Positions 1 to 64,000 of a stretch of 64,000 nt of DNA are shown here, piece after piece. The first letter of the stretch is position 1, and every line of letters starts with the position of its first letter. Under the pieces are notes generated by a model, which had not been told where the DNA came from, made no database searches, and saw nothing but the letters and a program-made list of their open reading frames with translations. Origin of the DNA: Octopus vulgaris (taxonomy: Eukaryota); NCBI GenBank assembly GCA_951406725.2, contig OX597826.1, positions 23,374,001 through 23,438,000 of the forward strand. The letters run 5' to 3'. The translations under genes and the position numbers were made by a program.

Positions 1-116
1 TTTTGCTTGACAAGTATGACATACATGTACAAAGACATTGTGCGTTAATGTGAATGTACCTGATGCGTTGCACATAATTACATGTATATATGCACACACA
101 TGCACATAAATATATA

Positions 117-157
<41 letters not shown>

Positions 158-850
158 AGTCTGTATTTATATTCATTGTATGCAATTAAGCTTAATTAAA
201 CTTTAAAAAAATTAAGAAAAAAACATGACACATAAAGACCCTACTATTCTTTTGAGATTTCACGAACAATTGCTTTTTAATTCTTCTAAAAGAAAGAAAA
301 AAACAAAGTGCACCAAACTTTTTGCCTGACAACATTGAGATAATGTAAAAAGAAAAAAGAAAGAAAAATATAAAAGTTTTAAAAACAAATGAGGTTTCTA
401 CTTTTTTCCATGTTACCATCAGATTTATTCCAACTACTTAACAATGTGTATAAAGTGATAATTTAAATGATTTAAGGGTAGTTTTGTCTTCACTGATTAT
501 TATTATTATTATTGCTTTCATTGGTCTGAAACCCCCTAATTTATTTAGTAAAAGGGCTATTACAAAATATTTCTGGGCTTATAGCAATTTATAAAATACA
601 TTTTTTTTATTGGCTTTAAACTGTAGCCCTTATTGGGTGGGGCCACACAGTTTTCTAAGGTGTTGTTAATTACATCTTTCCCCAACATTTTATTATGTAT
701 CAACTTCAGAACGATGAAAGACAAAGTAGAACCAGACAGAATTTGAACTCAGAACCTAAAGGGAAGTAACCATCAAATACTATGTGCTGTTTTATCTGAT
801 GCTTTACAGATTCTGCCCTCAGCCCATCTTTGTCTCTTTCTCTCTCTCAT

Positions 851-885
<35 letters not shown>

Positions 886-3740
886 TCCTCGACATTTTTC
901 TTAAAAGTTTCTATAACAAGCTTTCATGTGGAATATTTTACAGTATTGTAAAAAAAAAAAAAACTTGTCTATATACAACTTGTTTTTTTTCTGTAACAGT
1001 ATTTTAAAGAATTACTTTTTAAGATTCCCACCTAAAGTGTCTTGTTTTTTTGTCAGTGTAGAAATTTTGTGGCAAAATTGAGGGTTGGTCTGAATATGAT
1101 TGCATATTTCTGTTGAGAATTTGGAGAGTGATTTGTTGGAAACAGTTGGCTGATAAACTAACTTTACAAACATTTTGCCTGACAAATAAAGTTATTTTTA
1201 CTTTGGAAAGTCTAAAGTTAAGATGGCCTTTGGCATTTTCTCAACAGCTTTAAATTTTTTTAATATATCAACTTACACAATTTTTGAAATTCACTTTGGC
1301 TGCTCTTTTACTTATATATAGAATCTCTGGATTCCATTATGTTTTTTTTTTTTTATGACAGCAAAATTTTGGATTTTAAACTGATTTAAGGCTCTCTCTC
1401 TCTCTCTCTCTGACAACCTTTTTTGTGCAATTGATTGTATGTATATTTCCTTGTCGAACATGTGGACAGTATGATACTGTGCCTCTGGACTTTGTTACCT
1501 CTTTAATGAATGAACTGGAATTTAAAATGTTCTTGTTGCTGCTAAACTTGGAATTATTTCATTGTTATTACTCATTCAGTTTTCTGCTATTCTCAATAAA
1601 AAGGGATCAGTGTTTATTCAGCTATTATCATTATTATTTCATATCATTGTTGCCATCCATAATGATTTTCCTTTTCCCAAGAATTCTAGGTAATGTACAC
1701 CGAAACTTATAAACATTTGTTTATGCAACATGGTGTGTATTAACTGATTACATTAAAACAATACAAAGGTGCAGGCATAGCTGTGTAGTAGGAACATTGC
1801 TTCCAACCACATTGTTCTGGGTTCAGTTCCACTTTGTAGCACCTTGGGCAAGTGTCTACCATACTCTTGGGCCAACCAAAGCCTTGAGTGGATTTGGTAG
1901 ATGGAAACTGAAAGAAGCCCATTGTGTGTGTATGTATATATATATATATATGTGTGTTTGTCTCACCAACATTGCGTGACAACCGATTCTGGTGTGTTTA
2001 CACTCCTATAACTTAGCAGTTCGGCAAAAGTGACTGATAGAATAAGTACTAGGCTTACAAAGAATAAGTCCTGGGGTTCATTTGCTTGATTAAAGGCCGT
2101 GTTCCAGCATGGCTGCAGTCAAAATAACAAACAAATAAAATATATGTGGCTGTTTCCACCACTACTGTTTGACAACCAGTGTTGGTGTGTTTACATCCTC
2201 ATACCTTAGAGGTTCAGCAAAAGACACCAATAAAATAAGTACTGGGCTTTAAAAAAAATAAACAATTGGGTTCAATTCATTTGATTAGAAAATTCTTCAA
2301 GGCAGTGCTCCAGCATGGCCACAGACAAATATAAAAGATAAGGATTATTATTAATGTAGGCTTGGGAGGGGCTGTGTGGTTAAGAAATTTGCTTTCAAAC
2401 CACATGGTTCCAGGTTCAGTTTCATTGTGTGGCACATTGCCCAAGTGTCTTCTACTATAGCCTCAAACCAACCAAAGCATTGAGTGGATTTGATAGATGG
2501 AAACTGAAAGAAGCCCATCATATGTGAGTGAATGTTTGTGCTCCCTTGCCGTGACATTGCATGATTATTGTAAATGAATGTCATTGATTTTTAATATTCT
2601 GACCCATGAAAAAATGGATGTGAAACCAATGATGCAAATGTTAAAAATCATCACCATTGGAATTATTATTATGGTGATGGTGGCAAGCTGGCAGAATTGT
2701 TAGCACGCTAAACAAAATTTACATTCCGAGTTCAAATTCTGCCAAAGTCAACTTTGCCTCTCATTCTTTCAGGGTTGATAAAATAAGTACCAGTTGAGTT
2801 GTGGGGGACTGATATATTTGACTAGCTCGCTCCTCCAAAATTGCTGGCCTTGTGCCAAAATTTGAAACAATTATTATCATCATGGTGAGTTGGTAGAACT
2901 GTTGGCGCACAGCAGAGAAAATGCTTATCAGCATTTCTTCTGGATCTGTAGAGTCCGAGTTCAAATCTCACTGAGGCCAACTTTACCTTTTTATCTTTTC
3001 AGGGTTGATAAAATAAAGTACCAGTTATGCACTGGGCTTGAAATAATCAACTTGTCCTTTCTCACTGAATTTACCAACTTTGTGCCAAACTTTGAAACTA
3101 TCCTTATTAGTAAGTTGGAGGGAGATAGTGGCTAAATCATTGGTGCGTCAGACAAAACAGTTAACAGCATTTCTTCTAGCTCATACCCTAAGTTCAAATT
3201 CTGCCAAGGTCAACTTAGCCATTTGATCATTTCAGAATTGCTAGCCTTGTGCCAACATTTGAAACTGCCAGGGTTGACTCTGCCTTTCGTTCTTTCGAGG
3301 TTGAGCACTGGAGTGTGAAAAAGCGGTGAGCTGGCAGAATTGATAGCTTACTGGGCAAAATGCTTGGTAGCATTTTGTCAGTCTATACATTCTGAGTTCA
3401 AATTCCACAAAGTTTGAAATCGTTAAGTCAATGAGCTAGCAGATTCGTTAGCATGATAAACAAATTGCTTTGTAGTGTTTCATTTTGCTCAAATCTCAGC
3501 AAGGTCAATTTTGCTTTTCACCAAAAAAGGAGGGAAAAAAAAAGACCAATCAAATACTGGGGGGTGGGGGTAATTAGTTTGCCTTTCTCCTCAAAAGTTA
3601 TTGGTCCTGTGCCAAAATCAGAATTATTTTCTTTCACTTGCTAAAATATTAGTTTTTGTTGATGCACAGAAAAAGACCCAACCAAAAGCATTGCTTATTC
3701 AAAGTGAATTATTTGCTCTTTTCTTTACTGTCTTTCTTAA

Positions 3741-3955
3741 CCCTTTCGATACCAATCGGGCTGAAACTGGCTCTGAGTACAAATGTCTTGTTGCCATAAG
3801 TTTTCGATTAAAATCTTCCACCAAACTTTAGTCAAAATTTACGTTCCTAACACTAGCTTAATGATAACTAAGTTATTTTACTAACTTCTTTGTTATATTT
3901 AAAATCAATTGAAAGAAACATAGAACATCTCAAAATAAATACAGTAACAAAAGGG
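3741..3955. mobile_element. piggyBac-like MITE; same family at 32824-33022 and 33054-33274, related termini at 43652-43865
   Basis: TTAA|CCCTTT...AAAGGG|TTAA. Confidence 0.7.
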
Positions 3956-5808
3956 TTAAACACTTGGTCTCTTGTCATTAAGCTTGTTTTGTAATAATTA
4001 AACATAACCTTGCCATTGGCATTTATAAACAAACTTTTAAGCCATTCCTAAGAAGAACAGTGACTAACAGCAATTAATTGTTCTCAAATTTATACAGACT
4101 TCCTTTCAGATTCCTTGGAGTTAATTATCTACTAACGATTAACATTTATTATTCCAATTTAGATAGACATTGATATCGTAGTATCATTTTTTTCTTTGCT
4201 TTTGTTAGTGTTGAAGACATCTCGTAGTTCATTGATTATAGGTACAAGTATGATTGTGTTGTTAAAGAAGTTTGCTTCCCAGCCACATGGTTTCAGGTTC
4301 TTATCCACGGCATAACTGACACCTTGGAAAAGTGTCTTCAAGTGTAACCCCAGGCTGACTAAAGCTTGATGAGTGGGTTTCATTGACAGAACTTGAAAGA
4401 AGCTTGTGCTGCGGATGATATACTGTTACTTGTTTCAGTTATTTGTCCATGCTGGGGCACCGCCTTTAGTCGAACAAATCAACCCCAGGACTTATTCTTT
4501 GTAAGCCTAGTACTTATTCTATCGGTCTCTTTTTACTTAACCTGTAAGTTACAGGAACGTAAACACACCAATATCAGTTGCCAAGCGATGGGGTGGGAGA
4601 CAAACACAGACACACACATATATACAACGGGCTTCTTTCAGTTTCTGTCTAACAAATCCACTCACAAGGCTTTAGTAGAAGACACTTGCCTAAGGTGCCA
4701 TGCTGTGGGACTGAACCTGGAATCATGTGGTTGGTAAGCAAGCTACTTACCACACAACCACTCCTACACCTATATAATATTGGTATTTGTTTCTTATGCA
4801 AGCAAGAAGGTGAAATTTGCTCCTGGTTCACATGGTTTTAACTTCAGCCCTACTGCATGGTGCCTTGGGCAAGTATCTTCTTTTATAGTCCGTGTGTGTG
4901 TATATATTACTTACTTTTAACTCACTATTGTGTATGTTGATTTTTACTGTTGTATACATTTGGGCACATGGCATATTCAATTCACATTTGTAAGGTCATG
5001 AGTTCAATTTCCGGCAATGTGTTTGTGTCCTTGAGCAAGACACTTTATTTCACATTGCTCCTGTCCACTCAACTGCCTTGGCCAAGTATCTTAACCCAAT
5101 TGGATCCAGTTAAACCAACCAACTTGTGCCAGCATGGAATATGAATGTTCAATGATGATGATGATTTGAAAAATTTGTGCGAAGTGCACCTTATCGACCT
5201 GCACTTCCTTAAAACATATTGTAGCTCTTACTTAGCTTAATTATGGCTTCCAAGTTAAAGTTGAGGAGAGTTAAAAAAAAAAACAAAGTACCATTACTTT
5301 CCTATGCCTGCAGGAGTCAGACAATTTTGTTGAGGTAGATTATACTACAGCAAGCAGCTCTTCCTGTCATCAGCACTTGTTTCCAAGCAAGTAAATATTT
5401 CCCCATGCCCAAACAGGTTTTCACCGAGAACTGGAAATGAACGACACTGCCTGTACAACAGTGATACTTGTTTACAACTATCCAGTGATGAAATGGACTC
5501 CATTCAATTTCCATCAACCAAATCCTTGGTTTGTCAGAGGCTATACTAAAAGACAAACTTGCCCAAGGTGCCACACAGGGGACTGAACTAAAAACCACAC
5601 AGTTGGAAGACACACTTCTTAACCACACAGCCAGTATCATCCCTCTGGAATTCTCTCCTTACAACTTTGGAAGGGAAATAGTACACTCATTCATCTCCCC
5701 AGTTTCAGAAGGCATCCGATGGCCACATGCACAATGCCTTCCTTCTTTGAAACCAATCAAAAGAAAGCAAAAAATTCATAATCAAAATAGTTTAAAGAAC
5801 TGCAGTGG

Positions 5809-5997
5809 TTAACTGCTAGGTTTTAATCGAGTACATACATCACTTGCTTTCTCTTTTGAATTTTCTAGTTTCGCTATGCGGGATCCAAACTGAATGGCTC
5901 TTTTAGGCTGCACAGCAGTCTTAGTGAAACCAAGTTTAAACGAGCATAACCGTAGCAATAACTTTTCACCAATACCTCGCAGCAGAGTCAGGTCCAC
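5809..5997 (-). CDS. ASNSD1: ASNSD1 exon 13, terminal (GEKLLLR...[13 protein letters not shown]...stop)
   Basis: Polypyrimidine tract plus cag acceptor; TAA stop at 5809-5811. Confidence 0.93.
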
Positions 5998-8900
5998 CTG
6001 GAGAGAAAGAGCAGAGGAAAAAAATATATATATATATTTGCTATAAATATATAAATAGGTGCAGGAGTGGCTGTGTGGTAAGTAGCTTGCTTACCAACCA
6101 CATGGTCCCAGGTTCAGTCCCACTGCATGGCACCTTGGGCAAGTATCTTCTACTATAGCCTTAGGCCAACCAAAGCCTTGTGAGTGGATTTGGTAGACGG
6201 AAACTGCAAGAAGCCTGTCGTATATGCATATGTATGTGTGTGTCTGTTTGTCCCCCCAACATCGCTTGACAACTGATGCTGGTGTCTTTACGTCCCAGTA
6301 ACTTAGCAGTTCAGTAAAAGCGACCGATAGAACAAGTACTAGGCTTACAAAGAATAAGCTCTGGGGTCATTTTGCTCAACTAAAGGCGGTGCTCCAGCAT
6401 GGCCGCAGTCAAATGACAAACAAGTAAAAGAGATAAATAGATATAATATATATATATTATATCTATTGAAAAAATAATGAGAATATTTTATTTTTTTTAC
6501 TTTTTCCTTATTCTCTCTCTCTACTCACCCTCTTGTACCTTGAGGGTATATCCTGATGCATCATCACCTCAATCCTTCCTCCCTTTCCTGCTCAGGTAGC
6601 CATGTATCTCCTCAACAGCAAGACACCTATTCCTGTTTCTCTTTCCCACTTTAGCCTCTAACACCTGGCACAAAGCTACCTCCCTAAATATTGCACCCCC
6701 CCACCACTTTGTGAAGTGGTCTTGTGTTGCATGTTACTTAGTGACTCCTCTAGTGCTGGTGCCACAAAAAAGCACACAGTGTACTGCAAAGTAGTTGGCA
6801 TCCAACTGTTGAAACCTTGCCAAAGCAGACAATAGAGACCAACATACCCCAGGTTAGTAGGATCCTGTCAAACTGTCCAATCCAAGCCAGCATAGAACAA
6901 GGACATTAAACAATGGACCCATGGAAATTCCACAGATCAAAAATGATTAAGGGAAGTTATTTGAGAAAGAAAGGATGATTTGCATTTTATTTTGCTAAGT
7001 TATTTCACTTCCAGTCACAATAATGTATTTACAATTTTGAAATTTCCCTCTGCTAAGCACTTTATATTTCTCTATACCTCTTCAACAAACTTTTTAACTG
7101 TGTAATTCCCCTCTTTCTTTCGTTTTTCTTTTATTTGTTTTAGTCATTTGACTGTGGCCATGCTAGAGCACCGCCTTTAGTCGAGCAAATTGACCCCAGG
7201 ACTTATTCTTTGTAAGCCTAGTACTTATTCTATCAGTCTCTTTTGCCATGCTACTAAGTTACGGGGACTTAAACACACCAGCATCGGTTGTCAAGCGATG
7301 TTGGGGGGACAAACACAGACACACAAATATATATACATATATACGACGGGCTTCTTTCAGTTTCCATCTACCAAATCCACTCACAAGGCTTTGGTCAGCC
7401 TGAGACTATAGTAGAAGACACTTGCCCAAGGTGCCATGTAATGGGACTGAACCTGAAACCATGTGGTTCGTAAGCAAGCTACTTACCATACAGCCACTCC
7501 TATGCCTATCTATCTTTCTTTAACCTCACCACCCAGAACATCCCCCTCTGCCAAATATTATATCCTAATCATATCTCTTTCTCTTTACCCTTTCCTTCTC
7601 CACCCTACTGCATGTTGTTAACACTTCTCTCACCCTCTTTTCTCTCGTTTTTTGCCTCTTCCTTCAACCAACCACATAATGCATTTGGCCTTAGTATATT
7701 ATTACACTCCTCTCTTCTTTCTTCTCTGCTCACATTCCTCCCTCTCTCTCTCTCATTTTTACTCCACCTCCACAACTGGAGTATAACAGGCGTATGAACA
7801 AGCAAATTATTATATAGATATTAATACATCTCTTTCAGAGGCTTAAATATCTTTTTACGGGCTTAACTAAAAGGTATTTATACTAGTAAGCACACACACA
7901 CACACAACAGGGATTTCAGGCTACCAAATTTTACTCCAATGGCATTGGTCAAGCAGCGGTGTTGATTGAGGAAACTTCTTAACTATATTCATATTCATGA
8001 TGTGTAATATATTTGACTTGTCCTTTTATTGTGTTTGGAAATTTAGTATAGCTAAGGTGCTCTTTAAACCAAGATCTTTGGGCACAGTTAAAATTGATTT
8101 TGCTAACATTAATAGTGTTTTATTTTATCAATTCCCAGAAGGATGAAAGTCAACTTAACCAAGTTTCAAATGCAGAATGCGTGTCACCAGACTTGATGCT
8201 TTAATGGTCAACCTGTACAACTTAGAAACCAGAGAAAGCAGCAAGAACCAAATTGATGCAATAGATTCTCAAATAAAATGCTTTTAAATCTTTCTGTTTA
8301 ATTCTATGAAAGAGAGAGAGGAACACACACAATGGTCATGAATGTAATAAGGTACAGCACGTATTTACTGACCACAGGGTGATGAGATTGCACCTTATTC
8401 ATCATAACCATTGCGTTGTCCTTGTAGGTAAGGTATAATATAACTTTTACATGTCTCAGTTGGAGTTTTTTTTCTTGATTAGGTTCAATACTATGCAAAT
8501 TATTCCTTTTGATATTAAACAAATATTGGTTTTTATATACCCCAGCTGGAAAGGGTCAGGAACAGGTGCCTTGCTGTAAAGGAGATTACATGGCTATCCC
8601 AGCTGGAAAGGGAGAAAAGGATGGTGGAAATGAGGTAATACCTTCAAGGCCCCATAGAGGTAGACAGAATGAGAATAGGGGTAGCAAACTGAAGGTGGGT
8701 AGATGGATGGGTCTGAGAGTTTGGAAAAAAAATCCACTTATATTTTTAATATGGGTAAAACTGATGTCAAAAGTCCTAAATGGGGGATATAGTTCAAATT
8801 GTGTGTGTGTGTGTATATATATATATATACCTCAATCTATCTACAGCAATGGTTCACAACCATTTTTTACCTATGGACCCCCTTTGAATCCTAGTCTATT

Positions 8901-10326
8901 CTACTGGAGCCCCATAACCATTTGATGTTTAAACAAAATCCTTTTATATTTTTATAATATTATTAGGAATTGCATAAAAAAATTAAAGTATCTTATTGTT
9001 TGTAGAACCAATTTATAGCACATAAACTTTAGCAACAAAATCATGTGGACCGCCAAGGGTCATATGAACCTCAGATGATAACCACTGATCTAGGTAAACA
9101 CATACATATAGCCATATATCTTCTCTACAGAAAGACACATGTTTGTGTCCCTTTATCATATTTCAGCCTCTGAGTATGAGGCATAAAGCCATCCCCTTTC
9201 AATACTATACCTCCTCCTACTTAGTTTCAAGGTCTTGTTTTTGTGAGCTGTTTGGTGACTTCACTTGTGCCAGTGTCATGCAACAAACAAACATCCTGTA
9301 CACACTGTAAGGTAGTTGGTATTAAGAAGGGCATCGAAAGTAGACATTAGAGTTCAATGCAGTCATGTAGCTTGCCAGCAGAGAAGACAAATGTGAAATG
9401 ATGATGATATACATCATTTAATGTCCATTGTCCATGCTGGCATGGGTTGGATGGTTTGACCAGAGCTGGGAAGTGGCACGAGGCTCCAATCTGATTTGAC
9501 ATGGTTTCTATAGCCCTAATACCAACCACTCTACAGAGTGTGCAAGGTACTTTTACATGACACCAAACAGGCACTTTATAGATATATATATATAGGGGTA
9601 GCTTATCCTGTTCAGGCTATATTATTAGCATTATCCTGCATTTGAGAATTTAAAAAATCACTTCTTTAATTTTCTAAGACATCTCAACGCTTCTAAAGCA
9701 AACTTCGTTTGTTTGTTTACGTTCATTGTAATTTGAATTTATATATATATACATACATCATCGGAAATGCCCATATTCCATGCTACCATGGGTTGGACAT
9801 GGATCCAGCAAATTGTACATTCACCCGTGTGACAGCTATGGTTTTTATGTTTGTGTATAATATAAATATACTAGTGCATGCATATACAGCTGCGTGCATG
9901 CGCACATACATGCGAGTACTGTCCAAATCTCCGACCAATCACATTCAGCTAGCTGGCATTCAATTGGCATATCAAGTTTCGGGCATTTTGATTGGGTTTT
10001 GGATAGAAAATTCACAAAAAAGTCACTTCTATTGATTGTTTAATGGCTTTGCGTGGTGACTGGGGAAATGTAAAGATGTGCACGACCACCCTTGGACGGT
10101 TTTGAATGACCATAGAAAGTGCGAGCCCGCTAACTGAAAAATTGTGGATTTGTGTAAAGGATACGCGCACGCATACAGACATTTTGCCGTTTATATATAT
10201 AAGAATTTTTTGCGTAATAAGATAAAAAACCAAGGCTGTGTAGATATTAGAGCATTTATATATAGAAGGTCTTACAGCTGTTTCTAGGATATTTATTATA
10301 TCCCTTCATCGGAGACGGTGTGTGTG

Positions 10327-10371
<45 letters not shown>

Positions 10372-11318
10372 ACCAGTGTCTTTGAAAGGCTTATTTCTAC
10401 AAACAAAATAATCCCATTTGATGCATTTAAATCCTTAATCTAGTATTCAGTAGACATGCTTTGTGCAGCTTTTAATGATTTACCACCTGTTTGGGCATCA
10501 TACAAATGAGTCGTGTCTGCACAGATAAAGCAGTATAATGAGGGGTGTCTATTTACTTTTCAGTTGTCTGTGAATGTATATATAGGTTCAAAATTCACAA
10601 CAGCTGTTTCTGCATGGTTGTTGATGAACTAGTCACCTATTTCTACCCGACCTGTTTATCTGCTTAAAATTTACCTGATGATGGCATGTTTTTGCCATGA
10701 TGTAATTTAAGAATGCATCAATAAAATGCTACTGAAACAGATGAGAATTTTTAACCCCACTTGTGTTCTTTTACACATACACTACATTTGGAATTATCCC
10801 TAGGTGAGATATACAGCTTATATTGGATTGGGTACTTATGTGTATACCTATGTCATCATCATCATCATCATCATCATTTAACGTCCACTTTCCGTACTGG
10901 CATGGGTTAGACAGTTTGACTGGAGATGATAATGGCTGCACCAGGTTCCAATCTGATTTGGCATGGTTTCTACACCTGGATGCCCTTCCTAATGCCAATC
11001 TCTCCAAGAGTATAATGAGTGCTTTTATGTGCCAATTACATGACAACGGCATCGGCCACGACTAGAATTTCACTTGACATGACGAGTCTTCTCAAGCACA
11101 ACGTATTACCAAAAGTCTCAGTCACTTGTCGTTGCCTCTGTGAGGCCCAGATAAATGTGTGTATTTATATAGGCAGTTTAATACTTACAGTTTAATACCA
11201 ATGAATGACAACTATAAGGAGTTGTGCTTCAATGTACTTTTGACTCAATTCTAAGTATTTAACCAATCCTGGTGTTCCACATGATATATCTAGATTCTAA
11301 TGAATCCTGCAAATGATC

Positions 11319-11349
<31 letters not shown>

Positions 11350-14300
11350 GCACAGGAGTGGCTGTGTGGTAAGTAGCTTGCTTACCAACCACATGGTTCC
11401 AGGTTCATTCCCACTGCGTGGCACCTTGGGCAAGTGTCTTCTACTATAGCCTCGGGCCGACCAAAGCCTTGTGAGTGGATTTGGTAGACGGAAATTGAAA
11501 GAAGCCCATTGTAACTTAGCGGTTCGGCAAAAGAGACCAATAGAATAAGTACTAGGATGACAAAGAATAAGTTCTGGGGTCGATTTGCTCGACTAAAGGT
11601 GGTGCTCCAGCATGGCCACAGTCAAATGACTGAAACAAGTAAAAGAATAAAAAAGAAAAAGATATATAAAATCTCTGCTCATGGAAAGCCATTAACGTTA
11701 CAAGAAATGGTTCCAACTGAGAATCAAAATCAGAGCACTGGATTAACTTGCAACCAAATCCACAGAATTAATCACCTTAACAAAGGTCTAGAGCAATGGT
11801 TCTCAACCATTTTTTACCTATGGACCCCTTTGATTACTCTTTTATTCTGGTGGACCCCCATAGCCATTCAATGTTTAAAAACTAGTTTTATAGAAACCTC
11901 TTGTAAAATTCCTATTTTGTTTTACATACATTAACTATGTAAATTGTTAGAGAATGAAACCGAGCTGTTCTTGCAGTACATACCAATACATCTAAAGCAA
12001 AACTTTTTTAGAGGCCTTTAAAATACTATTGCGGGTCCCGAATTTACTATTTCATTGTGTAGATCCCTAAAAATCTTATATGGACCCCAGGTGAGAACCA
12101 CTGGGCTAGACAAAGGCTTAAAGCAAAACAAAAATACTGTCAGCAAACTTACCTTTTTATAAGCAGGTATTTCAGCAACGAAGTTGATAAATTTTTCATC
12201 CAAATAAGGAAAACGTGCTTCTCTGCCATGGTCTGATATAACACTGTAAAGTTAACAATGATGACTGCTACAATAATACATATATAAAACACACACACAC
12301 ACACATATTTTTCTTTTATTAAAGCTTGATCACAGGGACATGAAACTCTGAGTCACAGTTTTTTGTGATGTTTTTGCAGCTTTAATAATATTACTCTACC
12401 TTCGGTATTCGAGTACTATTTTTCCCACCTTGTTTTGCATTTATGTACTTACTCGTGTATCATCAGTATCAACATCATCCTCATTTAACGTCTGCTTTCT
12501 ATGCTAGCATGGGTTGGGTGATTTGACTGAGGACTGGTGAACCAAATGGCTGCACCAGGCTCCAATCTGATCGGGCAGAGTTTCTACAGCGGGATGCCCT
12601 TCCTAACACCAACCACTCTGAGAGTGTAGTGGGTGCTTTTACGTGCCACCAGCACGAGGGCCAGTCAGGCAGTACTGGCAACGGCCACACTCAAATGGTG
12701 TTTTTTACGTGCCACCTACACAGGAGCCAATCCAATGGCACTGGCAACGACCTCCTCGAATGTTTTTTTCATGTGCCAGTAAGGCGATGCTGGTAACGAT
12801 CACACTCAAATGGTGCTTTTTACGTGCCACCGGCACAGAAGCCAGTCAGTTGCTCTGGGAACAATCACGCTCGGATGGTGCTCTTAGTGCTCCAATAGCA
12901 TGGATGCCAGTCATCAAATTTAATTTCGATTTCACTTGCTTCACCAGGTCTTCGCAAGCAGAGTTTAGTGTCCAATGAAGAAAAGGTACGCAGAAGTGGG
13001 TTAGGCAATAACAGAGGAATTCAAAACAGGATGCCCCTGAGAGCTCCGCTATGCTGATGACCTGGCTCTCATAGTAGAATCACTACTGGAACTAGAAAAG
13101 AAATTTCGGATGTGGAAGCAAGGGTTAGAATCAAAGGGCCTTAGAGTAAATGTAGCAAAGACCAAAGTTATAGTAAGCAGAAAGGCGAACTCAGCACACA
13201 CACCCTCGGGCAGGTGGCCCTGCTCGATCTGTAGGAAAGGTGTAGGTAGAAACTCCATAAGATACACCCAATGTAAGCTATGGACGCATAAGAGGTGCAG
13301 CAACATCAAAGGGAAATTAACTGATAAGATAGCTTTCATGTGCGGCAGATGCACAGGGACAATAGACACCACAGATACTCAGAAAACAGATTCCATCACA
13401 CTCCAGGGGTAGAAACTAGAAGTAGTTGATAGTTTCCGCTACCTGGGTGACCAAGTTAGTAGTGGAGGTGGATGCTCAGAGAGTGTCACCATTAGAATAC
13501 GAATAGCCTGGGCAAAGTTCAGAAAGCTCCTACCCCTACTGGCGACAAAGGGTATCTCGCTCAAAGTGAAAGGTAGATTGTATGACGCATGTGTGCGAAC
13601 TGCCATGCTTCACGGTAGTGAAACATGGGCTGTGACTGCAGAGGACATGCGTAGACTTGAAAGGAATGAAGCTAGCATGATCCGCTGGATGTGTAATGTT
13701 AGTGTGCACGCACGACAGAGTGTAAGCACCCTGAGAGAAATGCTGGACATAAGAAGCATCAGATGTGGTGTGCAAGAACGACGCTTGTGATGGTATGGTC
13801 ATGTACTGCGGATGGATGAGGAGAGATGTGTGAAGAAGTGCCACTCCCAAACAGTTGAAGGTATCAGGGGGAGAGGTAGACCCAGGAAGACATGGGATGA
13901 GGTAGTCAAGCATGACTTTAGAGCGTTGGGCCTCACTGAGGCAATGGCGAAGGACCGAGATCTCTGGAAATATGCTGTGACTGCAAAGACCCGGGCTGCT
14001 TCCTGCACCAGTTCCGCATAGCCCCTGCTCATTCAAAGTACCTTGGATTCCAGAACATCCCGCTGTACTTGAGGAGACCTGTTGAGTCAAGTACATGAAC
14101 ATCGAAATAAATATCAATGGAAATAGTAGTTGTGATACCTGTGCTGGTGGCACATAAATAGCACCATCCAAACGTGGCTGATGTCAGTGCTGCCTTGACT
14201 GGCTTCTGTGCCGGTGGCACATAAAAAGCACCATCCGAACGTGGCTGATGCCAGCGCTGCCTCGACTGGCTCCAGTGCCGGTGACACATAAAAAGCACCA

Positions 14301-17300
14301 TCTGAACGTGGCCGATGCCAGCGCTGGCTTCCATGCCGGTGGCACGTTAAAACACCAACCGATTGTGGCCGATGCCGGACCCCCTGGCACCTGTGCAGGT
14401 GGCACGTAAAAAGCACCAACTACACTCACGGAGTGGTTGGCATTAGGAAGGGCATCCAGCAGTAGAAACTCTGCCAGATCAGACTGGAGCCTTGTGCAGC
14501 CACTGGCTTCCCAGACCCTGGTGGAACCGTCCAACCCGTGCTAGCACAGAAAACGGACGTTAAACGATGATGATGATATTGTTATGAATGGTTCAATTTA
14601 AGGACAGTTGGTTGCGACCTACTTTTGGAATAAATCCATTGTCCTGTCAGATTCAGGTGGACTAATTAGCTCTGGGGAGACCTGCGACCCTTACAGGTGA
14701 AAGAAAGTTCGTTGAAAAACACCCCTTAAAAAGGAGGAACTGTGAGCTGTAAACAGTCGGCCGGCAGCTCTACACAGTTGGGGACAGAGCGAGTTAGTGA
14801 CAGGTAGTTTCTGCGATGACAGTGAACATGAAAGAGGAAGACAGACAGGGAATCTGAGGAGCTGACAAGCGAGAGAATGATAGAGAATGTGAAAGAGGAA
14901 GACAGGCAGAGAGTATTACAGAGCTAAGAGAGAGGGACTACGGTATGAGGGCACTTGGCTGTTGTTGATGGTATGTGTTTAATTATGTTTTGATATGTGA
15001 AAAAAAGAAGGAAAAAGAATGTGTTGGAAAAAAAAGAGAATGAAGGAGAGAGAAAAAAGAAAGAACTGTTAGAGAAAGAAGGAGAAAGACTCTAATGTAT
15101 TGAACTGTATCGTTAATGTGAACGTTATTTGTTTTAATTGGATTTGAACTATTGTCTCTGAACTGTATATTGCATCTGCATGCTGTTGATTCTGTTGCTT
15201 GTATTTACTTTGATGTACCTGATGTATCACATTGTATTTGTTGTAATATTTGTATAAACTGTTGTTAAATGTAGCCAATTGCCTTCCGCCGTCTCTCCTT
15301 GTGTCTGTATCTCTTGCTGTTGTTGTCATATCTCCGGTCGTCGGTTGTCGTGCTCGCCGCTGCCATCCCCACCGAGTCCTCTCTGTGTGGCGAATTCTCC
15401 GTTCGACTGAGCGAGAGTGGTCCGTAACAATATATATACACAATCACACATACATGCATACACACATATACATTTATATATACATTTACAGATGTACACA
15501 CACATATATAAATACATATATGGGCGCTTCTAAACAGTCATTCAATCTGTTAGAAATAGCAACCAAATTTCCCTAAGATTTTCCATCATGAAAAACCTTT
15601 AGTTACATTTTGTTTCAAATACCTGATCAATAACATAGTTATTTTACTAAATCCTTCCAACTTCTTGAATATTGTCTATATTATTTGAACCACATAGAGA
15701 TTTCCAACAGAAATATGGCTATGAAAAGGCTAAAGCATCAAGGAAAATGGTAACTTACCGATCATCACGCCCAAGGTTCCGTGCAGATATACGATTTACT
15801 TCAGTTTGCAATTCTTGTATAAGACCCTGCCAGCCATCTTTACTGAACAAAGAACAAATTTTATAATCAGAAGATTAATTAAGTAATTAATAAGAATGTA
15901 ACTTTGGAACAAAAATCAAAGTTAGAAAATTACTATTTTTAAATCTCATAATGAGAAATATTCAGAAACAGTACTTTGGAGTAAAGATTGTCCTAAACCA
16001 GGACTGCTAAAGTACTGTTGTGGAATATCTCTCGCTGTGAGATTTAAAAATAGTAATTTTCTAATTTATAGATCAGTGACAAGTCACTTTGAAAACTATA
16101 TATTTTGAACGGGAATTTGGCAGCACCACCTCTGGCCAAACAATTATTCTGTGCTGATGAAGGGAAATAACACGGAAATATCAGTACACAGATATTGTTT
16201 TGAGCTGAGTGGGGGTGCAAGATTCCCTTGTTCGAAAATATAAGGACACAGATCATGTAATATAGCCAGCTGGAGACAATGTCTTCTGGGGCTAAATTAC
16301 AGCAACATTTGTCCTAAACCAGGACTGCCATGTTATGTTGGCAAACAATCTTTACTCCAAAAATTAAAGTAGTAAGCAGTTGATATATGATTAAATAACA
16401 AAAAATAAATGGTCCATTGTTATTTCAAAATAATTCATTGGAGAGATGAAGGATACAGGCGTAGTTACAAGGTTAAAAAGTTTGCTTCCCAACTATGGAG
16501 TTTCAGGTTCAGTCCCACTGTGTGGCACCTAGGGCAAGCATCTACTACTCTAGCCCTGGGTCTTGCGAATTTATTTGGGAGAAAGAAGCCTGAAAGTTGC
16601 CCGTCATATATGTGTATGTATATCTATCTAGCTATCTATCTCCACACACATGTATATATATGGTTCAAAATTGTACAAAAGCACAAGATAGAGACAGGTG
16701 AGGAACCAATAAATAAGGTGTATTAATTTGGTAATCAGGAAAAATGGAAGAAACTTTGATGTTTTGAGCCTATACTCTTCTACAGAAAGTAATGAGAAAA
16801 GAAAATGGATGGAGAGCAGGAAAAAAATAAAGGAAATTGAGGAGAGAAAATAAATTAATATGTATGGATTAACAGTTTCACACACTGAACTGACCAGAAG
16901 GAAAGAACTAGTTGATGGCAAATGAGACAACCAATAATTTATAGAGGCAAATCAATAATGAAGACAAGAAAAGACCAAGGTACATTCACAGTGAAAATTA
17001 TTAGTGTGACACTCAAAGAAAAAAGCAACAGAGTAAAAGTTAAGATTAAAAGCATGATGTTTCAAGCCTAGGCTTTTTGTTGGATATACTGGAAAATAGC
17101 TCCAGAGAAGAGGAAAAAGAAGGATGTTGTGCATTTGTCTTCCCATGTTGTGGTATTGTTTACATACTTAAAGCATAAAACAAAATAATATTTCAATGAT
17201 TGACGATGCTTATATCTGCTGTAAAAATATGCCCAACTTTGAATTAATTGTCATATAAAAGTCTAAGGGAGTAAATACCTTCCTGGAAAACAAGTAAAAG

Positions 17301-20300
17301 TTGCAGTTCTATATTTAAGAGATGAGGAATTATGTACATTATTTACATTCGACAGATATCTGTCCAGGTGTCTTGGGGAAATTTCGAACCTGGGTTCTCA
17401 TTCCTAAGGTATTTTTCGATGTTATTATTATTATTATTATTGTTCAGGTCACTGCTTGGAATCGAATTCGGAATCTTGGGGTTAGTAGCCCACGCTCTTA
17501 ACCATTACGCCATATGCCCGCGGACAATTATGGAGTGAATATTAGGGTTTATAAATCTAATATTTTTCTATCCTTCTACTTTCTACCAAGTACAGGTTGG
17601 TATCAGGAAAAGCATCTTGCCACAGAACACTGCTTCAATAGTTTCTCATCCAGACCATGGAAAAAAACTGGACAAATGTAAATACCAACAAATGAAAACA
17701 TTAAACACATAACAATTTCTGATACGAACCTGAATGAGGATCTATGTCTTGAATAACCAGCAAATAACTCATCTGCTCCCATTCCACATAAAATTACCTG
17801 AAGAAAGATGGAAGAGTCAATGAAAAACAAGAGGAAAGTCAGGCTTAACAAACTTCATTTTATTGAGTCACATAAACAAGGATTATCTTCGTATTTTTTT
17901 AATTTATTCATCTATATTTACTCAGTGCAGGCATGGCTTCCCAACCATGTGGTTTTGGGTTCAGTCCCAAGTCCCACTGTGTGGCACCTTGAAAATGTAT
18001 CTTCTATTGTAGCCTCCGATTAACTGAAGCCCTGTGAGTGGATTTGGTAGATAGAAACTGAAAGAAGCCCATCGTATGTGTTTTTTGTGTGGATATGTGT
18101 GTCCCCCCCTTTGTGAAAGCACACGGCTTAGTGGTTAGGGTATTTAACTCACAATTGTAAAGTGATGGGTTCGATTCTTAACAGCACGTTGTGTCTTTCA
18201 GCAAGATACTTTATTTCACATTGCTCCAGTCCCCTCAGCTGGCAAAAATGAGTTGCACATGTCATTCAAAGGGCCAGCCTCGTCACACTTTGTATCACAT
18301 TGTATCTCCCTATGAACTACATTAAGGGTATGTGTGTCTGTGGAGCACTCAGCCACTTGCACATTAATTTCATGAGCAGGCTGTTCTGTTGGTCAGATTA
18401 ACTGGAACACTCATCATAGCTGATAGAATGCCAGTTTCTTATTTTTTTACTGCCCACAATGGGGCTACACACAGAGGGGACAGACAAACAGATTAAGTCG
18501 ATTATATCAACCCCAGTGCACAACTGGTACTTATTTAATCGACCCCGAAAGGATGAAAGGCAAAGTCGACCTCAGCGGAGTTTGAACTCAGAACGTGACG
18601 GCAGACGAAATACCTATTTCTTTACTACCCACAAGGGGCTAAACACAGAGGGGACAAACAAGGACAGACAAACGGATTAAGTCGATTACATCAACCCCAG
18701 TGTGTAACTGGCAAAGCCGACCTCAGCAGAATTTGAACTCAGAACGTAACAGCGGACAAAATACCGTGAAGCATTTCGCCCGACGTGCTAACGATTCTGC
18801 CAGCTCGCCGATAGAATGCCAGTTTCTGTCTCCTTGTCTGACTTCATGTGATGGTTGTAAATGAGTATCACTGTCATACAAGCAGTGTCTTTCATTTCAA
18901 GTTTTTCCTTGAAAATATGTTAGACTATGGAGAAATATTACCTTACTTGAAAACATGTGAGGGTTGGTGATAGGAATGGCATCCAGCCATAGAAAATCTG
19001 TCTCAGTGAATTCCATGTGACCCACGCAAGCATAGAAAAGTAGATGTTAAACCAGTGACGATGATGATAACAACAGCAATGCCCCTGATGGAATAAATGA
19101 AGGGAAGAGTGTGTGCATGCATTTTTGTGTTTGTTCATTAATTCAGGGTCACAAAATATTCCTGTATTGAATGAAAATACCTCATGGTATACCTATCTGT
19201 GTTGACTGCCTCTCTTTGGCATGAGTGGTGTGGCTTTTGTCCTTCACTGATAGAGGTCATTGAGAAAATAAGTACATCATCATCATCATTTAACATCCGT
19301 TTTCCATGCTAGCATGGGTTGGATGGGAAAATATATTATTTGCGACCACAATGAGACTCGAACTCGCAATCTTCTGATTTGAAGTCAGACACCTTATCCA
19401 TTAGGCCATGCGGCCATACCAGGGATTAAAAACTGTTTGTAGACAATGCCTCAGCAAGGCTACATTCCAATGATTGAAACTAATGAAAAAATAAATAAAT
19501 AAAAGAATAATGTTCAACAAATTACCTTAGCTCGACTGTAAAACAGCTTTCCTTTATTGGGGCCATTTCCCAGAATTCCAAGGCCTCGACTTGCAAACCA
19601 TATGGCACATCCAATGCTGTCATCTAATACAGAGCACAATGGATAGAGCAAATGGGACACACGTTTCTGCCTGAAAATAATATTTCATACACATGAAGAA
19701 GATTTATAAACTTTGTAAAGTGGTTGGCATTAGGAAGGGAACCCAGCTGTAAAATCCATGCCAAAACAGACAGTGGAGCTTCGTGCAGTCCTCTGGTTTG
19801 CCAGCTCCTATTAAACCATCCAACCCATGCTAGCATGGAAGATGAACATTAATGATGATGATGATGATGATGTGTGAAGTAAAAAAGCTATGGATCGAGT
19901 TGTTGACACTAACCCGTCTGAGACTGTCTCTGGTCTTTTGGACATAGAATTTACCTGTTCTAAAGTGTGCATTGCTTTGTGGATGGATTTTGTAGATATC
20001 TAATTCAAAGCTTTTCATAACTTTATGTAAGAACCTGTTGCTAAGTTATATTCTAAACAGCAGTTTCACAAAGAAATAAAAGTAAAAATGAATTTCTAAA
20101 AATACTCCAAATTTTTTATTAATTTTCAAATTGAAGCAAATTCAAAGTCTTACAGAGCCAGTCATCACCTGAAATAAATATGACTTGGTGACATGTACCA
20201 TGCTTTCACTAATTGTTTTAGGTGCCTGTGCAGTCACAAGCAGACATAGAGAGTCTCTTGACTCTCCCATCCTTTTTGACCCAGCTGCACATTGAAGGTG

Positions 20301-20674
20301 TGACAGCTGGTGGGAAAGAAAAGTTGTACCAGCACTCAGCTGGTACTCAGTTCAACTGAGTAGATTGGAGCAATGTGAAATGAAGTGTCTTGCTCAAGAA
20401 CACAATGCCACAATTCAATCTAGAAATTGAACTCACAACAGTGTGCATGTATATTTTCAAGCATGTAGGAATGTATATATGTATGTGTTCATTCATTCCT
20501 TAAACATCCATTTTTCCATGCTAACATGGGTTTGAATGTTAAGTTATTTGAAGCAGGATTTTACAGCCAAAATCTCTTCCTGTCATCATGTATGACATAC
20601 ATACATGATGACAGGAAGAGATTGTGTACATGTATGTATGTATGTATGTATGTGTGTGTGTGTGTGTGTATGTG

Positions 20675-20721
<47 letters not shown>

Positions 20722-23700
20722 GAGCAAAACGCCCCCCTGTCCAATGGATGGTGCTGAGTTGTCAAACATTTAAACCAAATTTTCTCAAAACAACTTGTCA
20801 GACCGTCCCTTTGAGAAACACTGATTTAACCTAAATTTGAGACACCATGCATTTTTCTCGCGTACGCGTAGTATCGATTGCAACAGCTGATGTACTTGTG
20901 TGTACAAATGCATGTTCCCACGGCTTTATCGATCGCATTCTCACCTGAAATCGATTTTTGTAATTTTTTTAAAGACTTATACATGCCCTGATACCGTCGG
21001 TATCTACATATCAAATTTGAACACAATCGGATGGAGGATGCCTGAGATCCTAGAAGACACACACAGACAGAATGGATTTTATATAACAGATATACAATAC
21101 TGCTGGTATAAAAAAAAAGCATCTAGTATAAGCTGTAAAGTGGTTGATGTTAGGAAGGGCATCCAGCCATAGAAAGCATGCCAAAGCTGACGCTAGAACA
21201 CAATGCAGTCTCCAAATCCATTGGATCCTGTCATACCATCCAAGCCTGCCAACATGGAACATTAATATTAAATGACGATGATGATGATGATTACATATGT
21301 ATGTATATATATATATCATCACCATCATCTAATGATCATTTCCCATGCTGGTATGGGTTGGACAGTTTGATAGGAGGTGGCAAGACCAGAGAGCTAGGCC
21401 ATGCTCCTCTGTCTGTTTTGGCATGGTATCTATTGCTGGTTGCGTTTCCCATGAGTACATTTTTACATGGTACCAGCACTGACAGGATCACCAAGTAACT
21501 TGAAAGACAAAAAATAAAATTAAAATTATGTAACACTGGATTAAGATATCATCGTCATGGCACTCTGTCGGTTATGACAACAAGGGTTCCAGTTGATCCA
21601 ATCAACGGAATAGCCTGCTTGTGAAGTTAACATATAAGTGGCTGAGCACTCCACAGACATGTGTACCCTTAATATAGTTCTCAGGGAGATTCAGCATTAC
21701 ACAGAGTGTGACAAGGCTGACCCTTTGAAATACAAGTAGAATAGAAACAGGAAGAAAGAGTGAGAGAAAGTTGTGGTGAAAGAGTACAGCAGGGATCACC
21801 ACCATCCCCTGCCGGAGCCTCGTGGAGCTTTAGGTGTTTTCGCTCAATAAACACTCACAACGCCCGGTCTGGGAATCGAAACCATGATGCCACGACTGAG
21901 TCCACTGCCCTAACCACTGGGCCATTGAACCTCCATGGATTAAGATAGATATATATAACATGAAGTAGAGATAAAAAGAAGTCAGTGTCATACCTGATTT
22001 CTTGCAGCTCGTCTTTGGTTACATTAATCTACCAAAAAATAAAAAAAATATATGTTTAATTGTTGTGATTCTTAACTTCATCTTTAAAGGTGAAAGATTT
22101 TTTCTACTGATTAAAAGAGATTATAAATATAACAATCATGATCTAGTGAGTTCAATTCCTGGACTGGGCTGTATGTTGTGTTCTTGAGCAAGACACTTTG
22201 TGTTTCACGTTGCTCCAGTTCACTCAGCTGTAGAAACGAGTTGCAGCGTCAATGGTGCTGAGGTGTATTGGCCCCCTTGCCTTTCCCTTGGATAACATTG
22301 ATGGTGTGGAGAGAGGGGAGGCTGCTTGCTCGTCTTGTGCCTTGGAGGGGAACTTTCTAGGTGCAATCCCATTCCTGACCAAAATGGGGTCATCTTCTAA
22401 ATGTAAATGTGGAGAAAACTACTTTGTAGGAGTGGCTGTGTGGTAAGTAGCTTGCTTACCAACCATATGGTTCCGGGTTCAGTCCCACTGCAAGGCACCA
22501 TAGCAAGTGTCTTCTACTATAGCCTTGTGAGTGGATTTGGTAGATGGAAACTGAAAGTAGCCCATCGTATATATATATATGAGTGTGTGTGTGTTTATAT
22601 GTTTGTGTGTCTGTGTTTGTCCCCCCATCATCGCTTGACAACCAATGCTGGTGTGTTTACGTCCCCGTAACTTAGTGTTTTGGCAAAAGAGACTGATAGA
22701 ATAAGTACTAGGCTTACAAAGTCCTGGTGTCGATTTGCTCGACTAAAGGTGGTGCTCCAGCATGGCCACAGTCAAATGACTGAAACAAGTAAAAGAGTAA
22801 AAGAGTGTAAAGAGAGTATGAAATTAAGGTTAATGGTTGGGAGAAATATGTTCTTATTAACAGCAACACTTAATGAAGAGAATTGGAGGGATCTCCATCT
22901 ATTGACAAAGATGATTCAGTTATTCAATCAACCATATTACCTGCTCACTGGATTAACATGTAAGCATGGCTGAGCATTCACAGAGCAGGAGAGAGAGGGG
23001 GGGAAGAGAGATTGAGATACATAAAGACAAAGTGAAAACAGGGAGCATTTCTAGTAACTTACCTCAATAAAGTTCCATTTTCTACGAGGGTTAAGTTCTT
23101 CAAGGGCAGTGTAACCAGTCAATCGATCAGGGACTAAGAAAGGGTTTTTATCTGCAGATGTTGTATGATCATCTCCTAATCTTAAGATAAAAAGGAAAGA
23201 AAAAATATATCACTGTTTTTAGTTTGCATTATCATAAAGAAAGGAAGTAAAATAGAATAAAAAGGAGGCACAGATTAACAAATTAATGAAATTATAAAAT
23301 TCTAAATTTTACAGTTGTTGTTATTTAGCCTCAGCTCAGGCCTGATCAACTGTAAAATATGACCAATCTTTCTTCCACACAATGTTGGTTTCAAAATTTG
23401 GCACAAGGCTAGCAGTTTCAATTACATCAACCCCAGTGATAAACTGGTACTTATTTTATAAACCCCATGAGGATGAAAGGCAAAGTCAATCTTGGTAGAG
23501 TTTGAACTCAGAACATAAAGACAAATGAAAGGCCACTAAGCAGGTTGCTCGGTGTGCTAATGATTCTGCCAGCTCACTGCCTTCTTCCCCATAATGTTGA
23601 CCTTCTGGAACTCCCATCCTGCTCATTGTGTCTTTTCTGCAGGTGTTTAATTTGTAGTAGTTTACGCAAAATATTAATGGCATCAATTTTGCCAATCTCA

Positions 23701-26700
23701 GAGGGCCTGTAAAAGCCATGGGTACTGCCCCTTACTCCAGACCCAACAAGTAAAAAAGGAAATAATGCCCAGAAAATAAAAAAAAAAAAACAGCCCAAGT
23801 TTTGACTCAATCCATTCTACTATAGGCACAAGGCCTGAAGTTTGGGGGAGGGGGATAGTCGATTACATCGACTCCAGTACACAACTGGTACTTCATATAT
23901 CAATCTCGAAAGGATGAAAGGCAAAGTCGACCTCGGCAGAATTTGAACTCAGAACGTAGCAGTAAATGAAATACCAATAAGCATTTTCCCTGGCATGCTA
24001 ACGATTCTTTTTTTGACTCTAGGTACAAGGCCCGAAATTTTTGGGGTGGGAACCAGTCAATGAGATCAACTCCAGTACGCAACTGGTACTTAATTTATCG
24101 ATCTCGAAAGGATGAAAGGCAAAGTCGACTTCAGCAGAACTTGAACTCAGAACGTAAATACAGACGAAATACTGCTAAGCATTTCGCCCGGTGGGCTAAT
24201 GATTCTTATTTCTTTATTACCCACAAGGGACTAAACATAGAGGGGACAAACAAGGACAGACAAAAGGATTAAGTCGATTACATAGACCCCAGTGCATAAC
24301 TGCTACTTAATTTATCAACCCCAAAAGGATGAAAGGCAAAATCGACCTCAGCAAAATTTGAACTCAGAACGTAAAGACAGACAAAATACCACTAAGCATT
24401 TCACCCAGCATGCTAACGATTCTGCCAGCTCACCACCTAAGACTGAGGCTAAACAATAACCTGGGATTGAATAATTACTCTATTACTATTTTACTTGTTT
24501 CAGTCATTTGACTGCGGCCATGCTGGAGCACCGCCTTTAGTCGAGCAAATAGACCCCAGGACTTATTCTTTGCAAGCGTAGTACTTATTCTATTAGTCTC
24601 TTTTGCCGAATCACTAAGTAACAGGGACGCAAACATGCCAGCATCGGTTGTCAAGTGATGTTGCGGGGAGAAACACAGACATACAAACACACACACATAT
24701 ATATACACATGACAGGTTTCTTTCAGTTTCCGTCTACCAAATCCACTCACAAGGCTTTGGTCGGCCCAAAGCTATAGTAGAAGACACTTGCACAAAGTGC
24801 CTTGCAGTGGGACTGAACCTGGAACCATGTGGTTGGTAAGCAGGCTACTTACCACACAGCCACTCCTGCGCCTATAAGAACAGCAACAAAAGATTTTTTA
24901 AAATGATGTAAAAAAGAAAATAAGAAGCAGTTAGAGAATCATCTTACCCATTGTTTCTTTTATCTTTTTTTTTCTTCTTCTGTTGTTGTTGTTGTTCTGA
25001 ACCAGGTGAAGCAAATGCAACATTGAGTAAATCAATAGATTTTTCTGGATCTACATATCTGTAATGAAATTATATAGACCTATAATAAAATATGCATATG
25101 TGGTGCATACACACAAACATATAAATATACACACATTTTCATATATGTGTGTATAAATATATAGTTGTATATATTTAGTTTTACTTGTATCAATCATTAG
25201 ACTGTGGCCATGCTGGGGCACCACCCAGAAAATTTTTTAGGTGAATCAACCCGTGTACTTATTTTTTTCTTTTTATAAGCTTGTTACTTATTTTATTGAC
25301 CTCTGGTTTGATGATGTTGGATCACAAGTGAGATCACATTAAGGACACTGGTGGTGAAGTGCTCCCCTATGTGCCATCAAGCACATGATAGACTGAACAA
25401 GTGATTGACTAAATTAAAATAGAAACAATCATTCCATTGCTATATTGCCTGCCAACATCATCATCACCACCACCATCATCATTAGCATCACTGTCAGCAT
25501 TGCTATCATCATTTTCATCATCTCCTCCCTCCTCATCATCATACACAAAAAGAAGAGGGCATCTGCTTGATCACTGGACCTTTTAGAAACAGCAGTAAAT
25601 TTCTCTTAAATCACATCCCTACCTCCTTGAAAACAAAAAAGGATACTTTGGACAAAACAGCTGCTGATATACGAAAAAGACACAATGGTCATGGTTAGAA
25701 TGTTTTTCACCGTAGGTCTAGTCAATCAGCAACATCATTATTTTACCATGTTGTCATTGATTAGGTGTGGTTGTGTGGTAAGTAGCTTGCTTACGAACCA
25801 CATGGTTCCAGGTTCAGTCCCACTACGTGGCACCATGGACGGGTGTCTTCTTGTGAGTGGATTTAGTAGACGGAAATTGAAAGAAGCCCATTGTACATAT
25901 GTATGTGTGTGTATATGTTTGTCTCCCCCAACATTGCTTGACAACCGATGCTGGTGTGTTTACGCACCCATAACTTAGTGGTTCAGCAAAAGAGACCAAT
26001 AGAATAAGTACTAGGCATACAAAAAAATAAGTCCTGGGGTCAATTTGCTTGACAAAAGGTGGTGCTCCAGCATGGCCACAGTCACATGACTAAAACAAGT
26101 AAAAGAGTATGTCAGACAGATTTCACTGCTCCAAAGATTTTCTATTCCAGATGCCCTTCCTGTCACCAACCCTCACCTGTTTCAAAGCAAGGTATTACTT
26201 GCCCATGGTTGCACAATATGCTTTCAAAGAATGGAAGTGAAGGACACTATTTGCAAGAGAACAATCCTCGTTTACCACTATCACACATTGTCAAGACAAT
26301 AAGATTCACAGACATATACAAACACACACACAGAGTTTCATAGAAACTGAAACTGAGCATTGTCTTACAACTTGGGTTTAATGCAAGAACTATTACAATT
26401 TTATTGAAAATCACAATGGCATGAAACTTGTGCCATGAGAAAACTTCTCATTTTCCATTTCAATCACAAAACCATACCTTCTATGACAGGTATTGAATAC
26501 TTCTCTCTTGTTCATTCAACATAACCAACATCTGTGTGTGTGTGTACATCACATGCTTTTTTAAGTTTCTGGTGACCAAATTCACTCACAAGGCTTAGGT
26601 CAGCTTAGGGATTATAGCAGAAGACCCTTGCCCAATGTACCACACAGTGGGACTGAACCTGAAACCATAAAGTTGGTAAGCAAACTACTTAACCACATAG

Positions 26701-26927
26701 CCATAACTACCCAAACTCAAAATGCAAAGAATGAAAAATGTTGCCAACAAATTAAGAAAAACAATTTGGTACAGGGATGCTGTGTGGTAAGAAGCTTGCT
26801 TCCCAACCACATGGTTCCATGTCCAGTCCCACTACATGGCACCTTGGGTAAGTGTCTTCTAGTATATACTCAAGCCAACCAAAGTCTTGTGAGTGGATTT
26901 GGTAGACAGAAACTGAAAGAAACCCAT

Positions 26928-26963
<36 letters not shown>

Positions 26964-28325
26964 AATGTATGTGTGCATGTCTGTGTCTATGTGTGTGTGT
27001 TTGCACCCCCACCTCATCACTTGATAACTGGTCTTGGTGTGTTTATGTCTCTGTAACTTAGCGCTTCAGCAAAGAGACTGACAGAATAAGTACTAGGCTT
27101 AAAAGTAAGACCTGCGGTCTAATTGTTCAATAAAAACACTTCAAGGCGGTGATCCAGCATGGCCACAGTCAAATGATTGAAACAAATAATAAGAAAAAAA
27201 AATAGAAACTAAAATCACAAATCATTTCTTTACCGATCAGCAAGAGCTGCAATAACAGCGGCGTCAAGACCACCAGAGAACAGAATGGCAACATTAGCAT
27301 CTCCTAAGTAAATTGTCGGTTTGTGAAGATCAATTACTTTGGTCTCAGATGAAATATGTTCGGAATCACAGCTATTATTCTCCTGCAATGGCAGCGATTC
27401 TTCAGAAACAACCAGATGGTCTGGATTCGATTCTTCAATTGAATGTAATTGTGAAACGGAATCAGTTCCACAATGCAAATTAGAAAATGGTTCCATTACA
27501 TCTCCAGAAGAGCATGTCTTGTATGAAATGTTATATTTCGACAAAGTATTAAAAGATAAATTTTTGCTACTTAATAGAGAATTTGGGATTTGATTTAAGA
27601 TACGAGTATTTACAGATTGTCCTAAAAAGTCAATTAGTTTCTCAGCTTCAGTTTGGAGGCCCAAGTCTGATTTCAACAAAAAGTCTAAATAAGAAACATC
27701 TAATTTATCTGTTGGTGGATGCTCATAGTTTGAAGATGGCATGTCTTTACAAATTGAAGGTAAGAATGTGTTTGTTGTTGGTGAAGAAATTTCTAATATT
27801 TCTGGGTGTAGTCCAGAGATAATGTTTGGATTTGATTGTAAGACATCGTCAAGGTTTTCCCCAGTCATTGGCCAAACAGCTTCTTTCCAAGGATGAAGAA
27901 TTAATTGGTATGGTAAGGTCTTCATTTTGTTTTCAAATTTCATACGGAAAATTCCTACAGCTGGAATTTCTGTGTATTTCTACCAAAAAAAGAAACAAAA
28001 AGTATAAACAAAATTATATCAATCAATATTGCTGTAAGGTGGATGATAGTGGTGAGCATGGTCTGAGTAAACGGACCTGCTCTGGGCATGCACTTGCAAA
28101 TTAGAGAAAGGACAATAGGGTGAGGGTACTTTGCCTTAGTCGTCAGGGTAATGGTGGTTTTGTAGGGTTCCTACAATTACCCCTTAGACATTTCACCAAC
28201 TCCTTCAAAGAAATTTTGTTTGTTTCATTTTTTGCCTTTTGTTTTTCTTATTGCCCATCTTTACATATTTTTATTATGTAATCTCACACTGTATCATACA
28301 GTACCATCCTCAGTCTTCTTATACA

Positions 28326-28362
<37 letters not shown>

Positions 28363-31300
28363 CTATCTATCTCTATATATAAAACTGAAATGCGTTTTTA
28401 CCGCTTGGATCGCTTTCAATGCCACTACGACCCGTCCGATTCGCTCCAAAATTTACAGGGACATGTAGAATGAGGTGACGATGCCAGTGGGCTACCTTAG
28501 AAATCCCTATCTTAAAAGGTGTGGTTGCTAGGGGCCATCTTCCTCACTCACGCTATTTCCTATATTACCCTCTCACTCCCCTTCATTCCACTCCCGTTAT
28601 TTAATGTAAGAACATTTTCACTCACTCTATCTCTTAGCTTCCCATAATTTTTACTCATGTATCTCTATACAGAGAAAGAAATATTCCATCGCCATCGCAT
28701 TCTATTGTCTACCTGTCAACGCGCCCATCGACCAAATACAAACAGAACACACCAACGAGCATTTATATACATGTGTGTGTGTTCTATATATAAATATGTA
28801 TATATAATGTATATATACAAAGTGTATATATCTGTATTTATGTATATTAAACTTTTTAATACTTTTTGATAGTTACGTAAAGGGAACTGGTTGCTTCTTT
28901 ACATTTTTTGGGTGCAACTTGAGTGCGAGACAGATAATTTTCTCTGTTAATTACGTGACCAACAGGGGTCTAACAGGGGGAAATTATGCCTACACATGAG
29001 CGCAGCGCATGTGAACATCCAACGTGCTTTGAGTCGGGAGAAGAATTGAGCTGACGCAGACGTGTTGCAAAACAAGGGAGTACACGTGCAGAACAGAGGT
29101 GCATGAGTGCAATAGGGCTTGCTAGGCTGAAATACAGTGTACAGTATTGAATATCCCAGTGATTAATGCGGTAAGGCTGAGGCTGCCAGCCAGTGCTTGA
29201 GCTATTATATGCCTCGGTCGTGCAGGAACAAAAGTGTGGCATGCTGGCACGTTGTAAGGGACAAACAACTTTCTCTATGTATGCGTGACCGACCTAGGGC
29301 CTTACAGAGATGAGTTGTGTTTACAAGGGCACATTGAGCATGGAAAACAAGCGAGAAAGGCATGTGTAGCGTATGAATGTGACAGAGATAGCATTTGTGT
29401 GTGTATTAACTATGTGTGTTCGTGTGTGCGACAGAAGTACAAACAAGGTGTATGCGGGCAAAACAAAATACAGCGCATAGGAAAAGTCTCTCAGGCTATT
29501 TCAGACAAGATGGAGTTAATTTACCAGTTCGTAGTAAAGTACATAATAGCAGTTCGTAGTAAAGTACATAATAGCAGTTCGTTCTGTAACAGGATATTCG
29601 GATCACAAGTGCAGATGCCGGTTGAACACAAGTCGTGTAGTGGTTGTGGCTTCAATGCTGTGCCAGGTTACATTGGTACAGAAGATCTCGCAGGTAGTGC
29701 TGTGCTGTTAACCTCGGTGAAAATCATAACAGCGTGAAAGCTACACCTGAATGAGTGCTATGTACATATTAGTGTTGCTGGAGATGAAGGCGACGGAGAT
29801 GGAGACGACGTGAAGGTGAAGGACGACGATGGTGATGGCGACGTTGAGATGAAGGCGTCGGTGGTGTTGCTGGTGTATGTTAGTGTCGTCATTGGCTGGA
29901 GCAGGAACATGACTGGATGGTCTGGTCGTCTGTCGCTGGAACTGGAACATGGTTGAGTAAGCTCTGTGTGGATGAAGACTGCGGCGGATTGATTGGTTCA
30001 GACTAGGTAGAAACTAGATTTTAGCTAAGTGTTCTATGGTCTATGACCAGAACTCGGGAAACTTGCTTGAGTGTTCTATGGACTATGATCAGAACTCGGG
30101 AAACTTGCTTGAGTGTTCTATGGTCTATGACCAGAACTCGGGAAACTTGCTTGAGTGTTCTATGGTCTATGACCAGAACTCGGGAAACTTGCTTGAGTGT
30201 TCTATGGTCTATGATCAGAACTCGGGAAACTTGGTTGAGTGTTCTATGGTCTATGACCAGAGCTCGGGAAACTTGGTTGAGTGTTCTATGGTCTATGACC
30301 AGAGCTCGGGAAACTTGGTTGAGTGTTCTATGGTCTATGACCAGAACTCGGAAAACTTGGTTGAGTCCTCATCTTATAAAATGTGGCCTCAGTAGACCCA
30401 AATGAAATCGGGTTATATTAACCAAAATGTGTAAGGGGTCTAAATGGGGCTGGAAGGGGATTAAAATTTAAAGGAGCGGGTGTTTAGCAATTCTCTGTTA
30501 CATCAAGCTAAAAAATTTGCGCCAGCCTTTTAATCGTCAATGTGTTGCCGTCCATGATGAAGAAGTTTTGAATGCTTGCCATCGTGAGTCTACTGTCGTG
30601 AGAAAGAATCAATTCAAAACTTGGTTTTTAGGGATTTTCTTTTACATCAAGTTCATAATTTTACGCCAGCCGTTGAACTGTCAATACGTTGCTGTCCGTC
30701 GTTAAGAAATGCCAGCCATGGTGACTCTACTATCCTCAAATTCTATTCCTTCAAACTTTGGTTTCCAATATTTTATTATTTTTATTCAGCTCGCAAGTTC
30801 ATCTGTCCTTTTAAATGTTAGTGTTTTGCTCTCTGCCTTGAAGCAGACCTTTCCGTTGTTACTGCCTGATATTCATGATTGATCTTTCTAAATATTTTAT
30901 TTCTCAACTTACTCAAGATCTTTTGTTGTTTATAAATGGGAGAGAGATAGATAAAGATAGAGAGTAAGAGAAAGCGAGGGAGAGTCCGAGAGAAAGGAAG
31001 AGTAAGATAGTGGGAAAGTGAGAGAAACAAAGAGGGAGAATCATCATCATCATCGTTTAACGTCCGTTTTCTGTGCTAGCACGGGTTGGACAGTTTGACA
31101 GGGATCTGGGAAGCCAGGAGGCTGCACCAGGCTCCAGTCTGATCTGGCAGTGTTTCTACCGGTGAATGCCCTTCCTAACGCCAACCACTCTGTGAGAGTA
31201 GTGGGTGCTTTATCGTGCCGCCGGCACAGGTGCCAGGGGGGATGGCAGCGGCCACGATCGGTTGGTGCTTTTTACGTGCCACCAGCACAGAAGCCAGTCA

Positions 31301-31413
31301 AGGCAGCGATGCATTCCACCACGTTCGGATGGTGCTTTTTACGTGCTGAAAGGAAGCAACAGAAAGTAACAACCATACTCTTACCCGCGCGTAGAGCGGG
31401 TCACCTTCAGCTA

Positions 31414-31449
<36 letters not shown>

Positions 31450-34400
31450 TGTTACAAAGGACATCCAGTCACAGAAACCATGCCAAAACAGAGAATGGAG
31501 AACCTGGTGCAACTCCAGGCCTTGTCATCCAATGCATGCCAACATGGAAAACAGACATTAAATGATGATGATGTTGATGATGAATGTATGAATATTGCAA
31601 TCTTCCATGAAATCATGTCCAGCTATTGTCCTGTTCATGTGTTCAGAAAACTAGGGGAAATTTTACCTTACATGGAAACAGATAAAAGTTGGTGACAGGA
31701 AGAGGACCTAACAAAATTTCATCTGACTCAAATCATCATCATCATCATTTAGCATCCGCTTTCCATGCTGGCATGGGTTGGACGGTGCAACTGGGGTCTG
31801 GCAAGCCAGAAGGCTGCACCAGGCATAGTCTGATCTGGCAATGTTTCTACGGCTGGATGCCCTTCTTATTGCCAACCACTCCATGAGTGTAGTGGGTGCT
31901 TTTTACGTGCCACCGGCACAGGTGCCGGACAAGGCTGGCTATGGACATGATCGGATGGTGCTTTTTACATGCCACCGGCACGGAAGCCAGTCGGGGCGGC
32001 GCTGGCAACAGCCACGTTCGGATCGTTCACTTATGTGCTACCGGCACTAGTATCACAGCTACAATTTCCATTGATGTTGATTGATTTTGATTTTGATTTT
32101 TGATTTTCACTTGCCTCAACAGGTCTTCACAAGTAGAGTTTTGTGTTTCAAGAAAGAAAGGTATGCATAAGTGGACTGAGGCCATGGGTTATGGTCTCAC
32201 TTGTCCTGCTGGGTCTTCTCACACACAGCATACTTCCAAAGGTCTCGGTCTCTAGTCATTTCCTCGGCGAGACCTAAAGTTCGAAGGTTGTGCTTCACCA
32301 CCTCATCCCAGGTTTTCCTGGGTCTACCTCTTCCACAGGTTCCCTCAACCGCTAGGGTGTTGCACTTTTTCACACAGCTGTCTTCATCCATTCTCACCAC
32401 ATGACCATACCAGCGCAAACGTCTCTCTTGCACACCACAACTGATGCTTCTTAGGGTCTTTCCCTGTCTTCATGCTTCTAATTGCCTTAACTACCAAGGA
32501 ACTGTCAACTCGGATAGCTGGTCCCTCTGTTGGGTCGACAGTTAGACCTTCCCTTGACGTTGCTGCACCTCTTATGTGTCCATAGCTTACACTTGGTGCA
32601 TCTTATAGAGTTTCTACCTATGCCTTTTCTACAAGAATGAAAATAGAAAAGTGAATGTTAAAAAGATTATTATTATTATTAACAAGTTTGTACTGGGTAC
32701 AAAAAAAAATGACTCAGTACACAGAGTAAAGTGGCTGGCATTAAAAAGGCATCCAGCTGTAGAAAACATGTCTAGCAAACATTGGAATTCAATGTGGTTC
32801 TTAGACCTGTCAGTTCCTGATAACCCTTTGAACTGGGCTGAAACCGGCTCTGAGTACAAATGTCTTGTTTTGAATTAAAATCTTCCACCAAACCTTAGTC
32901 ACAATTTATGTTCCTAACACTAGCTGAATGATAACTAAGTTATTTTACTAAACTGTTTGTTATCTTTAAAATTAATTGAAAGAAACACAGAGCATCTCAA
33001 CAGAAATATGGTAACAAAAGGGTTAAAACATATAATAGAGAAACAATTCTTAACCCTTTTGTTACCAACCCGGCTGAAACCGGCTCTGGCTCTTTAGTAG
33101 AGATGTCTTGTTTTCATAAGTTTTGAATTAAAATCTTCCACCAAACCTTAGCCACAATTTATGTTCCTAACACGAGCTGAATGATAACTAAATTATTTTA
33201 TTAAATTCTTTGTTATATTTAAAGTAATTGAAAGAAACACAGAGCATCTCAAAATTAAAACAGTAACGAAAGGATTAAACTGTCCAACACATACTTGCAT
33301 GGAACATGGACTTTAGACGGTGATGATGATGATGACAACGATGATAATTATCATGATGATGATGGTGACAGACAGATAAAATGTGTGAGTGTATAGATGA
33401 GGAATAGCTAAACAAAATTATCTTATACGATTTGGCTTCAGTTATATTCCTTTATGCTTGGATGGACTTAGTCATTAATTTCTAATAAAATCTAAAAACT
33501 AAGAACCAGAAAAATTACTGGTGGAATTGATATAATTGACTGAATTCTTTGTAAACCAGTGCAAGAATAAGAAAAATATCATATGTAACTTACATGCGAA
33601 CCAGCTTTGATAGAACTTAAGATGAAAAAATCCTCCAAAGATTCCGGGAGATGCCACAAAAGACTTCTTCGTCCTAAAACATCACGTCCGAACCACAGTT
33701 GCTTTCTTTCAACCTTACAAAATAAGGAATCATTAAAAATAATTGAGTAGAAAATATTAAGCTTTGAAAAACAGTGAATCAATTTACATCGTTTCTTTTT
33801 TTTTTATCATAACTTTTAGCATCCAATTTTTCATGCTTGCATGGGTCAGTTAAAGCAGATTTTCTACAGCTGGATGCCCTTCTTGTCACCAGCCCTCACC
33901 TGGTTCCAAGTAAGATAAACATTACTCTATGGCCAGACATGTTTTCACAGAATTTGAAAGGTATAACTTGTACGAGAGTGACACAGGTGTGTATGTGTGT
34001 GTGTGTGTGTGGGGGTGTTAGGAAGAGCATCCAGCCACAAAAACCATACCAAAACAGACACTGAAACCTGGTGCAGTCTTCTGTCAAACCATCTAACCCA
34101 TGCCAACATGGAAGGCAGATGTTAAATGATGATGATGATGATGACTGGTGTTTTTCAATTACCATCCACCAAATCCACTCACAAGGGCTTTGGTTGGCCC
34201 AAAGTTATTGTAGAAGTCATTCGCCCAAGGTGCAACACAGTGGGATGGAGGGAGGGAGGAAGGTGCTATTGTTGCTTATAACAAACAGAAACAAATACTA
34301 ACTTGCCAATAAATAAAAGCCCAAGGGCCCTGTAGATGTGAGAGCACAGACAAGATCTCCTCATCGGTGTGACAGTGTGACAGGGCTGTTAGCAATGCTT

Positions 34401-37400
34401 CAGTGTCATTGTCATCTTCTTGTAACTGAAAAGGAAAAAAACGATGACATAACAGCAATTATCACAGCAGTTATTTCTCTCTCCATTTTTCTCCCACCCC
34501 TTCCTTTATTTTGTCTTACAGTTTCTCTTTCATATATTTAGGGTAGGTGGCTGAACTAACAGTCAAGTCAGTTCATTACTTCAGTACATGATTGCCCTTA
34601 GAGATGGTGTGAGCACTGACTGAGCTAAAAGGTGGGGGAGGGGGGCTGGCAGAATCGTTAGCACATTGGACAGAATGCTTAGCAGCATTTCATCCATCTT
34701 TACATTTTGGGTTCAAATTCAGCCAAGTTGCCTTTCATCCTTTCAGAGTTGATAAAATAAGTACCTGTTGAGCCTTAGAACTGATGAAATCAGCTACCCT
34801 CCCACTCTTCCAAAATTTCAGGCTTTATGTCTATAGTAGATATTATTATTAGTTTCAGCTATATCTAATTAGTTCTCTTGGCTAACTACAGGTCCCTTTT
34901 ATATTCCTTAAGAAAATCAACCTTTGGTACAACACTGGTACACATTTTCTGGTGCTTGAAAAATTAATGGCAAAGATTACTCAGACGAGGAGAATTTAGC
35001 TGCTCTTTCTTGTAGACTGATTGAATGACCACATAGAGGCTCCTGTGTTAGTGTAACAAACCAATGAACCAAAAGTGAGTGGTATCATGAAAGAGAAACA
35101 ATGAAATAGTAAGGTAAGGTATGGCATAGTACATAGTATTACGTGCTACATAACACAGTGGGGTTCATAGTAGAATTATTTCTTTCTGGACTCTCCTCTC
35201 ATAAAAGACAGATAAGGGTTCTGCAATTTCTTGCTGAACAGCCTAAACAAATCATTTGCTTATAGTGATGAAATTTTTGAGCTGTACATTAGTTCATTCT
35301 CTCCATTGAATTGACATTACCTGTACAGACACCTGGTATGCATCAAAGTGACTGTAGAGCAATGCGAAGTGAAGTGTTTTGCTCAAGAACACAATGCACC
35401 ACCTGGTCCAGGAATTGAAACCACAATCTTGTGATTATTAGTGCAACACCCTAACCACAAAGCTGCACACCTTCAATTCATGCCAAACATAGTATAATGG
35501 AATATAACAACTCACCTCTGGTAAACCATCAAATATCTCTCCATTCCATAACAGTATGTTACCATTTTGGTCGGTCAGTGGTTGCATGGTTAGCTGACCC
35601 CTTAGATGAAGAACAAAGCCATACAGGGTTGCACTGATTTCCTCAGACACACTGAACGATGTCCAGTTGGAAGCATCTGGACCACGGTGACTAATGTGGG
35701 ATTCCAAAACCAAATTCTACCAAAAGAATTAAAAATATATATAATAGTGTGTGTGTGTCTATATATATATAAAATCATCATCATCATCATCATTTAATGT
35801 CCAATTTCCATGCTGGCATGGGTTAAATGGTTTGACCAGAGCTGGTAAGCTGGCGAGTTGCACCAGGCTCCAGTCATCTATTTTGGAATGGTTTTTATGA
35901 CTGGATGCCCTTCCCAACTCTAACCACTCTACAAAGTGCACTGGGTGTCTTCTACATGGGTGCCTTTTACATGTCGCTGGCATGGGTGTCTTTCATGTGT
36001 CACCAGCACTGGCCACAGCCACGATTTTACATCTTCATTTGATTCAAAAACTAAATATTGCCAGAAGAAACATAAATATATAAAATTATGTATAAGTACA
36101 ACCAATATGTCGTGGATGACATTAGGACAAGGTATGTATGTTTGCATGTACATACATAGTCATACATACATATGGACATTTTCAATCTACCAACTTCATT
36201 CACATGGTATTGGTCACATACGTACGTATGTGTGTGTATATGCAAGTGTGTGCACATGCTCATTAAGTTCTATCTTTACATTGAAACTACTTGGGAGTCA
36301 GTGATGTTATGTTTAGGTCCCTCATAAACAACACATCCTGTAGGTTGGTAGTTTTAGTGGTTTCAATGTGATACACAAGTGAAATAAAAATACTTTATTT
36401 GCAATATAGGATAGAGTTAGTGACAAGGGCATCCAGCCATAGAATACTACCTCAGCACTTCCCAAACTTCTTAGTCATGGCTTGGTGAATGATAAAGAGG
36501 AGGTGGCATAACACCAATCCCTGGTGGATCCCTAACAGTATACATTGCTGACTCACTGCTCAATGACTATCTCAAGCTATAACGCTAGGAACATTAATAA
36601 AACAATAACAAATTTTTATTGATGAAAGGGCTCAATACTCAAGATAGAGTCAAATTTATCCCCAAATAAATGATTGATTGTGAATTCAAATTTTGCCTGT
36701 TTCAAGACTTGTTCGCATAAAATTTTTCACATTTCTTATTTGTACCTGTATGGTTAAGGAATTTATTTTAGAACTATGTGGTTATGCTTATTGTCCGATC
36801 CCCATATACTGCATTAATATTCCTCACACTTTCTGTTGCGTTGTTGCCTCTATTGAACTCATAAAGCAAAATATGCCGAATATGCTCCTTTGTCACTTCC
36901 ATTATATAAAATCGAAATCGATCAACAACAATGGAAATTGTAGCTGTGATACCAGTGCCAGTGACACGAAAGAGAACCATCCGAACGTGGCTGTTGCCAG
37001 CGCCGCTCCGACTGGCCTCCGTGCCGGTGGCATGTAAAAAGCACCATCCGATCGTGGCCGTTTGCCAGCCTCGTCTGGCACCTGTGCCGGCGGCACGTAA
37101 AAAGCACCCACTACACTCACGTAGTGGTTGGCGTTAGGAAGGGCATCCAGCTGTAGAAACACTGCCAGATCAGACTGTGCCTGGTGCAGCCTTCTGGCTT
37201 CCCAGACCCCAGTTGAACCGTCCAACCCATGCTAGCATAAAATCAAACTGCACTTTTCAAAGCTTGTACTAAGAATAAGTACAACATAAAATTACTACCT
37301 GCTTTTATAGCAAGTTGATGCAAGTAGTTTATCCTGTATGCCGCCGACCTTTAGTTCATGCAATTGAGAAAAAAAACGCATTATTTATGGAATGACCCAA

Positions 37401-38058
37401 TATATATTATGGAAAACAGGTAACAGCTGGTGACAGGAAGATGTCCCCATTATAAAAATTCGACCTCAGTTACTTCCCTTCTAAGTCATGCTAACACGGA
37501 AAAACAGGTATTAAATTAAACAAACAATATATACACATATATATTGGTTTCAAATTTTGGCATAAGGCCAGCAATTTCATAGAGACATTTGCTTACAGTT
37601 CACCACAAAAGCATGTCCAGGCTTCTTGACATGTTGTGCGATCTTTATAAACAAAAGACTCACCATTTGTGCAAACAACATCATTTGCTTCAATTTCTCA
37701 GCAAAAGCGTGTCTGGGTTGTACATTGTTCAACAGACTGGAGTATTATCACCTTGCTTATAAACAGGTAAAAGTTGGTACCAGGAAGAGCATATGGCCGT
37801 AGGAAACTCTGCCCAACGTAATCTTATATGACCCACGCAAGCATGGGGAAGCAGATAACGTAATGATAAAAATAGTGCTCTTAAGAGGAGCTATATGACG
37901 AAACAAAAAGGAATTAAATAATACGATAGTTGTCTTACATTTTCCTTGCGAGAAATAATGAATGATAATATATATTCTTTTTATCAACAATATGCATTTA
38001 CCTTATCGTGTTGTTCAATTTTTTCCTTAGGTCCAAGAATGCAACAGATTCCACACAT
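5809..38058 (-). CDS. ASNSD1: Asparagine synthetase domain-containing protein 1; 13 coding exons, 2088 nt, 695 aa
   Basis: Hand-assembled exons with consistent phases and GT-AG introns. N-terminal MCGICC and HRGPD (class II glutamine amidotransferase), [76 protein letters not shown]. Confidence 0.95.
6058..6430 (+). mobile_element. tRNA-derived SINE family A, representative copy; others near 1768, 2370, 4250, 4430(-), 5500(-), 7130(-), 11350, 17925, 22430, 24490(-), 25764, 26560(-), 26775, 45230(-)
   Basis: A-box/B-box head GGAGTGGCTGTGTGGTAAG...GGTTCAGTCCC, central (TG)n, conserved tail. Confidence 0.85.
10269..10316 (-). ncRNA. Minimal Penelope-type hammerhead ribozyme motif with a U4->C change
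   Basis: GTCT-CCGATGA-A-GGGATAT-aataa-ATATCCT-A-GAA-ACAGCTGT-A-AGAC. Confidence 0.5.
11794..12103. mobile_element. hAT (Charlie-like) MITE; related copy at 8847-9087
   Basis: CAATGGTTCTCAACC...GGTGAGAACCACTG; degenerate 8-bp TSD gtctagag/ggctagac. Confidence 0.7.
12153..12243 (-). CDS. ASNSD1: ASNSD1 exon 12 ([16 protein letters not shown]...YKK)
   Basis: cag acceptor, gtaagt donor; 91 nt. Confidence 0.93.
12470..12995 (-). mobile_element. 3' tail of the same RTE-like family
   Basis: Repeated gtggcacgtaaaaagcacc units. Confidence 0.7.
13000..14577 (+). mobile_element. RTE-like LINE 3' fragment with tandemly repeated 3' UTR and (GAT)n tail
   Basis: YADD, embedded Cys/His finger, [15 protein letters not shown]; in-frame stops. 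Confidence 0.88.
14580..15429. mobile_element. Solo LTR
   Basis: TGTTATGA...CCGTAACA termini, TSD ATAT, no coding capacity. Confidence 0.7.
15759..15842 (-). CDS. ASNSD1: ASNSD1 exon 11 (KDGWQGL...RNLGRDDR)
   Basis: cag acceptor, gtaagt donor; 84 nt. Confidence 0.93.
17730..17797 (-). CDS. ASNSD1: ASNSD1 exon 10 ([18 protein letters not shown])
   Basis: GxGADE motif; cag acceptor, gttcgt donor; 68 nt. Confidence 0.92.
19343..19415 (-). tRNA. tRNA-Arg(TCG)-derived gene with anticodon TCA (possible opal suppressor or young pseudogene)
   Basis: GGCCGCATGGCCTAATGGATAAGGTGTCTGACTTCAAATCAGAAGATTGCGAGTTCGAGTCTCATTGTGGTCG, 73 nt cloverleaf; body resembles metazoan tRNA-Arg-TCG; T4 run at 19328-19331. 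Confidence 0.85.
19526..19670 (-). CDS. ASNSD1: ASNSD1 exon 9 ([23 protein letters not shown]...SRAK)
   Basis: cag acceptor, gtaatt donor; 145 nt. Confidence 0.93.
21556..21935 (-). mobile_element. SINE family C; related copy at about 18115-18430 (+)
   Basis: tRNA-like head and shared body gtggagtgctcagccactt. Confidence 0.65.
21994..22028 (-). CDS. ASNSD1: ASNSD1 exon 8, 35 nt ([12 protein letters not shown])
   Basis: tag acceptor, gtatga donor; bridges phase 0 to phase 2 as required. Confidence 0.88.
23063..23180 (-). CDS. ASNSD1: ASNSD1 exon 7 (...VPDRLTG...RKWNFIE)
   Basis: aag acceptor, gtaagt donor; 118 nt. Confidence 0.92.
23820..24440 (-). mobile_element. SINE family B cluster; others near 2680-3620, 18450-18810, 23390, 34640, 39755, 41905, 42350, 44775, 46510-47090
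   Basis: Recurrent gagctggcagaatcgttagca...gagttcaaattc...ctttcatcctttc...aagtaccag core. Confidence 0.8.
24948..25058 (-). CDS. ASNSD1: ASNSD1 exon 6 ([15 protein letters not shown]...[10 protein letters not shown])
   Basis: IDLLNVAF motif; cag acceptor, gtaaga donor; 111 nt. Confidence 0.9.
27234..27979 (-). CDS. ASNSD1: ASNSD1 exon 5 (KYTEIPAVG...[17 protein letters not shown])
   Basis: 746 nt, contains the 237-aa ORF of the track; tag acceptor, gtaaag donor, phase 2. Confidence 0.93.
28370..31414 (+). mobile_element. Non-autonomous Helitron with internal cargo
   Basis: A|TC 5' end; 3' hairpin CCCGC-gcgtaga-GCGGG then CTAG|T. Confidence 0.65.
30028..30366 (+). repeat. 42-bp tandem minisatellite, about 8 copies
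   Basis: Unit GAGTGTTCTATGGTCTATGACCAGAACTCGGGAAACTTG(C/G)TT. Confidence 0.95.
31733..32456 (-). mobile_element. RTE-like LINE 3' fragment
   Basis: [14 protein letters not shown]...[13 protein letters not shown] plus the same tail. Confidence 0.85.
33594..33713 (-). CDS. ASNSD1: ASNSD1 exon 4 ([20 protein letters not shown]...GSH)
   Basis: aag acceptor, gtaagt donor, 120 nt. Confidence 0.92.
34303..34425 (-). CDS. ASNSD1: ASNSD1 exon 3 (LQEDDNDT...[10 protein letters not shown])
   Basis: cag acceptor, gttagt donor, 123 nt. Confidence 0.92.
35516..35716 (-). CDS. ASNSD1: ASNSD1 exon 2 ([14 protein letters not shown]...[11 protein letters not shown])
   Basis: tag acceptor, GAG|gtgag donor, 201 nt. 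Confidence 0.93.
36774..37402 (-). mobile_element. Mariner relic interrupted by an RTE 3'-tail insertion (about 36912-37236)
   Basis: [34 protein letters not shown]; TIR-like TATTGGGTCATTCCATAAATAATGCG near 37402; insertion flanked by ATAAAATC. Confidence 0.75.
38002..38058 (-). CDS. ASNSD1: ASNSD1 coding exon 1 ([19 protein letters not shown])
   Basis: accATG start; AAG|gtaaat donor, phase 0; probable acceptor ttttag at 38097-38098. Confidence 0.88.
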
Positions 38059-38882
38059 GGTACTCTGGTTCACTGCATTACAACAAATGGAAATTGCTAA
38101 AAATAAAATATTTTCTTAACATTGGCATAAAACTTCAAACTTATACAATGAAAAGAATAAAACTAAATTGAGTTTTCATGCATTTCCGAAAGACTTTATA
38201 TTAAGTCAAATTGACTTCGGCTGGGTCACAGATCAGACTTGCCAAGACTATCATCAGCACCTTCGTTTTGTTGGTTATCGTTTAGCCCTGGGTCAAATCC
38301 GATCGAGTAAACCTATGATCAAAGGTGTTTCTGCAAAGACCAATGGTCTGCTCGTTCTCAGTCCTGGTATGGATGGAACAACAAACCAGAGAGATCTAGT
38401 TCTTTACTTGATTAGCCTCTGGTCAACTTCATCAAAGACACCAATGACCAACAGTGTTTCAGCTACAACCATCCCACCCTTTCCCCCGCCCCCGGGATAA
38501 GTGTATACAAGGTGTCCTTCATTTAATTAAAATTGCATGGTGTGATTTAATAGTTGTTTACTGTTTCTAGCAGGACGAATAACTATGTACAGGCTCTTTT
38601 GTTAGATTTATCTGCCATACAGTATATCACCAATCTCCATCATTCTGTCTATGAATCCCCAATTCCTGAGCTCTAACATCTTGTTTATATTCCTGTAGCT
38701 GCATATATATAAATATGTATATATTGATAAAAATGGTAAGACAACAAAAGAAAGAGACCTCGATATTATATAAATACGGGAATTTATCTGTAAATGTAAT
38801 AAGTAACAATTATTCGGTAGCCATGATAAAATTCCGAGTTTTATCAGGGCTACCGAATATTTGTCACATATTACATTTACAG

Positions 38883-38918
<36 letters not shown>

Positions 38919-38926
38919 ACACGTAC

Positions 38927-39500
38927 AAATTAGAAGAACCGTATAATTAGAAATTAAGCCTTCTTAGTCGTTTCGGTTTTTAATTTTACTTCTGATGAAT
39001 TTCGACATGTTATTAAAAGAGGAAATAACCCAGAGTCCGTCACACACCAGACCACTGTGACTCCTTGCTGGAAGGACACTGAGCGGAATTCTGGTTTAAG
39101 CACCCTATATAACAATTCACAATGGTACAAACACTCGTATGTAAGGAACAAATTCGCAAAAATTTTCTAAAAATTTCAAAAAGTAAAAACGTTATCAAGT
39201 TATATGGGGTGCTTAATCCGGAATTCTGCGGGGCAACGAGGGTAACGCAAAAATGAAAGTTAAGTAAGGCTTACAAAGTTCGATCACATATGGATTTGCG
39301 TTTGTTGAAATTCGTAAATCTATTTAAGAATAATTGATAAAAAATTCAAATGGTGTTTATCAACAATAATCTTTATACGTGTAAAATACAGTCGGAATAC
39401 TTGCTCTCTCTCTCTCTCTCTCTTAAATCCACATGTACGGCCGGTGTAAATGTTTTTGTAGACGGTGTTCTATGTGATTAAGTTCCTAATCAAATAAATA
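38927..39500 (-). promoter_or_regulatory. Probable ASNSD1 promoter and first non-coding exon
   Basis: Repeat-poor, relatively CpG-rich patch; candidate donor ttt|gtacgt at 38926; candidate second UTR exon at about 38621-38698. Confidence 0.4.
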
Positions 39501-40009
39501 ACATTTGATATTTCGTATTTGAATAAGTAATCTCATATACAGACAAAGCTCAATTGAAATCGTTTCGAGTTAAGCGGGGTATTTTTTTTTAAAGAAATTA
39601 ACGAAAACAAATTAAACTTCGGTTTCAGTCGATTTATCCCCTTTATCTCAATATAATATAAGCATTTAATTTTTTTTTAAATACAATAATTCCTCGTTTT
39701 ACAATTTTTTGTTTTACGAGACCCCGGGTTTACAAGTTTTATTTTTCAAGCACAAGCTGGCAGAAACATTAGCACACCAGGCAAAATACTTATCAGTATT
39801 TCGTCTGCCTTTACATTCTGAGTTCAAATTCCACTGATGTTAACTTTGGCTTTCTTCCTTCCAGGGTTGATAAATTAAGTACCAGTTGCATACTGGATTG
39901 ATCTAATCTACAGAGGCCCCTCTCCCAAAATTGTAGGCCTTGTACCTAGAGTATAAAAGAAAAGAATAGTATTTTGGGTGCAATTGTTCAATTGTATGAT
40001 TTCAAACAC

Positions 40010-40063
40010 AAATTTTCGTGAGTTTATTTCATTAGGTCCAATAATGCAACAGATTCCACACAT
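40010..40063 (-). pseudogene. Duplicate of the ASNSD1 start exon (MCGICCIIGPNEINSRKF)
   Basis: 36 of the first 39 nt from the ATG are identical to the 38058 exon; no strong donor. Confidence 0.75.
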
Positions 40064-40893
40064 TGTACCAAGCTCTTGTAGGCAGAAATTCAAAGATCCC
40101 AGAGAAGATAGTCAAATGGAATTGTTTAGTTGAAGACTTGACCTCAGGTAAAAAAAAAAAAAAAGAATCACTTTGTCTCAAATGAACACAACAGTCTCAC
40201 TTCTCTAAGCACATACATAAGACACTCTTAATTCTCCTCTCTCACTCCATGCAAAGATGTAACAATCTAATTTGTAGCCAACATACATAACTTATGGCTT
40301 ACTCTTGGTAACAAATTTTTGTATCATCATCATCATCATCATTTAGCATCTGCTTTCCATGCTGGCATGGGCTAAACAGTTTTATTGAAACTGGTAAGCT
40401 GTCAGTCTACACCTGGTTCCAATCTAATTTGGTTTCTACAGCTGGATGCCCTTTCTAACACCAACCATTCCAAGAGTGTAACTGGAGCACTTATCATGCC
40501 ACTGGCACAGGTGCCAGTTATGTGACACCAGCATCAGCCATGACTACAATTTCACTTAGCTTGACGGGTCTTCTCGAGCACGGCATATCACCAAAGGTCT
40601 CGGTCCCTTATCATTGCCTCCATGAAGCCCAATGTTCGAAGGGTGTTTTTCACATGTCACCAGCACATTCATTGAAAACATCAAATGGAATCAATTTAGC
40701 ATGGGTAGCAACATGCAACCTAAACCAGCCACCCCAAACATCCATCTAACCAGTTCTAAACTTCTATTCTTTTTGTTATATGTTTTGAATTTTGCCCAAT
40801 ATTTTCATGTTGAATTTTCAATTACTTTTTAGTTTGGTTTACTCCTTTCTCAATAGCAAAAATTGGATCATTGATTCCTTTTGACATTGCTTA

Positions 40894-41406
40894 CCGTAAA
40901 TCCTCAAGTATAGTCCGACCTTGAGTATAATACACAGGGGATTTGTAGGGGGCTGTACCTCTGAAAAAGCTAAACCTTGTGTATAATGCACACCCCTTCT
41001 CTAACTTGAGTCAAGGAGGTCTATATAACGTCCTTGGTTTGTAAAACTGTATACAGTAATGTCCTTTATTATTATTGTATATATAACATAATACAAACGT
41101 GTTGCTTTTTTGTGCATTTTGTTTGCAGAAAATATAGAAATAACAGTAATAACGTTTAATAAATGTTGCTTATTGCAAGTTATGGATGATTCTTTTATGA
41201 TTTCATTGCTTTCAGGCTTAGCTTGAGGTATTTTCACGCCCGACATCACAAAATGTGCCTGAATAAACATTGCCGGACAGCAAATAGAGACTCGGACATT
41301 GCTTAGAAAACAATTTTCATTTTTAACCTCGTATATAGTATGCACTAGGGATTTTGACTTTTAAATTTTTGGGGAAAAAATGCGGATTATACTTGAGGAT
41401 TTACAG
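40894..41406. mobile_element. Tc1/mariner-superfamily MITE
   Basis: TA|CCGTAAATCCTCAAGTATA...TATACTTGAGGATTTACAG|TA. Confidence 0.8.
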
Positions 41407-42554
41407 TACTCTTAATTATCACCACTACCACTACCATCACCATCATTATCACAGCTATTTGACCAGGTGGAAATAGGATCCAAATTTCTCTTAAGTCATA
41501 CCATGCTGTCTTTAGAAAAGGACAAATATTTAGTAAATGTGACCCTAGATCTACACAAAGGGACAGGGTTGCCACATCATGCCTGGAATTCTGTTTACTA
41601 AGGGTCTGTTCAAACAGAGATGATATGGAGTTAAACATGACCATCACCATCACCACCTTTTGTTCAATGTTAATTTAAGCCACATAAGCCAGAGTTAGAA
41701 ATGGATTTCAATGTAGCATCTATTGCATGTTGTGCTATCTAAACAAACTCTAATTTCCTGAACACCTCATCTAAAGGTTTCTCTGGTCCCCTCAGAAAAC
41801 CTTCCACAATACCTTTACATCCAGTTTACATTTCACCTTATAAATGTTACAAATTGTCAGTGCATCAAATAGTATACCTCATGGTGTTTTTTTCTGGTTC
41901 TCTGTAAGCTGGCAGAATCATTAGCAAGTCAGGCAAAAAGCTTGAACAGCATTTCTTCTGACTCTTTATGTTCTGAGTTCAAATCTTGCTGAGGTCATCT
42001 TTGATCTTTATCCTTTTGGGGTTGATAAAACTAGCACTAGTTAATCACTGGGATTGATGTTATCAACTAACCCCTTCTTTTCAGAATTGGCCTTTTGCTA
42101 AAGATTGAAACCATCATTATTATTATTATTATTATTTCATGGAAACTCTCAGCTTATTCTGCTGGGTATGATGGAAAATTTCAGCCAGCAGACTAAGGTG
42201 ACACTTGTTTACTGATCATGTTTCAAAACCCCTGTGGAGAATTCAGATACTTTCAAGCATGCCAATCACTATTGTTATCATGTCCACTCCCTTCATCACC
42301 CACAACCTGTGTATTTCTCACTTCAATTTATTATTATTATTATTATTAAAAGCAGTGAGCTGGCAGAATCATTAGCACGTTGGGCAAAATGCTAGGAGGC
42401 ATTTGTCTGTCTTTACATTATAAGTTCAAATGCTACTGAGGTCGACTTTGCCTTTGATCCTTTCAGGTTTGATAAAATAAGTACTGGGGTCAATGAAATC
42501 AATTTATCCCTCCTCCTAAGTTGCTGGCATAGTGCCAAATTTTGAAACCATTAT

Positions 42555-42850
42555 TATTTACATTTTGACGGATTTTGACCTCATCTTGTTTGTTGTTAAC
42601 ACGTTTCGGCTGATATACCCTTCAGCCTTCTTCAGGTGTCTTGGGGAAATTTCATACCTAGGTTCTCATAACTAAGGTATTTTTCGATGTTGTTGTTCTT
42701 GTTATTATTATTATTATTATTATTCAGGTCACTGCCTGGAATTGAACTCGGAATCTTGGGGTTAGTAGCCCGCACTCTCAACCAGTACGCCATATGCCCA
42801 TCAAAATGTGAATAATGTACATAATTCCTCATCTCTTAAATATAGAACTG
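42555..42850 (-). mobile_element. Composite repeat: tRNA-like head, (AAT)n and hammerhead-like motif between inverted ends; partial copy at 17304-17520
   Basis: The two copies share the body; CAGTTCTATATTTAAGAGATGAGG occurs at opposite ends in opposite orientation. Confidence 0.6.
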
Positions 42851-44482
42851 CATTATTATTATAATTATTAAGAGGCAAACTGGCAGAATTGTCAGCACAA
42901 GTTTTTCTTACGTACATTGGCTTAGAGCAGTTCAAGCTAAACCTCAACCACATCAACATGACCATTGTAGGAAGGACTGGAAATGTCATGGATACAATAT
43001 CCTTCTTTCTGACTCATACACAATATCTTGTTCATCCTTTGTTTCCAAAGATGATCAAGACTCCACCTCTTATTCACCAGCAACAACAGAAGACGCAGTC
43101 AATCAGAAATACGTAACTGCTTCCACTTACACTTCATCTTACACAAGATGCAACTTATGGAAGGAGCAGTACTTCATTGCGAGTCACATGTGATACCCTG
43201 ATTGATACAATAAAAGGTCTGTTGGTGGATTCCTGACTTGTTTTGAACTTGGATTAGTGAAGGAGGCCTGATTATTCTAATGAGGAACATTTATACCAGA
43301 GAATCCAGGAAACCGACACTGTGAGTCCGTATGGCTCAGGATGGATCTTTATCTTGTACTGGACAATCAACCTCACACTCTCATCTGTGATTTCTTGGTT
43401 TAGTGGTAAAGTGAGTTAAGTCCATCAAAGATGACCAGGATAACCTACATATAATTCTCAATGTGCTCTGAGGTAGGTGGCCCACAGAAATGCTGATGTT
43501 CCAAGAGTGATGCACACAAAGTTTCCATTAACTGTGACAGTTTTTAGGACTGTTGAGTAATAAAGTTCATGTCAGGCCACTTCACATCTTTCCACAGGGT
43601 CTTAGAATTAAACACTGCTGGATAGACTGGAGTGTTGGAAACAGTTATTAACCCTTTAGCATTCAGATTACTCTCTCATATGTAATGCTTATTTATTCAC
43701 ATTGTTTTTAATTAATCATATATTATCTTGTGGTGTTGAGATTTCAATGATGTGATTATTTATTTTTCGAATGATATTGTAAGGTATGTGTGAGAGGCCA
43801 GATCGGGTTAGTTTGAACATAAAATTGGTAGAATATTTGGGCCAGATATGTCCATGCTTAAAGGGTTAATAAAATATGCAGTGGAAGGCCATTTGTGTTT
43901 CAACAAAACTCAGCATCTTCTCACAAAGCCCACATAACCCAAGGATGGAGGTCAGACAATCTATGGTCAAACTTGTAACTTCCAAACTAGGACATTTAGA
44001 GCATTGTTGAAGGGGAGACATTGTCCTGCTGAAATATTGCTTCAGTTAATTTTCAAAATAATCTTTTACTTGTTTCAGTCATTGGATTGCGACCATACTG
44101 GGGCATCACCTAGAAGGGTTTAGTTGAACAAACCAACCCCAGCATTTATTTTCTTTCTAAACCTGGTATTTATTTTATTGGAAATATGTTACCATATTTC
44201 TCTTGAAATACACTGCCATTGTTTCAACTATTTAATAAAATAACTTTGTTGTTAAAAAAAAAATGATGTTTGGAATGTAAGTTAACATAAAATTTTGAAG
44301 GAAGGTTGTGATTAAATCACAACCTTCCTTCAAAATAGGAAGTTTGTATCAGAGAATCAGAAGCCAGATGGAATCCCAGGCAGGTTAGGTTAAGAAGCTT
44401 CTGATAGAGAAATAAACAAAGAAAAACAACAAAACAAAAATAACAACATTTCAGGTATAAAACACAAATTATATAATTTATC

Positions 44483-44488
44483 TTTATT
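44483..44488 (-). terminator. Probable NDUFB7 polyadenylation signal AATAAA
   Basis: AATAAA about 120 nt after the stop, followed by GT/T-rich sequence on the minus strand. Confidence 0.6.
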
Positions 44489-44608
44489 TGTTATAAACAT
44501 TGATTTTCAAAAAGGAAAACCAACGAATAGAACTCATTTCTCCAAGAACTTAACACTAATCCTTTGAAAAAAAAAAAAAAAATTAGAACTATCTTAATCC
44601 TTTCAGCA

Positions 44609-44705
44609 TCATTCTAAATCTTCAGCCAATTTCTTTGCTTGAATTCTTTCGGCACGCATCTTTAACCGTTTTTCTCGTTCGTATTCTTTCATTCGAAGTA
44701 CAAAG
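44609..44705 (-). CDS. NDUFB7: NDUFB7 exon 3
   Basis: FVLRMKEYEREKRLKMRAERIQAKKLAEDLE then TGA; cag acceptor; 97 nt. Confidence 0.93.
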
Positions 44706-47700
44706 CTGAAAATATAAACAGAAATGAAATATAAAAAAAACAAAAAAACAATCACATATCAATGGACAAATATTGATTTCAAATTTTGGTACAAGGCCAG
44801 AAATTTCGGGGAGTGGATAAAATTCTTGAAAACCCCCACCCATCCACATTCTTAGTTCCTTTGTCCCCACTCACATCTACTCACCTGGTACTTATTTCAT
44901 TGACCCCACAAAAGGATGAAAAATAAACTCGACCTCAGTGGAATTTGAACCCAGAATGTAAAGACAGACAAAATGTTGTTAAGCCCTTTGCCCGGATTGC
45001 TAACAATTCTACCATCTCACTGCCTTCAGTGAAGGAATATTGATTGATTTATCATTAGCTTAATATCATCATCATCATTCAACATCCATGTTCCATGGAT
45101 GGTTTTGACAGAACCCACTGGGTCCAGGGAGTGCATCATGGTCCAGTGTCTGCTTTGGTATAGTTTCTATGGCCAGAGACATAAAATGCAATACAAGGAG
45201 ACACAAAAATGCACACACACATATATGTATATAGGATGGGTTTCATTCAGTTTCTGTCTACTAAATCTACGCACAAGGTTTAGTTTGGCCTGAGGCTATA
45301 GTAGAAGACACTTGTCCAAAATGCCCTGCAGTGGGACTGAACCTGGAACCATGTGGTTGGTAAGCATGCTACTTACCACACAGCCACTCCTGTGCCTGTA
45401 TAGGCTTTTCTCATTGTTGATGCCATTCCCTATATAGGCATAAATGTAATTTTTTTCCCAAATAAACTGCACTTCACATTCAAGTTTCCAGTGACGCTAT
45501 AAGGTGTTATTGAGGCACTTGACTATGAGTCCACTGCACCTCATAGCAGAAACAACTGTAAGCTAATGAAGTTGAGAAGATAATCATTTATTCCTTTCTC
45601 ATCTCTCTTTCAACCACGAAATGCCTATGTCAGTGAAAGTGAGAGACGGTAAGTCGCTGAAGATAGTTGGAAATTTCAAATACCTTAGTGCATGGACGCA
45701 AAGTACTGAAAAGGACATCATAGCAAGGAAAGCTCTTGCCTGGAGTGTATGCCATAAACTGAGAAAGGTATGAAGTTCAAAGTTAGCAAGGAAATTGAAA
45801 GTGAGGTTGTTTCTGACAACAGTAGAGTCTGTTCTTCTATACGGGGCTGAAACATGGACGCTCACTAAAGCATTGAAGAAGCTGTTGGATGGTTGTTATA
45901 CGAGGATGCTAAGAATGGCACTCAATGTCTCCTGGAAGAGTCATGCAACAAACGCCGACTTATACCAGGGACTACCAAAAGTAACATTGAAGATACAGCA
46001 TAGAAGGATGAGTTTAGCTGGATCAGATACACCAATGAAATTACTAAACTTCCATTGGTTGCTCTGGCAACCAATCGAAGGAAGAACAGAAGAAGAGGAA
46101 GACAACCTATATCAACAACTTGTTGGCAGAAGGGGTATAGGAGTTGAGGACGATTATGGAAGATTGAGATGAATGGGGAAAACGTGCGGAAACAGTCTTG
46201 TGGGATGACCTAGACAGACAGATCTCTCTTTCTTAAATAGAAAATACTCAATACTTACTCATCGTATTCACACTGTTCGTAATCATGTTTTTCATGATGA
46301 CATCTCTGGCATAATGGGTAATTTTGTTGACGACATTTCAGCCATTTTACATATAGATGAGCACAATAGTCACGTTTCTCTAGTGGGATGCTCAGCTCAT
46401 TTAACTCCTCTTGTGTTGCAATCATTACTAGAAGGAAAAAAACACAGAATAAACAAAAACATCCAAAATATAATGTCATGACAAAGCAGATAAGTAATAG
46501 CATGTAAATATTAATTTCAAATTTTGGCACAAGGCCAGCAATTCTGGGGAGGGGTAAGTCAATTATATCGACCCCAGGGCTTAACTGCTACTTATTTTAT
46601 TGACCCTGAAAGAATGAAAGGCAAAGTGGACCTTGGCAGGATTTGAACTTACAAAATAAAGATGAATGAGATGCTGCTAAGTATTCTATTTGGCATGGTA
46701 ATAATTCTGCCAGCTCACTGCTATAATAATAATAATCCTTTCTACTAAAGCACAAAGCTTGAAGTAAGGGGGAAGGGGACTAGTCAATTACATCGGCTCC
46801 AGGGTTTCAATGGTACTTATTTTTACCAACCCCAAAAGGATGAAAGACAAAGTCAACCTCAGCAGAATTTGAACTCAGAACATAACGACAGGTGACATGC
46901 CTGATGTGCTAATGGTTCTGCCAGATCACCACCACAATAATAATAATAATGATGATGATAATGGTTTCCAATTTTGACAGAAGGTCAGCAATTTGGTGGG
47001 GGCGGAGCAGAAGTCGATTACATCAATCCCCATGTGCTTCAGTGGTTCTTATTTTATCAATCCCAAAATGACAGAAGGCAAAGTCTCTATCATGTGAACT
47101 CGACAGAAGTGGACATACTTGTGGACAGAAGTATGGTAGATAAGATAATTAAAAACATGGAAACCGGAAAGGCCCTGGTCCATCCGGAATCATGGCTGAG
47201 GTGCTCAAAATATCTGGTATGGTAAGATATGGGCTGGTCACCCACATAGTTAATCAGGTCATTCAGGCAGGTGTAATACCCAGTAACTGGCATAGCAGCA
47301 TAATTGTTAGCTGCTACAAGGGTAAGGGTGATGCTATAGACAGAAGCAGTTATAGAGGACTCAAACTCCTGGATCAGGTGATGAAAATCATGGAGAGAGT
47401 TACAGCCCAATTAATTAGGAGCAGAATTTTTTTTAACTCATTAATTACATGCTATTTTGTTGTGTCTAGGGAGAATCATCATACCAATGTAATTAACACA
47501 CACACACTGGTTTGATTCCACACAGTGACCATTGTTATAGAGGCTGTGTTTGTTTGTTTGTTTGCTTGAGATTTTGCTGTGTAAGTGCATGCCCCTATAA
47601 TGGACTAAATGGTCATTGTGAAGGTTGCAAAAAGCAACAAGAGCTTTGACAAACAAAAACAAAACAATCAGATATTTAGTAAAGGAGTGGAATTGAACCA

Positions 47701-50700
47701 GTGTGTGTGTGTGTTAAATATATTGGCATGACAACTCTCCCTAGATATAACAAAATTTGTTTCAATACACAAATTCAAATAAAGAATCTTGCAAACCAGA
47801 TACAAAAACGAAATTACATGATGTTGTTTATGGCTTAATCTAAGGCAGCAAGCCGACAGAACTGTTGGCACACCGGGAAAAATGCTTAGCGGCATCTCGT
47901 CCCATCTCTATGTTCTGAGATCAAATTCCGGATTTTGATATCTATGGAATGGATTTCCTCTACAGACCAATCAAGTATCCCAACTGTTGGGATCAGCACT
48001 GGTACTGCAAATGCATTGTGGGATATTGTTTTCTGCCATATTTTCCTATGTATGTGTATATATCTATATATCTAAAACTGTAGTTGTGTGAGTGTCTGTC
48101 CCCTTCGATTTAGATTCCTAACTACTCCCACATTTTGCGGTGCAGTTTAACCAAATTCGGGTATCTTATAGTCGTGATTCATATCGAGCCCGTCTGAGTA
48201 TTAGTGCGCGTCTACGATGAGTCTACGATTTAAAAAATAATTTAACATCATTTTTTATTCCATTTTAATGCATAATTTTTCGTGTGTCGATGGCGGCGGA
48301 GTTGGCGTCCATGGTCAAACCTGCACCTGTTTGCTTCTCCCCCTTCTTCCCTCTCTCGTGAAGCTGTGAGGAAGGGAGTGTAAGGAAATCAACGTCGTAA
48401 AGCGTTGTCAAGGAGACCAGCGTTCTTTTAGAACAACGACTTCATGGCTTGAAGACACCAAAACAGAAATGGCTAAGAAAGCCCGAATCGGCATCTATAA
48501 GGGAAGTAACTCTCTAAAAATGCTTATATAGTTATTTCCCTTACAAACCCGAGCAACGCCAGGCGATACTGCTAGTATATCGGTTAATATCTAGATCCGC
48601 ACCCGGTGGGAAAAATGAGATCCGCACCCGGTGGGAAAAATGGAAACGAAAATGTGTAACAGTTGTAAGGCATCGTATATTGACGGAATAAGACGGGAAA
48701 AAAGCGCGCTGACAAACGGGGGGGGGGGGGGGCTCGGGAAATTCCTAGGATCAACCGTAGAGGCAAAAATGGAAAAAAATATGTGTAACAGGTGTTTAAA
48801 CGCATTTCACACACATAGCCCAATGTCATAATTCAAAACTAACGCAGCGAAAATTTTGAAAAGTTCCCCCAGTTCTGAAAAAAATCGATAAATTCGACAT
48901 GGGGTCGCGAATCAGAAACACAATGGTGAAAATTGATGGTAAATTTTTCTTTAAATCGTAGGCAATTTTCCGAGCCCCCTCCCCCCCCCGTTTGTCAGCG
49001 CGCTTTTTTTCGTCATATTCCTTCAATATACGATGCCTTACAACTGTTACACATTTTCGTTTCCATTTTTCCCACCGGGTGCGGATCTCATTTTTCATTT
49101 TTGCCTCTACGGTTGATCCTAGGAATTTCCCGAGCCCCCCCCCCCCCGTTTGTCAGCGCGCTTTTTTTTTCGTCATATTCCTTCAATATACGATGCCTTA
49201 CAACTGTTACACATTTTCGTTTCCATTTTTCCCACCGGGTGCGGATCTCATTTTTCCCACCGGGTGCGGATCTAGATATTAACCAGTATATCTATATATA
49301 TAAAACTGGTTGTGTGAGTGTCTGTCCCCTTCGATTTAGATTCCTAACTACTCCCACATTTTGCGGTACAGTTTAACCAAATTCGGGTATCTTATAGTCG
49401 TGATTCATATCGAGCCCTTCTGGGTATTAGCGCGCGTCTACGATGAGTCTACGATTTTAAAAATAATTAACATCATTTTTTATTCCATTTTAATGCATAA
49501 TTTTTCGTGTGTCGATGGCGGCGGAGTTGGCGACCATGGTCACACCTGCACCTGTTTGCTTCTCCCCCTTCTTCCCTCCCTCGTGAAGCTGTGGGGAAGG
49601 GAGTGTAAGGAAATCAACGTCGTAAAGCATTGTCAAGGAGACCAGCGTTCTTTTAGAACAACGACTTCATGGCTTGAAGACACCAAAATTACCATCATTT
49701 TTTATTCCATTTTTAATGCATTTTTTGCTATAACTCACTAAAATGCTTATATAGTTATTTCCCTTACAAACCCGAGCAACGCCGGACGATATTGCTAGTA
49801 TATATATATAGGGAGAGAGAGAGAGAGATTAACCATAACCCAAACGCACAAAGCCAAAAGACGGATGAGCATCGAACCATGTCTCCGTTCAGATTCAAAA
49901 ACCCACTGGAATTATTCTGCCTTTCACGTTTTTCTGCTTTTTTTTTTAAATGGGCAATGAAATATTTACCAGTAGTATACTTAGGAACAATCAGTTAGGT
50001 ATATTTGCTGTTCAAACATTGGATTAAACCTATATCCAACCTTTATGTTTTCGCTCTACAAAAATATTTAATAAATGCATAAGTCAACGTTTGGACAATA
50101 AAAAGAAAAGAAAATAAACACACGCAAGCTCGTAGAATTATACGCACGCGCTAAAGTTAGAGCCTCTACGTAGGCATTGGACCTGCTAGAAATATCAATC
50201 AATGCTCCCTCAATATACATTCTATTGTTCTGAGAGAAAGCAAAAGGAGAAGGAAGGAAGGCACGTTGGACAGTGTAGTCATAGATGCGAAATGATTGAG
50301 ATGGAAGGAACGTGGTGATGAGAATTTCAATGCCTTTGATCAGATGCTTGCTCCGTTAGGGCGGTTGACTCGGGGATAACCGAACAATAACAACAATAGC
50401 CATAATTATCAAAGAGAAACATTCGTAAAAATAGACAGATGGTTTCATAAAATTATCCTTTGTCCACTCCTTCCTTCGACCACATTTATAGATATAAAAC
50501 TCATGTACACGATTAACTCGCAAAGGTAAACAGACGAAGGAATGATCTCAGTGACAAATAAAGTGGAGAAGGTCATTGGAAGCAGTGGTTTTAAGCAGAA
50601 AAAATAACGAGTACATACCTCGCTCTTTGCGTCCATTAAGAAATCCTAAGTTTGGATCGAAAGTCGGAGGGTTTTTATGGTCCGGGGCGAGTTCTGGATG

Positions 50701-50739
50701 CATAAATTCAAAGACAACATGACCAGCAGCATTTCCCAT
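44609..50739 (-). CDS. NDUFB7: NADH dehydrogenase (ubiquinone) 1 beta subcomplex subunit 7 (B18); 3 exons, 128 aa
   Basis: MG start, PTFDPNLGF..RKER, RDYCAH, twin CX9C motifs, RMKEYEREKRL; exon phases 1 and 2 join cleanly. Confidence 0.96.
45600..46220 (+). mobile_element. RTE-clade LINE fragment, second family, in NDUFB7 intron 2
   Basis: FKYLS, VESVLLYGAETWTL, LDGCYTRMLRMALN. Confidence 0.75.
46259..46427 (-). CDS. NDUFB7: NDUFB7 exon 2
   Basis: MIATQEEL...RDYCAH...EQCEYD; tag acceptor, gtaagt donor; 169 nt. Confidence 0.95.
47100..47425 (+). mobile_element. RTE-like RT fragment
   Basis: AEVLK...IPSNW..SIIVSCYKGKGDA..SYRGLKLLDQVMKIMERV. Confidence 0.75.
48063..48575 (+). mobile_element. 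Non-autonomous Helitron, copy 1
   Basis: TC start, 3' hairpin-like sequence plus CTAG|T. Confidence 0.7.
48582..49284. mobile_element. Foldback DNA transposon with GG..CC termini and 8-bp TSD
   Basis: GGTTAATATCTAGATCC...GGATCTAGATATTAACC; TSD AGTATATC; inverted arms over 200 bp. Confidence 0.85.
49291..49798 (+). mobile_element. Non-autonomous Helitron, copy 2
   Basis: Near-identical to 48063-48575, ends CTAG|T. Confidence 0.7.
50619..50739 (-). CDS. NDUFB7: NDUFB7 exon 1
   Basis: MGNAAGH...GRKER; G|gtatgt donor; 121 nt. Confidence 0.93.
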
Positions 50740-51020
50740 ACTGACAGAGCCGAGGTCACAATTGCAACACGAAGGCAAGAACGGGAGAGCTTCACAACTA
50801 AAGGGAGACAATTAACTAACACGAAAGGCTTATTTTGGGATTATATCCCTTTAACCGATAAGTTATTGCTCTTGATATCAGGTCATTAAGTTCTCTTGTG
50901 AACCAAGTTTGATAGTCTTTAATTCTAATGTTTTATACTGACAATTCTTTATTTTATAACATTGAAGAGTTACATAATCACTTTTCGAAATGCAATTCAT
51001 GGTGTCTGATTATATTGTGA

Positions 51021-53797
51021 GTTTTCTCTTGTAACTTCATCACTGTCACGGAAACATGGGCGCATTCCTTACTCTGTGATGGGGTTTTCAACATTACGGG
51101 GTACAACCTCTTCCGTAAGGACCGCACTAACCGCCGTGGTGGTGGTGTGATGGTCTACGTTCGTTCAAATTTTTTGGTAATTCCTTGTGCCGATTTGAAC
51201 GAATCACAAGAAGAAGTTTTTTTCTGTGACGTGCGTATGACCATGTCAACACTCCTGCTTGGCGTTGTTTATCGTCCCCCAAGTTACCATCGGGACACAC
51301 AGCTTTGCAATGTCCTCCGAGCTGCTGCCAGGAAAACAGCCACTTATGTGTTTATTGCAGGCGATTTCAATCATCCTGAGATCGATTGGGAGACCTTCCA
51401 TTGGCCACAGAGTGCAAACGATTTTGTTGAGCTTGTGCTGGACTCAAACTGGTCACAAGTAGTCACCTCTCCAACAAGAGGCGACAACACCTTGGACCTG
51501 CTCTTCACCACAACTCCTGAAGCGGTTATCAATTGCACTACGGAGGAACCTCTAGGTGACTCTGATCATGCTATGATCATCGCCAATCTGGCTCTTGCGG
51601 GCAACAAAAACCTGAACCATCTCCAATCTGCTTCCTTCGATTGGAAGAGAGCAGATTGGAACCTGTACCACACTGAACTACAGCACCCAAACTGGCGTGA
51701 ATTCTACAACTCTGGAGATGTGAATACTATACTCCAGAGTATCCTGGACTCAATATGGGCAGCATGTGCAGCATCAGTGCCACGTAAACAAAAAAGAAGA
51801 ACCGCCCCAAAAGGGCAATTTGGGAAACTTCAGCGGTCCGACTTGCCAGGAGGGAACGTCGGACTGCTGAACGGGAATACAGGTTGCATAAATCAGACAC
51901 CAACAGGAAGAAGCGGAATAAATCCTCCAACCATCTCAAGCAAGTGACAAAAAAAGCAGTGCTTGAATTTGAACAGTGCATAGCAGCCAATCCTGACAGC
52001 AAGGTTTTCTGGAAATATGTGCACTCAAAGCAGAGACCTCACTCTCCAGTGGGCCCTCTTCGCAACCCTCACACAAACCAGATCACTGACGACCCCAAGG
52101 AATGCGCAGAACTCATTGCCGAGTGCTATGCAAACATATTCACTGTTGAAAGTCAAAATGTACCATCTTCACCATCACTAACAGCAAACTCCATAACAAC
52201 TATGGAATTTACACCTGCAATGCTGCGACGTCACCTTCAAAATAAGCGCAACTATGCCTCCCCTGGTCTCGATGGAGTTACATACCTGCTTCTCAAACGT
52301 GGCAGGCACTTCCTTTTACACCAGCTTTCTATTTTCTTCCAGTACTGTCTCAACAATGGTGCTACTCCGGAGCAGTGGAAAACTGCCAGTGTCATTCCTC
52401 TGTTCAAAAAGGGCGACCGCACATCACCTGTCAACTATCGCCCAGTCAGTCTCACTAGCTGTATTGCAAAACTGATGGAATCGTGTGTCAGAGAAACACT
52501 CTGGAACTTCTGGAGCTCTCACAGTCTCATCCGACCCTCACAATATGGATTTGTCCCTAACTCCAGCTGCAGTGACCAGCTTGTCGAGTTCCTTGAGGAC
52601 ATTACTCAGATTACTGACAGTGGCTCATGGGTGGATGTTGTCTACCTTGACTTTGCTAAGGCTTTCAACTCTGTGCCACACAAAAGGCTTATGGTGAAAC
52701 TCTCTGCAATGGGTGTGGGGGATGACCTTTTTAACTGGTTGAAATCCTTCATCCTCAGCCGAAAGGAGGTAGTCACAGTTCTAGGACAGCACTCTACACC
52801 ATATGAGATGTCATCGGGTGTACCACAGGGATCTGTCCTTGGCCCCCTCTTGTTTGTGGCATACATTAACGACATAGATGCCAATTTAGAGAATGCCACA
52901 GTATTGAAATATGCAGACGACATCAAGCTGTACCTTGAAATCAAGAGGACAGATCCTGATGTCTACAACTCTTTCCTGCAATCAGACCTAGACACAATGC
53001 AGCAATGGATCACAGACTGGCAACTGAAACTGGCTGTGGACAAGTGTACCACCATGCATTTTGGGAGAAAAAACCCTGCGTTCACATACTCCCTCCACAA
53101 CACTGATATCAAGAAATCCTCTTGCGAGCGTGACCTAGGCATCACTGTCAGCAGTGATTTGCGTTGGTCAAAGCATATCTCTAAGATTGTCAGGAAGGCC
53201 GAGGGTGTCTTGGCATCACTCAGCAGGTCTTTTGTTAGCCGCTCTCCAGCCATCTATTTAAAACTGTATACAGCTATGGTACGACCACACTTGGAATTCT
53301 CATCATCAGTTTGGAACCCCTATCTTGCACAGAACATTGACCTCCTGGAATCTGTCCAGAGACGTGCAACCAAACGCATACCCTCCATCAGACACCTACC
53401 ATATTCTGAGCGCCTTGTTTCCCTGGGCATGGATTCACTGAAGCTCCGGCGTTTGGCGACGGACTTGGTAAACACCCACAAAGTTATCAACCACCTCACC
53501 AACAACAACACTGAACACCTTTTTGATCTCCATGTGTCTAACACACGTGGACATGCCTACAAAGTCAGAAAACAATACAGCTCCCATGACTTTCGGAAAC
53601 ATTTTTTCACGCTCAGAGTTGCTGAAGCATGGAATAAACTGCCTGCGTCAGTTGTTGACTGCCATGACACTGCATCTTTTAAGGCCCTCATGCTTTCCGA
53701 AATCCGCCGAAACTTCACCTGATTATATATACACTTTGGATGAGTTGTAGTGCACCTGAGCACTGTACACAATTATTATTATTATTATATTATTATT
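51021..53797 (+). mobile_element. CR1/L2-group LINE, 5'-truncated; near-intact endonuclease-RT ORF with one frameshift near 51790
   Basis: APE motifs VTETW, RKDR..GGGV, GDFN, LDL, SDH; RT motifs YLDFAKAF, GVPQGSVLGPLLF, YADD; (ATT)n tail. Confidence 0.92.
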
Positions 53798-54231
53798 AAA
53801 TCAATTTCTGGGAACCCGTGAATAGATAAAAAATTCGTGTTGTTTATGAATATGTGGTTGTGGTGTATGCGAGAGATTCGAAATAAAGGCACCTACCTTC
53901 TCTTCGCTCAGATGGAGACCCTTCAACGGTAATGGATCCTTCAACACAACCCGACCCGAACGCTAGAAATAGCAGCCGCTTCTCCCAACTTTAACAACGT
54001 GCTGACCCCGTCTTACTCGCTCGGCGACCTCCGTCGAAGAAAGGCAGAATCCTGCCCTACCTGCGCGCGTGTTACTGCTGCCCCTTCCGGTCAGCTCCCC
54101 AGCTGCTGACGTCATCCCACACGCCACCCTGATCTTAAAGATCACAATCTCTCTACTCCATGTCGTAGTCCACCATCCAACCGGGAGAGCGCCTTGAGCG
54201 TCGAGATCTTCTCAAGCTAGGCACCTCGTTC

Positions 54232-55444
54232 GGTAAAATTACAGATTAACACCCGCACGATTTTCACTAAGAAAAAAAAAAAACTCGGATTTTTTGCGTG
54301 GAATCAAGTACCCTGACCTCCTAATATGCTGCAAATCCCATATTTTGGTCCGGAATTGCTCCGGAAGGGGGGGCGGTTACCCCCCCCCCCCGGAATTTTC
54401 ACAAGGGAAAAAAAAAACCCCTCAGATTTCTTGCGTGGAATCAAGTACCCTGACCTCCTACTATGCTGCAAATCCCATATTTTGGTCCGGAAAGGGGGGG
54501 TAACACCCCCCCCGGAATTTTCACATGGAAAAAAAAATCAGATTTTTTGCGTGGAATCAAGTAACCTGACCTCAAAAACAAAAAAAACCCCGAATTTTTT
54601 AGATACCTTTCTGCTTTTTAAGACAATAAAGTGTTATTGGAGGGAAATCTAGCTGCTATTTCTAGCTGCCTGAATGACAACATAGCGATTTACAGATAAA
54701 TGAATTAATTACTATTTTAATGAATTAATTATATAAATTAAATAATTCTTGAAAATTAATTAATATTAATAATATTTTTTGAACAAAGTAAATAATTTTT
54801 AAAAACTTAAATAATAATTTTTTTTTACACAAACGCGAACGTATATAACGCGCAAAATTATTCCGTAGAATTTATCAAATTAAAAAACGCAAAATTAATA
54901 TATTTTTTGAAATTGCAAATTATTTAGAATATAAAAATATACAAAAATAAAACAAATGAAGTTAAGTTTAAAAATAAATGTGATACCTATGCTCTGTAAG
55001 TTGCTTCTTTTGTCCAATTAATATAATATATCAATAATTTGTTCACACTTCAATTTACTATTTTCTAGAATTTATAAATTAATTCATTAAAATAGTAATT
55101 AATTCATTTATCTGTAAATCGCTATGTTGTCATTCAGGCAGCTAGAAATAGCAGCCAGATTTTCCTCCAATAACACTTTATTGTCTTAAAAAGCAGAAAG
55201 GTATCTAAAAAATTCGTTTTTTTTTTTGTTTTTGAGGTCAGGTTACTTGATTCCACGCAAAAAATCTGATTTTTTTTCCATGTGAAAATTCCGGGGGGGG
55301 GGGTGTTACCCCCCCCCATTCCGGACCAAAATATGGGATTTGCAGCATATTAGGAGGTCAGGGTACTTGATTCCACGCAAAAAATCCGAGTTTTTTTTTT
55401 TTTTCTTAGTGAAAATCGTACGGGTGTTAATCTGTAATTTTACC
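54232..55444. mobile_element. Non-autonomous foldback DNA transposon, Merlin-like
   Basis: GGTAAAATTACAG...CTGTAATTTTACC termini, inverted arms of about 370-500 bp, 8-bp TSD CCTCGTTC. Confidence 0.85.
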
Positions 55445-56612
55445 CCTCGTTCTCCCCCTCTCCACAATCGTCGTCCGTCGAAGTGACAATCCTGCGAAGG
55501 TCCAAGACGTGTCGCGGCATTCCATCCACGGAGACGTTGTTTCTGGAATTGACCGCCGTCACCGTTCCTCTACTCCATTGAGACGTACAGCGCGCCTTTG
55601 GTGGCTTAACCCAGACTTCCTCCCCTATTTTCACGCAAGCGAGTCCCTTCTCTTCCTCGTGGACCTCCGGCGCTTTACTCGGGTGCCTCCATTCATATTT
55701 AAATACAGCTCTCTGCGGCACAGATTCTTCAGCTTGTACCAAAAAACTGCTTCAAGCGGCGAAATGTGCCCTCTTTCCGCTATGGCTTTGACTGTCCGAT
55801 GGTGCCTCTCTACGATCACGCTACCGCTCGGCCTATACGCTGCTCTGAACAAGCGACGCACCTTCCACCGGTCAAGCATATTCCTCAATGCTTCCGAACG
55901 AAACGCCACCCCGTTGTCCATTAGCAGTTCTTCCACGGGACCTCTCTCTAAAAATATCCCGTTCAAGATCTGCGCAATCTCGTCAGCAATGCCTGTTCTC
56001 AACTCCCTCCAAATGGCCAGCCGGCCCGGCCCGCAGTCGACCATGGAGATACATTCCCTGATGGTAGTGCGTCACATCCACAGCTAGCCTTTTCCAGTTA
56101 TGCTCCACCGGAAGGTTTCCCTGATCATGCCCACACGGAGCAGGGTCAATGGACTGACACCTGTCGCAGCTTCCGACCACTTTCCGGATGCTTCTCCTAG
56201 TGACGTCAGCATCAATTTTCTTCGCCAGATAGCATGCAATCTCTTCAGTTCAGAGTCATCCAACCGACACGCCGCAGCTATCCCTTTCCGGGCCTCCACC
56301 GGTTCCTCCAACCACGCCCTTTTCACCCTGGTCAGTGCGTCCGTCCTGTTTTTCTCCGAAGGCACGAAAACCACGTTCAGCTTCAGTCCGAAACTCAGCA
56401 ATCAATTCTCCTATAACTCCTAGACGGCGCTTCACCAATATCGTGGCACCTTTCGTCCGAATTCTCCTTTCACCGGTGATCACCGATCCTACCCAGCCAA
56501 GCGCAGTGGCCGAATCCGTCCGGATTTCAATTGTGCGCAGCCCCCATTTCAGGGCCAAGTTCACCCCTTTTCAGCACCGCGTCTAATTCGGTGACATTGA
56601 TGTGTTTGAAGT

Positions 56613-57213
56613 TGTAGTGATACTATAACGGTGCGCGCTCGCGCACCGTCCATTTTCTATTTCGCGCGTGTTGGTGCCTTCACCAAGGCACAGAAAGGAA
56701 GGGCCCTCTCGCGCATGCGCGAACCACCGGAAGCACGACCCTTTTGCCTACCTGGTGGTTAGCCAAGGTAAGGGGGTCGTAGAACGTTTGACCGCTGGCA
56801 GCAGCAGCGGCGACTTGGGACAGCAGCGATTGAAGGAGACAGTCACGCATATTTTCTCTCCGTTCGAACTTGCTTCTAGCAGTCCTTACCAAAAGGCCTT
56901 TAACCTGGATTGTTGCAGACATCATCTTCTTCCTCCGGACGCCATTTTGACCCTTTCTGTTTTGGCGGCTGAACATTGTAAATATTACAATCGATTAACT
57001 TTCAGCCTTGCGCGCCCCGAACCAAGGACATCAGATAACTACTTATTGTTATTGTTACAAAGAAAGAGAATAAAGTAGTATATATATATATTTTACGTCT
57101 GCGTCTTGTTTCTGACTAGTAGAATTCTGGATTATTAAAGCAACGAAAAGTGATTGCTTTCTTGTACCCCGAAAGTACAAGAGAAGATATTCACTCACAC
57201 TAAGTTCGTTACA
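56613..57213. mobile_element. Solo LTR inserted in the Gypsy RNase H region
   Basis: TGTAGTGA...TCGTTACA, 4-bp TSD AAGT; removing it restores ADDF-KHINVTELDAV. Confidence 0.85.
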
Positions 57214-59770
57214 AAGTCATCTGCTTTCCGAAGCCAGGCCGCGTCCTCCACCGCAGCACCTTCGATCGCCAACACAACCCCTATTGCTATACTGCCAGCA
57301 TCACACCAGACGGTCCCGCATTCCGTCTTGGGCACGTACCAGTTCTCCCTGACCGGGTCTTCCGCTCTCGTCCTCTCTAGGATTTCCTGCATCATCGCCA
57401 CCGTCCCTTCTCCCACCTTGTTGCCCCAACTCTCCCCCTCCGCTCGTCTCTTGGTGTAACTGCACGCCGTGCGCAGCCATCAAGCGATCGGGTAGTGACC
57501 GACCAACTTCCCACACACCGAGAACAGCTCTCTCCTGCTGACGCTGGAACTCAGCTCTGGGATTTCATTCCCTCTCCGGAACACCAACTCACCCGATCTA
57601 TCTCTTCGCAGCTTCAGCCCCAGTGCGGCTCCCCCTTCCATCGACTCCGGTGGCTTCGCAATCAGTCGGAACTTCTCCAGATGTCTACCTCGTTGGCTGG
57701 CACTAGTGCTGTCCACCAAAATGTCGTCAATGTAGGAGCTGGTGGCCTCTCTAATCTTGCCGTCTTTCCCTAGGACGGACTTAAGCAGTGCCGCCATGAT
57801 CTTCGGAGCGGAATTCAGTCAGAAACCCAGCCTGGTTAAACAGTACGTCCGGCCTTTTACTGCACCAGCTGATATCGCCACAGTTTGTCGCTCACATGGA
57901 GCTGCAAGTATGCCGATTTCAAGTCGTCAATCGTCGCTGCCTTGGTCGACTGTCTCCACGCACGTAACGTCTCGCCACAAACGTCTGTCGCTTCCCCTCC
58001 CGTGTGACACGATATATGCTGGTCTAGCTCCCTGAAGTCCAGCACCGGTCTGACTTTTCCCTTCGTAGGCTGCACCACCACCATCAGGGGTAGCACTCCG
58101 CCTGCTACCCCCTCCTCCCAAGGGACAAGGACCCCTTCCTCGATCCACCTCTCCACCTCGTCTTCAAACTCGACCCTGGCGTGGCCTTTCAGGGTGTGCT
58201 GGTAGCAGCTCACTCTGTTTTTCAGCATCGGAGGCTCGTCCTTCCATCGCCACTCTATCGTCCACCGCTGACCATCGAACGCCACCTGAAAATCTTTATC
58301 CTCGATGGTATAAGCGGTGCAGTCCCTCGCGGGGCTCTGCTCTCTCTGGCGATCCTGACTCGCAGTGCACGACGCCCCCACGCTTCCGAACGTGACCTCT
58401 TCTCCCACAATACTGACGCCACCGAGGCGGTTGATGGCATCCATCACCACATCAACCCCATCTATCACGCGTTCGGCCACAATTACCTGCAGCCTTAGCG
58501 TGGCGCCGCGCACCACTATCTCTACCTTGCTGCTGCCTTTGCAACGGATTTCGCTGCCGTCGACCGCCCGGACGCTACTTGCCCCGTTCCATTTCTTCGT
58601 CACCCTTGAAGTCACAAGGGTGGTCGTGCAGCCCGTGCCACGAGGGCCTTGAACGTCTTCCCCTCGGCCTCCACATCAATTAATGGCAGCGTCTCCAAAA
58701 GCGCCTCTACTCGTTTGCGGGAAAAGTTCGAGAGGCAGCAACTTCCCCGCGGTCGTTTCCCTGGTCGCAATCACGGGCGATGTGCCCTGTCTGCCAGCAT
58801 CGATAGCAAACGTGCCCCGGTTGCGTATACTCCCTCGCCATGTGCGACCCCTGACATCTAAAACACCGACTTGAGAACGGCCGCTGTCGTTGCACGGTGG
58901 GCTTCTGCACGTCTTTCTCCATCCGTCGTCCGTCTTTACGCACCTCCGTTACCGCCATCGCTATCGCCTTCCACCCAGAGTGCCGCGTCAACACGCGGGC
59001 TTGAGTCACAAGTTCGCTCAGCGCCATCTTTTTACTCTCGGGCAATTGTTGTAGGTGAATCCCTACATCGTCGGGGAACCCATTTACGAACGCCAGTCGC
59101 GCTGCTCTCTCCAGCCCTTCTCCTGTAAACCCAACCAGCGTCGCTAACCTTCGAACTTCTGCCGCGTATTCGTCCACCTGTCCTCCTGTCCATCTAATCG
59201 TACCCAGCTTAGCAAAAGCTGTGTACTCACACTCTGTGTAGGCATCCCTCAGACGTTGCTCTATCTTTTCCGCGCTCAGACGTTCTTCCTCGTCCATCTC
59301 GTCCATATAGCGTCAACGCGCTCCCTTCCAAATACAGCGTCATAAGACTTGCCACATCGCTTATACCTTGCAGTCTTGCCACCAGCCTGATTTTACACAT
59401 CCAGGCCACTACATCGCCTTCACCATTAAAGGGTCTGATGATGTCGCTGGCGATCCTGATTTTCGCTGCCATCGTGGTGACGTCTTATATGGAGCGCCGA
59501 AATATCTTGAGGTGTATGCGAGAGATTCGAAATTAAGGCACCTACCTTCTCTTCGCTCAGATGGAGACCTTTCAACAGTAATGGATCCTTCAACACAGCC
59601 CGACCCGAACGCTAGAAATAGCAGCTGCTTCTCCCAACCTTAACAACGTGCTGACCCCGTCTTACTCTCTCGGCGACCTCCGTCGAAGAAAGGCAGAATC
59701 CTGCCCTACCTGCGTGCGCGTCACTGCTGCCCCTTCCGGTCAGCTCCCCAGCTGTTGACGTCATCCCACA

Positions 59771-60265
59771 GAATATGAGTTCTGTCGTGGAACCAATGCA
59801 TCCCAGACAGCTCAAAACATAAATGAGGTGTTTGGTGAAGATGTGGCGAACGAGCGCACTGTACATCGATGGTTTGAGAAGTTCCGGTCTGGTGACTTTA
59901 CTCTTGAAAATTAGCCCTGTGGTAGAGCTGAGACCAAGGTGGATAATGATGAGCTGGAAACTGGGCAATCTTTTGTTTCCAAGTAGAACAATTAGAGAAG
60001 AAGTGTATATCAGGTCATTTAGAATGAAATGTCTGATTTTGAACTGAAAGTTTAATTTACTTTATCTCAACAAAAAGCAATGCAGTGCACCTAAATTATC
60101 AGCATAATTTTTACTATTTTTATCGGTAGCTTATACACACTTGTCCAGTTCCTTTACCTTGTCGATTTGTTTCATATATGGTCCAATACAGTTGGAATCG
60201 AAACATCAAGCCTTGTTGCTAACTCACGCGTATTTTGAGATATATCCATTTCCGCTACAGTTTCC
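59771..60265. mobile_element. Mariner transposase relic; 5' part on plus, 3' part inverted
   Basis: KIRVVYEY|EFCRGTNASQTAQNINEVFG...RWFEKFRSGDF reads across the Gypsy TSD; SQNTRELATRLDVSIPTVLDHMKQIDKVK on minus at about 60240-60150. Confidence 0.8.
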
Positions 60266-60364
60266 GGTTTAGTCAATGCCATGAGGACAATTTCAGACAA
60301 GCCGTGAAGGTGGTGGCCATTTTATTTATTTTATTTTCAATTGTAATGTTCAGTATGTACCCTT

Positions 60365-60526
60365 CTCCTCATCATCAGCAACAGCAACAGCAGCATCCTC
60401 ATCATCATCGCCGTCGTCATTCTCATCATCATCATCTCCCCCATTACCACCATCATCATTACCACCACCACCACCACTGTCAATCGCCTTCACTGCCGAT
60501 ACCACCACCACCACCATTATCATCAT

Positions 60527-60566
<40 letters not shown>

Positions 60567-60615
60567 GATGACAACAACAATGATGCTGCTGACGACGATG
60601 ACAATGATGATGATG
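60365..60615. repeat. Compound CAT/CAC/CAG/GAT trinucleotide microsatellite
   Basis: Direct reading of the sequence. Confidence 0.9.
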
Positions 60616-60777
60616 CAACTTGTTGATCCCTGTGTAGGAATACGACCGTATGTGAGGAGGTTGGTGACATAGGTTTCCTTTGTAAGCCACACGGTCGCAT
60701 CCCTAACAAAATAAGATAAGCCATTATACAACTTATACAACAGTGCCAACAGAATATAAATGAATGACAAGCCGTTC

Positions 60778-61595
60778 CACTGTTTGAGAGAAAATAAGAT
60801 TTTATTTACAAGGTGTTAAGGTTAGAGGGTTGTGAGTGCTAGCCAGTGTTGTGTATGTGTGCATGCATCAAGTGTTTGTGTATGTGTATTCGTGTGTGTT
60901 ATAAGAGTGAACTTAGAGAACAAATAGAAATGTCCAGACACAAGATAGAGATAAATACCAGTTCGTAAGGTACACAATAGTAGTTCGTTCTGTGTCAATG
61001 AAGTTGGGGGAAAGAGGAGAGCAGTTACTACGCGTGTAGAAGTTGGGGCTTCGATCCATTTGTCAGGTTACATCGGTACAGAACATTTCGCCGGTAGAGT
61101 TGTGCTGTTAACCTTGGTGTGTATACACGAACAGCGTGTAAGCTAAACTTGAGCGAGTTGCTGTGTACATATCGTTGAGGTCGACGGTGGTGAAGGCGAC
61201 GGTAGAGAACGGTGACAGTGGTGGAGACGTCCTGCGTTGCTGGTGAATGTTGGCATCGTCGCTGGTTGTAGCAGGAACATGGCTGGTGTGGTCGTCGCTG
61301 GAACTGGCTGCTCTGTGGTGGTGTGGTCAATGGCCGAAGACCAAAGACCCGGAATGATAAATTCTGAGGCATTTTAAAGCATTCTAGAGGCTCCCGAAGA
61401 ACATCCAAAAGACTGTGTCATGTGACCTTATCCTAAGGCCGTGATTAGTTGGCTTTGGGCAGTGGCGCGAAATAAAGTAGAGACAAACGGCGTCACATGT
61501 CAACCAATCAGATCAGTGGACACAACAGGAACAACCCAGCCAAAGATGGCTGTAATCTCAAACGAGATCATTCCTGTTGTGTCTCTCAAACAGTG
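60778..61595. mobile_element. Interspersed element with 14-bp terminal inverted repeat, related to about 29500-29950
   Basis: CACTGTTTGAGAGA...TCTCTCAAACAGTG; shares blocks with the Helitron cargo. Confidence 0.6.
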
Positions 61596-61769
61596 AGGAT
61601 ATCAGCTACCGCTACACTTGCAATTATGTCTGGAATTTGATTTTGATGAGAGAAAGCAGAATATACCTTACACAACTATTCCATTTTATTCTGGTCCTCA
61701 ACAGTCATGTTTGAAATATTTCTCTTTATCATCATCACCACCATGATGATGATGATGATCATTATTATT

Positions 61770-62571
61770 GAAGCTAGCATGATCCACTGGATGTGTGATG
61801 TCAGTGTCCATGCACGACAGTGTAAGCGCCCTGAGAGAAATGTTGGACATAAGAAGCATGTGACGTGCAGGAGATTCGTTTGCGTTGGTATGGTCATGTA
61901 CTACGGATGGATGAGGAGAGATGTGTGAAGAAGTTCCACTCCCAGACTGTTGAAGGAATCCGGGGTAGAGGTAGACTCAGGAAGATATGGGATGAGGTGG
62001 TCAAGCATGACTTTCGTACGTTGGGCCTCACAGAGGCTATGTTGAAAGACCAAGACCTCTGGAGATATGCTGTGACTTCGAAGACCTGACAAATGAAGTG
62101 AGTTCATGGCTCGCAGGACGGCCTGCTGTGCTAACCTTGGATCGTAGGGTGACCCGCTGTGCTTGAGGAGACCTATTGAGTCAAGTACGTCAGCACCAAC
62201 ATCAAAAGAAAAATCAAATGGAAATTGTAGTTAATATACCCTTGCCAGTGGCACGAAAAAAGCATCACCCGAACGTGGCTGATGCCAGCGCCGCGTGACT
62301 GACATCCGTGTTGGTGGCACATAAAAAGCAACCTCCAATCATGGCCGATGCCAACTCCTCTGGTGCCTGTGCTGGTGGCATGTAAAAAGCACCCACTACA
62401 CTCTTGGAGTGGTTGGCATTAGGAAGGGCATCCAGCTGTAGAAACACTGCCAGATCAGACTGGAGCCTAGCGCAGCCTCCTGGCTTCCCAGACCCCAGTC
62501 GAACCGTCCAACCCATGCTAGCATGGAAAACAGACGTTAAACGATTATTATTATTATTATTATTATTATTA
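61770..62571 (+). mobile_element. RTE-like LINE 3' fragment with (ATT)n tail
   Basis: Near copy of 13670-14570. Confidence 0.85.
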
Positions 62572-64000
62572 TTTCTTCTCGAGCGGACGGATGTGTCTCC
62601 AGAAGCTGCATAAGTTTTGTACCATTTCTGTTGGAAATTTGTTTAAAAGTGTAAATATTTTTGGACTAACTTCTTGCGGAGCTAGTTGGCTAGGCAAAAT
62701 TTTACCCCATTGGGGGTAAAATTTTCGTTTGAAATATTGACTTTTTAAAATTACATTCACATACATATTGAAAAAATGTCGTTAAAAAGAACAGTTGGCT
62801 GTTCCCTTCTTGGAACACCACCACCTCCACAAGAAAAAATTGATTTGAACATTTCTCCAAACCGCCCATTTCATGCCTTAAAAGGCAAACAAAATTTTTC
62901 AAGGGAACGTGTCATTCCAAAAAATGAAAATGAAAACGTTCCAAAAAATGAAAATGAAAACGAAGGCGTCACTTTTGACGTCATCGAAGATTTCCCTCCT
63001 CTTCCCTCCACCAATACTCCGGTACCAGAAAAAGAGGGAAGAAAGAGCGTTCCAAAGAGAAACGACAACGATGGCATCACCTTTGACGTCAACGAAGATT
63101 TTCCTTCTCTTCCCTCCACCAGTGCGCCAGCACCGAAAAAGGAAGGAAGAAAGGACATTGACACAATAAACACCAGCACAAAAACAATGGAAACCCATCG
63201 TAACAATTTCGCCTTAGCTACAAAGCAGATCTCTGAGGAAATAAAAGTTACGATGGAGGAGATTAAAAATTCAAAGGTTTTGTTGAGAAAAGAGGGAAAT
63301 AGTGTTTTCTTAAACACTCCCCAAGAACTCAATAAAGAAACACAAAAAAAGACAATAATTTACAAAATTTTCGAAACAAAACAAAAAAAACTCACAAATG
63401 CCACACCTCAGCAACTCAAAATAGCTCTAAAGCCCATATGGGGGCAAAAGAACTATGTGACAAAAGGCAAGCGGTATGGAACCGTGGGGGTGAGATTCCA
63501 AACAGAGGAAGAGGCAAGGAAGAATGCCATTTCGCCCTTGCAAACGGACGGTTTGTTACTCGTGCCAACGTATCTCGGGCAAAGAGTAATAAAAACCCGC
63601 ATCGACCTTGCCCCCCACTGAACTAAATATTCCTTGGCTAGTGGCAGCTGTCCTCTATGACATAGAGGACAACACCACTATTCTCCAAGTCCACAGGCAT
63701 AGAGAAAAAATCTGGTCAGGTATGGGAGTTCAACTGCTGGTACAAATCCAGCAGGAAAACATTAATGCCATACCTGACTCGGTAAATTTGCCGGACGGAA
63801 CCAGGCTGCACGTTGCTGTGGAGGGGCGAAAGCCAAAATGTTACCTCTGCAGCAGCGAAAGCCACCTAAAAAGGGACTGCCCCATTCACAAAAAAAGAAT
63901 GGAGGCAGCCGGCAAGAAGCAGCAACAACAACAACAACAACAGCAAGAAACGCCAAAGGCTGCCACACCACCAACACCATCACCACCACCAAGACGAACG
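62572..64000 (+). mobile_element. L1/Tx1-like LINE 5' end, ORF1 (gag-like); runs off the window
   Basis: ORF from 62776 with a +1 shift in the C6 run near 63611, continuing to VEGRKPKCYLCSSESHLKRDCP (CCHC knuckle). Confidence 0.7.

Follow-up and report, generated by a model that had tools for sequence, protein, structure and literature searches.

Natural and engineered tRNAs with a UCA anticodon

The closest natural parallel to the gene copy described here is the G36A allele of human tRNA-Arg-TCG-6-1, in which an Arg-UCG gene has likewise acquired a UCA anticodon (PMC12361112). In the accessible text of that study, G36A made five of six human Arg-UCG genes read through UGA, and its natural occurrence was confined to the silent TCG-6-1, a damaged and unexpressed isodecoder with a mutated B box that gave no suppression and whose G36A allele is rare (0.01%). 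The octopus copy differs in that its promoter boxes are intact and its damage lies in the T stem, while its presumed silence is read from CpG decay. Engineered tRNA-Arg(UCA) molecules and ACE-tRNAs resemble it in combining an Arg body with A20, C35, G73 and a UCA anticodon (PMC12361112; PMC10284701, accessible parts), and the statement in an earlier note on this DNA that engineered Arg-UCA tRNAs read UGA agrees with the first of these sources. In the suppressors described there the T stem is intact or has been strengthened, and the tRNA is either expressed from a plasmid or delivered, whereas the octopus copy carries a C50-A64 mismatch and lies in a CpG-depleted gene body.

Similar in another respect are the copies with discordant anticodon and isotype described with tRNAscan-SE 2.0, which join a mismatched body and anticodon to a redundant family and few further changes (PMC8450103). 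The authors, in the available portion of their paper, see in such conflicts a typical feature of copies undergoing slow decay (PMC8450103); the octopus copy stands apart from those described there in that its new anticodon reads a stop codon. Eukaryotic tRNA-Sec, as far as the accessible description goes (RF01852; PMC5330540), also has a UCA anticodon and G73, but the octopus copy is 73 nt long, lacks the long variable arm and has a 7/5 fold. A literature search of mainly open-access papers found no report of a cephalopod Arg gene with a UCA anticodon; in the accessible part of a 2026 octopus ribosome preprint, a suppressor tRNA is used only as a binding reagent.

The tRNA copy and its host gene

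The window, a 64-kb stretch of the Octopus vulgaris genome, contains a single tRNA according to ARAGORN (19342–19415, minus strand, anticodon TCA), and the Rfam model RF00005 matches 19343–19415 over its whole length (58.5 bits, E 4.6e-10), bearing out the earlier reading of a 73-nt tRNA with a TCA anticodon. The copy (19343–19415, minus strand) has no intron and a short variable loop. Comparison with paralogs identifies its body as that of tRNA-Arg(UCG), as had been proposed: it matches the majority gene of the family at 68 of 73 positions and its closest intact paralog, L002, at 70 of 73. The UCA anticodon (19380–19382, minus strand) sits on a stem with five of five Watson-Crick pairs, and the G36A change at 19380 is a CpG transition that yields an A36-A37-A38 motif. 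The A box (19397–19408, minus strand), which includes A20, and the B box (19354–19364, minus strand) are those of the majority gene, with no differences at positions 8–24 or 52–62. A T4 run (19328–19331, minus strand) follows 11 nt past base 73, inside the family range, T4 being the most frequent length of the first T run among family members (17 of the 39 near-intact ones, or 18 of 40 with the window copy counted). The earlier account of the anticodon position and stem, A20, both boxes and the terminator about 11 nt downstream is therefore confirmed in the sequence, and C35 and G73 are intact as well. A20 and C35 had been named as major ArgRS identity elements, in agreement with PMC9976931, and the copy keeps this synthetase identity set alongside a stop-reading anticodon.

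ARAGORN labels the window copy SeC, a label that comes from the anticodon alone. tRNA-Sec has a 9/4 fold, and octopus genomes hold tRNA-derived SINEs, Arg-derived families among them. That the copy is a tRNA-Sec gene or the head of a tRNA-derived SINE has a negligible probability. The UCA anticodon and the ARAGORN label point that way, but the 73-nt length, short variable loop and 7/5 fold are at odds with tRNA-Sec, and Rfam returns RF00005 rather than RF01852. Structure thus refutes a tRNA-Sec identity (no long variable arm, no RF01852 match), and the earlier note was right to stress the lack of that arm; true tRNA-Sec genes lie elsewhere in the genome, three in number, 86–87 nt long, on other contigs and scoring 72–78 bits with RF01852. 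Two of them (L071 and L072, contig C24) are identical, inverted and 57 kb apart, and the third (L073, contig C3) has two differences. A SINE is equally ill-suited to the locus: similarity to paralogs ceases about 13 nt past base 73, where the T run lies, no shared body follows, and the roughly 60 copies found are mostly intact.

Immediately downstream (19261–19333, no strand assigned), the depth of matches marks a piece of about 53 nt from a very abundant repeat (19271–19323) between 10-nt direct repeats, which agree at nine of ten positions and overlap the T4 run of the tRNA. This piece is possibly a truncated retro-insertion at the tRNA terminator. Many other Arg-UCG genes, located at unrelated sites, have one repeat end in common just past their T run, within about 25 nt after the tRNA (L045, L057, L065, the L066 array, L067, L068 and L031); another repeat follows the 5'-truncated copies L056, L058 and L059. 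Repeat ends at Arg-UCG T runs possibly reflect an insertion preference for tRNA terminators. No target-site duplication was recognised around the window tRNA itself, and the search for a 5' flank common to it and its paralogs returned only short low-complexity matches. The copy may have arisen either by DNA duplication or as a retro-copy of a precursor.

The tRNA lies in the sense orientation within an intron of ASNSD1 that starts at 19525, 110 nt before it, which matches the strand and distance given earlier. The coding exon upstream of it (19526–19670, minus strand, about residues 513–560) translates into 48 residues that are 100% identical to an Octopus sinensis protein named ASNSD1; this identity came from a protein search (19 matches among 22 candidates), while a Pfam scan of the 48-residue exon found no family. 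With the O. sinensis protein as query, tblastn finds 12 coding segments, which lie on the minus strand between 38073 and 5812, and the gene (5809–38073, minus strand) ends in TAA. By this count the tRNA follows the eighth segment; the earlier designation of 'intron 9' requires that one more segment upstream, at 40069–40028, be included. That segment, located 2 kb before the first coding segment, is a second match to ASNSD1 residues 4–17 and could be an alternative first exon or a duplicated piece. The ASNSD1 frame is intact, with no stop inside the exons. A host gene in need of read-through was considered and rejected: three apparent stops fall in intron overhangs, and the true stop is TAA.

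CpG transitions, their recurrence and the T stem

The family was delineated by a search of the genome with the locus itself, which gave at least 42 matches (40 of 68 candidates scored), and by a CpG-degenerate motif from the 3' arm, which gave 41. The 80 loci reduce to 58 distinct copies, 55 of which were kept (at least 55 aligned bases); three partial copies shorter than 55 nt were dropped before counting, and the pattern matches L061 and L063 had no whole-gene BLAST match. The window copy is thus one of at least 55 copies of the tRNA-Arg(UCG) family, whose anticodons comprise 47 TCG, three TCA, two TTG and one each of CTG, TAG and CCG. The copy with TAG (Leu) at L068:1465-1537 (G000:C1, ~184.996 Mb) has an Arg-UCG body with B-box damage and lies in CpG-rich DNA. 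All 39 near-intact copies keep both the TCG anticodon and the C50-G64 pair.

Five differences separate the window copy from the majority gene (positions 7, 25, 36, 64 and 66), and all are CpG transitions. A7 and T66 form a compensated A7:U66 pair that is common to the intact genes L002 and L003, and these two genes and the window copy also have about 13 nt of 3' trailer in common; sequence comparison accordingly places the descent of the window copy in the A7:U66 Arg-UCG subfamily. A count of pair covariation over nine related rows revealed nothing beyond the swap between A7:U66 and G7:C66. Since A7 and T66 are shared with L002 and L003, the changes private to the window copy relative to L002 number only three, namely C25T (19391, minus strand), G36A and G64A (19352, minus strand). 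L002 has seven CpGs; the window copy has lost three and retains four (4/5, 50/51, 72/73 and, within the B box, 56/57), with no other change.

C25T is a C>T change and the other two private changes are G>A, with no compensatory change, so both strands have been struck. Methyl-CpG deamination strikes both strands. The chance that three of three changes would be CpG transitions is 0.0003–0.002 under uniform mutation; CpG transitions are also enriched among the near-intact copies (seven of 19 distinct changes), and at that rate the same outcome has P=0.05. The absence of non-CpG changes, where 1.2 would be expected at the rate ratio of 14 found in the L062 array (P(0)=0.31), is compatible with neutral decay and is no proof of it. 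The caveat raised earlier that TCG to TCA and C50-A64 both fit CpG deamination is well founded, both being CpG transitions and C50-G64 being retained in 39 of 39 near-intact copies.

The surroundings of the window copy are CpG-poor. CpG observed/expected (o/e) over 2 kb of flank is 0.37, where 37 near-intact copies have a median of 0.92; in the 350 nt upstream there are three CpGs (o/e 0.25), against a median of 11 for the same 37. DNA this poor in CpG surrounds just one of the 47 TCG copies, and one of the 37 near-intact copies has a lower flank o/e. ASNSD1 itself has an o/e of 0.43 across its span and 0.47 in its exons, compared with 0.92 at 48–60 kb of the window. The stretch upstream of the gene (48001–60000) has a GC content of 55% and o/e values of about 0.9–1.1, and meets the CpG-poor gene body at a sharp border. 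Octopus 5mC is concentrated on the bodies of broadly expressed genes, according to the accessible text of PMC9476566; in mammals, CpG density around tRNA genes follows their activity (PMC6961574, accessible part), and tRNA genes can be repressed by methylation (PMC8113476, likewise). The CpG-rich surroundings that mark active tRNA genes in mammals (PMC6961574, in part) are missing from the window copy, a mammalian measure that serves in octopus only as a proxy, and we infer by analogy that the relation between CpG, methylation and activity may extend to this animal.

Across the family, a flank o/e below 0.45 is found for six of 55 copies, which include all three TCA copies, and none of the other 49 has TCA; the cut of 0.45 was chosen after the data had been seen, and the six low-CpG copies represent only four loci. 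Over the 55 copies, CpG loss shows no significant rank correlation with flank o/e (rho -0.08, p 0.59), and the pooled count of lost CpGs (28 of 47 versus 28 of 427) takes in the inherited A7/T66 pair. L045 lies in CpG-poor DNA yet is fully intact. This gene, also listed as L011 (G000:C3, ~13.789 Mb), is an intact Arg-UCG gene with an o/e of 0.35 whose similarity to L012 extends no further than 5 nt on the upstream side and about 12 nt on the downstream side; it may be a young copy that has not yet gone as far along this route. A tRNA-Ala(AGC) control gave no support: only one of its 64 copies lies in CpG-poor DNA, with two of six CpGs lost, and the correlation was rho +0.24 (p 0.053) in a set that was mixed with TGC isoacceptors and underpowered. 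A large tRNA-Ala cluster (L111-L135; G000:C5, 51.57–52.06 Mb) contains many degenerate tandem copies, in several of which the anticodon triplet has changed, for instance to TGA, TGT or AGT.

The anticodon change has occurred elsewhere in the family. At L062:1325-1575 (G000:C23, ~29.095 Mb), three members of the A7:U66 subfamily stand in tandem, with the anticodons TCA, CTG and TCA; ARAGORN calls the third copy tRNA-SeC. The array has lost 20 of 21 CpGs, carries 18 other changes, is embedded in a CpG-poor region of over 20 kb (o/e 0.10–0.48) and is clearly dead. Since one copy kept G36 while losing C35, the common ancestor of the array presumably had TCG, and G36A would therefore have arisen there at least once, apart from the window copy; the resemblance of the window trailer to those of L002 and L003 likewise suggests independent events. 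The mirror change C35T and G36A are equally frequent, each being found in three of the 55 copies, and because two TCA copies and one C35T copy sit in the dead array, the anticodon change recurs by decay. This bears on whether the window copy could be an adaptive suppressor selected for programmed UGA read-through in octopuses, which we consider highly improbable: what speaks for it is confined to the anticodon and its undamaged arm, but the copy is single, its T stem is damaged without compensatory change, the mirror change is equally common, and the host gene, ending in TAA, offers no UGA to be read.

The same three substitutions alter the fold to different degrees. C25T converts G10-C25 into G10-U25, which is seen in two of 39 near-intact copies and is the sole new G-U pair; the pairs 2-71, 5-68 and 49-65 are already G-U in the majority functional gene. 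The earlier suggestion that several G-U pairs are a sign of decay consequently stands for G10-U25 alone, the other three of the four being normal for the family. G64A replaces C50-G64 with a C-A mismatch, so that the stems are not all paired as in the family; C50-A64 is unique to the window copy in comparison with the 39 near-intact copies and adjoins the family's G49-U65 wobble, leaving three Watson-Crick pairs in the T stem. The Rfam score of 58.5 bits compares with 66.6 for L002, although one cluster copy with TCG scores below the window copy, at 56.0. Folding of unmodified RNA, a rough guide, gives a cloverleaf energy of -15.8 kcal/mol for the window copy against -23.4 for L002, and -1.6 against -4.5 kcal/mol for the isolated T arm. 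In the same calculations, the predicted T-stem pairing probability is 0.00, compared with 0.29–0.39 (0.39 for L002), while that of the anticodon stem is higher than in the parents (0.78 versus 0.23–0.27).

Sequencing runs from other animals bear on whether these letters are real. Eight runs with four organism labels contain at least half the words of a 501-nt stretch; the best-matching DNA run (0.98 of 48 words), which may be the source of the assembly, was not counted. Among the matching runs listed there was none of RNA, a result with no bearing on expression. Contigs from four runs, one for each label, were compared with 19150–19366, and in four of four they cover tRNA positions 50–73 and the trailer with no listed difference. 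Depth over positions 50–73 is about single-copy in these four runs, but the contig pieces are not itemised, so their origin from this very locus is unproven. The result suggests that A64 is common to the other runs and is not an assembly error. The flanks of these genomes differ by only one or two of 152 letters (in the three runs that cover that part), and the comparison has no power to detect selection. A36 itself could still reflect an error in the assembly or a rare allele carried by this animal, in a copy already damaged at A64, for the anticodon letter (19380) rests on one assembly and the flank letter 19251 is private to that assembly against all three runs covering it. We think this very unlikely, given that G36A has the same CpG-transition form as the other two private changes and recurs in two decayed copies.

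Probable decay of a redundant copy

We consider it likely that the window copy is a methylated, probably silent and decaying redundant Arg(UCG) copy and not a working reader of stop codons. On this account, a copy lying in an ASNSD1 intron would have taken on the gene-body methylation typical of constitutive octopus genes, which would dampen its transcription by Pol III and leave it little used. With the need met by more than 40 intact TCG genes, it would be released from selection and is free to decay. The TCG triplet itself holds a CpG, so that Arg-UCG copies in methylated gene bodies are expected to become TCA or TTG, and the anticodon would be among the early casualties of deamination. A transcript, if made, would be weak in its T arm, and its processing or its delivery by eEF1A would be poor.

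The alternative closest to what the earlier note proposed is a tolerated, weak Arg-inserting suppressor of UGA. Such a tRNA would be made by low Pol III output or by RNase P/Z excision from the sense ASNSD1 intron, charged by ArgRS through A20 and C35, modified to i6A37 by virtue of the new A36-A37-A38 motif, and would read a small share of UGA codons. Much about the locus would suit it: promoter boxes, identity elements and terminator match those of intact paralogs, four of seven CpGs survive with no change outside CpGs, and the arm with A64 and its flank appear unchanged in four of four runs, albeit from pieces that are not itemised and from near-identical genomes. By analogy with mammals and plants, where A20 and C35 are the main determinants (PMC9976931), a transcript, if made, would probably be charged with Arg. 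Human cells tolerated the G36A change that made suppressors of five of six Arg-UCG genes (PMC12361112, accessible text), A36-A37-A38 is modified by Mod5/TRIT1 in support of suppression (PMC10275265), and tRNAs can be processed from Pol II transcripts (PMC6445147). Against this, C50-A64 next to G49-U65 leaves only three Watson-Crick pairs in the T stem, where eEF1A binding is set by pairs 49-65, 50-64 and 51-63 and where stabler stems raised Arg suppression (PMC10284701, in its accessible part); the C50-G64 pair, in particular, improves read-through in human work (PMC12361112, likewise). CpG changes that affect both strands argue for prolonged methylation in the germline, and intronic tRNAs of mitochondrial type, a different class, went unprocessed in human cells (PMC7722341). 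We regard a weak suppressor as unlikely.

What stands of the earlier interpretation is the Arg-UCG body, the distinction from tRNA-Sec and the preservation of identity elements and boxes. Its caveat of decay is better supported than the suppressor it put forward, because three of three private changes are at CpGs, an otherwise invariant T-stem pair is broken, the surrounding DNA is CpG-depleted and two dead copies carry the same anticodon change.

The three marker bases U25, A36 and A64 would distinguish the window copy directly in tRNA-seq. Were it both expressed and charged, an animal would possess a fixed, natural opal suppressor that inserts Arg, which would bear on the tolerance of animals for UGA read-through and on suppressor-tRNA therapy; that such a fixed suppressor exists here, with a weak T stem, a boost from i6A37 and low, constant UGA read-through, is a slim prospect. 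For annotation, copies of this kind are mislabelled as tRNA-Sec or as suppressors, as in two such ARAGORN calls in this genome. As a decaying copy the window gene is ordinary, but it is a clear illustration of the way in which animal genomes come by stop-reading anticodons.
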